64,000 nt of DNA. It comes from Patescibacteria group bacterium. Lineage in GTDB: Bacteria; Patescibacteriota; Minisyncoccia; Phycocordibacterales; DATDWN01. This document shows, one piece after another, positions 1 to 64,000 of the stretch. How positions within the stretch are numbered: position 1 is the stretch's first letter; every line of letters starts with the position of its first letter. The notes below the pieces were generated by a model that made no database searches, had not been told where the DNA came from, and saw only the letters and a program-made list of their open reading frames with translations. The stretch covers positions 111,398-175,397 of the forward strand of contig JAZKAN010000001.1 of assembly GCA_040389125.1 (NCBI GenBank). Reading direction: 5' to 3'. Both the position numbers and the translations under genes were made by a program.

Positions 1-1356
1 TGGTTTGTCAGGCTGCCCAATACCAATCGCCTCTTTGACTGCAAAATCATAACTCGCATAGTCCTGGAACATAATTCCGAGATACGACCACCACTCCTTT
101 GTCGAAATATCCCGCAAGTCAATTCCGTTTACAAGTATCCGTCCCTCGACTGGGTCGTAGATACGACAAAGCAGTTTTACAAACGTCGTTTTTCCTGCAC
201 CATTGTTTCCCACAAGTCCAATTTTGAATCCAGGTTTAAGTATTAGACTTAGATTTCGCAAACTCCATGTTTCTGTATTTGGATATTTGAAACTAACATT
301 TTCAAAAACGATTTCTGGAGCTGTGGCAAGTGAAAGAATTTTTGGATTTTTGATTTCTTGAATTATAGACTTTGTCTCTACAACCTCTTGAATATCCTTT
401 ACTGTCAGGTGAGAATCATACTGTCGAGAAATCGAGAGTAAAATATTTCCGATTGACGAACGTACTGTCGAAAGTGTTCCTATTAAATACACAAGACTAC
501 CGATAGATGCACCCCCATCGGTCACCTGCTTTACAAGCAAAAACAAGGCTCCTGCAAAACCTAAATACGCTATAATATCAGTAACCGTTGTCTGCCACAC
601 TCTGGATCTTTCCAATTTCAATTGTATGACTTCGAAATCAGTCAAAATCTTACGCATCCAATTCAAAATCTTGTCTCCAGACTGTAATAACTTTGTTTCG
701 ATAAGGGGGATTTTGTGCTGAATATGTTGTCGTAAATCCTGATAGCGTCTTTGCTCTGGAGAATCTTTGCTCCAAATGCCCCAGGATCGAGTTGAATATT
801 TAATATCTGTAAGAAAGCTGGGTACAGCCGAGACAATAACGATAAGATAAATAAACCAACTAAAATGTACCGCGAGAAATGTACCAACAACCAAACTGGC
901 AATGGCTGAGACAAGATCAAATTGCTGTGCAGCAAGTTCAAATGGCACAAACGGACCTTTTCTAAATGCTCGCTGTAGTAAGTCTTGAAATTTTGAATCT
1001 TCGTATGTCGCAATATCAATTCGCTCACGATGTTTGAAAATATCCAGTTCGATCTCTCTGGAAAGAGCGAGTTGCCAATGGCGATTTATAAATAGGCGTA
1101 CATTTCCTAAAATTGTTGGAAGTGCGGTCACAGATGCATACAGAAAAAGTATCATCCAAATATCTTTATATGAACCAAGTTTTGCCCCGAGTAGAATACT
1201 ATTTACAAGTTTTCCAAGAAACCAAGAACTGCCATATGGGAGCACGCCAACAATGATAGAAATTATCATTATTGCAAAAGTTTCCTTTCTCGCGAAACGA
1301 AAAGCATAGCTCATAGAAAATCGCACACTCTTCAAATACTCTTTAATATTTTTCAT
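1..1356 (-). CDS. ABC exporter, fused permease + ATP-binding protein (MsbA-like); C-terminus cut by window edge
   Basis: Absent from the ORF track because it runs off the edge. My translation from ATG 1356-1354 gives MKNIKEYLKSVRFSMSYAFRF..., a TM-rich N-half, then Walker A LVGNNGAGKTTFVKLL (nt ~170-220). The frame stays open to nt 1. Track ORFs 663..1028(-) and 1034..1309(+) are other frames of this gene. Confidence 0.85.
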   Translation of the reverse strand, partial: MKNIKEYLKSVRFSMSYAFRFARKETFAIMIISIIVGVLPYGSSWFLGKLVNSILLGAKLGSYKDIWMILFLYASVTALPTILGNVRLFINRHWQLALSREIELDIFKHRERIDIATYEDSKFQDLLQRAFRKGPFVPFELAAQQFDLVSAIASLVVGTFLAVHFSWFIYLIVIVSAVPSFLTDIKYSTRSWGIWSKDSPEQRRYQDLRQHIQHKIPLIETKLLQSGDKILNWMRKILTDFEVIQLKLERSRVWQTTVTDIIAYLGFAGALFLLVKQVTDGGASIGSLVYLIGTLSTVRSSIGNILLSISRQYDSHLTVKDIQEVVETKSIIQEIKNPKILSLATAPEIVFENVSFKYPNTETWSLRNLSLILKPGFKIGLVGNNGAGKTTFVKLLCRIYDPVEGRILVNGIDLRDISTKEWWSYLGIMFQDYASYDFAVKEAIGIGQPDKP

Positions 1357-1362
1357 TAAGAA

Positions 1363-2472
1363 TTATTGTACCACTTTTTCAATTATTCCCCCACCGAGAC
1401 AGAGCGAATTATCGTAGAGAACAGCAGATTGACCCACGGAAACTCCCTCTTGTGGTGTATCAAATACGATACGATATTCATCATTTTCTTTTGTGAGAAC
1501 ACACGCTTGTTTTTGCTGACGATAGCGGATTCGAACAGTAGTTTCATATGGAAACACTGGTTCTGTTCCAGAAATGAAATGTAGATTTTTTATAATTACA
1601 CTTTTTGCGTTGTACTCTGTATTTTCATTTTCTAAATTTTTACTTGCAACAGTGATTGTATTTTTCTCTATATCTTTGGATACAACAAAATACCTTCCAT
1701 CATCTGGACCCTTTTTTACCACATCAAATCCGTGACGCTGACCAATCGCATAGAACACCGCTCCATCATGTGTCCCAATTACCTCCCCATCGGTATTTAA
1801 TACATTTCCTTTTTCTGTTTTGATATAGTGCGAGAGAAAATCCTTCATATCCACCTTGCCAATGAAACACAATCCTTGACTATCCTTTTTGGTTGCAGTC
1901 GGTAGTGCAAATTCCTCGGCGAGTTTTCTCACTTCTGGTTTAGTCATGCCTCCCACCGGAAAGAGTGTGTGTGAAAGTTCATGCTGACCAAGAGTGTGTA
2001 CAAAATATGACTGATCTTTATTTGTATCAACTGACTCATGGAGTTCAAACTTGTCATCTTTTTGTATTACTTGTGCGTAGTGTCCTGTTGCCACATAGTC
2101 AGCGCCCATTTCGAGAGCTTTGCGAAGAAATACACCAAACTTTACGTATTTATTGCAAAACACATCGGGGTTTGGAACGCGCCCAGATGAATACTCTCGT
2201 ATCATATAATCTACCACCTCTTTTTTATATTCAGCTTCACAGTCGAGAGTTATAAATGGAACGCCGAGAGTGGCACAGACTCGCATGGCGCTCCGTCGTT
2301 CCTCCTTCCAGTCACACGGTAAAAAATCTGGATACCAGACCTTGAGAAACACACCTGTGACATCGTACCCCTCATTTTGTAACAACGCCAAAGCAACAGA
2401 GCTATCTACCCCGCCCGACACCCCCACAAAGGCTTTAGATTTTTTATTTTCCACACCCTCTTTATACCACAA
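1363..2472 (-). CDS. mnmA: tRNA-specific 2-thiouridylase MnmA
   Basis: PP-loop FVGVSGGVDSSVALALL and full-length MnmA-like sequence (369 aa). The start codon at 2472 is TTG. Confidence 0.95.
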   Translation of the reverse strand: MWYKEGVENKKSKAFVGVSGGVDSSVALALLQNEGYDVTGVFLKVWYPDFLPCDWKEERRSAMRVCATLGVPFITLDCEAEYKKEVVDYMIREYSSGRVPNPDVFCNKYVKFGVFLRKALEMGADYVATGHYAQVIQKDDKFELHESVDTNKDQSYFVHTLGQHELSHTLFPVGGMTKPEVRKLAEEFALPTATKKDSQGLCFIGKVDMKDFLSHYIKTEKGNVLNTDGEVIGTHDGAVFYAIGQRHGFDVVKKGPDDGRYFVVSKDIEKNTITVASKNLENENTEYNAKSVIIKNLHFISGTEPVFPYETTVRIRYRQQKQACVLTKENDEYRIVFDTPQEGVSVGQSAVLYDNSLCLGGGIIEKVVQ

Positions 2473-2509
2473 ATATTTGAAATTGGTATAAATTCAAAAA
2501 CTCGTCGAA

Positions 2510-2605
2510 AACATGTATTTTTTGGAACATCGCGGAACCCATGTAGAGGTGAGCGCGAAGAAATTTTTCTCCAGAAAAATATTCTGTTTCCAAAAAATAC
2601 ATGTT
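2510..2605. repeat. Long AT-rich inverted repeat (about 18-bp arms, ~60-nt spacer) between mltG and mnmA
   Basis: acatgtattttttgg (2511-2525) is the exact reverse complement of ccaaaaaatacatgt (2590-2604). The pairing extends 1-3 bp at each end. An inner tcgcg/cgcga pair is also present. Confidence 0.6.
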
Positions 2606-2632
2606 GAGAAAGAGTTTTAGAATTTTATTAAA

Positions 2633-3640
2633 CTACAAATATTTTGCTTTATTCTTTTTATGCTCCTCAAATGTCTTGGCATAATACATCACCCCATCTT
2701 TTCCAGTTAGAAAATATAAATAATCAGTTTGTACAGGATGCAGTGCCGCATCGATGGATTCGAGCCCTGGATTACTGATCGGTCCTGGAGGCAATCCGGC
2801 ATACTTGTACGTATTATACGGAGAATCAATCTTCAAATCACTCGCAGTCAGAGTATACGAGTTTTTACCATTTACATACGAAAATGCAGCATCAACCTGG
2901 AGTGGCATACCGAGGCTAATACGTTTCCAAAGCACACCTGATACTATTTTACGATTTTGAAGTGTTCTCGCCTCGCCCTCGACAATAGACGCCATTATAA
3001 TAATCTCCTCTTTTGTATGACCAGATTTCTTGATTTCAGAATCAAGGGAAGTAATTTTTTTATTAAAATTATTCTGCATGATAGATACAACAACTTCTGC
3101 AGAGGCGTTTGGAGAAATAAAATAGGTGTCAGGAAATAAATATCCCTCCTCACCCCTAGCAATTTCAATAAAATGCGCTGTATCGAATCCCACAATATGT
3201 TTACTTAGATATTCTGCAATCGCAAATACATTCCACCCTTCTGGAATAGTAATTTTAATCGGTTCCAAATGAAAATTCCCGCGAACAAGTCTGAGTGCGA
3301 GCACGACACTTCCCTCGTCTGAATTGAGCAGATATTCGCCAGCAATCACACGTTTCTCCCCTCCAAAAAATATAACTGCGGAACGAAAAAGGATCCGTGA
3401 ATTAATAATATGTTTTGAGTACAGCATTTCTGTAATACTTTGCAATGATTCTCCGGGTGGAATAATAACACTCTGTCCTTTTGGAAATCCCACAGGCACA
3501 CTAAACAGCACCGTGTATAGGAGAAAAAAAAGAATACATACACCTGCAATGCGCAACAAATATTTGCGTGCAATTTGACGAGGAGTCAAACGCGGTGTAC
3601 CTGGATTTTCTATGACTACTCTCTGTTCTATATTTTCCAT
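2633..3640 (-). CDS. mltG: Endolytic murein transglycosylase MltG (YceG-like)
   Basis: YceG motifs LQVDAAFSYV and DSPYNTYKYAGLPPGPISNPG, with an N-terminal TM anchor. The track start 3748 is TTG. The ATG at 3640 (MENIEQRV...) lies 5 nt after the upstream stop and is preferred. Confidence 0.9.
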   Translation of the reverse strand: MENIEQRVVIENPGTPRLTPRQIARKYLLRIAGVCILFFLLYTVLFSVPVGFPKGQSVIIPPGESLQSITEMLYSKHIINSRILFRSAVIFFGGEKRVIAGEYLLNSDEGSVVLALRLVRGNFHLEPIKITIPEGWNVFAIAEYLSKHIVGFDTAHFIEIARGEEGYLFPDTYFISPNASAEVVVSIMQNNFNKKITSLDSEIKKSGHTKEEIIIMASIVEGEARTLQNRKIVSGVLWKRISLGMPLQVDAAFSYVNGKNSYTLTASDLKIDSPYNTYKYAGLPPGPISNPGLESIDAALHPVQTDYLYFLTGKDGVMYYAKTFEEHKKNKAKYL

Positions 3641-3647
3641 TGGAGTA

Positions 3648-4913
3648 TTATACAGGAATATTGACAGGAGCCTCTGCTTTTTTGGAGCCAATTCGTCCAA
3701 ATGTAGGTGTGGTACTAACCTGACCAGGGAAATGATACAGAGTTGCAAGCTCCTCAGAATTTAATACAAAATACGGTCGTTTATATGGTTTGAAAAAATA
3801 TGCCCGTCGTTTGTATGCGTCCAGCATTTCTTGTCTCTCTTTATTTCTCGCCTTTTCACTGCGGGGTATAATTAAACCAAAATATTTATTGAAAAATGGT
3901 ATGTTGTCACTCGATCCTCGAGCGGGTTTAAACCCATTCAAGTTATTGGAGTTAAAATGTGCAATACCACCGATCATACCACCAATATTTGCCCCCACAA
4001 AAATATCTTTTGGAGCTGTATAAATAATACGCATACCCACATCAAACGGTACTTTTGACAGACTACGACCGAGAGCTTTTATTGTTTCCTGCTCATTTTC
4101 GTTCAGCTGCCTGCCCATACCGGGAACAAATTTACCATCCGCCCCCTTTTCACCTTTTGCACTTTCTTGGATTTTTACAATTTCATCCTCCGCACCCTTT
4201 TTCCACCGCTTGTCTATTGCCTTGCCTGTTTTTGGATCCACATCTTCTTCTTTGTGGGCACGAATAATAATCTGAAACCAGGCCTGCTGTCCTCGACCGA
4301 GTGACGCCATGAATTCAATGAGAGGGGTCAGTGGATCAATTTTAAATTCCTCTTTTGGATCCTTGTCCATTCCATAGTCCATATATGTTTTGATCGGGTA
4401 TGCATCGGCTTTTGTCAGATCAAACTCAAATGCAGTCAGACCATGAACATCTGGGTTAAATGTGACAGGTAGTGTGTAATCCGGGACCTCATATATTTCC
4501 ACTCCCGGGTATTGAGAATAGATGTTCGCCTCAATTATATTTTTCTGAGCCTTGCGTGCTCGAATGAAGAAATGAATAGCGCCGTCTATAGACGCTATTT
4601 CTAGTGAAAAATCCTGTCGTGACTGACCTTTCAAATATATTTCATGCCAGTTTCTTTCGAAATCTTTTTTATTCATACCCGCTATAAAAAATTCTGCGGC
4701 ACGGGGAGATTTGAAAATTTCTTTTGGTAATTTTATTTCAAGTAGAACGTATGTCTGTTTCGCCATATACTGTGCACGTTTATAGTCCACAAACATTTCC
4801 CACAGCCAAAACAATAGTAGTCCAGGCACCCACACAAATGCGGAATAGTAGAGAAATTTGAGCGTAATCTGTCCTGATCCAGATTGAAAAAATCTAATAT
4901 AGGGTTCAAACAT
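3648..4913 (-). CDS. Hypothetical membrane-anchored protein (421 aa), family not recognised
   Basis: Long ATG-initiated ORF with an N-terminal TM segment (FLYYSAFVWVPGLLLFWLW), tightly packed with mltG. No motif I can name. Confidence 0.75.
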   Translation of the reverse strand: MFEPYIRFFQSGSGQITLKFLYYSAFVWVPGLLLFWLWEMFVDYKRAQYMAKQTYVLLEIKLPKEIFKSPRAAEFFIAGMNKKDFERNWHEIYLKGQSRQDFSLEIASIDGAIHFFIRARKAQKNIIEANIYSQYPGVEIYEVPDYTLPVTFNPDVHGLTAFEFDLTKADAYPIKTYMDYGMDKDPKEEFKIDPLTPLIEFMASLGRGQQAWFQIIIRAHKEEDVDPKTGKAIDKRWKKGAEDEIVKIQESAKGEKGADGKFVPGMGRQLNENEQETIKALGRSLSKVPFDVGMRIIYTAPKDIFVGANIGGMIGGIAHFNSNNLNGFKPARGSSDNIPFFNKYFGLIIPRSEKARNKERQEMLDAYKRRAYFFKPYKRPYFVLNSEELATLYHFPGQVSTTPTFGRIGSKKAEAPVNIPV

Positions 4914-4989
4914 ACCCTAAGTATATAGCACGTGTGTAAAAAAGAAAACAACTTCGAGTGAAGTTGTTTTCTGAAGTAGGTGTTTTTGT

Positions 4990-6027
4990 TTATGCGATAC
5001 TATATTTACCCTCTTTGGATTTCTTGAAATATTTTGGATTCTGAAGGTTGACCATGATCGTGTTTTCTTTGACATACCGCTCCTTCAAAACTTTTTTGAT
5101 GATTTCGTCTTTTGTGAGTGGTCCATTTTTCTCAATTACCCCTCGGATAACGTCTTTGACCACACCACTCATATATCCCCACTCTGCAAGTGCATACAGT
5201 CCGCGTCCGACGAGAACAAATCGAGGATCCTTGATAAGTTCGTTGTGTGTCGTTGCAACATGCGCCTTTTTCTTGAACAATTCTGTAATCAGTTTTGCAA
5301 CTTCTCGGAAATGAATAGGTGAACCATGTCGACGGATAACGAGAAAAGCATAGTCTCGCATGCCCTTTGCGTTTATATTTGGTGATCCGGCCTTGCCCCA
5401 CTCACCGAGCTCGTTTTTGTCGATAAGTTTGGACAATGCGAGCCATCGTTTTGCAATCTCCTCATTTTTGTATTTATCTGAAACTTCTTTCAAATTCTCC
5501 AGAAACTTTTCCACCATATCTGATTCAAGGAGGATTTCATCATCTGAAAGTGTTGAGTACAGTTGTCTGAGCGAGTTGTGAATTTTGCTTGAAAGATCCT
5601 TGTCTACATGCCAGCGATGTTTGAATTCGGCATCCTCTTTTGTACGAGTGAACTCCTCTCCAACAGTTAGGAGAAAATGAACATGATTCTGTGTTGATTT
5701 ATCTTTGGAGAAATGTTTGAGCAAATCCTCTTCTGAAATAACAGAGCCAAGAGATGCAATAATTTCTTTCATCTCATCAAAAATAATTTTCTCTTTTGCA
5801 TATTCTTTTGACTTTCGAATATTGGCAATAGAATAGTTTTCGATCTGGCGAACTCGTTCGCGAGTGATTTTGTATTTTTTGCCGATCGCCTCCAGAGTCA
5901 TGCGTTTTGTATCATCACCTAGGCCAAAACGACCAGTAATAACATCCTGTGCTCGATCACCGAGAACAGAGAGTAATCGTTTACTGATTTGCTTTGGCTT
6001 AAATGTGATTGGTGTTTTGTCGCTCAT
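4990..6027 (-). CDS. Sigma-70 region-4-like HTH protein with C-terminal HARE-HTH (RpoE-delta-like) domain
   Basis: N-terminal RFGLGDDTKRMTLEAIGKKYKITRERVRQIENYSIANIRK resembles sigma-70 region 4. C-terminal MRDYAFLVIRRHGSPIHFREVAKLI...DPRFVLVGRGLYALAEWGY resembles HARE-HTH. Confidence 0.8.
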   Translation of the reverse strand: MSDKTPITFKPKQISKRLLSVLGDRAQDVITGRFGLGDDTKRMTLEAIGKKYKITRERVRQIENYSIANIRKSKEYAKEKIIFDEMKEIIASLGSVISEEDLLKHFSKDKSTQNHVHFLLTVGEEFTRTKEDAEFKHRWHVDKDLSSKIHNSLRQLYSTLSDDEILLESDMVEKFLENLKEVSDKYKNEEIAKRWLALSKLIDKNELGEWGKAGSPNINAKGMRDYAFLVIRRHGSPIHFREVAKLITELFKKKAHVATTHNELIKDPRFVLVGRGLYALAEWGYMSGVVKDVIRGVIEKNGPLTKDEIIKKVLKERYVKENTIMVNLQNPKYFKKSKEGKYSIA

Positions 6028-6140
6028 ACTTTTTGTAATAAATATGCTGGTTAGCTATTAGATATCCAACGAATGTACCCTTATTTGTATCATCTATGCC
6101 AATATAAGTCAAGCCTTGACGCATAGCTGAGTACATTCGC

Positions 6141-9100
6141 TTAAATAACTATATTTATAAGCCTATTTGGTACATAGATGACTTTCTTCACATCTTTACC
6201 GAGCAACCACTTCCCTATTTCTGGCAGATTTTGAGCCTGAACTATAAGTTTTGACTCGTCTTCATCGGGTTCTGCCATAAACTCAGCACGCACTTTTCCA
6301 TTAACCTGAACCATGATTCTAACTTCACTTTCCTTCATTTTCTTTGGATCAGCCTTGGGCCAAATCTCAGAAACAAGAAGTGTTTTGTGTCCCAATTCTC
6401 GCCATATCTCCTCCGTCACATGCGGTGCAAATGGCGACAGAATTTTCAAAAACATTTCAAAATTTTTCTGATTTATTTCTGTACTTTTTTCCATTTCATT
6501 GACCAAAATCATCATGCTCGATATTGCAGTGTTGAATGCAAAACCTGCAATATCATCTGTTACTTTTTTTATTGTTTTGTGTAGGAGTGTTTCAAACTTT
6601 TTATCATTTTTTGCTTTCGGTGTGATTTTTGTACAGAGTCGCCACACACGCTCTACAAACCGCCGCGAGCCAATAATGTTTTCTGTGCTCCATGGTAAAT
6701 ACGCCTCAAATGGACCCATGAACATTTCGTATACACGGAGTGTATCGGCGCCATACGTTGCAACAACATCATCTGGATTGATACCATTTCCATATCGCTT
6801 ACCCATTTTTCTACCATCAGTACCAAGAATCAAGCCTGGACTCTTCCATGCCTGAAACGGTTCCTCCATCGGAATTAATCCACAATCTTTCAAAAATTTA
6901 TTCCAAAATCGTGCGTACAATATGTGTCCTGTCGCATGTTCCGCCCCACCAACATACAAGTCAACATTTTTCCAATATGCAATTTTTTTCTTATCGGCAA
7001 ACACTTTCTTATTTTTTGGATCCATGTAGCGGAAAAAATACCAGGATGAACTTGCCCACCCCGGCATAGTGTTTGTCTCGTATCCTTTTTTGACCCAACT
7101 AGGCTCTGAGGCAAGCGGAGATTCACCTGTACCAGTTGGTTTATATGATTCAATATGTGGCAACTTTAGTGGAAGATTTTTGTCCAACAACGGCTTGATC
7201 ACTCCATCTTTGGTATGCACAAGTGGAATCGGCTCACCCCAATACCGCTGACGTGCAAACACAGCGTCACGCATTTTGTATTTTGTAACGACCTTACCCT
7301 CGACATATTTGATGATTTCTCTGCGTGCATCCTCCGATTTCATACCCGTAAACTGCCGTGAATTGATAAGTACACCCTCGCCTGTATAGGCAGTTGCTCC
7401 TGTTTCCATTTTCTCTTTCCATATATCCACCTCTGCATGTGTCATATGTTCGTAGTTGAGTTCTGACTCGTCTAGCCAAATAATATCGGTCTGATTTTCA
7501 TCTGTTATGCGGACTTTGGTATAATCCTCCAATTCAAAAAGCACCGCAGTGGTAAACGCAACTCTATTCTGATCTTTGTGTGCAGCAAAATATTCAGCAC
7601 GCACTTGACCTGGTAAAACTTTAGTCAGTTTCAAGTTTGTAAATCCAGTCTCCTCTCGCACTTCACGTCGTGCCGCATCCACCACATCCTCACCCTCCTC
7701 GATTCCACCCATCGGAAACGTTGTCCAATTATATTTCTTCCACTGTAGTGCGAGATATTTTCCTGTTTTTGGATCACGAACAATAGGGTGTACATTTTTT
7801 CTCTCTACAGTTTTTTTACCTGCAACTGGCGGATTACGTTTGTCTATTATATTTGGTAGCACTGTCTCGCGTAGCGGAATACCGAATTTCTTTGCAAACT
7901 CCACATCGCGTTCGTCATGCGCATCACCGAATACAGCTCCTGTACCGTACTGTGCCAATACAAAATCAGCCACAAACATAGGAATTTCCTCGCCATTTGC
8001 AGGGTTTACCGCTTTGACACCCCGGAGCATAACTCCTGTTTTTGCTTTATCATCACTCGTTCTCTCCTCTGTGGTTTTGTTTTTGACTTCTGTAATATAT
8101 TTTTTTACTTCATCACGATTTTTGAGAACTCCCACATGATCATCATCTACCGCGAGTGTGACCCACAGATGCTCCGGTGCAAGGACCAAAAACGCAGCAC
8201 CAAACAGTGTATCAGCACGCGTAGTAAACGCAGGAATGTACCCAGGTTTCTGCCCTCCTTCAAATACAATTTTGAATGTAATTTCTGCTCCCTCTGATTT
8301 TCCTATCCAGTTTCGCTCGATTTCTTTTATATGTTCAGACCAATGTAGACCATCGAGCCCCGTAAGAAGCCTCTCGGCATATGCAGTGATACGCATAAAC
8401 CATTGTCGCATCTGACGTTTCTCTACAGGAAATCCGCCACGTTCAGAAACGAGTGTTCCCTGTGGACCATCCACCACCTCATCATTTGCAAGCACCGTTC
8501 CCATTTCGGCACACCAGTTCACCTCGCTAAATCCCTCGTAGGCCAGCCGGTATTTCATGAGTACATCCTGTTTCTCTTTTTCACTTTTTGCTTTCCACTC
8601 TTTTGCGGAAAAAGGTACAACCGCGTCAGAAGCTGCATCCGCACCGACACTTCCCGATTTTTCAAATATTTTTATGAGGTCTGCGATTGGTCGCGCCTTG
8701 TCTTTCTTTTTGTCGTACCAGCTTTCAAAAATTTTGAGAAATATCCACTGCGTCCACCGATAGTACTCTGGATCTGTTGTGTTTACTTTTCGATCCCAAT
8801 CAAATGACAGTCCAATATTTGAAAGTTGTTTTTCGAATGTTTTAATATTGAGTTCCACTGCTTTGCGTGGGTGTATGTTGTGCTGAATCGCGTACTGCTC
8901 CGCAGGTAGCCCAAACGCGTCGTAGCCCATGGGATGGAGTACATTGAATCCCTGCATGCGTTTAAACCTCGCATACACATCGGATCCAATATAACCCTTT
9001 GGATGCCCAACATGCAGTCCTGTACCAGATGGGTACGGAAACATATCGAGCACATAGTATTTTTTCTTCTTGGAGTTGTCCTCTGTTTTATATGCCTTTT

Positions 9101-9158
9101 TCTTGGCCCACTCGGCTTGCCACTTTTTCTCAATTTTCTTGTGATCGTAGTCTTTCAT
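6141..9158 (-). CDS. leuS: Leucine--tRNA ligase with inserted Nudix domain
   Basis: HIGH motif (PYPSGTGLHVGHP), editing-domain motif FTTRADTLFGAAF, GTGAVFGDAHDERDVEFA, KMGKRYGN (KMSKS). 1005 aa, about 140-160 aa longer than typical bacterial LeuRS. Confidence 0.97.
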   Translation of the reverse strand: MKDYDHKKIEKKWQAEWAKKKAYKTEDNSKKKKYYVLDMFPYPSGTGLHVGHPKGYIGSDVYARFKRMQGFNVLHPMGYDAFGLPAEQYAIQHNIHPRKAVELNIKTFEKQLSNIGLSFDWDRKVNTTDPEYYRWTQWIFLKIFESWYDKKKDKARPIADLIKIFEKSGSVGADAASDAVVPFSAKEWKAKSEKEKQDVLMKYRLAYEGFSEVNWCAEMGTVLANDEVVDGPQGTLVSERGGFPVEKRQMRQWFMRITAYAERLLTGLDGLHWSEHIKEIERNWIGKSEGAEITFKIVFEGGQKPGYIPAFTTRADTLFGAAFLVLAPEHLWVTLAVDDDHVGVLKNRDEVKKYITEVKNKTTEERTSDDKAKTGVMLRGVKAVNPANGEEIPMFVADFVLAQYGTGAVFGDAHDERDVEFAKKFGIPLRETVLPNIIDKRNPPVAGKKTVERKNVHPIVRDPKTGKYLALQWKKYNWTTFPMGGIEEGEDVVDAARREVREETGFTNLKLTKVLPGQVRAEYFAAHKDQNRVAFTTAVLFELEDYTKVRITDENQTDIIWLDESELNYEHMTHAEVDIWKEKMETGATAYTGEGVLINSRQFTGMKSEDARREIIKYVEGKVVTKYKMRDAVFARQRYWGEPIPLVHTKDGVIKPLLDKNLPLKLPHIESYKPTGTGESPLASEPSWVKKGYETNTMPGWASSSWYFFRYMDPKNKKVFADKKKIAYWKNVDLYVGGAEHATGHILYARFWNKFLKDCGLIPMEEPFQAWKSPGLILGTDGRKMGKRYGNGINPDDVVATYGADTLRVYEMFMGPFEAYLPWSTENIIGSRRFVERVWRLCTKITPKAKNDKKFETLLHKTIKKVTDDIAGFAFNTAISSMMILVNEMEKSTEINQKNFEMFLKILSPFAPHVTEEIWRELGHKTLLVSEIWPKADPKKMKESEVRIMVQVNGKVRAEFMAEPDEDESKLIVQAQNLPEIGKWLLGKDVKKVIYVPNRLINIVI
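7404..7808 (-). other. Nudix hydrolase domain inserted within LeuRS (aa ~451-585)
   Basis: A perfect Nudix box GX5EX7REUXEEXGU is present: GGIEEGEDVVDAARREVREETGF, aa 484-506, nt 7641-7709. It lies between HDERDVEFAKKFGIPL and GEGVLINSRQFTGM. Confidence 0.85.
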
Positions 9159-9213
9159 TTCCTAATAGTACAACAAAAGAGCCTTTTGGCAAAAGTAGGT
9201 AATTTTATTCGCC

Positions 9214-9696
9214 TTACGCACTACCTATAAGTAATCCAGCAACGAGCACCAACGCCCCACCTATTACGACCTGAATCGCTGACAACACAAAGTGCATTTT
9301 GAAATACTTGTACCGAATATATGCAATCGAAAGTAATTCCAAACCGACTACAACATATGCTAAATAAAGTCCGTACTGAAGATTGGACATAAGGAACGGA
9401 AGTGTGTGCAGAATTCCTCCGAGAAATGTCATTCCACCTACAATCGCACCACGGACAATAGGATGACCGCGACCGGTATGCTCGCCAGTGTCAGAAAGTG
9501 CCTCTGCAAACGCCATACTAATTCCAGCTCCGACAGCTGCCGCCACCCCAATGAGAAATGTAGTATGAGGATTGTGCGTTGCAAACGCAGTTGCAAAAAT
9601 CGGTGCAAGCGTTGAAACCGATCCATCCATGAGACCTGAAAGCGCAGGCTGTACTACTTTGAGCAAAAATGCTCGATCGAGATGTTCTTGCTCCAT
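9214..9696 (-). CDS. VIT1/CCC1-family (iron/manganese) transporter-like membrane protein
   Basis: QPALSGLMDGSVSTLAPIFA and GISMAFAEALSD motifs, with multiple TM segments. Confidence 0.8.
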   Translation of the reverse strand: MEQEHLDRAFLLKVVQPALSGLMDGSVSTLAPIFATAFATHNPHTTFLIGVAAAVGAGISMAFAEALSDTGEHTGRGHPIVRGAIVGGMTFLGGILHTLPFLMSNLQYGLYLAYVVVGLELLSIAYIRYKYFKMHFVLSAIQVVIGGALVLVAGLLIGSA

Positions 9697-9705
9697 ATAA
9701 ATTTA

Positions 9706-10692
9706 TTATTGTGCTTGCACTGGAACTGGTTTTTGATAATCATGTGGATTTATTGTCTGTGAAAAACAATATCGTCCTGCTGGATGAATATTCATATTCA
9801 ACTCCCCACCATATCTTGGAACTGCACTCTCAGTATTATTTTTTGCTTCTTTGTTAAACTCTGCGCAGATTTGATATGCAGTTGCAGAGGTTTTAATATA
9901 TTCATAGGGCTTTTTTGTCTGACTATCTACGTTTGGAGCATAGTAGTATTCTGTATTTGAAATATCTACAATTGATTCAGGTAATACGCCTTGTAATGAG
10001 TAATAATTTTGTACACTACTATTCAAACTCTGGAGATCAGAAACTTTCTGATCATCATATCTCATAAGTCTCTGTGTTCGTGGAGAACCAAGTACAGCAA
10101 ATCCCCAGATAATAGATCCGAGAACAATCACAGTCGTAATACTAATCCACATCTTGCGAGATGCTGCTGTGAGTCTACCTCGAAGATCAGAAACAAAATA
10201 AAGAAACACACAAAATGCAACTACAAACACTGCAAGAACTTTGAGTCCAAATGCAGCCGTAATATCCTGTCCATCAATAAAATAGTAGAGGATAGTGACG
10301 AGATCACCGGCGAGAGTCAGTCCTGATACAAACAGAGTTATATACACAAGCCATTTGTGCGCACCAAGGGTTTTCTTTTCAGGTTCAGTAACATAACTAC
10401 TCTGCAAAATTCTCATGAGAACAACAAACAATGGAAAAAATATGATGAGTGTTGCCACAGGAAAACTGATTGATGACGAGTTAGAATAGATTCCAGTATA
10501 GTATCCAGTAATCTGTGGATATGCCTTGTTGATAATTGTAAAGAGAAGGTTTAGAAGTGCAACGATTACAGTATACATAGCTACAAATGCTCCGAGGTTA
10601 ATGAAAAAATCTCGAACGCCCGCCTTTGGTTTTGTTTGTATTGTTGGTTCCATAATATCTAATACGAATAGATTACTAATAATAACAGCCAT
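9706..10692 (-). CDS. DUF5671-like multi-pass membrane protein
   Basis: N-terminal VRDFFINLGAFVAMYTVIVALLNLLF and several TM helices. An alternative ATG at 10653 (MEPTIQTK...) is equally plausible. Confidence 0.75.
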   Translation of the reverse strand: MAVIISNLFVLDIMEPTIQTKPKAGVRDFFINLGAFVAMYTVIVALLNLLFTIINKAYPQITGYYTGIYSNSSSISFPVATLIIFFPLFVVLMRILQSSYVTEPEKKTLGAHKWLVYITLFVSGLTLAGDLVTILYYFIDGQDITAAFGLKVLAVFVVAFCVFLYFVSDLRGRLTAASRKMWISITTVIVLGSIIWGFAVLGSPRTQRLMRYDDQKVSDLQSLNSSVQNYYSLQGVLPESIVDISNTEYYYAPNVDSQTKKPYEYIKTSATAYQICAEFNKEAKNNTESAVPRYGGELNMNIHPAGRYCFSQTINPHDYQKPVPVQAQ

Positions 10693-10761
10693 TATTATAC
10701 CACATACATATGTATACGCATCAAATCTTAAACTCTATCACACCACCATCTTCTCAACTAT

Positions 10762-10785
10762 AGGCTATTCTTTTCAGAATAGCCT
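10762..10785. repeat. 9-bp stem hairpin
   Basis: aggctattc (10762-10770) pairs with gaatagcct (10777-10785); loop ttttca. Confidence 0.5.
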
Positions 10786-10813
10786 TATAAATATGGAAGA
10801 AAGTCGATTTGCC

Positions 10814-10857
10814 CGTCTACTAAGCCCACAAATTCCCTTTTACGGCCTTAGTAGGCG
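10814..10857. repeat. 13-bp stem / 17-nt loop hairpin in the left junction region
   Basis: cgtctactaagcc (10814-10826) pairs with ggccttagtaggcg (10844-10857), with one bulge and one G-T pair. Confidence 0.5.
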
Positions 10858-10902
10858 AGCAAGCCATTATTTGTAAATTTCAAGGATCGGGCTAAGGACA
10901 GT

Positions 10903-10933
10903 ATAAACAACCGCTTGTTCAATAGCAAGCGGT
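10903..10933 (-). terminator. Rho-independent terminator after the small basic ORF / integrase unit
   Basis: Minus strand reads ACCGCUUG-cuauugaa-CAAGCGGU followed by UGUUUAU. The stem starts at the stop codon. Confidence 0.6.
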
Positions 10934-11061
10934 CATTTGTCCCCTTTTTTCTTTCTCTTTTTTCCACTCAAAATACCCATCTTTTTGAAGTGGTCGACTC
11001 CGTGTTTTTTCTTTGTTGCAACCCCTCCTTTTTTACCTAGTTGTTGCGCAGCTTTATTCAT
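10933..11061 (-). CDS. Small basic protein, 42 aa (KGG-like lysine/glycine-rich)
   Basis: Below the ORF-track size cutoff. My translation is MNKAAQQLGKKGGVATKKKHGVDHFKKMGILSGKKRKKKGDK*. It lies 44 nt downstream of the integrase stop on the same strand and is followed by a terminator. Confidence 0.55.
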   Translation of the reverse strand: MNKAAQQLGKKGGVATKKKHGVDHFKKMGILSGKKRKKKGDK

Positions 11062-11105
11062 ACCTGCTAATTATAGCAAGCGGTTGTTAGTTTTGGAAAG
11101 GCGTA

Positions 11106-12023
11106 TTATGCACCCCTGAATTTGCGGTATCTCTTTTCTGCCTGTTTACCGTACATCATGGTATAGACCATAGAGCTCTCAATGCATGAGTGTCCAAGGA
11201 TGTTTGTAACGTCCGAGTTGGACCCACCCTTTTCAATAATATTTCGTCCCATGTAATGCCTCATTGAGTGAGCATTCATATTCTTTTCAAGGCCAGCTTT
11301 ATTGGAATAGCCTCTGAGCATCTCACAGACACCGCTTGGCTTGAATCTGTATCCCCTAGTTTTATTTGCTCCTGAGTTGTGGATCGAAATAAACAATGCG
11401 TTTGGATCCCGAAGGACATTTCCTCTTTTGAATCGTTCCCTTCTTTCTATCCATTTGTTGATCGCAATGCTCGTTTCCTTTGTCCAGAATATTTCTCGCA
11501 AAGGACGGCGAGTTTTTGCTTTCTCAGTTTTAATTAATGCTTTGTTATTTACAAGGTCGAGATCATCCATATCAAGTGCGAGGATCTCTCCATTTCGTGC
11601 GCCGGTATCCCAGAGTAATCTGATGATCGCTTCGTTTCTTACATTTCTTGGATCGGTATTTTGCGGAATGATATTGAGCAGCTTCTTGTATTCTTCAGGA
11701 GTAGCGACACGAGGGATCTTATATTCCTTCTGCGGTATCGGTATAAGGTTTTCATTGATAACTCTCCAACCTCTGAGATTGCAGAATTCAAAAAACTTTT
11801 TAAGCGCCATACACTTTGAAATAAAGCTGTTGTGCGCCCACCCGATCTCTCTCATGAGATTCAGGTATTCCATGACATTATTTAAACTCACGTCTTCGAT
11901 GTGGGGATTTCTCAAAAACAAACAAAAAAGACGAAGGTCTTTGTCATTACCCCGAGTAGTAGTTCCGTTTATCTTGAACGTTCGCCAATTGGTGAATTCG
12001 TCGATTGCGTCTTTGAATAGCAT
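11106..12023 (-). CDS. int: Tyrosine recombinase / phage integrase (XerC/D-like, 305 aa)
   Basis: SAM-like N-terminal domain. Catalytic signature: LWDTGARNGEILAL (Arg), HSMRHYMG (H-x-x-R), LGHSCIESSMVYTMM (His...Tyr). Confidence 0.93.
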   Translation of the reverse strand: MLFKDAIDEFTNWRTFKINGTTTRGNDKDLRLFCLFLRNPHIEDVSLNNVMEYLNLMREIGWAHNSFISKCMALKKFFEFCNLRGWRVINENLIPIPQKEYKIPRVATPEEYKKLLNIIPQNTDPRNVRNEAIIRLLWDTGARNGEILALDMDDLDLVNNKALIKTEKAKTRRPLREIFWTKETSIAINKWIERRERFKRGNVLRDPNALFISIHNSGANKTRGYRFKPSGVCEMLRGYSNKAGLEKNMNAHSMRHYMGRNIIEKGGSNSDVTNILGHSCIESSMVYTMMYGKQAEKRYRKFRGA

Positions 12024-12275
12024 AAATTAGTCAACTGAAAAGCCCACCTGATGCTAGTCAAAGTGGACTTTTAGTGACTTTCTGCCTATCAATGAAATTA
12101 ATCGGCGGTACGGTCATTCCCAAGCTTGGGATACATACTCTTGCGAGTATGCACTATTATCTTACTCTATTCCCTTGGGAGATAGCAAGATAACGCTTGA
12201 GCAAAGTCCATTGCTAGCATCCTGACCTAGTTACGGTCGGATCCCTTTCGGGACAATGGATTTATATTCAGTTGT
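12024..12275 (-). ncRNA. Structured 5' leader / candidate ncRNA upstream of integrase
   Basis: No ORF longer than 17 codons. A 19-bp long-range helix (12203-12221 with 12050-12071) encloses a multi-hairpin junction. GNRA loops GAAA (12241-12254) and GCAA (12134-12151) are present, with a promoter upstream. Family not recognised. Confidence 0.55.
12209..12258 (-). repeat. Copy 1 of a 50-nt module shared with 45116-45165
   Basis: The plus strand reads cattgctagcatc-N18-gatccctttcgggacaatg. The partner copy has the same 13-mer, the same 18-nt spacing and 18/19 identity in the second block. Confidence 0.85.
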
Positions 12276-12281
12276 CACTAC

Positions 12282-12310
12282 ATCCTAGTGTAGTGCCGTT
12301 CTATTGTCAA
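12282..12310 (-). promoter_or_regulatory. Putative sigma-70-type promoter for the integrase leader
   Basis: Minus strand TTGACA (12310-12305), 17-nt spacer, TAGGAT (12287-12282). Confidence 0.4.
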
Positions 12311-12391
12311 GAAGGACAATCTATGGTGTGAAGCAAAAACAAGTAAAATATTGAAAAAGTCAATAAAAATAAGGGTATTTTGGACGGTTAT

Positions 12392-12426
12392 ATAAAAAGT
12401 CGCACCACTTTTGAGGCGGTGCGACT
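12392..12426 (-). terminator. Rho-independent terminator of the PRTase gene
   Basis: 9-bp stem agtcgcacc/ggtgcgact (12398-12406 / 12418-12426), followed on the minus strand by UUUUU. Confidence 0.7.
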
Positions 12427-12450
12427 GAATTTGCGATCGAAGAATACGGG

Positions 12451-13467
12451 TTATTTCAATCTTTCCTGCACCTTTTGCAGGAAACTGACCACCTCAATAT
12501 CAAAAGGAGGAAGATCCTCATGGAAGCCCAGTACGATCGGGATTGAGACCCTCGGGCAGGCTTTTATTAGCTCCCCGACCGTAATTGAACGCCCCTTGTG
12601 TCTTTCAACGCGGCTGAAAATCTCGATACTTGTTTCCAGACAGAACTGGGACAAGTCCCGAGCTCCGTCAGAAGGCATGGTCGCCCATCTTTCCATTTTA
12701 CCGAACGGCAGAATGTAAGGATAAGCACAGCTCTCACCAGTAGCCGTCTGCACGGGCAGGAAATTTGACGAGGATTGCTCGCCAAGAACACGTCCGCAAT
12801 TCGGTACGAACGGAATGAGATCGTGATCAGGGATCCAATCGACTAAGTTTTCGAGAGGATCAACAATCACCAACTCTCCATCAAACACCTCTTTGAGAAC
12901 GGAGAATGCCCGAGTGCAGCAAAAGCCAATGATGACAGCTGTCACTTTCAGACCCAAGTCGCTCAGATTGTTTAGAACGAAGCGAAGAGTTCCGCCAGTG
13001 AAGGCGCCATCTTCAATCAAGACGACTGATCGGCCAGCGATCTTTTCAGCGAGATCCTTGAACTGCTCGTCCAAGGTTTTGAATCCCGGTCTGGGACCGT
13101 GTCCCATCATTTCACCGTCTGTGTTGAACAAACGATTAATGTTGAGGACAAGTCCCTCGCTCTTTGGATTTGAATCAGCAATCTCTTGGCACGTACTAAG
13201 CACCACTTGATTGCTCATGTCTTGGATGCGAAGCTCGACTTGTTTCCAAATCTTAAGCCTCACTCTGCTCATTCCGATCGTGTGTATGTTCACGTCAGGC
13301 AAAGCTTTTTGTAGCTTCTCTAACAGGATCCGGTGAAAGTTCCTGAAGAGTGGATCGTTCTGATGCGGAACCTTTACAGCTCCAGATCGGAACACTTGAA
13401 GACGACTGGCAACATCATAGGTAACCACGTAGGTTCCACGATGAGCCGATGAACGGACTTTTTTCAT
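12451..13467 (-). CDS. Type I phosphoribosyltransferase-domain protein (338 aa), subfamily unknown
   Basis: PRPP-binding loop SVVLIEDGAFTGGTL (nt 12985-13029). Strong SD aaggagg 5 nt before the ATG. The flanking N- and C-terminal regions are not recognisable. Confidence 0.85.
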   Translation of the reverse strand: MKKVRSSAHRGTYVVTYDVASRLQVFRSGAVKVPHQNDPLFRNFHRILLEKLQKALPDVNIHTIGMSRVRLKIWKQVELRIQDMSNQVVLSTCQEIADSNPKSEGLVLNINRLFNTDGEMMGHGPRPGFKTLDEQFKDLAEKIAGRSVVLIEDGAFTGGTLRFVLNNLSDLGLKVTAVIIGFCCTRAFSVLKEVFDGELVIVDPLENLVDWIPDHDLIPFVPNCGRVLGEQSSSNFLPVQTATGESCAYPYILPFGKMERWATMPSDGARDLSQFCLETSIEIFSRVERHKGRSITVGELIKACPRVSIPIVLGFHEDLPPFDIEVVSFLQKVQERLK

Positions 13468-13498
13468 GGAACCTCCTTTTGATTTATATGTGAAAGAA

Positions 13499-13516
13499 CA
13501 AGGCGAAATTGCCTTG
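13499..13516 (-). terminator. Weak hairpin between the TrpR-like and PRTase genes (possible attenuator)
   Basis: caaggc/gccttg 6-bp stem, followed on the minus strand by UUCUUUC. Confidence 0.3.
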
Positions 13517-13550
13517 ATTTATTTTACAGTTTTACTGTTGAGTTAGCGAA

Positions 13551-13862
13551 TTATTTTTGGTCGCCCTTCATCCGTTCAATCATCATTTTGTAACCACCAC
13601 ATCCTTCAGTAAGCCATCGATTGATCTTTGTGATAGTGACTGGCGACTGTCCAGATTCTTCTTGAATTTGAGAGAATGGAACACCGGCATCAAGCTTCTT
13701 GGCAACGTCCCATCGCATTTGTAGCTCTCTTAGATCTCTTTCGCTCATTAGATCTCGGAAGAAGGCTTTTAGCTCTTTTTCGTCCTTCAATGACAAGAAT
13801 GCCTTTATCAATTCAGGCGATACCTCTGCCCATATTCCGTTTTTTTCTTCATCGGATATCAT
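13551..13862 (-). CDS. TrpR/YerC/YecD-family DNA-binding protein
   Basis: LMSERDLRELQMRWDVAKKLDAGVPFSQIQEESGQSPVTITKINRWL matches the Trp-repressor-like HTH pattern. Confidence 0.85.
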   Translation of the reverse strand: MISDEEKNGIWAEVSPELIKAFLSLKDEKELKAFFRDLMSERDLRELQMRWDVAKKLDAGVPFSQIQEESGQSPVTITKINRWLTEGCGGYKMMIERMKGDQK

Positions 13863-13983
13863 GTTCTCTTAACTATAACATTTTCGTAAAAAAATGGGTA
13901 TTTGAGCTTTTCTTTATCTTTATTTTACTTTTTCTTTATAAAATCTTTAGAAAACTGTTATCCGCAGGACATTACGCAGAAGC

Positions 13984-14001
13984 AAATTAGTATGCTAATT
14001 T
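13984..14001. promoter_or_regulatory. Perfect 7-4-7 palindrome in the divergent intergenic region
   Basis: aaattag-tatg-ctaattt lies immediately upstream of the 14008 start. Candidate operator. Confidence 0.35.
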
Positions 14002-14007
14002 TTGAAC

Positions 14008-14283
14008 ATGCCAAAAATTGAAATCGATCCATTCGAGGATCTCAGGAAAAATGGACATATTTGGGAAGGTGACAAAGCTACCCTGTGGTACCACGAAAAA
14101 CTCGATGGATCTTTCAGTCTGGTTGTTCTCTACAACTTCGAAGATAAAAAACGGCGACTTTTTTTGGAAGTAAACAATCTAAAACGTAAAGTTGAATTTA
14201 AGAACGAAGATATTTCGGACGATCTCTATACTCATATCCTCATGGAAATTGAGGCGTTCAAAGGAATTTCAAATGCAAAATAA
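14008..14283 (+). CDS. Hypothetical protein (91 aa)
   Basis: The ORF-track start 14002 is TTG; the first ATG is at 14008 (MPKIEIDPFEDL...). No recognisable motif. One of only three plus-strand genes in the mobile region. Confidence 0.55.
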   Translation: MPKIEIDPFEDLRKNGHIWEGDKATLWYHEKLDGSFSLVVLYNFEDKKRRLFLEVNNLKRKVEFKNEDISDDLYTHILMEIEAFKGISNAK

Positions 14284-14290
14284 AAGTTTC

Positions 14291-15235
14291 CTACTCCCAA
14301 CAGATTTCGGGCTTCTCTCCGATTATTTCTTCTAGATATTTTTGAACTTCTGGCATACCACCGATCTCATCAACTAATCCATCGGCTTTGGCTGTAACTC
14401 CTAGAACAGTTGATCCATCTGCCATCGCTTCTACTTTCTGGATTGGAATATTTCTATTCTTTGATACGTCTTCAATAAAGTTTCTATAAACAATTTTTAA
14501 GTCTCGCATTATGAGATCTTTGTCCGCCTGCGTTATAGGTTTATCTGGATTACCTGTATCTTTAAATTGCCCACTAGTGAGTGGAATATACTGATATCCA
14601 TCTTTTGCATTTTTGCCGGTGTTATCTAAATAGGAACTAGTGACTCCAATACTTCCGACATCAGAATTTCTTGATGCAAAAATCTTTCCTGCACTGCTTA
14701 TAGCCCAATATGCAGCTGAAGCCCCTGTTTGTCGTATCAATGCAACTGTCGGCTTTGTGCTATTTTTTAATGCTGCTGCAATTTCTTCTCCGGCAACCGG
14801 CACTCCACCACCGGAATCAACTTCAATCAGAATTGCTTTTATATTTGGATCTTCGTTTGCTGTTCTAATCGTTCCATTAATATTTTCACTTGCGACTACA
14901 TCGTAATTAAAAAAGGAATCATTGTCGCTATGGTCAGGAATATATGTGAGCAACATTCCGTGCAGATTTATACCAACAACAGAACAATCATTATCATTCG
15001 CTTCGCTCACGGAAGATCCATTTGATAAGACTTGCTCGTTGGTATCAAACAAATGAAAAGATCCTAAAATCTGAAATACAAAAAAGAAAATTACTGCATA
15101 AAAAGAGATTTGCGCGATAATTTTTAGAAATTTTCCGAGGCGAGTATTCAATGTCCACCTTAAAGACCTTTTTGCCCATTCGCCTACCCTGTCAGCAATT
15201 TCTAGGGCTTTTTTGTCTAAACGTGAATCATTCAT
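14291..15235 (-). CDS. sppA: Signal peptide peptidase SppA (S49, 36K type), membrane anchored
   Basis: N-terminal TM segment. S49 core GGGVPVAGEEIAAAL ... QTGASAAYWAISSAGKIFASRNSDVGSIGV. Confidence 0.88.
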   Translation of the reverse strand: MNDSRLDKKALEIADRVGEWAKRSLRWTLNTRLGKFLKIIAQISFYAVIFFFVFQILGSFHLFDTNEQVLSNGSSVSEANDNDCSVVGINLHGMLLTYIPDHSDNDSFFNYDVVASENINGTIRTANEDPNIKAILIEVDSGGGVPVAGEEIAAALKNSTKPTVALIRQTGASAAYWAISSAGKIFASRNSDVGSIGVTSSYLDNTGKNAKDGYQYIPLTSGQFKDTGNPDKPITQADKDLIMRDLKIVYRNFIEDVSKNRNIPIQKVEAMADGSTVLGVTAKADGLVDEIGGMPEVQKYLEEIIGEKPEICWE

Positions 15236-15255
15236 TTTGATATGACTCTAGTATG

Positions 15256-15426
15256 CTACAAATCTGATGCAATTTCCACTGCATCATCTTCGTCTAGCCC
15301 TTCGTCGATAAGCTCTTGAGCTTTTTCCGCAACATCCTCATCGATATCATGCTCTTGCATGAGGGTCTTTAATTCCTCATCAATCTCATCAACTTCTTCT
15401 TTTGGATTTTCCTTTTCTTCATCCAT
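15256..15426 (-). CDS. Small highly acidic protein, 56 aa
   Basis: Below the track cutoff. My translation is MDEEKENPKEEVDEIDEELKTLMQEHDIDEDVAEKAQELIDEGLDEDDAVEIASDL*. The ATG lies 2 nt after the Cas4-like stop. Confidence 0.5.
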   Translation of the reverse strand: MDEEKENPKEEVDEIDEELKTLMQEHDIDEDVAEKAQELIDEGLDEDDAVEIASDL

Positions 15427-15428
15427 GA

Positions 15429-16223
15429 TTAATTTGTGTCTACAGCATTTGCAGCCTTTCTATAGCTACAGTGATCGCATTTGTGACTTGCTTCAGGCAT
15501 GTCGCCATCGAGGCACTGTTTGATCTCATGGAGAACACCCCCAACCCATGAGTCATCACCAGTGTAAGGAATCAAGTCGATATCAAAATCTAGTTTTGCA
15601 TCAAAAGCTTCCCGATCTGTTTTTCCGTTGCAATATACAAAGTAGCCGGTGTCGGAAACTTTAAAGCCAAGCTTACGAAGGAGCCATTGATACATCTCCA
15701 TCTGTCGTTTGTATCCGATCTGCCAGTCCGCATCAAGGGTAACCTTTGATGGTTTGCTTGTAGATTTGTAATCCACCACAGTGATCTCGCCCTCATTGTT
15801 GACCCAGAGATCGTCTACAGCACCAGTCATGATGAAATTTGTCGGTGTGTGATGATATTGAACACCCTTGAAATTCTCACGCCATTCCCCCATTTTCTCA
15901 TGTGCAAATGGGACCATATCAAGCCCGTACGCCTTCATTAGCGGATGTGGGGTCTTCTTAGCCCTGTGGATGTCGAATTCCTTCTTTAGGAGGGCATCTA
16001 CGGCTGAATTCAGGGCAAACGGAAAGCCCGGTACCTGCCCTACGCCAAGCCGACGATCCATATAAAAGCACTTCGGGCAGTTCATGTAGAGCTCAATCTT
16101 GGATCGGGACAATTTGAAAGGATCCGAGCTTTCTGGATCGTAGAGGTTTCTTGTTCGGTTGGCGTTATAATATTCCGACATATATTTAGTATATTGGTCA
16201 AATTTGGCTGTATAGTCAAGCAA
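15429..16223 (-). CDS. Cas4-like PD-(D/E)XK nuclease with Cys cluster
   Basis: CPKCFY near the N-terminus; GAVDDL...VVDYKST...YKRQMEMYQ nuclease core; C-terminal CDHCSY. Start is TTG at 16223, 3 nt after the upstream stop (alternative ATG 16181). Confidence 0.82.
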   Translation of the reverse strand: MLDYTAKFDQYTKYMSEYYNANRTRNLYDPESSDPFKLSRSKIELYMNCPKCFYMDRRLGVGQVPGFPFALNSAVDALLKKEFDIHRAKKTPHPLMKAYGLDMVPFAHEKMGEWRENFKGVQYHHTPTNFIMTGAVDDLWVNNEGEITVVDYKSTSKPSKVTLDADWQIGYKRQMEMYQWLLRKLGFKVSDTGYFVYCNGKTDREAFDAKLDFDIDLIPYTGDDSWVGGVLHEIKQCLDGDMPEASHKCDHCSYRKAANAVDTN

Positions 16224-16226
16224 GCC

Positions 16227-18515
16227 CTACAACTTCTTCAGGAGCTCTAGCGAATCCCTTAAAATGGTTTTAATATCACCAGAAGAATTTATATCTTTAC
16301 TCGCTTCATTTCCCTTATGATGTGGCTCATGTAGGTCAGGAAGAATTCTCTTGAATTCGTCGACCAACGTAGAATCCATGAGTTTTTCAGTGAGTAAAAT
16401 ATCCACGTATCCCCCTAGACCTTTATGCATTGCAATGGCTTCTTTTAACTGTGGATAGTATTTTGCCTCGACAGCATGCTCAAGAATTATTCGGCAATCT
16501 TCATGCGCCTTTGGATCTATAAGTGTATTAGAGGTGAGGTGTTTTTCAATTCTATCCAATGCTTCAAATGCTTCCGGTTTAAAAAATCTTTCGTATATAT
16601 CTAGTCTTGCAAAAGTGCTTTGATTGACTCCGTCACTGTTCACACCGTCTGGAATAATTTCCAAATAAAGGACACCGTCGCCGAATTCTTTACTGACACG
16701 TTTTAGGAACCCTGATTCATGAGTTAATAAGATTGTTTGAGCTGGCCTATCACCTGCTTTATTTTTTATTGAAGCCAAAATTCTTGCGGTCGCTCTTTTC
16801 CTTTCCGAGTCAAAGCTTGAGATTGGATCATCAACAACAATAAGTGCTTCTTTCAGATCCTTGTTGTTATATAAAATGGCTACAAAAAATGCGAAAGCAA
16901 GAGAGCTTTTGTCTCCTTCGCTTAATGTATTTTTGAGTTGTGGTTTGTCGTCACTCAAATTTGAGACTTCAACTTTATGCTTACCAAAGAACATAAGATC
17001 AAAACCACAGAATATTGAGCCAGATTTTCTAAGATCTGTATGCTCTGATAAGTTTTCCACCTTAAAATCTGCGCCTATTTTAGCTAGGGTATCGTTGATT
17101 GAGGTTTGGTAAACGCCGAATGTTTGCTGTGAATAGTCAGACAGTTCTTTTATAGCCGCATCTCTTTCCTTCTTTAGTTTTTTTGTGGAATCTTCGTTTG
17201 AGTTGTATCCTAATACAAATTTTTGAGCGTTTTCTGAAAATCTATTTTTTAAAACTTCTAGTTCTTTTATAGCCTTTTCGATATCTGCTGGTTTTTTACG
17301 GTCAACTTTTGCAAGAAAAGACTGGATCGATGCATTGTAGTTTTTGATTTGGATTTCAAGAACTTCTACACTTTCTTGAATTGCCTCAAGCTTCTTAGTT
17401 GGAACAAGGTAATTCAGATCCTGCTTCTTTTTCTCAAGCTCTGATTCAAGTGCTTTTTTGTGAACCGCTAATTCTGATGAATCAATGCTCTCTATGAGAC
17501 TCTTAAACGCTTTTTTATCGTTAAGAATTTCATTCCAATCTTCGGCTTCTTTTTTTAGAGAAGCAAGAGCTGCGACTGCATCCCATCGTGTAAATTCACC
17601 AATGGAAGTCGAGATTTCTTTTTGAAGCTTGTTATAGGAATCATCAAAATATGTTTTGTACGCACTGATCAATGAATCGACACTTGATGTATCTTGGCCA
17701 CAAAAAGGACATGTCTCATCTTTAATTTGAGAGTTTCCTGAACTCAGAAAATCAAGAGCGTCATCAGGATCAGCAAGATGCTGAGTCGCATGCTCTTTTA
17801 TCTTTTTTTCCGCAGCGTCATGAGCTGTGCCGATCTTCTTTTTTAAAATGGTGTGGAAACCTTCGAGATCAAGGGACAAGAGTGTTAACTCTGCCGGTTT
17901 GTTTACCTGACTGGCAAACTGCAATTCTTTTTGCTTGTCGGTAATTTTTTGATCTATATCTGGATCTTCTTTTAATAAAAGGAATTTTTCTAAGGTATAA
18001 ACCGAAGATGCGGTTGTACCGGAATACTTGAGTACAAATTCTTTCTTTTTTTGTTCGCAGTCTTTAATTTTTCCGACGATAGTGCTGACTGCTTCTGCAT
18101 AAGCTTTGCCTTCGGCTCCAACAACTACTCTATGAAGATTGGTTCTATGTTCATCGCTAATCTTTTCTCCATCGAATACATTTTCTGATATAAATTTTGT
18201 ATCAAAAATAAGGATCTTGTCGTTTGGACCGATATTCCATTTTTTATTTTCAAATTTTGCCTTAAGTGGTACATTCCCATGTTCAAAATCAATGTCTATT
18301 TTCTTTGAAGCACTGCTTCCTAAAGTCTTTTTACCGATCAATAGATTGTTATTGCCAGTTTGAATCGATCGTAAAATACTCGTGAAGGTACTTTTTCCAT
18401 TACCATTGTTCGCATAAATTATTGTTGTTGGTGCAAACTCAAGACCCGCAATCTTTTTCTTGCAGTCTGAGAATTTTCCAATATTCGTGATTTCATGGAT
18501 CCTTTTGAGAAACAT
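16227..18515 (-). CDS. RloC/PrrC-like ABC/AAA_13 ATPase with zinc hook and C-terminal HEPN-like nuclease motif
   Basis: Walker A ANNGNGKST. Long coiled-coil insert with CPFC (nt 17700-17711). Signature LSEGDKS, Walker B LIVVDDP, LLTHE. C-terminal RIILEH (R-x3-E-H, nt 16476-16493). Confidence 0.82.
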   Translation of the reverse strand: MFLKRIHEITNIGKFSDCKKKIAGLEFAPTTIIYANNGNGKSTFTSILRSIQTGNNNLLIGKKTLGSSASKKIDIDFEHGNVPLKAKFENKKWNIGPNDKILIFDTKFISENVFDGEKISDEHRTNLHRVVVGAEGKAYAEAVSTIVGKIKDCEQKKKEFVLKYSGTTASSVYTLEKFLLLKEDPDIDQKITDKQKELQFASQVNKPAELTLLSLDLEGFHTILKKKIGTAHDAAEKKIKEHATQHLADPDDALDFLSSGNSQIKDETCPFCGQDTSSVDSLISAYKTYFDDSYNKLQKEISTSIGEFTRWDAVAALASLKKEAEDWNEILNDKKAFKSLIESIDSSELAVHKKALESELEKKKQDLNYLVPTKKLEAIQESVEVLEIQIKNYNASIQSFLAKVDRKKPADIEKAIKELEVLKNRFSENAQKFVLGYNSNEDSTKKLKKERDAAIKELSDYSQQTFGVYQTSINDTLAKIGADFKVENLSEHTDLRKSGSIFCGFDLMFFGKHKVEVSNLSDDKPQLKNTLSEGDKSSLAFAFFVAILYNNKDLKEALIVVDDPISSFDSERKRATARILASIKNKAGDRPAQTILLTHESGFLKRVSKEFGDGVLYLEIIPDGVNSDGVNQSTFARLDIYERFFKPEAFEALDRIEKHLTSNTLIDPKAHEDCRIILEHAVEAKYYPQLKEAIAMHKGLGGYVDILLTEKLMDSTLVDEFKRILPDLHEPHHKGNEASKDINSSGDIKTILRDSLELLKKL

Positions 18516-18664
18516 ATTTGTATAAATCTAAAAAGTACGGTAATCATGGATACGACAGGGTAAAAACTTTTAATAACATACCACGAATTCAGCCTTTTAT
18601 AAAGCCCCAAAAGCGTAAGAAAGACTATGATAAAAAACGTTTTTAAGTTAAAATAAGGAAGCAC

Positions 18665-19687
18665 ATGCGATATTACGGTTGTAAAACTAAATTGCTCGAT
18701 TACATTGAAGATGTAGTAACTACTTTACCCGTAAAAGAAGGAGCCATTTTTTTTGATCTCTTCAGTGGCACCACAGCTGTGGGTCAACATTTTAAAAGGC
18801 TAGGTCGCTACACAATCTACTCGAACGACTTCCTTGAGTTTGCTTACTCTCTCGCACGAACAAATATTGAAACTAATTCGATTCCAAAATTCAAAAAGTT
18901 AGATTTAAAAGTAGATGTTATTGAATATTTAAATAATCTTAAAGGCAAGGTTGGATTTATAACTAAGAATTATGCTCCCCATGGCGAAAATAAGCGCCAA
19001 TATCTGTCTGTAGAAAATGCCAAAAAAGTTGATGCAATTCGTGAGCAAATTGAAAAATGGAAAGAAGCAAAAGTTATATCTGAGACCGAATACTACTATC
19101 TCTTAACAAGTCTTATAAATGCAGTGAGTCTCGTGGCTAATGTAACTGGAACATATGCTGCGTTTTTGAAGAGTTGGGATAGACGAGCTCTTAAAACTAT
19201 GAAGTTGGAACATGGCGAGATCATGGACAACAAGAAAGAAAATAAAGCTTTCCGAGCTGACGCAAATGATCTTGTTGGAATGCATAAGGTTGATGTTCTT
19301 TATTTAGATCCCCCATATAACGCTCGTCAGTTTGCATCAAATTATTTTTTCCTTGAGTTGATTGCTGAAGGATGGTTTAAAAAAATACCTGAAATTTATG
19401 GTAGTGCCGGAATGAGACCGTATCAGGATCAGAAATCAAACTATTCCATTTCTCGTAAAGCTGCCGATGCTCTATCGGATCTTATTGCAAAAGCTAAAGC
19501 AAAATATATTCTCCTCAGTTACAACGATGAAGGGATTATCCCGATACCAGTATTAAAAAAGATTTTGGGTACACGTGGAGAAGTAAAAGAATATACGAAA
19601 GAGCATAAAAGATACCGTGCAATCAATCAGGACGGATCAAGAATTATTACTAAGGAACACTTGTTTCTACTAACTGTAAAGAAATAA
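18665..19687 (+). CDS. D12-class (Dam-like) N6-adenine DNA methyltransferase
   Basis: RYYGCKTKLL, FDLFSGTTAVG (motif I), LYLDPPYN (motif IV). SD aaggaag before the ATG. Confidence 0.92.
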   Translation: MRYYGCKTKLLDYIEDVVTTLPVKEGAIFFDLFSGTTAVGQHFKRLGRYTIYSNDFLEFAYSLARTNIETNSIPKFKKLDLKVDVIEYLNNLKGKVGFITKNYAPHGENKRQYLSVENAKKVDAIREQIEKWKEAKVISETEYYYLLTSLINAVSLVANVTGTYAAFLKSWDRRALKTMKLEHGEIMDNKKENKAFRADANDLVGMHKVDVLYLDPPYNARQFASNYFFLELIAEGWFKKIPEIYGSAGMRPYQDQKSNYSISRKAADALSDLIAKAKAKYILLSYNDEGIIPIPVLKKILGTRGEVKEYTKEHKRYRAINQDGSRIITKEHLFLLTVKK

Positions 19688-19688
19688 T

Positions 19689-20498
19689 ATGGCTGAAAAG
19701 ATGAACAATTTTAATGGTAAAGAGTGGTTACAAAATTCTTTTAGTATTTGGAGAGATGTCAGCAAAACGTCTGAAGAAAGAAAATTGAAGCACCCTGCAA
19801 TGTTTCCTCAACAACTAGTTGAGAAGCTTATAAAAATATACACCAAGGATTCCGGTGAAGTTATTCTTGATCCATTCCTTGGTATTGGCTCTACCTTGAA
19901 GGCTGCGCACAATCTCGGAAAGAGAGGTATCGGTTTTGATTTAAACAAAGACTACTGCAAAATTGCAAAAGGTAGGGTAACAAATCATGAAGCTGACGAA
20001 AATTTTGATAAAAAAATAAAGAGATTTGAGCCAGAAATTTATTGTGACGATTCTAGAAACATCTTAAAGCATATAAAGCCTAACTCAGTTGATCTAGTTG
20101 TTACATCTCCGCCCTACTGGGATATTTTAAACATGAAAAGAACGGCCGACAAAGGTGATCAGCGAAATTATTCAAGTTCAAAAAAAGACCTTGGAAATAT
20201 CGACAACTACGAGGCTTTCTTACAAGATTTGAAGTCTGTTTATACTGAGGTATATAAGGCTCTAAAGCCAAACAAGCGATGCTGTTGTGTGGTTATGGAT
20301 ATTCGTAAAAAAGACAAGTTCTATCCCCTTCACGAAGACCAGACACGCATAATGAGGGAGATTGGTTTCGAACTTGAAGAGTATGTAATCTGGGACCGTC
20401 AGAAGGAATACAACAACATGAAAACTCTCGGATATCCTTGGGTCTTCAGATTTAACAAAGTTCACGAATTTATTTGTATATACTGGAAGCGAGCTTAG
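19689..20498 (+). CDS. N4/N6 DNA methyltransferase with motif order X-I before IV
   Basis: HPAMFPQQLVEKLIKIYTKDSGEVILDPFLGIGST precedes DLVVTSPPYWD. Starts 2 nt after the upstream stop. Confidence 0.9.
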   Translation: MAEKMNNFNGKEWLQNSFSIWRDVSKTSEERKLKHPAMFPQQLVEKLIKIYTKDSGEVILDPFLGIGSTLKAAHNLGKRGIGFDLNKDYCKIAKGRVTNHEADENFDKKIKRFEPEIYCDDSRNILKHIKPNSVDLVVTSPPYWDILNMKRTADKGDQRNYSSSKKDLGNIDNYEAFLQDLKSVYTEVYKALKPNKRCCCVVMDIRKKDKFYPLHEDQTRIMREIGFELEEYVIWDRQKEYNNMKTLGYPWVFRFNKVHEFICIYWKRA

Positions 20499-20998
20499 TC
20501 AGCAAGAAAATCTTTCTGCTCGAAAGGAATGATCGAATCTTTATTGATTCGGTTATTTTTTTCATCCCATCCAAAGACCAAAAGCGATCTGCTTTCGTCG
20601 TATTTCAGCACACGGCTTCGAATTGAATCTTCTAGAAGAAGAATACTGACTTCATTTGAAACACCATTGAGCGATGCAACCATGGCAAGAAAAGCTCCCG
20701 TAAGGCGCGCATAGCAATTCATTTCACCAAGTTCTTTCAGACTCAGTGCTGAAGTCGATCTGTTTAATAAAACAAGTTCTAGTTTTCCTGATTTCTTTTC
20801 TTTGAGGACGCCGAGGACATCGGGCTTGAATTCAAACGCTGAGTAATTCGGAATTTGTTTTATGGATTCATGATTCATCTTTGAAAGGCTCGTTTCAGGA
20901 ATGAGGACAGCTTCAATGTCATACTCAGAAGAAAACTTCTTTGTTAGAAATTCTTCGAGCCACTCTCTTAAGTTTTTTGTGAAGATTTGTTTATCCAT
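20495..20998 (-). CDS. PD-(D/E)XK-like protein, paralog of the C-terminal domain of the 21003..22640 product; catalytic E-x-K not conserved
   Basis: FKPDVLGVL...LELVLLNRSTSALSLKELGEMNCYARL aligns with IKPDVVGFL...LAFIEAKITPLDLKCLGQLMGYCMV. Its stop codon overlaps the methylase stop (convergent). Confidence 0.65.
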   Translation of the reverse strand: MDKQIFTKNLREWLEEFLTKKFSSEYDIEAVLIPETSLSKMNHESIKQIPNYSAFEFKPDVLGVLKEKKSGKLELVLLNRSTSALSLKELGEMNCYARLTGAFLAMVASLNGVSNEVSILLLEDSIRSRVLKYDESRSLLVFGWDEKNNRINKDSIIPFEQKDFLAD

Positions 20999-21002
20999 AA
21001 AT

Positions 21003-22640
21003 TTAAATGTTAATAAATTTTACTTCCCCTTTCTCAAGAGTCGCGAGCTGAATCTTACGGTTCTCTGCATAAGTCAAAAGGTCAGGGCGCGCTTTTAATA
21101 CTTTGATTAAAACAAGCGAAGGGGCTTTAGTTGAGATCAAGATTGCTTCAATCGGCTGTGCAACCATGCAGTATCCCATTAGCTGTCCCAAGCATTTCAA
21201 ATCGAGAGGAGTGATCTTAGCTTCTATAAAAGCTAGAGCTTTTTGGTTCTCTAAAAAGCCAACTACATCAGGCTTTATTCTGTATTTGTCGCAATAGTCG
21301 AATACATCCAACAATTCCCTATTTCTATTCTTAAGAAATAGATTAAGATTTCCGGCTGACGTATCGAAGGCATCAGCAGTTTCTTTGTATTTTGTAGACA
21401 GATATTCTTTGAAATAAACCACGAGCGGGGCGTACATCGCCTGCTCTGCGAGTTCCTTTTCTGTTTTTCTCCTCTTGCTCGGAGCCTTTTCAACACGTTC
21501 TTGTTCCGTAGCTTCTTTGGTTAGGGCGTTTCTAATTTCATTAAATTCACTTTCGATTTTTGCTGGGTCTTCGGTTGATTCAACATCGCCAGTAAGCGCA
21601 AAGGTCGCAGGATTTCTTGAGCTTGTCTGCATTTCTTTTAAATATTTACACCCAAGAGCAAGGTTGATCTGCCAAAAGGCATCGAAGTGTCTTCGAGCTG
21701 CTTCAGGTATTCGAAGATCGTTTTCGCCCGGATGGTACGCTTTTATTTTTCCTTTAGTGACCTTAGATGGTGGGAACCAGTCATCTCTTTCTTCAAATCC
21801 CACCTTTGCGTTATGATCCGTTAGTTCTTTAAACATTGCTTGTTTTGAAGTAATGCGAAAACGGAACGCTTGATAGTATTCGGGAAAGAATTTTATTTGA
21901 TGCTCGCGACCCCAACTATTAGGATTTGTTTCAAAAAAGTCTTTAAGGTTTCCATCACGAATATTTGGATGACCCCAGTCGATAGTATGAATCGGTAGGC
22001 CGAATTGTGATCTCAAAAAGTTATCAATCTCGACGGGCAAGTGCCAGTTTCGAACAATCTGAAAATATACACGCATCCGACCATGACCATTTTTACCATC
22101 ACGGTTAAGCCATCCACCAGCGTTGGCAAAACCCGAGGTATCAAGAAGTCCATTAATAAATTCTTTTTTACAACCTTCGTCGCATTCTGAAATAATTTCA
22201 GGAATATGAAATCTATCAAAGCTAATGTTCGGACTGAAGTAAGAAATTATTTCTTTAAATACCGGTTCGTTTTCTTTGAAATCAAGGACTAAGATTGTCA
22301 TTGATTTATTCCCTGTGATGTCGTAGTTAGCTTTTATTTCAGATTTGAGGAAAGGAATAATTTCTGCCTTCAACGATTCAATGGTCGCTACTGGTTGGTT
22401 GTAGATTTTCTTTACTGATGAGTCGACCAAGTGTCCACACTTGGGATTTTTACACTTCAAACTGCCACTCTTATTGTCTGTAGCAAGCCAACCACACACA
22501 GGACAATGTGCAATTCCCGCAACGAATTCATTAGCATGCGAAAACTCTATGGCAATGGATTTGCTATCCAAAAAGAAATGCCCTCGGCCAGTAATTAAGC
22601 CGAGCAAATACGCTTTTACTGGTGTTACCGAAGAAGCCAT
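21003..22640 (-). CDS. Candidate restriction endonuclease: double degenerate LAGLIDADG-like scaffold + Zn ribbon + C-terminal PD-(D/E)XK domain
   Basis: AYLLGLITGRGHF (nt 22575-22613) and EFINGLLDTSGFA (nt 22125-22163) are LAGLIDADG-like but lack the catalytic acidic residue. CPVC...CKNPKC follows. PDVVGF...IEAK lies at nt 21216-21269. The track start 22739 is TTG and would overlap the holin-like ORF, so ATG 22640 is used. Confidence 0.72.
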   Translation of the reverse strand: MASSVTPVKAYLLGLITGRGHFFLDSKSIAIEFSHANEFVAGIAHCPVCGWLATDNKSGSLKCKNPKCGHLVDSSVKKIYNQPVATIESLKAEIIPFLKSEIKANYDITGNKSMTILVLDFKENEPVFKEIISYFSPNISFDRFHIPEIISECDEGCKKEFINGLLDTSGFANAGGWLNRDGKNGHGRMRVYFQIVRNWHLPVEIDNFLRSQFGLPIHTIDWGHPNIRDGNLKDFFETNPNSWGREHQIKFFPEYYQAFRFRITSKQAMFKELTDHNAKVGFEERDDWFPPSKVTKGKIKAYHPGENDLRIPEAARRHFDAFWQINLALGCKYLKEMQTSSRNPATFALTGDVESTEDPAKIESEFNEIRNALTKEATEQERVEKAPSKRRKTEKELAEQAMYAPLVVYFKEYLSTKYKETADAFDTSAGNLNLFLKNRNRELLDVFDYCDKYRIKPDVVGFLENQKALAFIEAKITPLDLKCLGQLMGYCMVAQPIEAILISTKAPSLVLIKVLKARPDLLTYAENRKIQLATLEKGEVKFINI

Positions 22641-22695
22641 ATATGACTTCAATATTACACTTTTTTGAAGCTCTTGAACAGAGTTACTAGGATTT

Positions 22696-22872
22696 TTATT
22701 TACCTGCGAATGGTTGGCTATTTTCACCCTTATTTGCAAAGTAAAAAGCGAAGGCCATAGATGCGAGGGTCAAGAAGTCCTTTGCCTCAATTTTGCCTAT
22801 AAACATGCCGATAACGGTTGCGATCGCCATTAGAATGAATACTATCTTGGATGCTGATTTGAAAATTTCCAT
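22696..22872 (-). CDS. Small two-TM protein, holin candidate (58 aa)
   Basis: Below the track cutoff. MEIFKSASKIVFILMAIATVIGMFIGKIEAKDFLTLASMAFAFYFANKGENSQPFAGK*. Lies directly downstream of the amidase. Confidence 0.5.
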   Translation of the reverse strand: MEIFKSASKIVFILMAIATVIGMFIGKIEAKDFLTLASMAFAFYFANKGENSQPFAGK

Positions 22873-22875
22873 AAA

Positions 22876-23481
22876 TTAAAGTTGAGCTATGAGGTTAATA
22901 ATTTGAGCCTTGATCGCTTCTTTATTCGGGACCGGCTGGCTGAAGAGTCGCTTGAGGAGTTCTGTGCGAACAATTTCCGGCTTCTCTTTGTAATCTGCAA
23001 TGTCGCCATGGACGATGATATTTTTTTCGTCCAACACAAATGCTGTGTCAGGATTATTTGCGAGTGACTTCACGAGTTCAGTGAGTTGCTGATACTGCCA
23101 CTCAGTGATGTCGTTCTCGTTTGGCTCGACCGTACCGTCCTGATCAACGTCGTATCCTGCAGCGAGCTCGATTCCGATCGTGTACTGATTAGGGTTCACA
23201 TAGGAGCCGTCCAGATTCTTGAGCATGATTCTTTTTGCTCGATCATTCGGGTTACTGACAACTCCGGCGTGCCATGCGATGTCAGTAACCTTCACGAGCT
23301 GCACAATTTCGCCTTCTTTTCTACCGATCACATAGTTGGCTGATGATCTGTTCGGTCTGTTGGCATTTGAGAGCCAACTTACCGCCCCTGCATACGCTCC
23401 AAGGGTGAAATGAAGGACAATTGCCACCTTTTTTGTGTTAGATGGCGCGTAGTTTGGTGTTTGTTGGAATGGAATGTTCAT
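22876..23481 (-). CDS. N-acetylmuramoyl-L-alanine amidase (Amidase_2/PGRP type) endolysin
   Basis: VAIVLHFTLGAYAGAVSWLSN...SANYVIGRKEGEIVQLV...IAWHAG and IIVHGDIA. Confidence 0.9.
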   Translation of the reverse strand: MNIPFQQTPNYAPSNTKKVAIVLHFTLGAYAGAVSWLSNANRPNRSSANYVIGRKEGEIVQLVKVTDIAWHAGVVSNPNDRAKRIMLKNLDGSYVNPNQYTIGIELAAGYDVDQDGTVEPNENDITEWQYQQLTELVKSLANNPDTAFVLDEKNIIVHGDIADYKEKPEIVRTELLKRLFSQPVPNKEAIKAQIINLIAQL

Positions 23482-23499
23482 AATAAGTTTAGATTTTCT

Positions 23500-23832
23500 T
23501 TATCTTTTATTTGGTAATCGTTCATTGAGAATCGTCTTGACCTCGATGATCTCGTTTTCTAAATTGTCTGCTTTGGCATTCGCATCATCGATCTTTACTT
23601 CAAGGGTGTGAATGTGGTTATCTCTCAGATTGTTGATTTGATCGCTCAGTTCTTTTTGACTGGCGATTTCCTGCTGAATGAGTTCTATGTTTTTTTGATT
23701 GTCGACTGATGGCACTTGAAAATAATTTATAACTGCGACAGTCGCACCGACGACAGCAAGAACAAGGCTTATCTCATTGAATAAGACCTTTCTTACTTTT
23801 CCGTATGTGGTTCGATCATCGCTTGGATTCAT
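23500..23832 (-). CDS. Membrane-anchored coiled-coil protein (XhlA/holin-accessory-like)
   Basis: One TM segment (ISLVLAVVGATVAVINYF) followed by a coiled coil. The track start 23847 is TTG; ATG is at 23832. Confidence 0.55.
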   Translation of the reverse strand: MNPSDDRTTYGKVRKVLFNEISLVLAVVGATVAVINYFQVPSVDNQKNIELIQQEIASQKELSDQINNLRDNHIHTLEVKIDDANAKADNLENEIIEVKTILNERLPNKR

Positions 23833-24265
23833 TTTCAATTTTTGCAACCACTATTTCTTTCTCGGCCGCTACTTTATCTTTTAATTCTTGATCGCTTATT
23901 TCAGTGATCTCTCCTTTTTCTCTGACCTTCTGCAGAACCTCGACCTTTTGTTCATGCTCAAGATCATCTATACCGATTGCTGTTTGAATTTGCGTTTTGA
24001 GTTCTTCTACTTGCTCGTTGTAATTGAGAGAAAGGACTCCGTCGGGATTTTCAAATAGTGCGGTCTTTACGATCTCCTGAAATCTTTCAGGTCGCTCGGC
24101 CAAAAGATTCGGAGCATCGTAATTTTTGCCTTCATTGAGAGCATTGATCAGCTGTGTTTCGTCATCGCATGTCTGACAAATAAAACCTTCATGATTTTCA
24201 ACAGAGCTTTCTCCGATAACCTTGTCACATTTCGGGCATTTGATTTCGTATGTTTGTGGTTCCAT
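23816..24265 (-). CDS. Zinc-ribbon protein, hypothetical
   Basis: CPKCDK...CQTCDD at the N-terminus, with an acidic helical C-terminus. Confidence 0.6.
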   Translation of the reverse strand: MEPQTYEIKCPKCDKVIGESSVENHEGFICQTCDDETQLINALNEGKNYDAPNLLAERPERFQEIVKTALFENPDGVLSLNYNEQVEELKTQIQTAIGIDDLEHEQKVEVLQKVREKGEITEISDQELKDKVAAEKEIVVAKIENESKR

Positions 24266-24270
24266 ATTTT

Positions 24271-25395
24271 TTAAACGTTAAATGAATAAAGCGTGCCTGA
24301 GTTTCCAGTCGATCCTGTGGCACCCGTAGCTCCGGCTCCCCCACCGGCAGAAGGAGATCCGCTATTTCCCCCTGTGCCACCGGCACCACCAGACAAGGAA
24401 TATGTGAGCGTTCCAGTCACTGTTTCGTAAACAAATACTCCCGATCCACCATTACCGCCTGCACCGCCACCACCACCGCCACCTGCGCCACCGACTGAAC
24501 CAGTGGCTCCTGCGGCATTACCACCATTACCGCCATTTCCACCAACACCCCCTATAAATTCAAAAATGCTTCCGCTTCCGCTCATTACAATATTTTTTGC
24601 AGCGACGAAGAAGTTGCCTGCATGTGATCCAGATCCACCACCACTACCACCAGCAGCACCATAGTTCCATTGTGGTTGTCCAGTGTTGAATCCACCCCCA
24701 CCACCGCCCCCACCGCCAGAACCGCTACCTGCATTCGCTTCGTAAGGCGTACCTACGCCAAGCACAAAGTCCACCATTAATTCGGCGTTTACAATATTGC
24801 GAGGCTTTGTAGTCGCACCTGTTGCGGTTCCACCTGAACCACTACCACCTGCGCCACCGCCACCGTAATTGGTAGCATTGCCACCGTTTCCACCTGCTCC
24901 ACCGTTTGCTCCATTACTGCCGATACACGATGATTTTGAGTCGCCAGTTGTGCCGGTTCCACCACCTGCACCCGCACCTCCGTTACCACCTCCACCCCCA
25001 CTGCTTGCGCCATTTTTTCCTGAACCTGACCCTTTTAAGGTTCCATCACTTACACCAGAAGCTCCTGCTCCACCTGATACGGCATTATTTCCTGATCCAT
25101 TATTAGAACTACCACCGGTATTTCCACCACTACCATTGTTTCCCGATCTGCCAATTTTTCCGGTACCTTGCTGAGTGAGGGTTTCTTTAACGTGAATTTT
25201 GTATCCTGCAGGGTTGAGTACACATCCAGTTTGAATAATGAGATTGTTGTAATACATATCTCGAGACAATCCTGTGTTGCTCGAAATTGTTACGTCACCG
25301 TCGGACCCGTCGCCAAATAGAAAAGCTCTAACTTCTACAAAGTTTGCGTTGAGATCTGATGCGAGAACTGTATCGCCTGAATTCCAAGTTTTCAT
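24271..25395 (-). CDS. Glycine-rich tail fibre-like protein
   Basis: N-terminal DTVLASDLNANF fibre-like start, then long GGxGGxG repeats. Position between tail and lysis genes. Confidence 0.72.
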   Translation of the reverse strand: MKTWNSGDTVLASDLNANFVEVRAFLFGDGSDGDVTISSNTGLSRDMYYNNLIIQTGCVLNPAGYKIHVKETLTQQGTGKIGRSGNNGSGGNTGGSSNNGSGNNAVSGGAGASGVSDGTLKGSGSGKNGASSGGGGGNGGAGAGGGTGTTGDSKSSCIGSNGANGGAGGNGGNATNYGGGGAGGSGSGGTATGATTKPRNIVNAELMVDFVLGVGTPYEANAGSGSGGGGGGGGGFNTGQPQWNYGAAGGSGGGSGSHAGNFFVAAKNIVMSGSGSIFEFIGGVGGNGGNGGNAAGATGSVGGAGGGGGGGAGGNGGSGVFVYETVTGTLTYSLSGGAGGTGGNSGSPSAGGGAGATGATGSTGNSGTLYSFNV

Positions 25396-25396
25396 A

Positions 25397-25948
25397 TTAG
25401 CTTACGGTATATTTACAGCTGACAAAGAGACTTTGGGAGTTCGACTTCACCCATCCGCCGGTTGCGACATATGAGAACAACTGCCCGGTATTTGCACTTC
25501 CAGTTCCATCAATCACATTTCCGAATTCAGTGTATGTACCGTTCGTGTCGCCTGCCGTGTAGAAAAAATCCACATAAGCGATGTTGTTGTCGTACGTTTG
25601 ACTTGATGCGAGCTTTCTAAAAACTTCGGTACCGAGTTGAGTGCTTCCGTTTGAAGGCGACGGGCTGGCTTGAGTTCCAAGCAGTCCGTAATTGATCGCA
25701 CCTGTGTAGGTTGTATTGCCTGCAATTCGGCGTGCGAGTACCGTTCGTCCTGCAGTGGTGATCAAGTTGTGTTTATGTGTGTGCCTCACCAATGCGCCAG
25801 TTTTTTTAAGAGCAGACAAAATACTCTTTTTGCCAGTACGCACATATTCACGAAGCAGTTCGATTTCTTTGCTTGCTTCAGTTACCCATTTCGCAAGTAC
25901 GAAAGTATCGATGTTCGCTTTTATTGTGATTTCATTTTGAAGATTCAT
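25397..25948 (-). CDS. Phage structural protein, function unknown (tail tip region)
   Basis: Position only. Translationally packed between the tail protein and the fibre. Confidence 0.6.
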   Translation of the reverse strand: MNLQNEITIKANIDTFVLAKWVTEASKEIELLREYVRTGKKSILSALKKTGALVRHTHKHNLITTAGRTVLARRIAGNTTYTGAINYGLLGTQASPSPSNGSTQLGTEVFRKLASSQTYDNNIAYVDFFYTAGDTNGTYTEFGNVIDGTGSANTGQLFSYVATGGWVKSNSQSLFVSCKYTVS

Positions 25949-25952
25949 ATGT

Positions 25953-27443
25953 TTAATAAACTGTTAGCGAATAATCCAAGCGACCCATTCGCTTGGTGTC
26001 CGTCTGACCGGACGGCAGATAATCTGCAAGTACCCACAAAGGAGCCACGCCTGCACCGAGTGGATCGTTCAGAATACTTTCGGCAATAGTGACTGTGACT
26101 TGGTCTTGGTATGGCGATACGACTGTTATGAGCTCGTCGATTGTCACTTCTGCCGTATCTGTTTTGATTGTTTCTGCAACTTCCGCATCGTCTGCCTGCA
26201 TAGGATCGGGCAATAAAAGCTGTTGTAAAAGTTCTATAAGTCCGAACTGTCGAGTGGTCACGAGCTCCACTGAGTAATAAAAATCTGCCAGTGTGCGAGC
26301 TGTGAATGTGACTTTACTTATGATGAAATCGACAGTCGCACTCCTACGCGCGCTTGTAAGGTTGATAACCATTCCCGTGCGAAGCCCTGCAGTGTATGTC
26401 TCAAAGGTTCCCTGATTTATCGCTTCTTTGAATGTGTCTACCTCTGCAGATGCACGTTTACGCGCAATGGTTAGATCTTGAATGGTCGTATCTCGGATCA
26501 GTTTTTCTTTAATACCGTACAAAGCAATGGATGCAGGATCACTCGCAATCGCAAGCACTGGGATTTTTGGATTGCCGGAATACTGGATAACATCTCCGTC
26601 ACTAAGAACGGAATTCCATCGGATCGTCTTTTCAGTAAAGTTATAGAGAACGTCTTTTGTAGAAAAATCATCAATGTTATCGATGCCTACTGTTTTGCTG
26701 ACACTGTTGAGAGTGATCGCAAGATTTGAGAATCGGTAAGGCAAAAGAAAGGACTTAGTATTGCTTCCTTTTACTGTGATCTTGTCGGTGTAAGTTGCAC
26801 CGTCATATTCACCACCACGAACTTTCACTGTATTGGCGAGCTGAGTGCCGTCAATCTGGCGCTCAAGTGATTCATTCACGTAATTTCCGCTTGTGTCGGT
26901 CAGATTGTATGGAGCGCTGTTTGTAAACTTTGAGAAGAAGTGGATGTCTTTGCTTTCATCGACATACCAGTCGTATCGAAGGACATCGGCTATGCGTTTG
27001 ATGCACTGACTGATTGGAATCTGATTAAAAACAATTTTTGTGATCGTGAATGTACTTGATACATTTACCGAAGTGAATCCCGTTGTGTACTTCGTGAGAA
27101 TATCGTTGATGATGTATGCAACTGTTTTATTGGAATAGGTTTCGCTGACCAATTTACTGTCGAGCAGGAATGTATAGTCGGTCGCAGTCACTTCATAGAG
27201 CAATCCGTCGGCTGAGCTTATTTCTGTTTCTTTTATTGATGTGACAGTACCGCCGAATATTTTCGTGCTGCTTTGATAAATGCCAATGTCATCCCCGACT
27301 GCAGGAACGATGCTTCGGCTTCCATACTTGCGATAGGTAAATACAGCCGTGTCTGCTTGCGATGTGAGTATCTGTGTTATTTGGAGAGTGTCTCGCTCAA
27401 TCAGAGAAGATCTATCCGTACCGTTTATTTTGAGAATGATCAT
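25953..27443 (-). CDS. Phage tail (distal tail/baseplate-like) protein
   Basis: Immediately follows the tape measure gene (4-nt overlap). N-terminus MIILKINGTDRSSLIERDTLQITQ is typical of siphovirus tail proteins. Confidence 0.7.
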   Translation of the reverse strand: MIILKINGTDRSSLIERDTLQITQILTSQADTAVFTYRKYGSRSIVPAVGDDIGIYQSSTKIFGGTVTSIKETEISSADGLLYEVTATDYTFLLDSKLVSETYSNKTVAYIINDILTKYTTGFTSVNVSSTFTITKIVFNQIPISQCIKRIADVLRYDWYVDESKDIHFFSKFTNSAPYNLTDTSGNYVNESLERQIDGTQLANTVKVRGGEYDGATYTDKITVKGSNTKSFLLPYRFSNLAITLNSVSKTVGIDNIDDFSTKDVLYNFTEKTIRWNSVLSDGDVIQYSGNPKIPVLAIASDPASIALYGIKEKLIRDTTIQDLTIARKRASAEVDTFKEAINQGTFETYTAGLRTGMVINLTSARRSATVDFIISKVTFTARTLADFYYSVELVTTRQFGLIELLQQLLLPDPMQADDAEVAETIKTDTAEVTIDELITVVSPYQDQVTVTIAESILNDPLGAGVAPLWVLADYLPSGQTDTKRMGRLDYSLTVY

Positions 27444-28846
27444 ATGCGTTGGCTTGCCTTAAGTCGTCCCATAATGACTGCACCGATATCGTCCGCCATT
27501 TGTCGGATATCGATCTTGCTGTCGACCTTTGCGTTTATACTGAGATTGATCACGTTGCTGTTGTTGGTCACGCTTCCGCCTCCACCAGTAAGGCTTCTAA
27601 GTCGGTCTAGTGGTATAACTGCTTCGGCACCGGCTTCACCCACCATTGCAAAGGTCGGCTTTGTGATGATTCCACCGTCTGCAAAGCCCAGAGCATTGCC
27701 AACTTTTGTGAGTCCGTTTCCTACTGCGTTTATTCCTCGGCCGACGAGGGACCCAACTGCAGAGGCGCCGTTCATGACCTTGTTGATCGCATCAAGAAAT
27801 GGCTGGATTATTCCCATGAGCCAATCGATTGCAGATTTGAAAACGCTTTTTATGTCGTCCCAGACTTTTGCAAAAAAATCTTTGACTGCGTTGAAAATTT
27901 CAACCGCTTTTTCTTTGAGCATGCTCCAGTTCTCTACGACCCAGACAACGCCTGCGACAATTCCACCGATGATTGCGCCTCCGATAAGAAACGGTGCGAG
28001 TGCAACTGCGGCCGCAATGAAAGAAGTAGCCGCCGCATACACAGCAGGCACAAGTGCGCCGATAATCGCTCCGGCAATTGCATACATAACCGCAGGGTGT
28101 CCTTTCAGAAAATCAATCAGCTCTTTTGCTTTGTCGATCCACTTTGGAAGAACATTATTTATGAAATCAACCGCCGCAGTTGCGAGCTTGGTCAGTGCAG
28201 GTAGCACTTGCTCGCCGAGTGATTCCTTGAAGTTTTCAAACGTCATGCTGAGTACTGCCATTTGTCCTTGGAATCCGCCTGCAAAAGCCTGAGCCTGCCC
28301 ACCTACCTTTTGCTGAAGTTCACCGAGTGCTTCAAGTGGTGTTGCACTGTCTTTGATATCAATGCCGAACTGCTTCAAGACACGACTGTTTCCACTCATC
28401 ACCATTCCCACCAGATTGCTCGCAGTGGCAAGATCTATATGCTTTGCTCGAGCAAGATCCATTGCGGTTGCATTGAGTTTTTGTGCTTCGCTTAAGTCGC
28501 CGGTGCGTTGATAGAGGCGTGCGATACTTACCGCCGCATCTTCATCGTCAAAGCCAAGCTGAACAGCAGCCGCAGACATTTTTATTATTGAGTCATGTGC
28601 TTCTTCTCCGCCTTTTCCCATGGCACGAAGCGTTGCATCCATGCTTGCGATTTGTGTTTGAGCTTCACCTGCCGCTTTGACTACTGAATATCCAAACCCG
28701 ACCGCAGCAGCTCCAACGCCAAGAAGTCCAAGAGCAAAACCCTTGGATGCTCCTTCAGCATCTTTAAGAGAGACACCGAACTTTTTCATTCCGTCCGATG
28801 CTTCGTCTTTTATCTGCAGTAAAATTTGTAATACAGTCTGATCCAT
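27440..28846 (-). CDS. Tail tape measure protein
   Basis: TMP core-like region (AAAVQLGFDDEDAAVSIARLY...ATASNLVGMVMSG), glycine-zipper hydrophobic segments, and position after the chaperone. Confidence 0.85.
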   Translation of the reverse strand: MDQTVLQILLQIKDEASDGMKKFGVSLKDAEGASKGFALGLLGVGAAAVGFGYSVVKAAGEAQTQIASMDATLRAMGKGGEEAHDSIIKMSAAAVQLGFDDEDAAVSIARLYQRTGDLSEAQKLNATAMDLARAKHIDLATASNLVGMVMSGNSRVLKQFGIDIKDSATPLEALGELQQKVGGQAQAFAGGFQGQMAVLSMTFENFKESLGEQVLPALTKLATAAVDFINNVLPKWIDKAKELIDFLKGHPAVMYAIAGAIIGALVPAVYAAATSFIAAAVALAPFLIGGAIIGGIVAGVVWVVENWSMLKEKAVEIFNAVKDFFAKVWDDIKSVFKSAIDWLMGIIQPFLDAINKVMNGASAVGSLVGRGINAVGNGLTKVGNALGFADGGIITKPTFAMVGEAGAEAVIPLDRLRSLTGGGGSVTNNSNVINLSINAKVDSKIDIRQMADDIGAVIMGRLKASQRI

Positions 28847-28849
28847 AAA

Positions 28850-29056
28850 TTATTTATCTTTCTTGTTTGCCCTTGCTTCTGCTTGGAGCATGTCGATGAT
28901 CATGTCGACAAACCAACTAGGAGCATCGAGATATTCTTCATACGTCCATTTCATTTCCCGACAGATAACCGCTTGCACCATCTCGGGAGTGAGTTCGGCT
29001 CTGCCTGCGGCGAAGTAGCGTTCCCACTGGTACGTTACTTCGCCACGATTAAATTT
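28850..29056 (-). CDS. Tail assembly chaperone -1 frame extension (T part of the G-T product)
   Basis: The -1 frame is open from the slippery site to TAA at 28852-28850: NRGEVTYQWERYFAAGRAELTPEMVQAVICREMKWTYEEYLDAPSWFVDMIIDMLQAEARANKKDK*. Confidence 0.65.
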   Translation of the reverse strand, partial: KFNRGEVTYQWERYFAAGRAELTPEMVQAVICREMKWTYEEYLDAPSWFVDMIIDMLQAEARANKKDK

Positions 29057-29367
29057 CCTTTGTTGATCTCCATCGCTTCTTTAACAGCGAAGTCGTATTC
29101 TTCGGGTGTAGAGTCGAGAAGACGGTCAGTGATATTTTCCGCACTGCCGTCATAAGAAATCACAATGACTTCAATCATTTTCTTTTCGGAAATTTCAAGC
29201 GTGCTGCCTGTAAGTTCCGCCTGTCCGATCTCCTTACCTTCGGTATCAAATTTCATATTGCCGAGGAGGATTGATCGCAGTTCGTTTCGTTCGCGCGCAG
29301 TGACATACTCTTTGAGTACAAGTTCCTTTCCGAGCGGCGTTTGAAGTGTTTTTGTTTTGCGTTCCAT
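29035..29367 (-). CDS. Tail assembly chaperone (G-like, zero-frame product)
   Basis: 110-aa ORF between the major tail protein and tape measure genes, ending just after the slippery site. Confidence 0.75.
   Translation of the reverse strand: MERKTKTLQTPLGKELVLKEYVTARERNELRSILLGNMKFDTEGKEIGQAELTGSTLEISEKKMIEVIVISYDGSAENITDRLLDSTPEEYDFAVKEAMEINKGNLIVAK
29050..29056 (-). promoter_or_regulatory. Programmed -1 ribosomal frameshift slippery heptamer A_AAU_UUA
   Basis: Zero-frame codons GGA AAT TTA fit X_XXY_YYZ. The zero-frame stop lies 4 codons later. Confidence 0.6.
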
Positions 29368-29369
29368 AA

Positions 29370-30359
29370 TTAGTAGGAAGTGATTAGGTTCGTTGCGACT
29401 ATCTGAACCATTTTTGTATCGGTCTGTGAGTAATGTGCTTTGAAGTTGAGTGTCTGCTTGACCATATCGTTTACTTTGATCGGTCGTGTGACTGCCTCAA
29501 ATACGACTTTCGCTAAGTCGATCTTTATTTCTGGGTTAGCCGATGTTCCAATCGTCACGTCGCTATTCACAATATCGATTCGCATTGCCTTTGAAGTGCC
29601 TGCGAGAACGAATGTCTTGAAGTCAGACTCGTTTTGCCACATGGCTTCAAGTGTTCCTTCAATCATGAATTGTTTGTTGAGAAAATCTGCCGGAGCGACA
29701 CTACCAAGCACATAGTCGTCTTCGATGTTGTTATCAAATTTCAGACTTAGAGATTTGATAATTTGTGCCGATGCTGCGCCAAGACCTGAATAGGACGAGG
29801 CTAATTTGAACGTCACATGCTGTGGCAAGAAACGATTTTCTGCAGTAGTAGATGGAGTGTTGGTAGTCGAGACACCTTTTTGTGCTTTGATGTTGAGCGA
29901 GTATTCGAGAAACTTGCCCATTTCGTAGTTGATCTCAAGACTCGTTGCTACGCCGTTTGCGTGCTTGTAATCCGCACTTGCGAGTGGATCATCAAGGAAA
30001 TAAGTGAGTGACTGGTGCTGTGCAGTCTGACCTACGGTTATCGTATGATCCTTCACGTTTCCTGATGCATCGGCGTTTGCTCCTGTTGAAAGCGAGCCAA
30101 GAACTGAGTAAAGAATGAGAGGAAAATGTCTGTCACCTATTGGCGCTTTCAGCTTCCCTTCCGCCCATTGTTTGATGATTGATTGACCTTGTGTATCTTC
30201 AATCACACCGTAGGACATATCATCGACTACCTTGGTATCCTTTTCTTCAAGTGCGAGCTCGGAGAATGGAATCCAATATGCTGCGGATGATATTGCAGTG
30301 CCACGAGTTGTTTCTCTTGCTATTCCGACTTGGAATAATCTTCCGATTCCTTTTGACAT
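29370..30359 (-). CDS. Major tail protein (by position and size)
   Basis: 329 aa, located between the head-tail joining genes and the chaperone. No sheath gene is present. Confidence 0.7.
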   Translation of the reverse strand: MSKGIGRLFQVGIARETTRGTAISSAAYWIPFSELALEEKDTKVVDDMSYGVIEDTQGQSIIKQWAEGKLKAPIGDRHFPLILYSVLGSLSTGANADASGNVKDHTITVGQTAQHQSLTYFLDDPLASADYKHANGVATSLEINYEMGKFLEYSLNIKAQKGVSTTNTPSTTAENRFLPQHVTFKLASSYSGLGAASAQIIKSLSLKFDNNIEDDYVLGSVAPADFLNKQFMIEGTLEAMWQNESDFKTFVLAGTSKAMRIDIVNSDVTIGTSANPEIKIDLAKVVFEAVTRPIKVNDMVKQTLNFKAHYSQTDTKMVQIVATNLITSY

Positions 30360-30364
30360 AAAGT

Positions 30365-30541
30365 TTATTCAGTTTCTTTGGTTGGTAATGGTTCGACCTT
30401 TTGTTTTGTTTTTTCGTAGATCTCCTGAGCTTCTTCAATGCTGCTTGCGATCACTGTCTGCGGTTTGTATTCGCCTCCGCCTGCAAAGAAGAACTCACGA
30501 GGAGATTCACCGATGGCTTTGTTTTTTGATTGTGTTTGCAT
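30365..30541 (-). CDS. Small hypothetical phage protein (58 aa)
   Basis: Below the track cutoff. MQTQSKNKAIGESPREFFFAGGGEYKPQTVIASSIEEAQEIYEKTKQKVEPLPTKETE*. It fills the gap exactly. Confidence 0.45.
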   Translation of the reverse strand: MQTQSKNKAIGESPREFFFAGGGEYKPQTVIASSIEEAQEIYEKTKQKVEPLPTKETE

Positions 30542-30545
30542 GGTG

Positions 30546-30989
30546 TTAGAAACTAAGTAATTTAGTTGCGTGAGCTTTTAAAGTAATGGTGAACATAACG
30601 TATGACTTACCCTGCGACACGATCGCTTCAGGACTACTGCTTGAAGGCTCGAGTCCGCCATCCGCTTTTCCTGAAAGCGTTGGAGCGTTGTCGAACTTAT
30701 CAAGCAAGAAATCACAGAGTGTTTCGATGTCGTCTGTTGATTCGAGATTTTCGGCTTTCTGTATCACCGTTACTGCAAAGCGATATGTACGCATGTTTTC
30801 TCGGTTCGTGAGATATCCCCCTTCGGAACTCGGAGAGGTTAGAATCGCAGCAGGAAATGACGGGATGTCACGATCAAGCACGGGGCTTGTTTTCAAATCA
30901 TCCACAACAACAGACTTCAGTTCACCGCTTGTGACGATGTTGTCGAGAATGTCTTTGATTTTGCTTTTGATATCTACTGAGAGCGACAT
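30546..30989 (-). CDS. Head-tail joining / tail completion protein (by position)
   Basis: 147 aa. Synteny only. Confidence 0.55.
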   Translation of the reverse strand: MSLSVDIKSKIKDILDNIVTSGELKSVVVDDLKTSPVLDRDIPSFPAAILTSPSSEGGYLTNRENMRTYRFAVTVIQKAENLESTDDIETLCDFLLDKFDNAPTLSGKADGGLEPSSSSPEAIVSQGKSYVMFTITLKAHATKLLSF

Positions 30990-30991
30990 AA

Positions 30992-31450
30992 TTAATTGCT
31001 TAGCCTTACTATTTCTCGAATAATAATTTCTCCGGCCTGACGAAAGATGTTCTGCACATCTTTCTGAGATTTTTCGACTATTTTTTTCATGAACGGTCGA
31101 GGCTTTGAAGCTTTTGCTGATCGTGCGAATACTCGTTCGCCACTTTCATTTATCCAAGAGAGCATTTTTGCTTTCTTTGGATATACAGCTCCACGACCAT
31201 ATTCCACGAATTGAGCATAGCGAGCCGTTGGAAACCATCGTGCTTGGAGCTTTGCCGATTCAAAGCGGAAGCTATGCAGGAGATTTCCAGTTCGCCACGG
31301 GACCGGATCGTCTTTGAGCGTGTTCTTGGCGAATATGGCTTGTGATCCGTCAATTGCTTTCTGCAAGACTGGCTCGGCAATCTTCGGAAACCGTTCTACT
31401 GAATCTCTGAGTGCCGACAGATTTTTTATTTCAACTTCAAGGAGTGCCAT
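30992..31450 (-). CDS. HK97 gp10-family head-tail protein
   Basis: PVPWRTGNLLHSF...YAQFVEYG pattern typical of the gp10 family. Confidence 0.78.
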   Translation of the reverse strand: MALLEVEIKNLSALRDSVERFPKIAEPVLQKAIDGSQAIFAKNTLKDDPVPWRTGNLLHSFRFESAKLQARWFPTARYAQFVEYGRGAVYPKKAKMLSWINESGERVFARSAKASKPRPFMKKIVEKSQKDVQNIFRQAGEIIIREIVRLSN

Positions 31451-31452
31451 GG

Positions 31453-32106
31453 CTATGTGAGCGCAGGCAGTCTGCGATAACGATTAAGCGTTGCTTGGTC
31501 TTCTTTGCTCAAGCCATCGCTCCATGTGACTTGCGAGCTATCGAAGCCTTCGGAAAGTTTTCCTTCGGCTTCACGTCGCTTGTACCACTTCACAACGAGT
31601 CGCTCTGCAAAATCGGTTAGATCGCTCGGAAGCGTATGAAGATCTTCGTCGTCATAGTTTTCCCAATCGATCTTGTATCCGGCTTTGTAGGTGACTCGAT
31701 TAAATTTCTCGAGCATGGAACTCACTTCAATGATTCCTGCTTCTCCGTCATCCAACAGTTCCCAATTATCAGGAAAGTAACTTTGCCACGTCGGACTGCT
31801 TTTCAAACCTATTCGATATTCAAACGCAGTCACTTCCGTAACTGGTGATTGTCGAAGGATAAGCATTGTCTGTCCGCTAGTGTGGACTGTGTAGAGTTCG
31901 TGAGTGTAGGTTGTTTCTTTGAATCGTCTGTTGCATTCACCTTCGATAAAGTCCGTCACTCCGTTTATAAGATTGACGAATAGCGAATCGAAACCATCCG
32001 ACTCGATTCGGAGTCGTATGTTTCTTACTCTATCTACAGTTGTGAGTGCGTATGATCGTGGCTCCATGGTGTTGTGTGTGATTAAGTCTCGGTCGCTCCC
32101 TCCCAT
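31453..32106 (-). CDS. gp6-like head-tail connector protein
   Basis: LTTVDRVRNIRLRIESDGFDSLFVNLINGVTDFIEGECNRRF. An alternative start at 32067 exists. The 32106 ATG sits inside a cuccuc/gagggag hairpin. Confidence 0.72.
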   Translation of the reverse strand: MGGSDRDLITHNTMEPRSYALTTVDRVRNIRLRIESDGFDSLFVNLINGVTDFIEGECNRRFKETTYTHELYTVHTSGQTMLILRQSPVTEVTAFEYRIGLKSSPTWQSYFPDNWELLDDGEAGIIEVSSMLEKFNRVTYKAGYKIDWENYDDEDLHTLPSDLTDFAERLVVKWYKRREAEGKLSEGFDSSQVTWSDGLSKEDQATLNRYRRLPALT

Positions 32107-32141
32107 TGCGAGAGGGAGAGCCGAGATTCAATCACGGATAC

Positions 32142-32537
32142 TTAGTTCACAGGTTCGTTGTATGCTCGCGCGAGCGCGAAGACCGCAGAACATGGAATTG
32201 ACGGAGTGGTACCACCGACATCCAAGACAGCGCGAAGATAGCGTTTGCGACTTCCAACGTTGAGCCCTTCCAAACGGATGAGCTTCACATCGTTGTCTGC
32301 CGTAACTGCTACGGTCGCCCCTGAAATGGCAGCCCATCCCGTTGAGCCGTCTGCCGATTCCTCGACATTAACGGCATAGGTTTCGTCGCCACTTCCAAGG
32401 TCAATATCGCCTGCAGAAACGGTAAGCACTGCTGATCCGAATCCCTTCGTATCAACGGCTGTACCGTTTGCATCTGCAGTGCGTACTGCTGGAACAAACG
32501 AAGCGAGAAACTTTACTGCGTCATAGACTGATTTCAT
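32142..32537 (-). CDS. Capsid accessory/decoration-like protein (by position)
   Basis: 131 aa, downstream of the capsid gene. Confidence 0.55.
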   Translation of the reverse strand: MKSVYDAVKFLASFVPAVRTADANGTAVDTKGFGSAVLTVSAGDIDLGSGDETYAVNVEESADGSTGWAAISGATVAVTADNDVKLIRLEGLNVGSRKRYLRAVLDVGGTTPSIPCSAVFALARAYNEPVN

Positions 32538-32854
32538 ATGTTTTCTTCTGGCTTATTGTCGGTCTGAGTATCGTCCGTCTTGTTTTCCGTGGAAGAAGAC
32601 TCATCGCCTTCTTTCTTTTCGGAGTCATCCGCATCCGGTTCTTTCGGATCGGTAGGCTCGTCATCTTCTTGCTCATCGGGATCCGACGGATCGGATGGAA
32701 TATCTTGTTCGTCTGCTTGTTCAGCAGGCTTCACATATTCTTCGCCGATATTCTCGGCTTCCTCTTGAGTCAGATGGATGATTGATCCTTTCTCGATCCG
32801 ATCGCCTTTGAATGCGATTGGCTTCAAGACTTCATATGGGAGTGTTTCGCTCAT
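32534..32854 (-). CDS. Hypothetical protein with extremely acidic low-complexity tail
   Basis: The track start 32869 is TTG; ATG at 32854 (MSETLPYEV...). The C-terminal half is D/E/P/S-rich. Confidence 0.5.
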   Translation of the reverse strand: MSETLPYEVLKPIAFKGDRIEKGSIIHLTQEEAENIGEEYVKPAEQADEQDIPSDPSDPDEQEDDEPTDPKEPDADDSEKKEGDESSSTENKTDDTQTDNKPEENI

Positions 32855-32881
32855 AATGAATGTACTCAAACGTTAGGGCTA

Positions 32882-34066
32882 TTAAGATGCAGCAGTTTTT
32901 ACGACGACAAACGCTGCGCCAAGTGCGACCGTCAAAGCAACACGCTTCTTGATAACAAGAGCGCGCTGATCTGCGAGCGCAATTTCTTTTCCACCGAAGG
33001 TTCCTGACTCATGCTGTGAGACAGTCATCTCTCCCTTCTCACCAAAGGCCAAAGCCTTCATGTTTCCGAAGATAATGAACTTGGTAGAAACTGCCGATGC
33101 TGAAATGCCCGGCAAATGACGAGTGGTGTATACAGGGTATCCACCGATCTCGCCTGCAGGACGGATTCCTCCGCCTGTAGGATTGTTTGTAAGAACCTGA
33201 GCGGAAGCTGCACCTGCTTGTGGCAGGATAAAGTTTCCGGCTGTGTCTTTCTGGGTTCTAAGCTTCGCCCAGACTGTTCGGTTCATATACCATGCAGAAC
33301 CTTCAAGAACGGATTCTTCAAGATTTGCGATAGTATCTGCCGCATCCACAACGACATCGAATTCCGCAAAGGTATCGTGTCCTGTTGGAAGCGTGTACAC
33401 GGTGACATCGTTGTGGTTTAGCACACCGATAAAAGGAGCGCCGGTTCCGGCAAATCCCTGCTTGTCCACCATGTTTGCAAGCGCCTCACCTCCGAGGGCA
33501 AGGAGCCAGTCTGCAAGCTGTACATCCGCATCTGCGAGCAAGTCATTGCCCACGACGAATGCAAGTTGCCACTTCTTGGCGATCAGGTTAGCTTGGCCGA
33601 AGTTGATTCCGGTTACGCCCCCGACTGCATCAAAGCCAAGGAATTCACCTTCAAGAAATGCACCTGTGTAATTCGGAATGCCTTTCTCGTCAGTACCCAT
33701 CGGCCACTTCTGCGCTTGGCTCATGATGAGACCGACAGACGCAGCAATGCGAAGGATTGCGGCTTCTACTTCTTTTGCGACCAAGTATCCGCCGCGCGAA
33801 TCTTGCTCACCGATCAACGCTTCATTTGCTTTGGTTTTGATTCCGGCAGCCGCTTTCACGACTTCCACAAACGAAGTTTTCTGATCGTCAGTCATCCCTG
33901 TTCGATCCTTGCCGAAGAGAGAACGCTCGAGCTGAAGTTTTTCAACGATAGCTCGGGTTTCTTTGGCAACAATCGGAGAGATGGCATCACCGAGTCGCTT
34001 CTCCATTACGTCGTCAACGACGGTTTGGAGCTGACTCTTGATGGCTTCTAGTTGCTTTTCATCCAT
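32882..34066 (-). CDS. Major capsid protein, HK97 family
   Basis: KANEALIGEQDSRGGYLVAKEV and the overall HK97 MCP pattern. The track start 34114 is GTG; ATG at 34066 (MDEKQLEAIK). Confidence 0.92.
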   Translation of the reverse strand: MDEKQLEAIKSQLQTVVDDVMEKRLGDAISPIVAKETRAIVEKLQLERSLFGKDRTGMTDDQKTSFVEVVKAAAGIKTKANEALIGEQDSRGGYLVAKEVEAAILRIAASVGLIMSQAQKWPMGTDEKGIPNYTGAFLEGEFLGFDAVGGVTGINFGQANLIAKKWQLAFVVGNDLLADADVQLADWLLALGGEALANMVDKQGFAGTGAPFIGVLNHNDVTVYTLPTGHDTFAEFDVVVDAADTIANLEESVLEGSAWYMNRTVWAKLRTQKDTAGNFILPQAGAASAQVLTNNPTGGGIRPAGEIGGYPVYTTRHLPGISASAVSTKFIIFGNMKALAFGEKGEMTVSQHESGTFGGKEIALADQRALVIKKRVALTVALGAAFVVVKTAAS

Positions 34067-34073
34067 ATTGGAT

Positions 34074-35051
34074 TTAGGAGTTATTCTTTTCGTTAAATTT
34101 ACGAAGAGAATCACTAGTTACGTTATTAATTACTCTGAGGAATTCACGCTCATGACTCCAGTTTTTGAAGCCCTTCTTCGCATCTTCCTCAGAACTCGAC
34201 CTTTGGGTGGCATCACCTTCTTCAGGTTCGCCGGTGATTTCTTCACCCCCAAGGTCAACTGTTTTGAGCAGTTCCTCCAAGGCGACGAGTGATCCTTTGA
34301 TTCCTGTGATTGCGTTTTCTATGTATCCTCGACTCTTTGCTGATATTGTTCGTCCCGACTTCATTCCTTTTTCTTCGTCGGTTTCTTTTGCTTTTGCAAC
34401 GCAGACAAGATTTCCCTCTCCATCGTCTTCAAGCACACCATCGGCTCCGTCATCAAGCGAGCAGACATCGCCTGCTTGCTGATCTGCTTTCTTTTCTTCT
34501 ACAAGCAGACCTTTTTGAATCATCTCGGCGCTATCAAGACTTGCTGTCTTCATGAGTGAGAGTGCCATCGGGTTGGCAGGGACCGGAACGAATGAGAACT
34601 CGAGCAATTCTGCTTTCGTGATCGTGTTGCCTTCCATTTCTTTTGCGATGAAGCCAACCGATGTACTTCGCAAAATCTTTGCATCGTATAAACGACGCAC
34701 TTGCTGAGCGAACGGATTGGCAGACTCGGGAGCAAATCGTCCGCTTGCCACGAGCTTGCCGTCTTTGATCTCGATTGAGTCAGTCACACCGATCGGCAAG
34801 CCTGTATAGTTGTGACCCCACAGGACGACTGGGTTATTTTTATAATGAGCAAGATCCCATCCGGCTTGGTTCACAATTTCGCCTTGGCGATCTTGGTCTG
34901 CCGTTGAGATGATCACTTCAAAGCGACCAGAATCTTCTTCGGCCGCTTTCATCTTCTCGAGAAATTCTTTTGTCTCAGGCGTATTTAAATAGCTGAGCAA
35001 TTTCTCGCTTATTTCTGCATTTATTCTGTTGAGTGTGTTTTGTGTATCCAT
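34074..35051 (-). CDS. Prohead protease, HK97 family (S78), with C-terminal scaffold-like extension
   Basis: DRQGEIVNQAGWDLAHYKNNPVVLWGHN ... STSVGF. Confidence 0.9.
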   Translation of the reverse strand: MDTQNTLNRINAEISEKLLSYLNTPETKEFLEKMKAAEEDSGRFEVIISTADQDRQGEIVNQAGWDLAHYKNNPVVLWGHNYTGLPIGVTDSIEIKDGKLVASGRFAPESANPFAQQVRRLYDAKILRSTSVGFIAKEMEGNTITKAELLEFSFVPVPANPMALSLMKTASLDSAEMIQKGLLVEEKKADQQAGDVCSLDDGADGVLEDDGEGNLVCVAKAKETDEEKGMKSGRTISAKSRGYIENAITGIKGSLVALEELLKTVDLGGEEITGEPEEGDATQRSSSEEDAKKGFKNWSHEREFLRVINNVTSDSLRKFNEKNNS

Positions 35052-35071
35052 AAAATTTGTAAGTTAATAAA

Positions 35072-37243
35072 TTATTCAATCGAGATGTCTTCCGGTCTGG
35101 TGTAGCACCGGCAGCTCACATGGAGCGGAGGACTTCCGACATCGTCATAGGTAATTGGTAACTTCGACCCATCGGTTCCTGTCGCCTCATCCCCTTTATC
35201 GAAGAAGTTGTCGTCAATGCCGATGGTCTTTCCATTCATCTCATCGCACCAAGGGCAGACTCCGTCATCCTCTGCGGTGTACCACTTGATTGTTTTCACC
35301 ACGCCCGACTGCTTCCACGCTTCTTTTGTTGAATCGTTCCCAATACGGAATGCTTCCGTTCGTGCGACCTGTGCCGCACGCACTTCATTGCTGTAGTCGT
35401 AGACCGCATTGAGCTTTTCGGTAAGCTCGGCGAGTGTCCATCCCTCGGTTTGTCCTTCTTGGAGAGTGTCGTGTAAAAGTGAGAGCGTTGTTTCGTTGTA
35501 ACTTTCAGACATCAGACTTACTGAACGATCAAGTGATCGCTTTGCTTCTGGTGTCATGCGGAAGTTGTCGTATCCAAGAAGCGAGCCTGCTTCTTTGCCT
35601 TCCTTTTCGTACAAATCGCTCAAGATAGGAGTTGAGAGATCGATTAAAATTCCCATCCATTTTTCTTTGTCGTACACATCAGCCACTGATACTTTTAAGC
35701 CGAGATTCTTCAGCACTTCCTCTTTCTGATCTGCATTGAATTTCTTTAATGTTTCGTGCAGGAGTTTTTCGTATGGAGTTACACGAGTTGCAAACGCTTT
35801 ATAGATCGGTGCGTAATCTGCATCTGAAAGCTCCTTGATGTTCTTGCATTTTGTTTCTTTGAGCTCGCTTACCGCTTTGTTTTGCTTTTCGAGCGACTCT
35901 GTTAGTTTCTTTGCGATTTCTTCGGAGATACTTTTTCTTGCACGATGATTCTTTGCGAATCGTGTTGATGGTTTCTTGTCAGGCTCCGTGCTTTTCTTCC
36001 CTAATCGCTTCACTGCTTTTGGTTTTGGTTTTCCAAGTGGGATCTTTGAAAAATCAGTCATCACACTGTCGCCTTTGTCTACACCATCCAAGCCGAAGTA
36101 TTCTTCTCGAGCTTCGTTGATACTAATGACCGGCTGAAGACCAACTGCGGCCTTCATTTCTTCTATGCGTTGAGCTCGATCTTCAGGGACCGGATCACTG
36201 AAATCGAGATACAGATTGTCACCGTAACGAGGCACAAGAAACTCATTGAGCTGTTGCACTATGAGTTCAAGTTTTGGTTTTACTGTTCGGGCTGCAAAGA
36301 CATAGTTTGAGGTTTCTGCAGTCGCACGATTTGTTTCTGACTCTGAGCTTCCGAGAATTGTTTTTGGTACACGGAATCCACTTAGGATCTTCTCTCGCAT
36401 GACTGACTGCATGTTGGCGAAGTCCATATCCTTTGGTGTACTACTTGCTTCGTCGTACTTCACACCTTTCGGGAGCACAGCTACTCGGTATGCATTACCT
36501 GCACCCTTATAAAGGTTTTCAAAAGAAGCACGAAGCACTTTCATTTGTGCATCGGTAATTGCTGTATCTGATGAAAGCAAACCACCAAGACGAGCACCAT
36601 TCTTGAAGTAGTTTAGATTTACGTCGTTTGCGAAGTTGTCGGTAAGGATCCAGTCGATGATCGCTTGCACCGTTCCAATACCTTGATATGGATCGTTCGG
36701 GTCAGGATATTTAAAGTGGAGAATTTCATGCTGTTGGAAAATCTGTGTCTCACCATTGATTGAGTATTTATAACCTTTGATAAATTCAGGTAGTTTTGCA
36801 GGAATTGGAATAGTATTCTTCGGACTTAGTACAAAGATTGCAGTCGGCTTATCCGTGTCACTCTTTACTCCATCCAACAACCAGTAGGAATTTCCTGCTA
36901 GCTCTAAGTGAGACGATGTGATGTATTTCAAATCGTAGCCAGTCTGGAAAGGATTCACTCCATCAAGCAAATCAAGAAGTTCATGATCAAATATTTCTTC
37001 GTGTGTTCCGTCTTTTGTAACTTGAAACAAACGAAATCTTTGTTTTGCAATTTCTTCAGCAATTGCACGCACACATCCATAAACCCAGCCGTTATAAAGT
37101 TCCATTGCTTTATCAACGGAAGTTTTTCGAGACTTCGACCAAATCATAAATGGATCCGCATCACCAATACCCGAAGCAAGCGACAGAGTGGTCGCTTTAC
37201 GTGAGAGTCCTATGATGTTTAATGCTTTGTCGAATATATTCAT
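35072..37243 (-). CDS. Portal protein fused to a MuF/SPP1 gp7-like head morphogenesis domain
   Basis: Portal-like N-terminal ~400 aa. C-terminal RTEAFRIGNDSTKEAW...WYTAEDDGVCPWCDEMNGK resembles MuF. The track start 37270 is GTG; ATG at 37243. Confidence 0.88.
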   Translation of the reverse strand: MNIFDKALNIIGLSRKATTLSLASGIGDADPFMIWSKSRKTSVDKAMELYNGWVYGCVRAIAEEIAKQRFRLFQVTKDGTHEEIFDHELLDLLDGVNPFQTGYDLKYITSSHLELAGNSYWLLDGVKSDTDKPTAIFVLSPKNTIPIPAKLPEFIKGYKYSINGETQIFQQHEILHFKYPDPNDPYQGIGTVQAIIDWILTDNFANDVNLNYFKNGARLGGLLSSDTAITDAQMKVLRASFENLYKGAGNAYRVAVLPKGVKYDEASSTPKDMDFANMQSVMREKILSGFRVPKTILGSSESETNRATAETSNYVFAARTVKPKLELIVQQLNEFLVPRYGDNLYLDFSDPVPEDRAQRIEEMKAAVGLQPVISINEAREEYFGLDGVDKGDSVMTDFSKIPLGKPKPKAVKRLGKKSTEPDKKPSTRFAKNHRARKSISEEIAKKLTESLEKQNKAVSELKETKCKNIKELSDADYAPIYKAFATRVTPYEKLLHETLKKFNADQKEEVLKNLGLKVSVADVYDKEKWMGILIDLSTPILSDLYEKEGKEAGSLLGYDNFRMTPEAKRSLDRSVSLMSESYNETTLSLLHDTLQEGQTEGWTLAELTEKLNAVYDYSNEVRAAQVARTEAFRIGNDSTKEAWKQSGVVKTIKWYTAEDDGVCPWCDEMNGKTIGIDDNFFDKGDEATGTDGSKLPITYDDVGSPPLHVSCRCYTRPEDISIE

Positions 37244-37245
37244 GC

Positions 37246-37312
37246 AAATAAAAAAGAGGGCTTGCGGCACGAGCTAATCTCTTTCGAGACGAATTCGTGT
37301 CACAAGTCCTCT
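37246..37312 (-). terminator. Large terminator-like hairpin with U-tract abutting the portal start codon
   Basis: An 18-position stem (15 WC pairs + 1 GU, 2 mismatches; 37255-37272 with 37295-37312) encloses UCUC-GAAA-GAGA. UUUUUUAUUU follows, ending 3 nt before the ATG. Confidence 0.55.
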
Positions 37313-37395
37313 TGGGTATCAAGTCAGACTGACCAACTAAATTTGAAAGGTACTACTAAAGTGTAGCGCGCACCGATTTTAAAGCGCAAGGCCTA

Positions 37396-37590
37396 CTACA
37401 GTGGAAAAACTCTAAACTCATCACTAGCTTCGGGCTTACGTTTTATCGTATATTCCGCCAGTGTTATTTTGCCATCTTGGATTTTAATCACTATCTCGCC
37501 CATTTTAATTTCCTCAGCAAGACGCATGATCTCTGCCCATTCAGGCGTGATTTGTTTTAGTACCTTTGGTTTTTGTGGTTGCTCGTTCAT
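37396..37590 (-). CDS. Small YezD/DUF2292-like protein
   Basis: GEIVIKIQDGKITLAEYTIKRK pattern. ATGA overlap with the terminase stop. Confidence 0.5.
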   Translation of the reverse strand: MNEQPQKPKVLKQITPEWAEIMRLAEEIKMGEIVIKIQDGKITLAEYTIKRKPEASDEFRVFPL

Positions 37591-39056
37591 ATAAGTCCTA
37601 TTACTTCAGGATTCTGCATACCTTGCTGTACGAGTCCGAGAATGAGGTACACGAATGCATCGACGAGGTCATCGTGTTCCTCTACTCCGAATCCAAGGAG
37701 TTGAATAATTAAGTCTTCGCATCCTTTTCTTGGAAAAACTATCGTTCCGTTTTGAATGTAAATTGCTATTGCCCTCAATCTCGCACGCTTGTCGCTACCT
37801 GCACGCATTGCAACTACAGGCAGGAGAGCTCGTTCCATTTCTTCTACGGCAGCTCTTTGATATTGAACGTCTTCTACAAAAAAGATTCCGAATGGGTTAG
37901 CAACTGCCATCGCCTTTGTTGTCTCCATTGTCTCGTGGAAAGAAAGTCGAGCGTTGATCGGGTTCGGCTTGATGTAAATCTTTGGGATGCCTTCTTTTAC
38001 AAAAGAAGTTCCCGACACCATTGAGGTATAGTCGGCTGTTTCTTTTTTTGAAATTGCGAGGTCTACTCCTGTACCCTGCAATCCTGTTTCTGCTTCAGGT
38101 GGTAGCTTGTCGTAGTATTTGATCCAGTCTTCATGCACATCGGCACCTTCTTCCGGCACCACCTTGAGCAGATACTCTCTTTGGTATGCATTCAGTCCGA
38201 CTTTGTCTCTTTGATGATCGAGAGCTTTCTGGTCGGGATACTTTCCAAGCCACGATATTTTTCCATTCTTAACCAGTGGATACTCTAGCTGTTTGAATGT
38301 CTTGTCTTTTTTCAAGCGAGCCATGAGTGCATCGGTGTGAAGTTGGTTTCCAATCACAACAAGTCTTCCAGTGCTTTCATCAATTGCAGGAATGACTTCA
38401 CCTTTTAACCATCGTTCTGTTTTGTCTCGATTTTCTTTTGTTCTCACCCACTCTAAGTCTTCAGGGTCGTCTACCACGATAAGTTTCGGACGGTGTTGAT
38501 TGTGTCGGAGTCCACGCACCTTCTGTCCTCGGGACCGAGCGAGAATGCGTACGCCGTTTGAAAGAAGCATGTTCTTTGCTTGCCATTCTTCTTCACTTTC
38601 AAGTGTCCAATCGGCTACAAACTCGCCCTTAGTATTTCCATAGTCCTGTTTAATAAGCGGATTGTTTTCCAGTTCGCTTTTAATATTGGCGATGTTCATG
38701 TTTGCTTGTACGCCTGTGTCTGCGATCGGAAGTATAAAGTTGTAGAGTTCTGGATATTCAAGTGCCGCCCACAAAGGCAGAGCGAGTGAACCGAATGTGC
38801 TTTTTGCACTTCCACGAAATCCAAGAATCTCAATCATCTTTTCTCTATGGTCACCTAGCGTGTTAAGCAATTCGGGATGAAATGATGCAGGTTCCTTGTC
38901 TAGGTAATGCGGAAGATACACGAGACAAAATCCAGTGAGAGTTTTTGCAAGAGAACGTCTGGTGTCGTAGTCGTCAAAGAAGTCGTTACTGCTCCACCAC
39001 TCGAGCTTTTGCTGATTCGGTTGTGAGGGTTGTTGGCTCTGCATGAGGAATGACAT
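37587..39056 (-). CDS. Terminase large subunit
   Basis: Walker A-like LGFRGSAKST, Walker B LIVVDDPED, C-terminal nuclease-like half. Position upstream of the portal gene. Confidence 0.9.
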   Translation of the reverse strand: MSFLMQSQQPSQPNQQKLEWWSSNDFFDDYDTRRSLAKTLTGFCLVYLPHYLDKEPASFHPELLNTLGDHREKMIEILGFRGSAKSTFGSLALPLWAALEYPELYNFILPIADTGVQANMNIANIKSELENNPLIKQDYGNTKGEFVADWTLESEEEWQAKNMLLSNGVRILARSRGQKVRGLRHNQHRPKLIVVDDPEDLEWVRTKENRDKTERWLKGEVIPAIDESTGRLVVIGNQLHTDALMARLKKDKTFKQLEYPLVKNGKISWLGKYPDQKALDHQRDKVGLNAYQREYLLKVVPEEGADVHEDWIKYYDKLPPEAETGLQGTGVDLAISKKETADYTSMVSGTSFVKEGIPKIYIKPNPINARLSFHETMETTKAMAVANPFGIFFVEDVQYQRAAVEEMERALLPVVAMRAGSDKRARLRAIAIYIQNGTIVFPRKGCEDLIIQLLGFGVEEHDDLVDAFVYLILGLVQQGMQNPEVIGLI

Positions 39057-39576
39057 CTTTTGGTACGATGCCCCAATTGATAAACGCTTTGAGCATCATT
39101 GTTTTTAATTCAGGCGGCAATGGTCTGCTACGCTTTTCGACCTCAAGCGTTCCAATGTGGCGTTCAAATATTCCGGCATCAAGTTGTGCGTTGAATATGA
39201 TTGAGTCGAGACGGATGATTGAGTTGATCGCATTGATCTGATCCTTATAGCTCGGTGGCATGAATCCTTCTTTTTTGAGATCGTCGGTGTAGTACACGAT
39301 TCGCCACAAGCGTTCAAGCATGAGGCGATATCTCTCTTTCATTTCGGTCACACGGTCTATAACTTTTTCTCGGTCTGTCTGTTCAATTGCGGTGCGATGC
39401 ACTTTCGCTTTTAGTTTGTGAATGTAGCGCCAATCAAGAGCATTGCCTGTTGCACTTTTGTATCCTTTCTCAAGCAATGCATCTTGCAATTTGGTAACAG
39501 AAATAAGCGGGTCAATGATTACGATGTCCCGTATTGCTCTTTTGATTTTTTCTTCTTGGACAGGTAATTTTTTCAT
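38986..39576 (-). CDS. Candidate terminase small subunit / DNA-binding protein
   Basis: Position only (directly upstream of the large subunit, overlapping it by 71 nt). Helical protein. Confidence 0.45.
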   Translation of the reverse strand: MKKLPVQEEKIKRAIRDIVIIDPLISVTKLQDALLEKGYKSATGNALDWRYIHKLKAKVHRTAIEQTDREKVIDRVTEMKERYRLMLERLWRIVYYTDDLKKEGFMPPSYKDQINAINSIIRLDSIIFNAQLDAGIFERHIGTLEVEKRSRPLPPELKTMMLKAFINWGIVPKDVIPHAEPTTLTTESAKARVVEQ

Positions 39577-39609
39577 ACCGGCTTATTCTGCGTTATTTTG
39601 AAACGAACC

Positions 39610-40614
39610 TTATTTTTCAAGGAAGAGTAATCTGACGATTCTGCGTATAACGTTGACCGTGACAGCATTGCCTAGACAACGATAGCGCGCAGTATCACTC
39701 ACTCCTTCCGTCCATTTGTCAGGAAACCCCTGCAAGCGCTCACACTCAGTTGGCGTAAGACGACGGATTGAAATGCCGTCAAATACCCCATGCTTGTCTT
39801 GTGCTGTCAAAGTGAAGCTAGGTTCGTTATTTCCCTTCACTCGCCTTCCATTCTGTCGTTTGTGCAAACGATCGGGAGTAAGCACCGGAATGGCGTACAG
39901 CCCTGTTTTAGCCCCTACGCCCCCTGCTTGGCTTGCGAGGGTGGTTGATATTCCCTTCGGATCATAGACTCGGTAGCCTTGGGACCCGCCCGATAACTGC
40001 ACGAGATCCCATGCGTGCTTTTTGCTTAAGCTGCCCCGACCGCCAGTTCGGATCGTATTTGAGACATTAGTCTCTTTGTTAGTTTTGGTGAGAGGAAATA
40101 TTTTCGGTCTACGTCCTTCTCTAAGATGTCCGATAATGAACACCCTTTCTCTGTTTTGCGGTACGCCGAAGTTTTTACTGTTAAGCAACTGCCACTGTAC
40201 GTCATACCCCAATCCATCCAACGTGCGGATGATGGTTTTGAAAGTATTCCCTTTGTCGTGAGATAGCAGGCCTTTGACATTCTCAAGAAGTAGATACCGT
40301 GGTTGTTTGCATTTGGCGATTCTTGCAATATCAAAGAAAAGAGTGCCGCGCGTGTCCTGAAATCCTTGCCTTCGTCCAGCGATAGAAAAAGCCTGACAAG
40401 GAAATCCTCCAACAAGCACGTCAAAGTCGGGGAGACTTTTTGCTTTGATTTTTTTAACGTTACCGAAGTTTTTATGTTTGAAGTGTTTTTCATAAATCTT
40501 TATTGCATGCTTATCAATCTCGCTGTAGCCGACACATTCCCATTTGTTTTTTGTTGCGACTTTGATTCCGAGTTCAAATCCGCCGATGCCGGAAAATAAG
40601 CTGAGATATTTCAT
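39610..40614 (-). CDS. DNA (cytosine-5)-methyltransferase
   Basis: LSLFSGIGGFELG, GGFPCQAFSIAGRRQG, ENVKGL, QNRERVFIIG. The ATG at 40614 forms an ATGA overlap with the upstream stop (the track start 40641 is also ATG). Confidence 0.95.
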   Translation of the reverse strand: MKYLSLFSGIGGFELGIKVATKNKWECVGYSEIDKHAIKIYEKHFKHKNFGNVKKIKAKSLPDFDVLVGGFPCQAFSIAGRRQGFQDTRGTLFFDIARIAKCKQPRYLLLENVKGLLSHDKGNTFKTIIRTLDGLGYDVQWQLLNSKNFGVPQNRERVFIIGHLREGRRPKIFPLTKTNKETNVSNTIRTGGRGSLSKKHAWDLVQLSGGSQGYRVYDPKGISTTLASQAGGVGAKTGLYAIPVLTPDRLHKRQNGRRVKGNNEPSFTLTAQDKHGVFDGISIRRLTPTECERLQGFPDKWTEGVSDTARYRCLGNAVTVNVIRRIVRLLFLEK

Positions 40615-41894
40615 TGTTGTATTCTGCTGATTCGTTCCCATCTATCACGAATGACATCGCAAAATTTAGGATCGAGCTCAATCATGTATGCTCGCCGACC
40701 GACCTTTTCGGCTGCCGTCATCGTGCTGCCTGATCCTGCGAATGGGTCGAGTACGATGTCGTTTCTTTTAGTAGAGTTTCGCAATGCTCGCATAGCAAGC
40801 CAGTCTGGTTTTTCTGTCGGATGCAGATAGCGAGCTGTTGCCTTGCGTGGCATTTCCCAGACATCATATTCACCGTCACCAAAGAACATATGAGTGCCTG
40901 TCTTCCAACCGTATATGATGCTTTCTGCAGTCTTTGGATCTGGCTTTGTCGCTTTTGCAATCCACTCATGCTTGTAGCGGTAGTCATTCCATCCCATACT
41001 TGGAACATTTTTTACCCAGATGATCACTCCAGAATGTCGGAATCCGTTTTTGAGCATACTCTGAAGAAATTGAGGGTACGAACTCCATCCAGAACAGATA
41101 TAAAACGAGCCGCCTTCTTTGGTATGCATGATCATCGCTTCAAATGCCCCATCGATGAAAGCTCGAAACTCATCGGGAGTCATGTTGTCGTTTTTGATTT
41201 TCTCAAGTTCTTCGCTCTTTAGCTTTTCTCCGCGCGAGTGATAGTTCACGTTGTATGGTGGATCCGTGAATATCATGTCTGCCTTTTCCTTACCGAGAAG
41301 AGTGCGGTAAGTTTCGGGATCAGTTGAGTCGCCGCAAATAAGTCGGTGTGAGCCGAGCTCGTATATTTCACCAAGCTTTGAACGAGGTTCTTTTGTATCG
41401 TCGATCGCTTCATCATCCTCTTTGTCATCCTGTAAAGTCTGATCGAGAATTCTGCTGATCTCATCTTCCCTGAAACCTGATGCAGGAATATGTGGATCTT
41501 CCTTGAGAGCGACAATTATTGCAGAGAGCTTTTCTTCGTCCCACTTTCCTTTAATTTTATTTAATGCCAAGTTTAGAAGTTTTTCATCTTCCAGTGACAA
41601 GTCCACGAACGATACTGGGACCGAGTAGATACCTTTTTCTTCCGATTCAACGATACCCTTTGGAATTACACCGCTTGCGATTATTGACTCCAGTGCTGAG
41701 AGTCTTTGATGTCCGCCCACGAGCACGCCATAGCGTTCTTTGTTTTGGTTCACGACTATCGGCTCTACGAAGCCGAATGTCTTTATGCTCGTTTTGAGTG
41801 CCGCCATTTCAGAATCCGGCATGATTCTCGGATTGTAATCGGCACGCTTGAGATCACTGAGTTTAATTGTCGTCTGCATATTTTGCCTCGTCAT
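40611..41894 (-). CDS. ParB-like nuclease domain fused to an N4/N6 DNA methyltransferase
   Basis: ParB N-domain (YNPRIM...VGGHQRLSAL). MIFTDPPYNV, then HPTEKPDWL...VLDPFAGSGST. Confidence 0.92.
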   Translation of the reverse strand: MTRQNMQTTIKLSDLKRADYNPRIMPDSEMAALKTSIKTFGFVEPIVVNQNKERYGVLVGGHQRLSALESIIASGVIPKGIVESEEKGIYSVPVSFVDLSLEDEKLLNLALNKIKGKWDEEKLSAIIVALKEDPHIPASGFREDEISRILDQTLQDDKEDDEAIDDTKEPRSKLGEIYELGSHRLICGDSTDPETYRTLLGKEKADMIFTDPPYNVNYHSRGEKLKSEELEKIKNDNMTPDEFRAFIDGAFEAMIMHTKEGGSFYICSGWSSYPQFLQSMLKNGFRHSGVIIWVKNVPSMGWNDYRYKHEWIAKATKPDPKTAESIIYGWKTGTHMFFGDGEYDVWEMPRKATARYLHPTEKPDWLAMRALRNSTKRNDIVLDPFAGSGSTMTAAEKVGRRAYMIELDPKFCDVIRDRWERISRIQQ

Positions 41895-42249
41895 AGACGA
41901 ATGTTTTGCTAAACTCGACCCTCTCTTTTAGACCCTTTATTTTTTCTTTATCTTTTCTTATGCTTTCGTTTATCAGACTCATTGTTTCGTCGCAGCTCAC
42001 AATGAATTCTTCAGCCTTTGCGATCTTCCCTTCCAATTCTTTGCGTTTGGTGCGAGTTACTTTGGTGGTGTCTTTTGGATCAATTGTCTTTATATCTTCC
42101 TTCAGCTGATCCAACTCTTTGAACTTTTCATCTTGGAGTTTTTTTACTGCAGGAATCTTTGTCTGGTCGAATTCAAGGTTTACCTGCTTTCGCCAGATCT
42201 GCTCGTTCAGCTCGTCGATAAACTTTTCTTTGTATTGCTCGGTATTCAT
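41863..42249 (-). CDS. Coiled-coil hypothetical protein
   Basis: K/E-rich helical 128-aa ORF. No motif. Confidence 0.5.
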   Translation of the reverse strand: MNTEQYKEKFIDELNEQIWRKQVNLEFDQTKIPAVKKLQDEKFKELDQLKEDIKTIDPKDTTKVTRTKRKELEGKIAKAEEFIVSCDETMSLINESIRKDKEKIKGLKERVEFSKTFVYDEAKYADDN

Positions 42250-42251
42250 AT

Positions 42252-42665
42252 TTAAATATTTACGGTTATTTCAACTTCGACTCGACCTTTTCCTTCCGGT
42301 GAATAATGGGTTTCAAAACTGCCATCAAGAAACTTATCATTCTTGAAAAGCGCGTCAGCAATTCCTTTGAAGATGTTGTCGGGATCTCCGTGGATTCCGT
42401 TGCGCCAGTAGATGCGGATGTCCATGCGAGCTTTTTCGCCGGAACTTGTGGTGAGCGGCTGAAGCTCAGTGAGAAGCGTGTTTGCCGCACGCATGAGATA
42501 TTCGGGATAGTCTTTGTAGAAAACCCTTCGCACAAAACTTTTCCATCCGTTGTACCTTTTCGCTTCTGGAAGCCAGAGCGCTCTTTTGACAACTCGTACA
42601 TACGGGACCGGATTGCCATGTATGTCGTCTTGATTGCCATTGAGAACAAATGCAATTTTTTTCAT
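42252..42665 (-). CDS. rusA: RusA-family Holliday junction resolvase
   Basis: GDPDNIFKGIADALFKN matches the RusA D-x-DN-x-x-K-x-x-x-D-x-L motif. Confidence 0.78.
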   Translation of the reverse strand: MKKIAFVLNGNQDDIHGNPVPYVRVVKRALWLPEAKRYNGWKSFVRRVFYKDYPEYLMRAANTLLTELQPLTTSSGEKARMDIRIYWRNGIHGDPDNIFKGIADALFKNDKFLDGSFETHYSPEGKGRVEVEITVNI

Positions 42666-42671
42666 TTCTTT

Positions 42672-43223
42672 TTAGTGGTTATTTGGTCTGTTAATACTCA
42701 TCCTTTTTGCAAGGTCTTTGATCTTTTCTCCGTAGTTATCCCCAGAAAAATCATTAATTTTTCTAAAACTAGGTTTCTCTTTTTTCTCTAGGTTTTGTGT
42801 GTTAACTCTCTTAACCACTTTTGGTAAAGAGGATTTACCACTTCTGGTTAACTCTCTTAACTGGTTAATTTCGTTTACTACTTTATCCACATCCATATTC
42901 AGGTTGAGCTTGTACCTGTTTCCTTTGGATCTTTGCTGCACAAAAATCACACCGACTTTGATGAGATTTTGAAGTGCGGCATTTACGGAAGGACGAGACA
43001 AACCAGTACCAAAATCGAGCCGTCTACCCTGACTTGTTTTGATGCCGTGTTCGAATTGAGAGAAGCTGATGTTGTCTTCGTCCTTATGGAATCCGAATGT
43101 GCGTCTGCAAATGTAAAGCAGGCATCTCGCTTCCGCTTCTGATATGCGCGGAAGAACAAGATCCAAAATTACATTTGGAATTTGTGAGCTGTTTGGTATT
43201 AAGTTGTGTTTGTGTTCATCCAT
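42672..43223 (-). CDS. Replication protein O-like (N-terminal wHTH) protein
   Basis: ARCLLYICRRTFGFHKDEDNISFSQFEH...TGLSRPSVNAALQNLIKVGVI. Confidence 0.75.
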   Translation of the reverse strand: MDEHKHNLIPNSSQIPNVILDLVLPRISEAEARCLLYICRRTFGFHKDEDNISFSQFEHGIKTSQGRRLDFGTGLSRPSVNAALQNLIKVGVIFVQQRSKGNRYKLNLNMDVDKVVNEINQLRELTRSGKSSLPKVVKRVNTQNLEKKEKPSFRKINDFSGDNYGEKIKDLAKRMSINRPNNH

Positions 43224-43375
43224 AATGTCTTGAAGAGAGAAAGCATCGATGTAATATCGATGTCTTTTCTCTCTTTGTTTGTTGGCTCGACCTTTCAGGG
43301 CGGCCTATCGGGGTTAGCCCCCGATCTCAGCCCTCATGCCACTGCGATCAGGGCTGAGTCAGTGGCTAAGCTTTT
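43224..43375 (-). other. GC-rich, densely structured intergenic region (candidate ori / nut-like / ncRNA)
   Basis: Hairpins at 43234-43274 and 43307-43325. Interleaved 7-bp pairings 43328-34/43350-56 and 43338-44/43360-66 give a pseudoknot topology. Confidence 0.5.
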
Positions 43376-51274: not shown

Positions 51275-52372
51275 TTATTTTATTAGTGTAATCAATCCAT
51301 TCTTGACCACAAACATCTTCGGTATTGTTTTTGAAGTTCCATTTGCATCAAACTTTATACTCCCTGAAGCACCATTGTAGGTATCCATACTGTACAAGCC
51401 AGTTGTGATGTTTTTATCTGGAAAATCTATATATGCTTTATAGAGTATATGCACTGCATCATATCCCCATGCTCCATAAAGAATTTTCTTTGGATCTTCG
51501 CCAAATTTCTTTTTGTACAAATCTGCAAAATGAGAAGTCTCTGGAACTTCTGGATCAGCAGTCTGGGATCCATATACACCCTCAAACAACCCAGGATTTT
51601 CTGTGATTTGAGTGTTGTCCAAAAGATCAGAGGTAATTATTATTCCTTTGTATCCTAGATCTTTGAGTTGTTTGACCCCTTTAAGAAAATCTTCAGTGGT
51701 CATATACACTACATCTGGATTTGTTGCGATTATTTTAGACAATTCAGTTCGATAATCCGTAGCACCGGGGGTAGAAAATTCGCTATCAGTAATAGTACCC
51801 CCGATAGAAACAAACTTGTTTTTGAATGCTTCAGATACTGCCTGAGACCACTCTTGTACATATCCAAAAATCGCTGCTTTTTTCCAACCCTTGCTATATA
51901 CAAATTCAGCTGTAACTTCTCCAGAAGATGGTGTCCATGGGCCAAGTGCAAACACTTTGTCACCCATCGCTTCAAGTTGCGGGTTAGAATCCCACAATAC
52001 CAATTCAGGAATATTTTTTTGATCTGTAATCTGATAAGTAGCAGCTGCTTCACTATATGCAGAGACAAACAGTGCTTGGATGTTATTGGAATAAACTAAT
52101 TTAGTCACGGCATCTACAGCTTTTTTTGGATCGAGTGCAGTGTCTTCAAATACAACTTGGACTACTTGCCCATTCTGATTCAGTTCATCTTGTGCAACTT
52201 CTGCACCACGTTTAAACTCATCTCCAAAGGAAGCGACAGCGCCTGTGAGTGGTAAGGCAGCACCAATTTTCAATAGTTGTCCATTAGTTGGATTACTATT
52301 TTTATCGTGAAATAGAAAACCCCCGATCAAAATAATTGCAACGAATATTATTATCCAAATTGTCTTTTTCAT
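51275..52372 (-). CDS. Liv-type substrate-binding protein 3
   Basis: IGAALPLTGAVASFGDEFKRGAEVAQDELN. Confidence 0.88.
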   Translation of the reverse strand: MKKTIWIIIFVAIILIGGFLFHDKNSNPTNGQLLKIGAALPLTGAVASFGDEFKRGAEVAQDELNQNGQVVQVVFEDTALDPKKAVDAVTKLVYSNNIQALFVSAYSEAAATYQITDQKNIPELVLWDSNPQLEAMGDKVFALGPWTPSSGEVTAEFVYSKGWKKAAIFGYVQEWSQAVSEAFKNKFVSIGGTITDSEFSTPGATDYRTELSKIIATNPDVVYMTTEDFLKGVKQLKDLGYKGIIITSDLLDNTQITENPGLFEGVYGSQTADPEVPETSHFADLYKKKFGEDPKKILYGAWGYDAVHILYKAYIDFPDKNITTGLYSMDTYNGASGSIKFDANGTSKTIPKMFVVKNGLITLIK

Positions 52373-52383
52373 GTTTATTTTAA

Positions 52384-53502
52384 TTATTGAATCACTCCGT
52401 TTACAACAGTTCTTACCTGATATTGTTTGTTTTGTGTTACCACCCCACCGATTGAATCAAAAGTAATCTTTCCTAGAGAAACTGTATTGAAAGAATGTGA
52501 TTTCATATATCCTACAGGATCCTGTCCTCCATTTTTCAAGACATCAGCAAGTATCATTACTGAATCGTAGGCTGTTGATGCAGATAATACTGGATCAGTA
52601 GAATAAGCAGCTTTATATTTACTTACAAAATCTGCTGAACCTGGAGTATTTTCAACAAATACAGTTCCCTCAAGATATGATTTATAGTTATTGGTACTTT
52701 CTATAAGTTGTCTTACAAAATCATTTGAAAAAAGAGAAATTGTTGATGCTATTTGCATATGATCCTTGAGAAAACCTGCGACCATTTGTTCGTCATACAT
52801 TCCAAAAACAACTCCATTCACTCCACTTGCTTTCATTTTTGCAAAAATAGTTTTGAAATCAGATGTACCAGGATTGATTAAATCTTGAGAAACAATTGTG
52901 ATACCCTGAGCCTTTGCAGCCTTTTTATAAAAATCTATAAATTCTGTGTAGTATGGATCATTCTGAAAGACCAGGGCAACTTTTGTCTCTTCTTTTTCTT
53001 TCATTGTCTGCGCTAGCCCATCTGTCAGTGCGTCTACACGATACCAAACAGAAAATACATTAGGGGTTACACTTCCTTGCTGAACAGCGGTTATACTGGC
53101 AGATGGACTAATGAGTAGCACATCTTTGTCTTTTACAACCCCCTGGGCTCCTGGATAACTATCGAGCCATGTTGGACCAATTATGTATTTCAATCCATCA
53201 AAACTAACTAATTTTTGCACAGCAGAAATTGAATCTTTCGCTGTGCTTTTTATATCTTCAAAGCTTATCTGAATTGTTTTACCATTAATTCCACCTGAAG
53301 AATTGATTTCATTTACAGCGAGATTTATTCCATTCTTCTCTGCTTCACCCCATGTTGAAGCATCTCCAGTAAGAGCAAGAGCGGCACCGACTTTGATAGG
53401 AGTGTTGTCAGTTATTACTGGTTTTTTTGATTTGGACATCCAAATCCCTAGAATCAGAATGACGACTACTGCTACGATTATCCAGATTGTTTTATTATTC
53501 AT
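52384..53502 (-). CDS. Liv-type substrate-binding protein 4
   Basis: VGAALALTGDASTWGEAEKNGINLAVNEINSSGGINGKTIQ. Confidence 0.88.
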   Translation of the reverse strand: MNNKTIWIIVAVVVILILGIWMSKSKKPVITDNTPIKVGAALALTGDASTWGEAEKNGINLAVNEINSSGGINGKTIQISFEDIKSTAKDSISAVQKLVSFDGLKYIIGPTWLDSYPGAQGVVKDKDVLLISPSASITAVQQGSVTPNVFSVWYRVDALTDGLAQTMKEKEETKVALVFQNDPYYTEFIDFYKKAAKAQGITIVSQDLINPGTSDFKTIFAKMKASGVNGVVFGMYDEQMVAGFLKDHMQIASTISLFSNDFVRQLIESTNNYKSYLEGTVFVENTPGSADFVSKYKAAYSTDPVLSASTAYDSVMILADVLKNGGQDPVGYMKSHSFNTVSLGKITFDSIGGVVTQNKQYQVRTVVNGVIQ

Positions 53503-53505
53503 ATT

Positions 53506-54372
53506 TTATAATTTATATTCCCCCATTAATCCTTCCGGTCTATATAGCATTAATAATACTAGAATTAGTCCATAAGTCACCTGTCTCATCTGAGCAGCTA
53601 TATCCGATGGAAATCCGACGAAGCGGAGTGCCTCAGGTAAAATGACGAGACAAACCGCACCAAGGACAGCACCTTTATTATTCGCTAATCCACCAAGAAT
53701 GATGATTGCCAAAATAAAAATGGATTCGGACAGAGCAAAGCTGGTTGGATCGACATATGTAATGTACGAAGCAAAGAGAGCTCCTGCAATAGAGGCAATC
53801 ATCGCTCCAATGACAAAAATTGTTAGTTTAAAATAGAGTGTATTATATCCGAACACTTGAATCGCCTTCTCATCCTCTCGAATCGCTTTGAGCACTCGAC
53901 CAAATGAGGATCGTGTAATAAATTGAGCGAGAAAATATACTACTACCGCGAGAATGATGACAAGAATGAGAAAAATAAAATTATTGCCAAAATCGAGTCC
54001 AAATAGAACTGGTTTTGAAATACCTGGAATACCAAGTGGACCGCGTGTCAAAGACTGCCAGTTGAGGAAAATGCTGTAGACAATAATATTAAATCCAAAC
54101 GAACCAAGTGCAAAATAATCTCCATCAAATTTTGAAAGCACGTAGCCGATCGCCAAACTACAGAGACCAGTGATAATCATTCCCGCTATAATCGAGAAAA
54201 AGAAATTCACACCAAACGAGGTGAGTAAGATTGCAGTCACATATGCACCTATACCATAAAATGCTGCTTGGGTGACAGAAAGGAGTCCAGTGTATCCCAC
54301 GATCAAATTGAGTGACACAGCAAGTATCGAGTAGATTCCAATCAGTATTGCGATGTGTACAAAATAGTCCAT
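53506..54372 (-). CDS. livM: Branched-chain amino acid ABC transporter permease LivM
   Basis: LNLIVGYTGLLSVTQAAFYGIGAY pattern, with 8-9 TM segments. Confidence 0.9.
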   Translation of the reverse strand: MDYFVHIAILIGIYSILAVSLNLIVGYTGLLSVTQAAFYGIGAYVTAILLTSFGVNFFFSIIAGMIITGLCSLAIGYVLSKFDGDYFALGSFGFNIIVYSIFLNWQSLTRGPLGIPGISKPVLFGLDFGNNFIFLILVIILAVVVYFLAQFITRSSFGRVLKAIREDEKAIQVFGYNTLYFKLTIFVIGAMIASIAGALFASYITYVDPTSFALSESIFILAIIILGGLANNKGAVLGAVCLVILPEALRFVGFPSDIAAQMRQVTYGLILVLLMLYRPEGLMGEYKL

Positions 54373-54376
54373 ATTC

Positions 54377-55246
54377 TTATTTTTTCTTACCTAAAATTCC
54401 ATTCGGCCTGAATAAAAGAAAAATGATGAGTACTCCAAAAGATATTGCATCTTTCCACTCGCCAGAAATTTTCCATATTCCAAAGTTTTCCACAAAACCC
54501 AGGAGAAATGCTCCGAGTACTCCTCCATAGATGTTACCAACACCACCTATAATGCACGCAATGACACCTTTCAGGAGTAGCGAAAATCCCATCGTCGGTT
54601 GAATCCCTGTATCAAAACCAACAAGAATACCAGCAAGTCCCGCAATAGCAGAACCAATAAAAAATACTTTGCTGATTATTTTATCTGTATCGATACCAAC
54701 TATTTTCGAAACTTCTGGATCATCTGAAACTGCTTTAATTGCTTTACCAAATTTTGTAAATCGGAGTACTGCAACAAGCGCAAACATAATCAAAATACTT
54801 AACACAAGAGCGATAATCTGAACTCCAGTAATGACCCCTCCAAGCATTTGATATGTTGATGAATTAATTGATACAGGAAATACCTGGAACTGACTCGAAA
54901 ATAAAATAGCAATAATAGCTTGGATTGTAGTCATCACACCAAGTGCAGCAACAATAAAAACCATACTCGATGCTTTTCTGGTACGTAACTTTTTATACAC
55001 TATTTTTTCTACCAGGAATCCAACGAGTCCCGCAATGAGAATTCCGAGGAGAATGGCAACATAAATGTTGAATCCGAGTGTGCGGGAAAAATAGAATACA
55101 GCATATCCTCCAACTGTTGTGAGTACTCCATATCCGAGATCAAAAAACTTTGCAGTACCGTAAATGAGATTGAAACCAAGTGCAACCATCGAATAAATAG
55201 CTCCTGCAATAATGCTATTCACTATGAGCTGTGGAATGATGTCCAT
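54377..55246 (-). CDS. livH: Branched-chain amino acid ABC transporter permease LivH
   Basis: IAGAIYSMVALGFNLIYGTAKFFDLGYG. Confidence 0.9.
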   Translation of the reverse strand: MDIIPQLIVNSIIAGAIYSMVALGFNLIYGTAKFFDLGYGVLTTVGGYAVFYFSRTLGFNIYVAILLGILIAGLVGFLVEKIVYKKLRTRKASSMVFIVAALGVMTTIQAIIAILFSSQFQVFPVSINSSTYQMLGGVITGVQIIALVLSILIMFALVAVLRFTKFGKAIKAVSDDPEVSKIVGIDTDKIISKVFFIGSAIAGLAGILVGFDTGIQPTMGFSLLLKGVIACIIGGVGNIYGGVLGAFLLGFVENFGIWKISGEWKDAISFGVLIIFLLFRPNGILGKKK

Positions 55247-55285
55247 TGCTATATTTATACCAAATTCTCAGTGTTTTCACAATAT

Positions 55286-55310
55286 AAAAACTCGCACTAA
55301 GCGAGTTTTT
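55286..55310 (-). terminator. Bidirectional-type intrinsic terminator after binding protein 5
   Basis: aaaaactcgc-actaa-gcgagttttt. Confidence 0.75.
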
Positions 55311-55337
55311 ATATTCTTTTATTAAGGGAGATTTTTT

Positions 55338-56468
55338 CTATTTAACAAGCTCGGCTTTTCCTGCTTTTATTACTTTTACAGAATAGTTTGCTCCAACAAG
55401 GTCACCGTTTGCATCAAATTTGATTTCCTTTGATGAAACCCCTTTAGTGTAGACTGTTTTGTATAATTCGTTTTTTATTGCTTCTGAATTAGATCCTACT
55501 TTTTGCATTACTTCAGCAAGAATATTCATTCCATCGTAAGCTGTCGGACTACATACAGCAAACTCATCCGAACCAACTTTTTCTTTCATCTTTACTTTAA
55601 ATGCCTCATTTGCATCAGTTGCTCCAACTGTATACATTGCATTTTCTCCAGCAGATCCAACTGTTGACCAAATTTTTCCATCATCCCAGGCATCTCCTCC
55701 AAAGAATGGAATTGTAATTCCTAAAGCTTTAGCCTGAGTAAGTGCGGGAATCGATGCTTCCGTATATCCAAGGAAGTAAATCAGTTCTGGTTTATCTGAT
55801 TTTATTTTTGATAATTGACTACGAAGGTCACGGGATGTCTGATCATATCCCTCCTCATCAAGAACAATTCCTCCTAATTTTTTATAATTATCTATAAACA
55901 CATCTTTAATGCCATTTCCCCAATCTGATTTTACATACATTACAGCCACACTTTTCTTACCTAGGTTGTTGTAAATATAATCAGCTGCAAATTTTCCCTG
56001 AAATGCATCGGATGGATAATTTCTAAAGATATAATCTCCTGCATTCGTTAGGGCTGGAACAGATGAACAGTATGATAGTACAGTTGTCTTTGATTGCTCA
56101 GCCAAAGATGTAAAAGCCGAAGTCTCTCCTGAACATGCGCCACCCAGTATCGCTGAAATTTTATCAATATTGATAAGCTTATTTGCAGCATCAGATGCAT
56201 CTTTTCCATTACATTTTCCATCTTCAAAAATAACTTCGAGTGGACGGCCTTTTATTCCACCAGCGTCATTAATCTCTTTGACCGCTATTTGAACAGCAGC
56301 TTGTGCATTTTGGCCAATATTTGCAGCATCACCCGTCAAAGGACCAATAAATCCAATCTTTATCGGACCAGTCTCCTTTGATCCACCGCGAGAGGCAAAA
56401 ATGACGATTACAATGAGTACAATAACACCTATTACCCACCATTTTCCATTATTATTAGTTTGTTCCAT
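55338..56468 (-). CDS. Liv-type substrate-binding protein 5
   Basis: IGFIGPLTGDAANIGQNAQAAVQIAVKEINDAGGIKGRPLE. Confidence 0.88.
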   Translation of the reverse strand: MEQTNNNGKWWVIGVIVLIVIVIFASRGGSKETGPIKIGFIGPLTGDAANIGQNAQAAVQIAVKEINDAGGIKGRPLEVIFEDGKCNGKDASDAANKLINIDKISAILGGACSGETSAFTSLAEQSKTTVLSYCSSVPALTNAGDYIFRNYPSDAFQGKFAADYIYNNLGKKSVAVMYVKSDWGNGIKDVFIDNYKKLGGIVLDEEGYDQTSRDLRSQLSKIKSDKPELIYFLGYTEASIPALTQAKALGITIPFFGGDAWDDGKIWSTVGSAGENAMYTVGATDANEAFKVKMKEKVGSDEFAVCSPTAYDGMNILAEVMQKVGSNSEAIKNELYKTVYTKGVSSKEIKFDANGDLVGANYSVKVIKAGKAELVK

Positions 56469-56546
56469 TTAATATTTAGATATCTGATAAATTTGAGCTT
56501 CTATTTTAATTATGTCAGGAGAAATATAATTTGCAACTTATTGATT

Positions 56547-57647
56547 TTAGTACTCAGCTTTAACATACTGCTGATTCTTTGCCATCTGGAGTTCAAGCTG
56601 ATACACGATTGTTCTATCATCTAGGTAATGAAAGTTTCCGATCGCAGGATTTGAATATTTATATGAAATTACTGAAGTTTTCACATCTTTACCAGGGTTT
56701 GCCTGCATAGCTTTAACAACATCTCGTGTCATGTCATATCCCATAGCTGCCACGACGTCTGGGTCTGTATTGAATCTGGCCTTGTACTCCGTAGTAAAAT
56801 CCGCAGAAAACTGACTTGGAGCAATACCTGGTGCAAATGTACCTTCACCAAACTCTCCGAACTGTTGCAAATTTCTATTATCAACGTCGACAAATGTAAT
56901 CGCTGTTCCCTTGAATCCAAGCTGTTTCATTTCCTTAACGATTTCAAGAGCGTCAGTAGGATTATCCATTGTTACAAACACCGCATCAGCTTTGCTTGCA
57001 ACAGCTTTTGTTGCAAATGTTCGGTAATCCTTGTTTCCTGTAGGAGCAAGATCGTTGTATACAACCGTGTACCCAGATGTAGCTGCTTTTTTAACCATTA
57101 CATCACGTGACTGCATTCCGAAATCACTATTTGCATCAATGAGTGCCATAGTTTTGATACCTTTCTTCTGAATCATAGGTACTGCAGTGTCTAGCTGAAT
57201 GTCTGCATTTGGGTAACCACAGAATACATTTGTGAGAGGTTTAAATGAGTCACTGCAAAATGAGAATGAAAATACATTTTTGCCAGCCTTGAGTGCGAGT
57301 GGAGCAACGGCGATTGTTTCGTCAGGAGAATATGTACCAATAATCACATCCACCTTATCAACATTGAGAAGTTTAGATGCAGCACTTACAGCATCCGTTG
57401 GTTTCGAGTGACTGTCTTCAACTACAAACTGTACACCGTCCTTTTCGAGCTCAGCCTGCGCCAACTGAAAACCTTGATGTAGTTTTTCTCCTGTTACTGA
57501 GAGATCTCCAGTAAGTGGCAGAATCACTCCGACTTTCAGACTGGATGCAGTGGTTGGTGTGGTTGGTGTTGTTTTAGAATGTTTAAAAATAAAAATCCCT
57601 CCGATTATCAGTACCACCAAAACAATCACTGTTATCGCTTTATTCAT
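56547..57647 (-). CDS. Liv-type substrate-binding protein 6
   Basis: VGVILPLTGDLSVTGEKLHQGFQLAQAEL. The track start 57683 is TTG; ATG at 57647 (MNKAITVIV) or 57656. Confidence 0.86.
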   Translation of the reverse strand: MNKAITVIVLVVLIIGGIFIFKHSKTTPTTPTTASSLKVGVILPLTGDLSVTGEKLHQGFQLAQAELEKDGVQFVVEDSHSKPTDAVSAASKLLNVDKVDVIIGTYSPDETIAVAPLALKAGKNVFSFSFCSDSFKPLTNVFCGYPNADIQLDTAVPMIQKKGIKTMALIDANSDFGMQSRDVMVKKAATSGYTVVYNDLAPTGNKDYRTFATKAVASKADAVFVTMDNPTDALEIVKEMKQLGFKGTAITFVDVDNRNLQQFGEFGEGTFAPGIAPSQFSADFTTEYKARFNTDPDVVAAMGYDMTRDVVKAMQANPGKDVKTSVISYKYSNPAIGNFHYLDDRTIVYQLELQMAKNQQYVKAEY

Positions 57648-57746
57648 ATGATACATATTTAATAATAATAAACCTATGTACAATCGTATCAGACTTACGA
57701 AATTGTCTCAACTTGTCCATACAAAATGAAAACTCAAGCCATTCAA

Positions 57747-58229
57747 TTACAAATTCGTGGAATTATCATCCGCGGAAGGGCCGTAGATGGACGGCACGAG
57801 ACCTCCTGCCATACGAATGTAAACAGAGAGTTGGCCACGATGGTGGATTTGGTCGCAGATCATCATAAATGCAAAATCGACACCAGTAAATGTTCTGCCC
57901 GCAAATGAAATTACCTTATTCAGTTCATCATCGCTCATCTTTTCCATTTTTTCTTTTATTGCGTTTGTTTCATTTTTGAAATCACTGATCGCTGCTTTTA
58001 CATTTGCGGGTTTATAATTTTTAAACTTTGCAGGATCCGCCTTTTCTCCAAACAGATACCCGTCCAAAAGATACATTTCAAACACAAACGTTGAGACGAG
58101 TTTCATTGCATCACTCGATCTTTCGTGGGGACGAAATGAATCCTGACCTTCTGGATATGCCTCGAGAACTTTTATGGTTGTGGCAAACTCTTTTTCCATT
58201 ATGGAAAGTAAATCTTGTTTTGTGATCAT
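57747..58229 (-). CDS. DinB-superfamily protein
   Basis: Four-helix DinB_2 pattern with the conserved HHRGQ (ICDQIHHRGQLSVYIR). Confidence 0.85.
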   Translation of the reverse strand: MITKQDLLSIMEKEFATTIKVLEAYPEGQDSFRPHERSSDAMKLVSTFVFEMYLLDGYLFGEKADPAKFKNYKPANVKAAISDFKNETNAIKEKMEKMSDDELNKVISFAGRTFTGVDFAFMMICDQIHHRGQLSVYIRMAGGLVPSIYGPSADDNSTNL

Positions 58230-58340
58230 ATATTTGTGTATTTAATGCAATTTTATTTTCTAATTATATCTTATTTTTTGATTAATGATTTGTTTACATC
58301 CCAAGTTTTTCATGGTAACTTAATCTTCAGAGGAGTAACA

Positions 58341-58676
58341 ATGAAAGTTTGTTTTCAAATCGTGGGATGTGTCATTTCCTGGGCATTTGCTTGTCTTCTT
58401 GGGTTTCTCGGATTTCAGCAAGCAGGCTGGATTGCCAGGAATACACTAGGAATCAGCTCGAGAACGGCGACTGATGTTATTGGGCAAGGAATCTGGCAAC
58501 ATCTCGGGTTGACAGTCTTTCTGGTTCTGGGAGCGTATGTTCTTTTCATATTTGGGAGGTTTCTCGCCTCCACACAAGAAGAACGTGACTCGAGGCGACA
58601 AGCAGCCGGAGAAAAATCAGCACGCGAACTCCGCGACTCAATTCCATTTCGTCGTCCGAGAATGCTCCAGCGGTAA
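58341..58676 (+). CDS. Hypothetical small membrane protein
   Basis: ATG at 58341 preceded by aggag. Two TM segments, then a basic tail. The track start 58215 is upstream and lacks an RBS. Confidence 0.55.
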   Translation: MKVCFQIVGCVISWAFACLLGFLGFQQAGWIARNTLGISSRTATDVIGQGIWQHLGLTVFLVLGAYVLFIFGRFLASTQEERDSRRQAAGEKSARELRDSIPFRRPRMLQR

Positions 58677-58770
58677 CAGCAGCACTTGCAATATTTTTCC
58701 TCGTCAAGGATTTTGGCTCGCACATGTTGCGGGCCTTTCGTTTATTTATTTTTTAAATTGTATCAACTAT

Positions 58771-59346
58771 CTAGTACAACCTCCTCCCGTACTTCACGAA
58801 TTTGTGTGACCACTTGACGCGGCGCTCTGGAGAAATGTGTTTCATTGGCCCAACTTTTTTGATATTTGTACTAAATCCAGCAAACCACAGTATGCCGTCC
58901 TTGATTTCGTTTGTATTGTCGCCAAAAATAAATCGTGCGAGAAGTGGATGCGAGTCAGATGTCACAAACACGCGAGCAGTTCTACCCTTCAGGAGCCTCT
59001 GCCATGAGTAGCCGCTCGGATTGAATTTAAATGCAAATCCAGGAATCCACATGCGGTCAAAAAGTCCCTTGAGTAGTGCAGGCATGGTAGACCACCACGA
59101 CGGATAAATAATTACGAGATGATCGCACCATCGCATATCCTCCTGTAATTTCTTCAAATCTGGTTCAAGTTCCTGTATGACTTTGTAGCCCTTGTGCAGT
59201 ATGGGGTCAAACACCATATCCCCGAGATTGACCCGCCTGACTTCATGTCCATTTTCACGAGCACCCGCCGCATAGCTATCGGCAAATTCACAACACATGC
59301 TTTCACTATCAGGATGACCGAGTAGCACGAGGACTTTTTTTGCCAT
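58771..59346 (-). CDS. Flavodoxin-like fold NAD(P)H oxidoreductase (quinone reductase-like)
   Basis: MAKKVLVLLGHPDSESMCCEFADSY...WWSTMPALLKGLFDR. The track start 59358 is TTG. Confidence 0.85.
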   Translation of the reverse strand: MAKKVLVLLGHPDSESMCCEFADSYAAGARENGHEVRRVNLGDMVFDPILHKGYKVIQELEPDLKKLQEDMRWCDHLVIIYPSWWSTMPALLKGLFDRMWIPGFAFKFNPSGYSWQRLLKGRTARVFVTSDSHPLLARFIFGDNTNEIKDGILWFAGFSTNIKKVGPMKHISPERRVKWSHKFVKYGRRLY

Positions 59347-59347
59347 G

Positions 59348-59575
59348 TTATTGTGCAAGGTTTTTTAATTCTGATTCATACCGTTTGACTACTTTCATTG
59401 TTGCATCCATCTGACTAGTGCCTTTTTTCATTTCCTCTTGCACTTCCCCACCAATTTTTTCAAACAACGCAGGATTTTTCTCGATCATGGTGAAAATTTT
59501 GTCCTGTTCAGCCTGTGGTACACCCTTCATCTGACTCGCGAGCATTTTTTTCATTAAAAAGTTTTTGATTGACAT
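59348..59575 (-). CDS. Hypothetical helical protein (75 aa)
   Basis: ATG ORF that ends 1 nt before the reductase start. Confidence 0.5.
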   Translation of the reverse strand: MSIKNFLMKKMLASQMKGVPQAEQDKIFTMIEKNPALFEKIGGEVQEEMKKGTSQMDATMKVVKRYESELKNLAQ

Positions 59576-59633
59576 GATGATGTAACTAAATATGTATGTG
59601 TACAGTATACTATGAACTTTCTCGGTTTCAAAG

Positions 59634-60443
59634 ATGTGCTACAATAAAAATATGAAATGGAAACTGCTCGTATGCATCATCTGTACTGTCGCTCTCGGAC
59701 TCGTATGCACGATACGTTACTATAATCTCGACTGGAGAGAACTCGCTGACCTTTCATTCTATGCCGATCTGGCCAACCCATCCGTACGTATTGTCAAAAT
59801 TCAAGAAGGGTTACGCAAGGAACAAATTGCTGATATTGTGGGAGACAAACTAGGTTGGGACGATGCAGAAAAAATAGAATTCATGTCTGCACGATTTGCA
59901 TTAAACCAGAAAAATCCCGAGGGGTACTTTTTCCCCAAAAGCTATATGCTCGGGATAAACTCCACGCCCGATAGTGTGAGTACAAAAATGTTCCATGAGT
60001 TTGAAAAGCAAGTTAACACAATCCCAAAATCAAAAACTACAAAAGTTGTGAACCAGGAAACAGCTCTCAAAATTGCATCCATCATTCAACGTGAAGCGGG
60101 CAAGGGTGATATGAAACTCATTTCTGGCATTATTTGGAATCGAATTTTCAAAGGAATGAAACTCCAAATGGATGCAACCCTCCAGTATGCAAAAGGTAAT
60201 GACGAGGACGGTTGGTGGCCACAAGTTGAATCAAGTGATAAAAAAATTGATTCGCCGTATAACACATATATGTATCCCTCTCTTCCACCCTCTCCTATTG
60301 CAAGTCCTGGTCTTGCGGCGATAGAGGCAGCATACAATCCACAGAAAACATCATGCCTGTTTTATCTTCATGATAAAAAAGGAGTAATACACTGTTCAGC
60401 AACATACGAAGGTCATTTGAAAAATATAGATACTTACTATTAA
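59634..60443 (+). CDS. mltG: Second MltG/YceG-like endolytic transglycosylase
   Basis: LQMDATLQYAKGN, DSPYNTYMYPSLPPSPIASPG, N-terminal TM anchor. Confidence 0.88.
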   Translation: MCYNKNMKWKLLVCIICTVALGLVCTIRYYNLDWRELADLSFYADLANPSVRIVKIQEGLRKEQIADIVGDKLGWDDAEKIEFMSARFALNQKNPEGYFFPKSYMLGINSTPDSVSTKMFHEFEKQVNTIPKSKTTKVVNQETALKIASIIQREAGKGDMKLISGIIWNRIFKGMKLQMDATLQYAKGNDEDGWWPQVESSDKKIDSPYNTYMYPSLPPSPIASPGLAAIEAAYNPQKTSCLFYLHDKKGVIHCSATYEGHLKNIDTYY

Positions 60444-60449
60444 TCTGAT

Positions 60450-61604
60450 TTATTTATTTTTCTTGATTGCACGTGCGACAGCTGGAGCAACTTTTTTATT
60501 AAACGGATTTGGTATTATACACTCTGCAGATAATTCTTTTTTGGATACAAGATTTGCTATTGCAACCGCAGCGGACACTTTCATTGTATCTGTAATCATT
60601 CTCACTCGTGCATCGAGTGCTCCACGAAATATCCCAGGAAACGCAAGCACGTTGTTTATTTGATTTGGATAATCCGATCTGCCCGTACCAAATACTTTTA
60701 TTTTTGTTTTCTTCATGTTCTCAAGACTAATCTCGGGATTTGGATTTGCCATTGCAAAAACAATCGGATCTGTGGCCATACCACCCACCCATTCTGGTTT
60801 CAAACTATCTGCAACAGATACTCCAATAAATACATCTGCGTCAACTAGTGCATCCCCGAGACTTCCCACAACTTTTTTCTTATTGCTTTTTATTGCGATC
60901 TCTTTTTTTAGGCTATTCAAATCCCCTCTTCCCGTTTCAATAATTCCACGACTGTCTACCATAATGAGATTTCCGGACGGAATTCCATACATACCGAGAA
61001 GATTGAATATTGCAATCCCTGCAGAGCCTGCGCCATTTATTACTACCTGGATTTTCTTGTGTTGCTTTTTTACAACTTTCAGTGCGTTGATAAGTGCGGC
61101 CAATACCACAATAGCTGTACCATGCTGGTCATCGTGCATGACCGGAATATCGAGTTCCTTTTTCAATCGTTCCTCTATTTCAAAACATCTCGGAGCTGAA
61201 ATGTCTTCTAGATTTATTCCACCAAATCCAACTGAAATATATTTTATCGTACGGATTATTTCCTCTGTGTCCTGAGTAGCAAGACATATTGGATACGCAT
61301 CAATCCCTGCAAACTCTTTGAATAATATCGCCTTACCTTCCATGACCGGCATCGCACCTTCGGGACCAATATTACCGAGACCGAGTACCGCCGATCCGTC
61401 GGTTATGACTGCAACTGAATTTGATTTGAGTGTGTACTCATACATTAGTTTCTTGTCTTTTGCGATTACCCTACTGACTTCTGCCACACCTGGAGTATAT
61501 GCCACGGACAAATCCGCCTTATTTTTTATTTTTACTTTTGAATTAATCTCTAACTTTCCTTTCAGTTTTTTATGCAACGCAAGCGATTTTGTAAAATATG
61601 ACAT
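60450..61604 (-). CDS. NAD(P)-dependent malic enzyme (short form, no PTA domain)
   Basis: DLSVAYTPGVAEVSR, GFGGINLEDISAPRCFEIE, VINGAGSAGIAI. Confidence 0.92.
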   Translation of the reverse strand: MSYFTKSLALHKKLKGKLEINSKVKIKNKADLSVAYTPGVAEVSRVIAKDKKLMYEYTLKSNSVAVITDGSAVLGLGNIGPEGAMPVMEGKAILFKEFAGIDAYPICLATQDTEEIIRTIKYISVGFGGINLEDISAPRCFEIEERLKKELDIPVMHDDQHGTAIVVLAALINALKVVKKQHKKIQVVINGAGSAGIAIFNLLGMYGIPSGNLIMVDSRGIIETGRGDLNSLKKEIAIKSNKKKVVGSLGDALVDADVFIGVSVADSLKPEWVGGMATDPIVFAMANPNPEISLENMKKTKIKVFGTGRSDYPNQINNVLAFPGIFRGALDARVRMITDTMKVSAAVAIANLVSKKELSAECIIPNPFNKKVAPAVARAIKKNK

Positions 61605-61628
61605 ACGCGTATTATACCAGATTTGAAT

Positions 61629-62465
61629 ATGCTACAATATTTACACCACACACCGATGACAAAGCAACGTACTATTCGCCACACATTTTTGAGTTATCCT
61701 AAAACCTTAGGTGAGCGACTATATTCTATATTTCTCGGACCACTTTTGTTTATTATTGTTCTTTTTATTGTTCTCAAATTTTTTTCATTTACTCCAGGAA
61801 ATATTGAAAATATAAATATTTCACGACTTATCCTTGCCTCACTGCATACTCTTTCTCGACTAATCTGTGCGTACGTCCTCGCACTTGTGTGTGCAGTTCC
61901 ACTTGCACTTCTCGCAACTGCAAACAACACTACAGAAAAAATATTTCTTCCGATGTTTGATATTCTCGAATCTGTTCCTGTCCTTGCTTTTTTCCCAGTG
62001 CTTATTTTATTTTTTATTCGTATTAATTTTCTAAACGGAGCAGCAATTTTTATTATATTTTTGTCGATGCTCTGGAATATCGTCTTTACAATAGTAGGCG
62101 GACTCAAAATAATTCCAAAAGATATTATATATGCATCCAAAGTATTTGGTATTCGCGGATGGAAATATCTTTTTCAAGTACTCCTGCCAGCAATTTTCCC
62201 AGAAATAGTAACCGGTTCGATCCTCGCATTTGCACAAGGCTGGAACCTTATTATCATTGCCGAGGTAATCCATACATATATTCCAAATGCAACACAAAGT
62301 CAGGATTTATTTGGGATTGGTAGTATTCTGGTCAACGCATCCGCAAGTGGTCAGACAGACATGTTTCTCATCTGCATCGGTGTTATGATTGTAGTTATCG
62401 GTTGTATCAATTATTTTGTATGGCAAAAATTAATTCATTATGCAGAACGATTCAAATTTGAATAA
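61629..62465 (+). CDS. ABC transporter permease (NitT/TauT-type)
   Basis: BPD_transp_1-like EAA region (ASKVFGIRGWKYLFQVLLPAIFPEIVTG). The track start 61623 is TTG. Confidence 0.85.
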   Translation: MLQYLHHTPMTKQRTIRHTFLSYPKTLGERLYSIFLGPLLFIIVLFIVLKFFSFTPGNIENINISRLILASLHTLSRLICAYVLALVCAVPLALLATANNTTEKIFLPMFDILESVPVLAFFPVLILFFIRINFLNGAAIFIIFLSMLWNIVFTIVGGLKIIPKDIIYASKVFGIRGWKYLFQVLLPAIFPEIVTGSILAFAQGWNLIIIAEVIHTYIPNATQSQDLFGIGSILVNASASGQTDMFLICIGVMIVVIGCINYFVWQKLIHYAERFKFE

Positions 62466-63168
62466 TCCGATTATCGTTTTTAATGCCGTCGGAAAAACAT
62501 ATCAAAAAAATGATCATGCATTAAATGATGTAAGTTTTAGTATTGCCTCCGGTGAATTCGTCTGCATTATTGGACCATCTGGCGAGGGCAAAAGCACAAT
62601 TCTCAAATTAATTGCGGGATTAGAACACGAAACAACAGGCACAATTACTCGTCCAGATCATGTATCAATGGTGTTTCAAACTGTAGCATTGTTTCCTTGG
62701 CTCACTGTATATGACAACATTGCTATTGGTCTTCGTGCACAGAACATACCAGAACATATAGTACGCAAAACGATTGAAAAATATTTAGATTTGATGAAAC
62801 TTACGTATTTTGTAAATCATCGTCCTGGTGATCTCTCTGGTGGACAAAAACAGCGGGTAGGTATTGCACGAGCTCTCGCACTTGACCCAGAGGTACTCCT
62901 TCTTGATGAGCCTTTTTCAGCACTTGATCCAAAAACAACAGCAGAACTCCACGATGATATTATTGGGATATGGAAGGAAACAAAAAAGACGATGCTCATG
63001 GTATCACACCAGATCGAGGAAGCTGTTTCTCTTGCAGAGCGAATTATTCTCATTAAAAAATATACTGTTGACCAAATATTTTCCGTTGATCTGCCATACC
63101 CACGCAGAGAGCAAGAAAATCAATTTATGCAAAAAGTCGGCAAAGTCAGAAAAGAGTTTTTTAAGTAG
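62440..63168 (+). CDS. ABC transporter ATP-binding protein (NitT/TauT-type)
   Basis: GPSGEGKSTILKLIAG, LSGGQKQRVGIARAL, LLLDEPFSALD. Confidence 0.92.
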   Translation: MQNDSNLNNPIIVFNAVGKTYQKNDHALNDVSFSIASGEFVCIIGPSGEGKSTILKLIAGLEHETTGTITRPDHVSMVFQTVALFPWLTVYDNIAIGLRAQNIPEHIVRKTIEKYLDLMKLTYFVNHRPGDLSGGQKQRVGIARALALDPEVLLLDEPFSALDPKTTAELHDDIIGIWKETKKTMLMVSHQIEEAVSLAERIILIKKYTVDQIFSVDLPYPRREQENQFMQKVGKVRKEFFK

Positions 63169-63350
63169 TGTGCAATACAAATCTATATAACTTTTTTGAC
63201 CATATGGGTCCAGCAGAATTGATACCAATTCGAGGAGTTCTAAGAATTTTTATTTTCTTTTGAGAATCACTAGTTTGGATATTCTCTTCTATCCACAATC
63301 CACTTTTTTTACCAAGCGTTTTTCACCATATGCACATTTACTATACATAC

Positions 63351-63821
63351 CTACACTATCTGCAAAATATTAAATTTGAAAAATGGTTGTTTTGTGTATT
63401 TTTCCAACTCCAAAAATTCAGCGTCAGTGACTTTTAAAGATATATTTATAGCTAATTCCTTACTTTCAATTTCATACTGATGATTATCTTGAAGATAAAT
63501 CATGATTGACGTTGATAATTCAGTATTGGTAGTAGATCTAATTTTTTGCATACTACCCATCCGCAAACCATTCAGATCTGCTACATCACCATCGTTTAAT
63601 AATTCAACCTCAATTTCAAGAGTTTTATATAAATTATTAATATCCCATTCAATGCCATTTTTTTTATACGCATCAAATGTTCCAGATAAAGCAATTTGCC
63701 CACCATAATATTGAAATGCCTCATCCTGGGCCACAATATCATATCGCCCACCTTTTTCGGAGATTTCATCAGAAGCTGATCTTGTAAGTTGTGTTATTTT
63801 AAATTTTTTTGAAAATTTCAT
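63351..63821 (-). CDS. Hypothetical protein
   Basis: The track start 63863 is TTG; first ATG at 63821. No motif. Confidence 0.5.
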   Translation of the reverse strand: MKFSKKFKITQLTRSASDEISEKGGRYDIVAQDEAFQYYGGQIALSGTFDAYKKNGIEWDINNLYKTLEIEVELLNDGDVADLNGLRMGSMQKIRSTTNTELSTSIMIYLQDNHQYEIESKELAINISLKVTDAEFLELEKYTKQPFFKFNILQIV

Positions 63822-63901
63822 ATATTGAATATTATATATAGCAAACGCAGTAAGTATAGCCAATATAGAACAAAAAGAAAAGATGGGGTGTTTCCTACTT
63901 T

Positions 63902-64000
63902 TTAATGTAGACCTATTTGATATTCGTATAGCTTCCTGTACACACCAGCCTCAATTTTAATTAATTCTGTATGTGACCCATTTTCAACAATTCTCCCTTT
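63902..64000 (-). CDS. C-terminal end of an ABC ATP-binding protein (5' part outside the window)
   Basis: My translation is KGRIVENGSHTELIKIEAGVYRKLYEYQIGLH*, a typical ABC exporter C-terminus. Confidence 0.7.
   Translation of the reverse strand, partial: KGRIVENGSHTELIKIEAGVYRKLYEYQIGLH

Follow-up and report, generated by a model that had tools for sequence, protein, structure and literature searches.

Integrase gene and prophage

The window analysed here, that is, the whole 64-kb stretch of DNA (64,000 nucleotides), carries on its minus strand the gene of a tyrosine integrase of 305 aa (11106–12023). The product matches the PF00589 catalytic domain (E 9e-26) and also PHROG integrase families; it is Xer-like, has no arm-binding domain, and scores under every XerA/C/D/S NCBIfam cut-off. 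A prophage of about 35 kb (10725–45715) sits in the 3' end of ychF at this locus. The 26-nt repeat of the ychF end was found in just two copies, where 0 were expected: attL at 45690–45715, at the end of ychF, and attR at 10725–10750 (minus strand), which duplicates the 3' end of ychF (DGGVIEFKI*) and lies about 360 nt downstream of int. Both sites have a common 7-bp core, GAGUUUA. Among the related loci, an attP-like junction was present at L008, and the integrase gene of L017 was disrupted by an IS200-like insertion. The integrase gene was also carried by 25 IMG/VR contigs, where it was often terminal or followed by Sak4/RepO.

A housekeeping Xer recombinase was initially favoured, on account of conserved synteny and identities above 50% across many CPR classes. 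This was rejected on the strength of the att repeats and the attP-like junction, together with the IMG/VR contigs and a flat GC skew, which is negative throughout the locus and shows no sign change, unlike dif at a skew switch or terminus. The gene is thus a phage integrase, lying at a prophage end between direct repeats of the target and adjacent to attP in phage genomes, and the name "integrase" in an earlier note on this DNA was correct. It is the gene that the leader described below would control, and the element that hosts this leader is the prophage, neither a housekeeping Xer locus nor an IS. Expression of a phage integrase is expected to be tight and conditional. The inverted repeat 10969–10986/12365–12382 was considered as the ends of the element and discarded since one arm lies within a KGG-like ORF. 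No tRNA or tmRNA was found in the window by ARAGORN.

Structure and conservation of the leader RNA

The leader is read as minus-strand RNA. Both the upstream terminator (12426–12398, with a T tail) and the promoter-like sequence TTGACA-17-TAGGAT (12310–12282, minus strand) reported in the earlier note were present, and TTGACA, the 17-nt spacing and the pattern TAnnnT were kept in 42 of 42 aligned relatives. The predicted start, about 7 nt past the −10 hexamer, is the first base of helix P1; a class II leader (L101) has the same spacing from −10 to "AACUGAAUA". The −10 hexamer is surrounded by the palindrome P0 (CACUACA-CUAGGA-UGUAGUG, 12276–12295, minus strand), the arms of which co-vary (AU/CG; CG/UA/UG). 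In the 42-sequence alignment P0 (helix 1) was 97.6% paired, with double changes at 2 pairs. It is confined to this lineage; it may serve as an operator, or it may fold as a hairpin in read-through transcripts. The only ORF of at least 40 aa in the leader region, on either strand, was the tail of an antisense ORF ending at 12030. No internal promoter-like site was found, and there is no space for a separate int promoter past the hairpin T described below.

The outer closing helix P1 pairs CAACUGAA (12274–12267, minus strand) with UUCAGUUG (12039–12032) and was 99% paired in the 42-sequence alignment, with CG/UG/UA and GU/GC/AU variants. P1 is possible in both of the alternative states set out below, and the AUG-proximal region is similar in both folds. 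Next comes the 5' three-way-junction module (12207–12260, minus strand). Its closing helix a:a' is made by strand a (UCCAUUG, 12260–12254) and strand a' (CAAUGGA, 12213–12207), and it holds hairpin hp1 (CCC-GAAA-GGG, 12253–12242), hairpin hp2 (12242–12219) and junction strand b (GAUGCUAG, 12221–12214), all on the minus strand. Folded alone, this module gave −23.2 kcal/mol (z −4.0). The hairpins GUCCC-GAAA-GGGAU (12254–12241) and GACC/GGUC (12240–12221), proposed previously, were present. Strand c (UGGACUUU, 12203–12210, minus strand) shares 4 nt with a' and, in state B, is the partner of c' (AAAGUCCA, 12064–12071). A long-range helix of 19 bp had been claimed between 12221–12203 and 12071–12050. 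The pairing itself was found, but it is not a single 19-bp helix; it consists of two 8-bp helices, GAUGCUAG/CUAGCAUC and UGGACUUU/AAAGUCCA, with an asymmetric internal loop (CAA/CUUUGA) between them.

The central domain (12076–12193, minus strand) forms in both states and differs in size and content among lineages. It comprises a variable hairpin (12193–12157), a GNRA hairpin with a GCAA loop (12152–12133), the hairpin UCCCA-AGCU-UGGGA (12131–12118) and hairpin hp3 (12115–12076), all on the minus strand, the first three of which had already been recognised. At 60–130 nt, and with its GNRA and invariant AGCU loops, this domain exceeds the needs of a simple attenuator.

The last element is the terminator-like hairpin T of state A (12030–12078, minus strand), in which GUCACUAAAAGUCCAC and GUGGGCUUUUCAGUUGAC form the stem around the loop UUUGACUAGCAUCAG. 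Its 5' strand includes c' (12071–12064), its loop holds b' (CUAGCAUC, 12057–12050), and its 3' strand includes P2' (GGUGG, 12048–12044). The U tract (12041–12038) lies 15 nt before the AUG. The segment AAAAGUCCAC...GUGGGCUUUU at 12073–12038 folds with −21.8 kcal/mol (z −5.6). The T helix was 88% paired in the state A alignment, with double changes at 4 pairs, and every lineage examined has a GC-rich stem followed by U-rich sequence 4–20 nt ahead of its AUG. Class II leaders include textbook cases of this terminator-like form, in which a GC stem of 7 bp and a loop of 8 nt precede UUUU. Here the loop is 15 nt, and a generic terminator scan did not list T. At its base, T includes pairs with sequence past the U tract, as might equally be expected of an element acting on translation or stability.

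The folding of the leader was compared with that of 200 dinucleotide shuffles. The minus strand had an MFE of −93.7 kcal/mol against −60.4 ± 4.8 in the shuffles (z −6.98), and none of the 200 shuffles was as low; the opposite strand gave z −5.3. The signal is specific to the strand, with G-U pairs and GNRA loops, and the 5'-domain covariance model R1 scored 61.7 bits on the minus strand against 11.6 bits on the plus strand. Relatives were found with nhmmer and with this 53-position model. About 60 related loci retain the helices through compensatory changes, and the leader lies directly 5' of the integrase gene at about 50 loci. In an alignment of 42 sequences on the state B helices, 92.8% of the cells were paired; double-sided pair changes numbered 26, as against 16.6 ± 1.9 in shuffled controls (0 of 500 reached this), and the covariation score was 0.217, as against 0.063 or less when the partners were slid. 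The covariation statistics of the state A helices were likewise far above the shuffled and slid controls. Within the junction, only the helices are conserved, along with the invariant GNRA loop of hp1; one lineage, L122, has no hp2, and the sequence of strand b varies among lineages, co-varying with its pairing partner.

Rfam 15 gave no match anywhere in the 64-kb window at gathering scores. For 11900–12500 at E up to 10 it gave four matches at chance level, none of them in 12055–12311. The leader RNA was not described in the literature searched on CPR structured RNAs, riboswitch candidates and RNA-guided tyrosine recombinases, nor in that on xerDC, Xer/dif in Patescibacteria and P2 int autoregulation. 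It has no Rfam T-box match, and the downstream gene is an integrase, whereas T-box leaders precede genes related to aminoacyl-tRNA. The earlier suggestion of a folded functional RNA of no known family therefore held up: z −6.98, covariation above controls in 42 sequences, and compensatory changes at about 60 loci. Judged by sequence comparison, the leader is confirmed as a conserved, folded and apparently functional RNA of Patescibacteria (CPR) prophages that had not been catalogued. The earlier note had not described its two-state behaviour, the outer helix P1, the second module at 45114–45167 or the prophage context.

Alternative predicted folds and a proposed switch

Two folds are predicted for the leader. 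In state A, the 5' three-way junction (closed by a:a') stands together with the long 3' hairpin T and its U tract; in state B, the long-range helices P2, b:b' and c:c' take up the loop of T as well as its two strands. Each set of helices co-varies, and the states lie about 1–2 kcal/mol apart: −92.2 kcal/mol for state B against −89.9 for state A in the full leader, and −83.5 against −82.4 when the transcript stops at the U tract. Strand a can pair with a' or, alternatively, with the 3' strand of T in 13 of 14 diverse leaders; pairs of the latter type include CCAUU/GGUGG, CCGUUG/CGGCGG and CCAUCG/CGGUGG. Strand c' is common to c:c' and T. The b:b' sequences (compared partly by eye) are wholly different among lineages yet complementary, and b' is always in the loop of T; the variants include GAUGCUAG/CUAGCAUC, UGAGGCAAA/UUUGCCUCG, GGAUGCGAC/GUCGCAUCC, GAUACGAG/CUCGUAUC, CCAAAGGAA/UUCCUUUGG and AAUUCAAC/GUUGAAUU. 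Alternatively, b:b' may be a kissing contact at the tertiary level, formed while T is present.

The presence of two alternative shapes suggests most likely an on/off switch for integrase production. A GC-rich hairpin with a U tract stands between promoter and ORF, and pairings that would act as antiterminator (P2, c:c', b:b') are conserved and mutually exclusive with it. From these predicted folds we consider, with moderate confidence, that the leader is a cis-acting bistable transcription attenuator of the mRNA of a temperate-phage integrase. Transcription would start about 7 nt past the conserved −10, and the 5' three-way junction would be the first to fold, a:a' occupying strand a and the first bases of c. 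If the junction persists, AAAAGUCCAC...GUGGGCUUUU would form T; once the U tract follows, the transcript would end and the integrase would be OFF. If the junction opens, a would pair with the 3' strand of T (P2), c with its 5' strand and b with its loop; T would then be blocked, so that polymerase would enter int and the integrase would be ON. Which way it goes would depend on a trans factor stabilising or opening the junction. On the best reading, the decision is taken in the junction, and the integrase would be shut off when the junction is locked. Some features fit this reading less well: the 15-nt loop of T and its absence from the terminator scan, the pairing of the lower part of T past the U tract, the similarity of the two folds near the AUG, the elaborate central domain, and the possible coexistence of b:b' with T. 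Termination at T, the direction of the switch and the existence of an effector are deduced from these folds; as to the identity of the effector, a protein or an RNA looks more likely than a metabolite. Thus the cis-regulator of the integrase that the earlier note had put forward gains from the two exclusive conserved folds and from the terminator-like hairpin 15 nt before the AUG, whereas its ligand-responsive form is weakened by the lack of conservation of strand b.

A second copy of the three-way junction was found in the same prophage at 45114–45167 (minus strand; 59.8 bits with R1), between a 121-aa ORF and an early ORF of about 93 aa (44837–45118, minus strand) downstream of it. Folded alone it gave −17.8 kcal/mol (z −2.9). 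The AUG of the early ORF (45118–45116) lies within the 3' strand of its closing helix, and the arrangement is repeated at 7 other loci. By this placement the stand-alone module can act simply by hiding the AUG. The same junction that would decide on integrase would then hide the start codon of a phage early gene, and because it stands before both genes, one signal could control both. The early ORF belongs to a conserved family of about 200 "hypothetical" proteins. Pfam, NCBIfam, PHROGs, PDB sequences, GenBank phages and AF2 with Foldseek gave nothing significant for it; the fold matches, which were not significant, give a weak hint of an AbrB/MazE/SymE-like fold.

Shine-Dalgarno sequences are almost absent from the genome, which makes control through RNA structure plausible. 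Sequestration of such a sequence by CCAUU/GGUGG was rejected because 21 nt separate the element from the AUG and the genome does without Shine-Dalgarno sequences. Two further candidates were dropped. A leader peptide starting at the AUG in a' has, by eye, no conserved frame or length, and several lineages have no AUG there. A PyrR-like role of the upstream PRTase-like gene came from a match at chance level only, through the PRPP motif, and this gene is missing in other leader-bearing lineages.

It is fairly unlikely that the leader governs ribosome access to the int mRNA or its decay, and not termination. T, which ends 6–8 nt before the AUG, would occlude the initiation region, or the compact fold would shield the 5' end. 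Start sites without Shine-Dalgarno sequences would suit this, as would the inclusion in the lower T stem of sequence past the U tract; T reaches within a few nt of the AUG in all lineages, and the stand-alone module appears clearly to work at the AUG. However, the bases next to the AUG that P1 takes up are the same in both states, so that switching would alter accessibility little, and the GC stem and U tract are conserved as a terminator-like unit, in textbook form in class II. A trans-acting phage RNA seems improbable. A stop at T would free an RNA of about 240 nt, the b' loop or b strand of which would kiss the module in the early transcript, or the reverse, much as in the RNA immunity of P4 (CI RNA) and P1/P7 (c4 RNA). 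The leader indeed ends with a terminator-like hairpin and is more elaborate than a simple attenuator requires, one prophage carries two copies of the module, and strand b of the early copy in the window (GAUGCUAG) is fully complementary to the b' loop of the leader. This variable position, however, agrees with b' of the leader in the window and in L118/L111 but not in L008 and L111b, hence in just 2 of the 4 prophages where both are visible, which is near chance; the contact of 8 bp is short, and many leaders lie on contigs without a visible stand-alone copy.

That the three-way junction is the aptamer of a metabolite- or ion-sensing riboswitch is very doubtful. Although a modular sensor with an expression platform, the use of one sensor with two platforms (terminator and AUG sequestration), as in true aptamers, and the invariant GNRA-capped hp1 would all suit a riboswitch, the unpaired junction strand b is not conserved among lineages and L122 has no hp2. 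There is thus no conserved pocket, and distant members share no conserved unpaired aptamer core; an integrase and a small early protein also hint at no metabolite. We give hardly any credence to an RNA cofactor or guide of the recombinase, similar to a bridge RNA, or to a DNA site (dif/att, cruciform). The RNA is structurally complex and tightly linked to a small Xer-like integrase without an arm-binding domain, and P0 overlaps the promoter, placed like difSL, which lies immediately upstream of xerS (PMC1914069). But the longest complementarity of the leader to the att core or arms was 8 nt, where shuffles typically gave 8–10 nt, and the only other match to the leader in the window was the second copy of its own 5' module. 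Crossover occurs elsewhere, in the ychF 3' end 360 nt downstream of int; moreover, the strand-specific folding signal with its G-U pairs and GNRA loops, the constant sign of the GC skew and the failure of the variable loops to follow the att sequence all speak against this reading. The recombinase is a PF00589 gene in a 35-kb prophage and not a DEDD/IS110 recombinase in an IS. For the window, the guide or DNA-site reading, the RNA part of which the earlier note had raised as a recombination-associated RNA, is largely refuted.

It is unlikely, but conceivable, that a stable phage RNA left after termination makes up, with the second module across attP, an RNA-based circuit for lysis/lysogeny or integration/excision. 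For instance, the int leader and the early transcript might kiss in trans through b:b', or the two might share an RNA-binding regulator, candidates for which are the small AbrB/SymE-like early protein and the product of the conserved divergent 93-aa ORF (14002–14283); in the most extreme version, an RNA cofactor would give directionality to an integrase without an arm-binding domain.

Taken together, the leader represents a new family of RNA that would act as a regulator of a familiar kind. Neither Rfam 15 nor the literature searched records a family of structured RNA that controls a tyrosine integrase. The present one is large, shows strong covariation and is widespread in the (pro)phages of Patescibacteria, hosts whose regulatory biology is almost unexplored. 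With the attenuator as the preferred reading, it would be a natural modular RNA switch, in which one junction module is joined to a terminator in one place and to sequestration of a start codon in another, in genomes without initiation based on Shine-Dalgarno sequences. With covariance model R1 and the int family, temperate CPR phages can be sought by sequence, along with their attachment sites, and the leader offers a testable entry into the control of lysogeny in these phages.

Comparison with known systems

The leader resembles the STAXI motif in being a structured motif beside integrase-type genes in mobile DNA; STAXI occurs near genes of Ssb, topoisomerase, antirestriction proteins and XerDC integrases, and consists of tandem pseudoknot repeats that may be ssDNA (PMC2864571). 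The leader gave no match in an Rfam scan that includes STAXI. Like the bridge (seek) RNAs of IS110/IS1111, it is a structured RNA encoded just upstream of a recombinase; unlike them, it goes with a tyrosine integrase in place of a DEDD enzyme, its loops are not complementary to donor or target, and its element is a prophage of 35 kb.

Parallels are also found among phage regulatory RNAs. Lambda int is retroregulated by sib, one RNase III hairpin that lies across attP, downstream of int. As with sib and other post-transcriptional controls of phage integrases, RNA structure would make a phage integrase conditional, and the element adjoins the int-attP region; the leader, in contrast, is a 250-nt multi-domain 5' element with two alternative folds. 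The CI RNA of P4 (seqA/B/C) and the c4 RNA of P1/P7 act through repeated short complementary boxes, by premature termination or hiding of start sites. Short complementary boxes are likewise repeated in the phage regulatory region here, but b/b' are mainly intramolecular, a match in trans occurs in 2 of 4 prophages, and there is no sequence or Rfam similarity to these immunity RNAs.

In its design the leader is similar to terminator/antiterminator leaders and riboswitch platforms (trp/pyr, T-box, cobalamin), which have mutually exclusive helices as well. Helix a:a' would take the place of the upstream "anti-antiterminator" that decides on the GC stem and U tract before the ORF. In cobalamin riboswitches, the L5-L13 kissing-loop contact co-varies freely, and in the same manner a strand of the leader's sensor module pairs with the loop of the regulatory hairpin through b:b'. 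Unlike those systems, the leader has no Rfam match, no T-box or specifier, no conserved in-frame leader peptide and no conserved ligand pocket; the gene it would control is that of a phage integrase, and its 5' module is reused alone at a second place in the prophage, where it would hide an AUG.

A folded and conserved RNA ahead of the integrase gene

The features that the earlier note had listed ahead of the integrase gene int, including a promoter and a highly folded RNA, are all present on the minus strand at 12024-12310. The TTGACA-17-TAGGAT promoter-like site (12310-12282, minus) was recovered by a scan tool, and the same scan recovered the strong terminator of the upstream gene (12426-12398). 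The 258 nt between the −10 element and the AUG fold at −93.7 kcal/mol, against −60.4 ± 4.8 kcal/mol for dinucleotide shuffles (z −6.98, 0/200), and the complementary strand folds less well (z −5.3). The Rfam check of the leader that the note had proposed gave nothing at E ≤ 10. Across the 64-kb window no match to Rfam 15 was obtained at gathering scores, and ARAGORN found no tRNA or tmRNA.

The int product has hundreds of relatives in Patescibacteria metagenomes. Loci were collected from metagenomes (32), GTDB species genomes (75) and IMG/VR (26), and the leader profile matches directly 5' of an int homologue in about 50 loci. Consensus folding of 42 leader sequences (alignment A3) with RNAalifold recovered five elements, each with compensatory changes: the outer helix P1, P2 (CCAUU/GGUGG), GAUGCUAN/NUAGCAUC (GC 15, CG 14, AU 13), a GNRA hairpin and a UCCCA-AGCU-UGGGA hairpin. 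In the full nested structure 92.8% of the cells are paired, and 26 pairs are changed on both sides, compared with 16.6 ± 1.9 in shuffles (0/500). For covariation the score is 0.217, and at most 0.063 when the 3' partners were slid by 1-3 columns. The helices thus co-vary among related loci above both shuffled and slid controls; a covariation test on homologous regions had been suggested in the earlier note. With a covariance model built on the 5' domain, the minus strand obtains 61.7 bits and the other strand 11.6 bits. The G-U pairs and GNRA loops (GAAA, GCAA and GNRA variants) indicate an RNA read from the minus strand.

The −35 element, the spacing and the TAnnnT pattern of the leader promoter are invariant, and the predicted transcription start lies about 7 nt before P1. 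A palindrome, CACTACA-CTAGGA-TGTAGTG (12276-12295), is centred on the −10 hexamer; its arms vary in concert among relatives, including U-G on the sense strand, and class II leaders lack it. An operator, a cruciform and a hairpin in read-through RNA are all possible explanations for it, and difSL occupies a similar position at the promoter of xerS (PMC1914069). The intergenic region 12311-12430 is kept throughout in relatives, including the upstream terminator with compensatory changes. It holds a conserved box CAAAAWACCCTTATTTTAATTGACTTTTT with a second −35-like TTGACT (12360-12355), and a conserved CCATAGATT directly ahead of the TTGACA box. This region may contain another promoter or sites at which proteins bind.

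Two mutually exclusive folds and a terminator-like hairpin

The same leader sequences support the nested structure, state B, and a second set of helices, state A. In state A, strand a (UCCAUUG) and a' (CAAUGGA) close a three-way junction (12207-12260) which contains hp1 (CCC-GAAA-GGG), hp2 and the single-stranded strand b. The a:a' helix co-varies (CAUUG/CAAUG, CAUCG/CGAUG, CGUUG/CAACG and CGCUG/CAGCG, checked partly by eye). The 3' part of the leader forms hairpin T, GUCACUAAAAGUCCAC - 15-nt loop - GUGGGCUUUUCAGUUGAC, which is 88% paired in A3 with four pairs changed on both sides and, folded alone, has a z of −5.6. The two folds exclude each other because strand a serves both a:a' and P2 (with the 3' strand of T), because c' serves both c:c' and the 5' strand of T, and because b pairs with b' inside the T loop. 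Strand a is complementary to both of its partners, with matched changes, in 13 of 14 diverse leaders; among the forms of P2 are CCAUU/GGUGG, CCGUUG/CGGCGG, CCAUCG/CGGUGG and CCAUUG/CGAUGG. The b:b' sequence is wholly different between lineages and its complementarity is always kept, with b' always in the T loop, about 25 nt upstream of the AUG. Under constrained folding the states lie close together, at −92.2 (B) and −89.9 kcal/mol (A), and at −83.5 (B) and −82.4 kcal/mol (A) for a transcript that stops at the U tract. P1 is able to form in either state. The leader is thus built like an RNA switch.

The element closest to the AUG is in all lineages a GC-rich stem with a U-rich run behind it, 4-20 nt ahead of the start codon, and class II leaders carry a textbook terminator, e.g. 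CCCGUCG-AUUUGCCU-CGGCGGG-UUUUGUG. Hairpin T therefore looks like a terminator. The U tract (12041-12038) lies just 15 nt ahead of the AUG, and the scan found no promoter-like site inside the leader, so that the integrase would be made by read-through only. At the predicted starts in the window Shine-Dalgarno sequences are nearly absent and the sequence upstream is rich in A/U. Several genes (e.g. 10692, 61604) carry a TATAAT-like box 6-10 nt ahead of the ATG, which suggests that their mRNAs are leaderless. Under these circumstances RNA structure is a natural means of control.

In the most likely mode of action, the junction would form first while the leader is being transcribed. If it persisted, locked by a factor or by slow strand exchange, T would form and transcription would stop before int; if a and c were released, P2, c:c' and b:b' would capture T and the polymerase would read through. 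The suggestion in the earlier note that the leader may be a cis-regulator of integrase expression is supported computationally, by two co-varying folds and a terminator-like T.

The prophage, its integrase and a second junction module

The region 22-45.6 kb carries a complete tailed-phage gene set (Sak4-like, replication protein O, methylases, terminase, portal, S78 protease, capsid, tape measure and amidase), among which no recombinase was found. The 26 nt at the end of ychF, GATGGCGATGTGATTGAGTTTAGGAT (45715-45690), recur a single time in the window. This second copy (10750-10725) has the same orientation and lies about 360 nt 3' of int; 0 matches are expected by chance. The copies have the 7-bp core GAGTTTA in common. 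In several relatives the second copy still encodes the YchF C-terminus in frame (DGGVIEFKI, then stop), with a different stop codon in each, as expected for a phage-borne replacement of the gene end. At related loci (L008, L003, L111/L144 and L151) the phage left end, in the order orf121, junction module, early ORF, Sak4 and RepO, follows 0.5-1.3 kb after the integrase. By its sequence, the L008 junction, GAAGATGGTAGTGTGAT-AGAGTTTAAGAT-ATAACAACACCATCTTC with 17-bp inverted arms, resembles an intact attP. The repeats, the adjacency of int to the early end, viral contigs and other signs indicate that 10725-45715 is a prophage of about 35 kb in the 3' end of ychF, bounded by attR (10725-10750) and attL (45690-45715). 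Its order is attL, early, structural and lysis genes, accessory island, orf93, TrpR-like, PRTase-like, leader, int, KGG and attR.

The regulated gene is accordingly a phage integrase, not a housekeeping Xer. The latter had been read from an identity above 50% over many classes, from the conserved gene order and from best NCBIfam matches to XerA/C/D, which are all below cut-off; it was overturned by the bounded prophage, the adjacency of int and early end, the viral contigs and a flat GC skew, with no sign change at the locus. The int family is encoded on 25 IMG/VR contigs of 19-60 kb, often at the contig end or followed by replication genes, with an amidase or the 93-aa ORF (orf93) just upstream, and the junction module lies 130-250 nt 5' of int in at least 11 viral loci. 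The order TrpR-like, PRTase-like, leader, int is conserved, and one complete CPR chromosome has holin, amidase, leader, int. Almost identical leaders and upstream genes precede three very different int alleles (L080-L096, L042-L050), whose products share about 90, 56 and 46% identity with the integrase of the window. DNA homology ends about 60 nt into int in the 46% group and about 440 nt into it in the 56% group, which suggests mosaic exchange with the leader as the conserved anchor. At another locus (L017, 1916-2500) int is interrupted after about codon 16 by an IS200/IS605-type Y1 transposase (143 aa) that has CCCCGCCCGTAAGGGYGGGG hairpins on either side.

Several other features of the prophage were noted. 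Between int and attR lies a lysine/glycine-rich KGG-like ORF (42 aa, 10933-11061, minus), conserved in relatives, with its own promoter-like site and terminator hairpin. Between it and attR, an imperfect long hairpin or inverted repeat with arms of about 24 nt (10809-10862, minus) is kept in L008, where one C-G pair has become U-A by compensatory change, and L111 has a similar hairpin; an arm-type site or an RNA element would be a possible identity. The low-GC (0.37) island 15429-20498, between the lysis genes and the lysogeny module, encodes a PD-(D/E)XK nuclease, an AAA_13 ATPase and D12 and N6/N4 methyltransferases, and is probably phage-carried defence or RM cargo. A dense 9-nt-periodic CCACC/CCGCC array (24359-25008) within a 374-aa ORF (24271-25395, minus) suggests a Gly-rich, collagen-like tail-fibre protein. 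In L092 (232-1000) a portal fragment (82% identical) directly abuts or overlaps a C-terminal integrase fragment; the arrangement may be what is left of a rearranged prophage, or an assembly error.

The leader profile and covariance model find exactly one further copy of the 5' junction in the window, at 45114-45167 (minus, 59.8 bits). Its hp2 differs in sequence and is still paired, so that a recent duplication is not the explanation. Seven more stand-alone copies (L008, L108, L113, L114, L118, L111/L144/L151 and L120) were found, and every stand-alone copy directly precedes a member of one conserved family of phage ORFs (about 90 aa), whose AUG is that of CAAUG in the 3' strand of the closing helix. 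Folded alone, the module adopts the predicted structure (−17.8 kcal/mol, z −2.9). The 5' junction is thus an autonomous module. At the early gene the same junction would conceal the AUG, and one junction-stabilising factor would then repress both int and the early gene.

The early ORF family has about 200 members, all annotated as hypothetical, and no family match was found for it. With an AF2 model of medium confidence (pLDDT 64.5), the top Foldseek matches were the swapped-hairpin proteins MazE, AbrB and C68, none significant (E above 1). In its sequence pattern the protein may resemble SymE. A protein identical to the window's early ORF (P0121) is recorded on a contig of 263,509 nt; a contig of the same length (L101, DBDS01000006.1) carries a second integrase, 47% identical, with a class II leader and b:b' GAGGCAAA/UUUGCCUC. 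Judged from the equal lengths, one genome may carry two phage modules with orthogonal b:b' pairs.

Effector, rival readings and known systems

Strand b, the sole unpaired strand of the junction, varies freely provided that b' follows, and hp2 is missing in one lineage. A small-metabolite pocket is therefore regarded as unlikely, and a protein, RNA-RNA or kinetic mechanism is more likely. Candidate effector proteins are the integrase itself, the TrpR-like protein, the early AbrB/SymE-like protein and the divergent 93-aa ORF (14002-14283, plus). The last has no family match and is transcribed divergently from the TrpR-like/PRTase-like/leader/int block. Several other lineages and viral contigs that lack the TrpR-like and PRTase-like genes keep this ORF (47-99% identity) directly 5' of the leader and int, and it is a candidate regulator or directionality factor.

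A role of the leader and T in translation or RNA stability is a plausible and serious rival to termination, since in the window T has a 15-nt loop and its lower stem includes bases 3' of the U tract. A trans-acting RNA like P4-CI or c4 is also attractive: b of the window's early copy perfectly matches b' of the leader, but such a match is seen in only two of four prophages. No support was obtained for a bridge or guide RNA, the analogy drawn in the earlier note. Complementarity of the leader to the att core and arms is no longer than in shuffles, and no part of the window other than the second junction module matches the leader. A reading of the region at the DNA level is contradicted by strand specificity, G-U pairs and GNRA loops, and by the real crossover site 1.3 kb away. 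A further reading, which survives with a low probability, has the leader as the centre of an RNA-based lysogeny/integration circuit or as an integrase cofactor.

The switch between terminator-like T and read-through shares its terminator/antiterminator logic and modular sensor with attenuators, the T-box, riboswitch platforms and the cobalamin kissing loop. Membership tests failed for every specific family considered, no Rfam entry corresponds to it, and full-text literature searches found no description of it. The RNA controls already described for phage integrases, lambda sib among them, differ from it in structure and position. Because of the familiar logic, the failed tests and the lack of an Rfam or literature match, we rate the leader as a new RNA family of a known regulatory kind, unusual in its size, in a sensor module reused in two places, in its target gene and in its host group.
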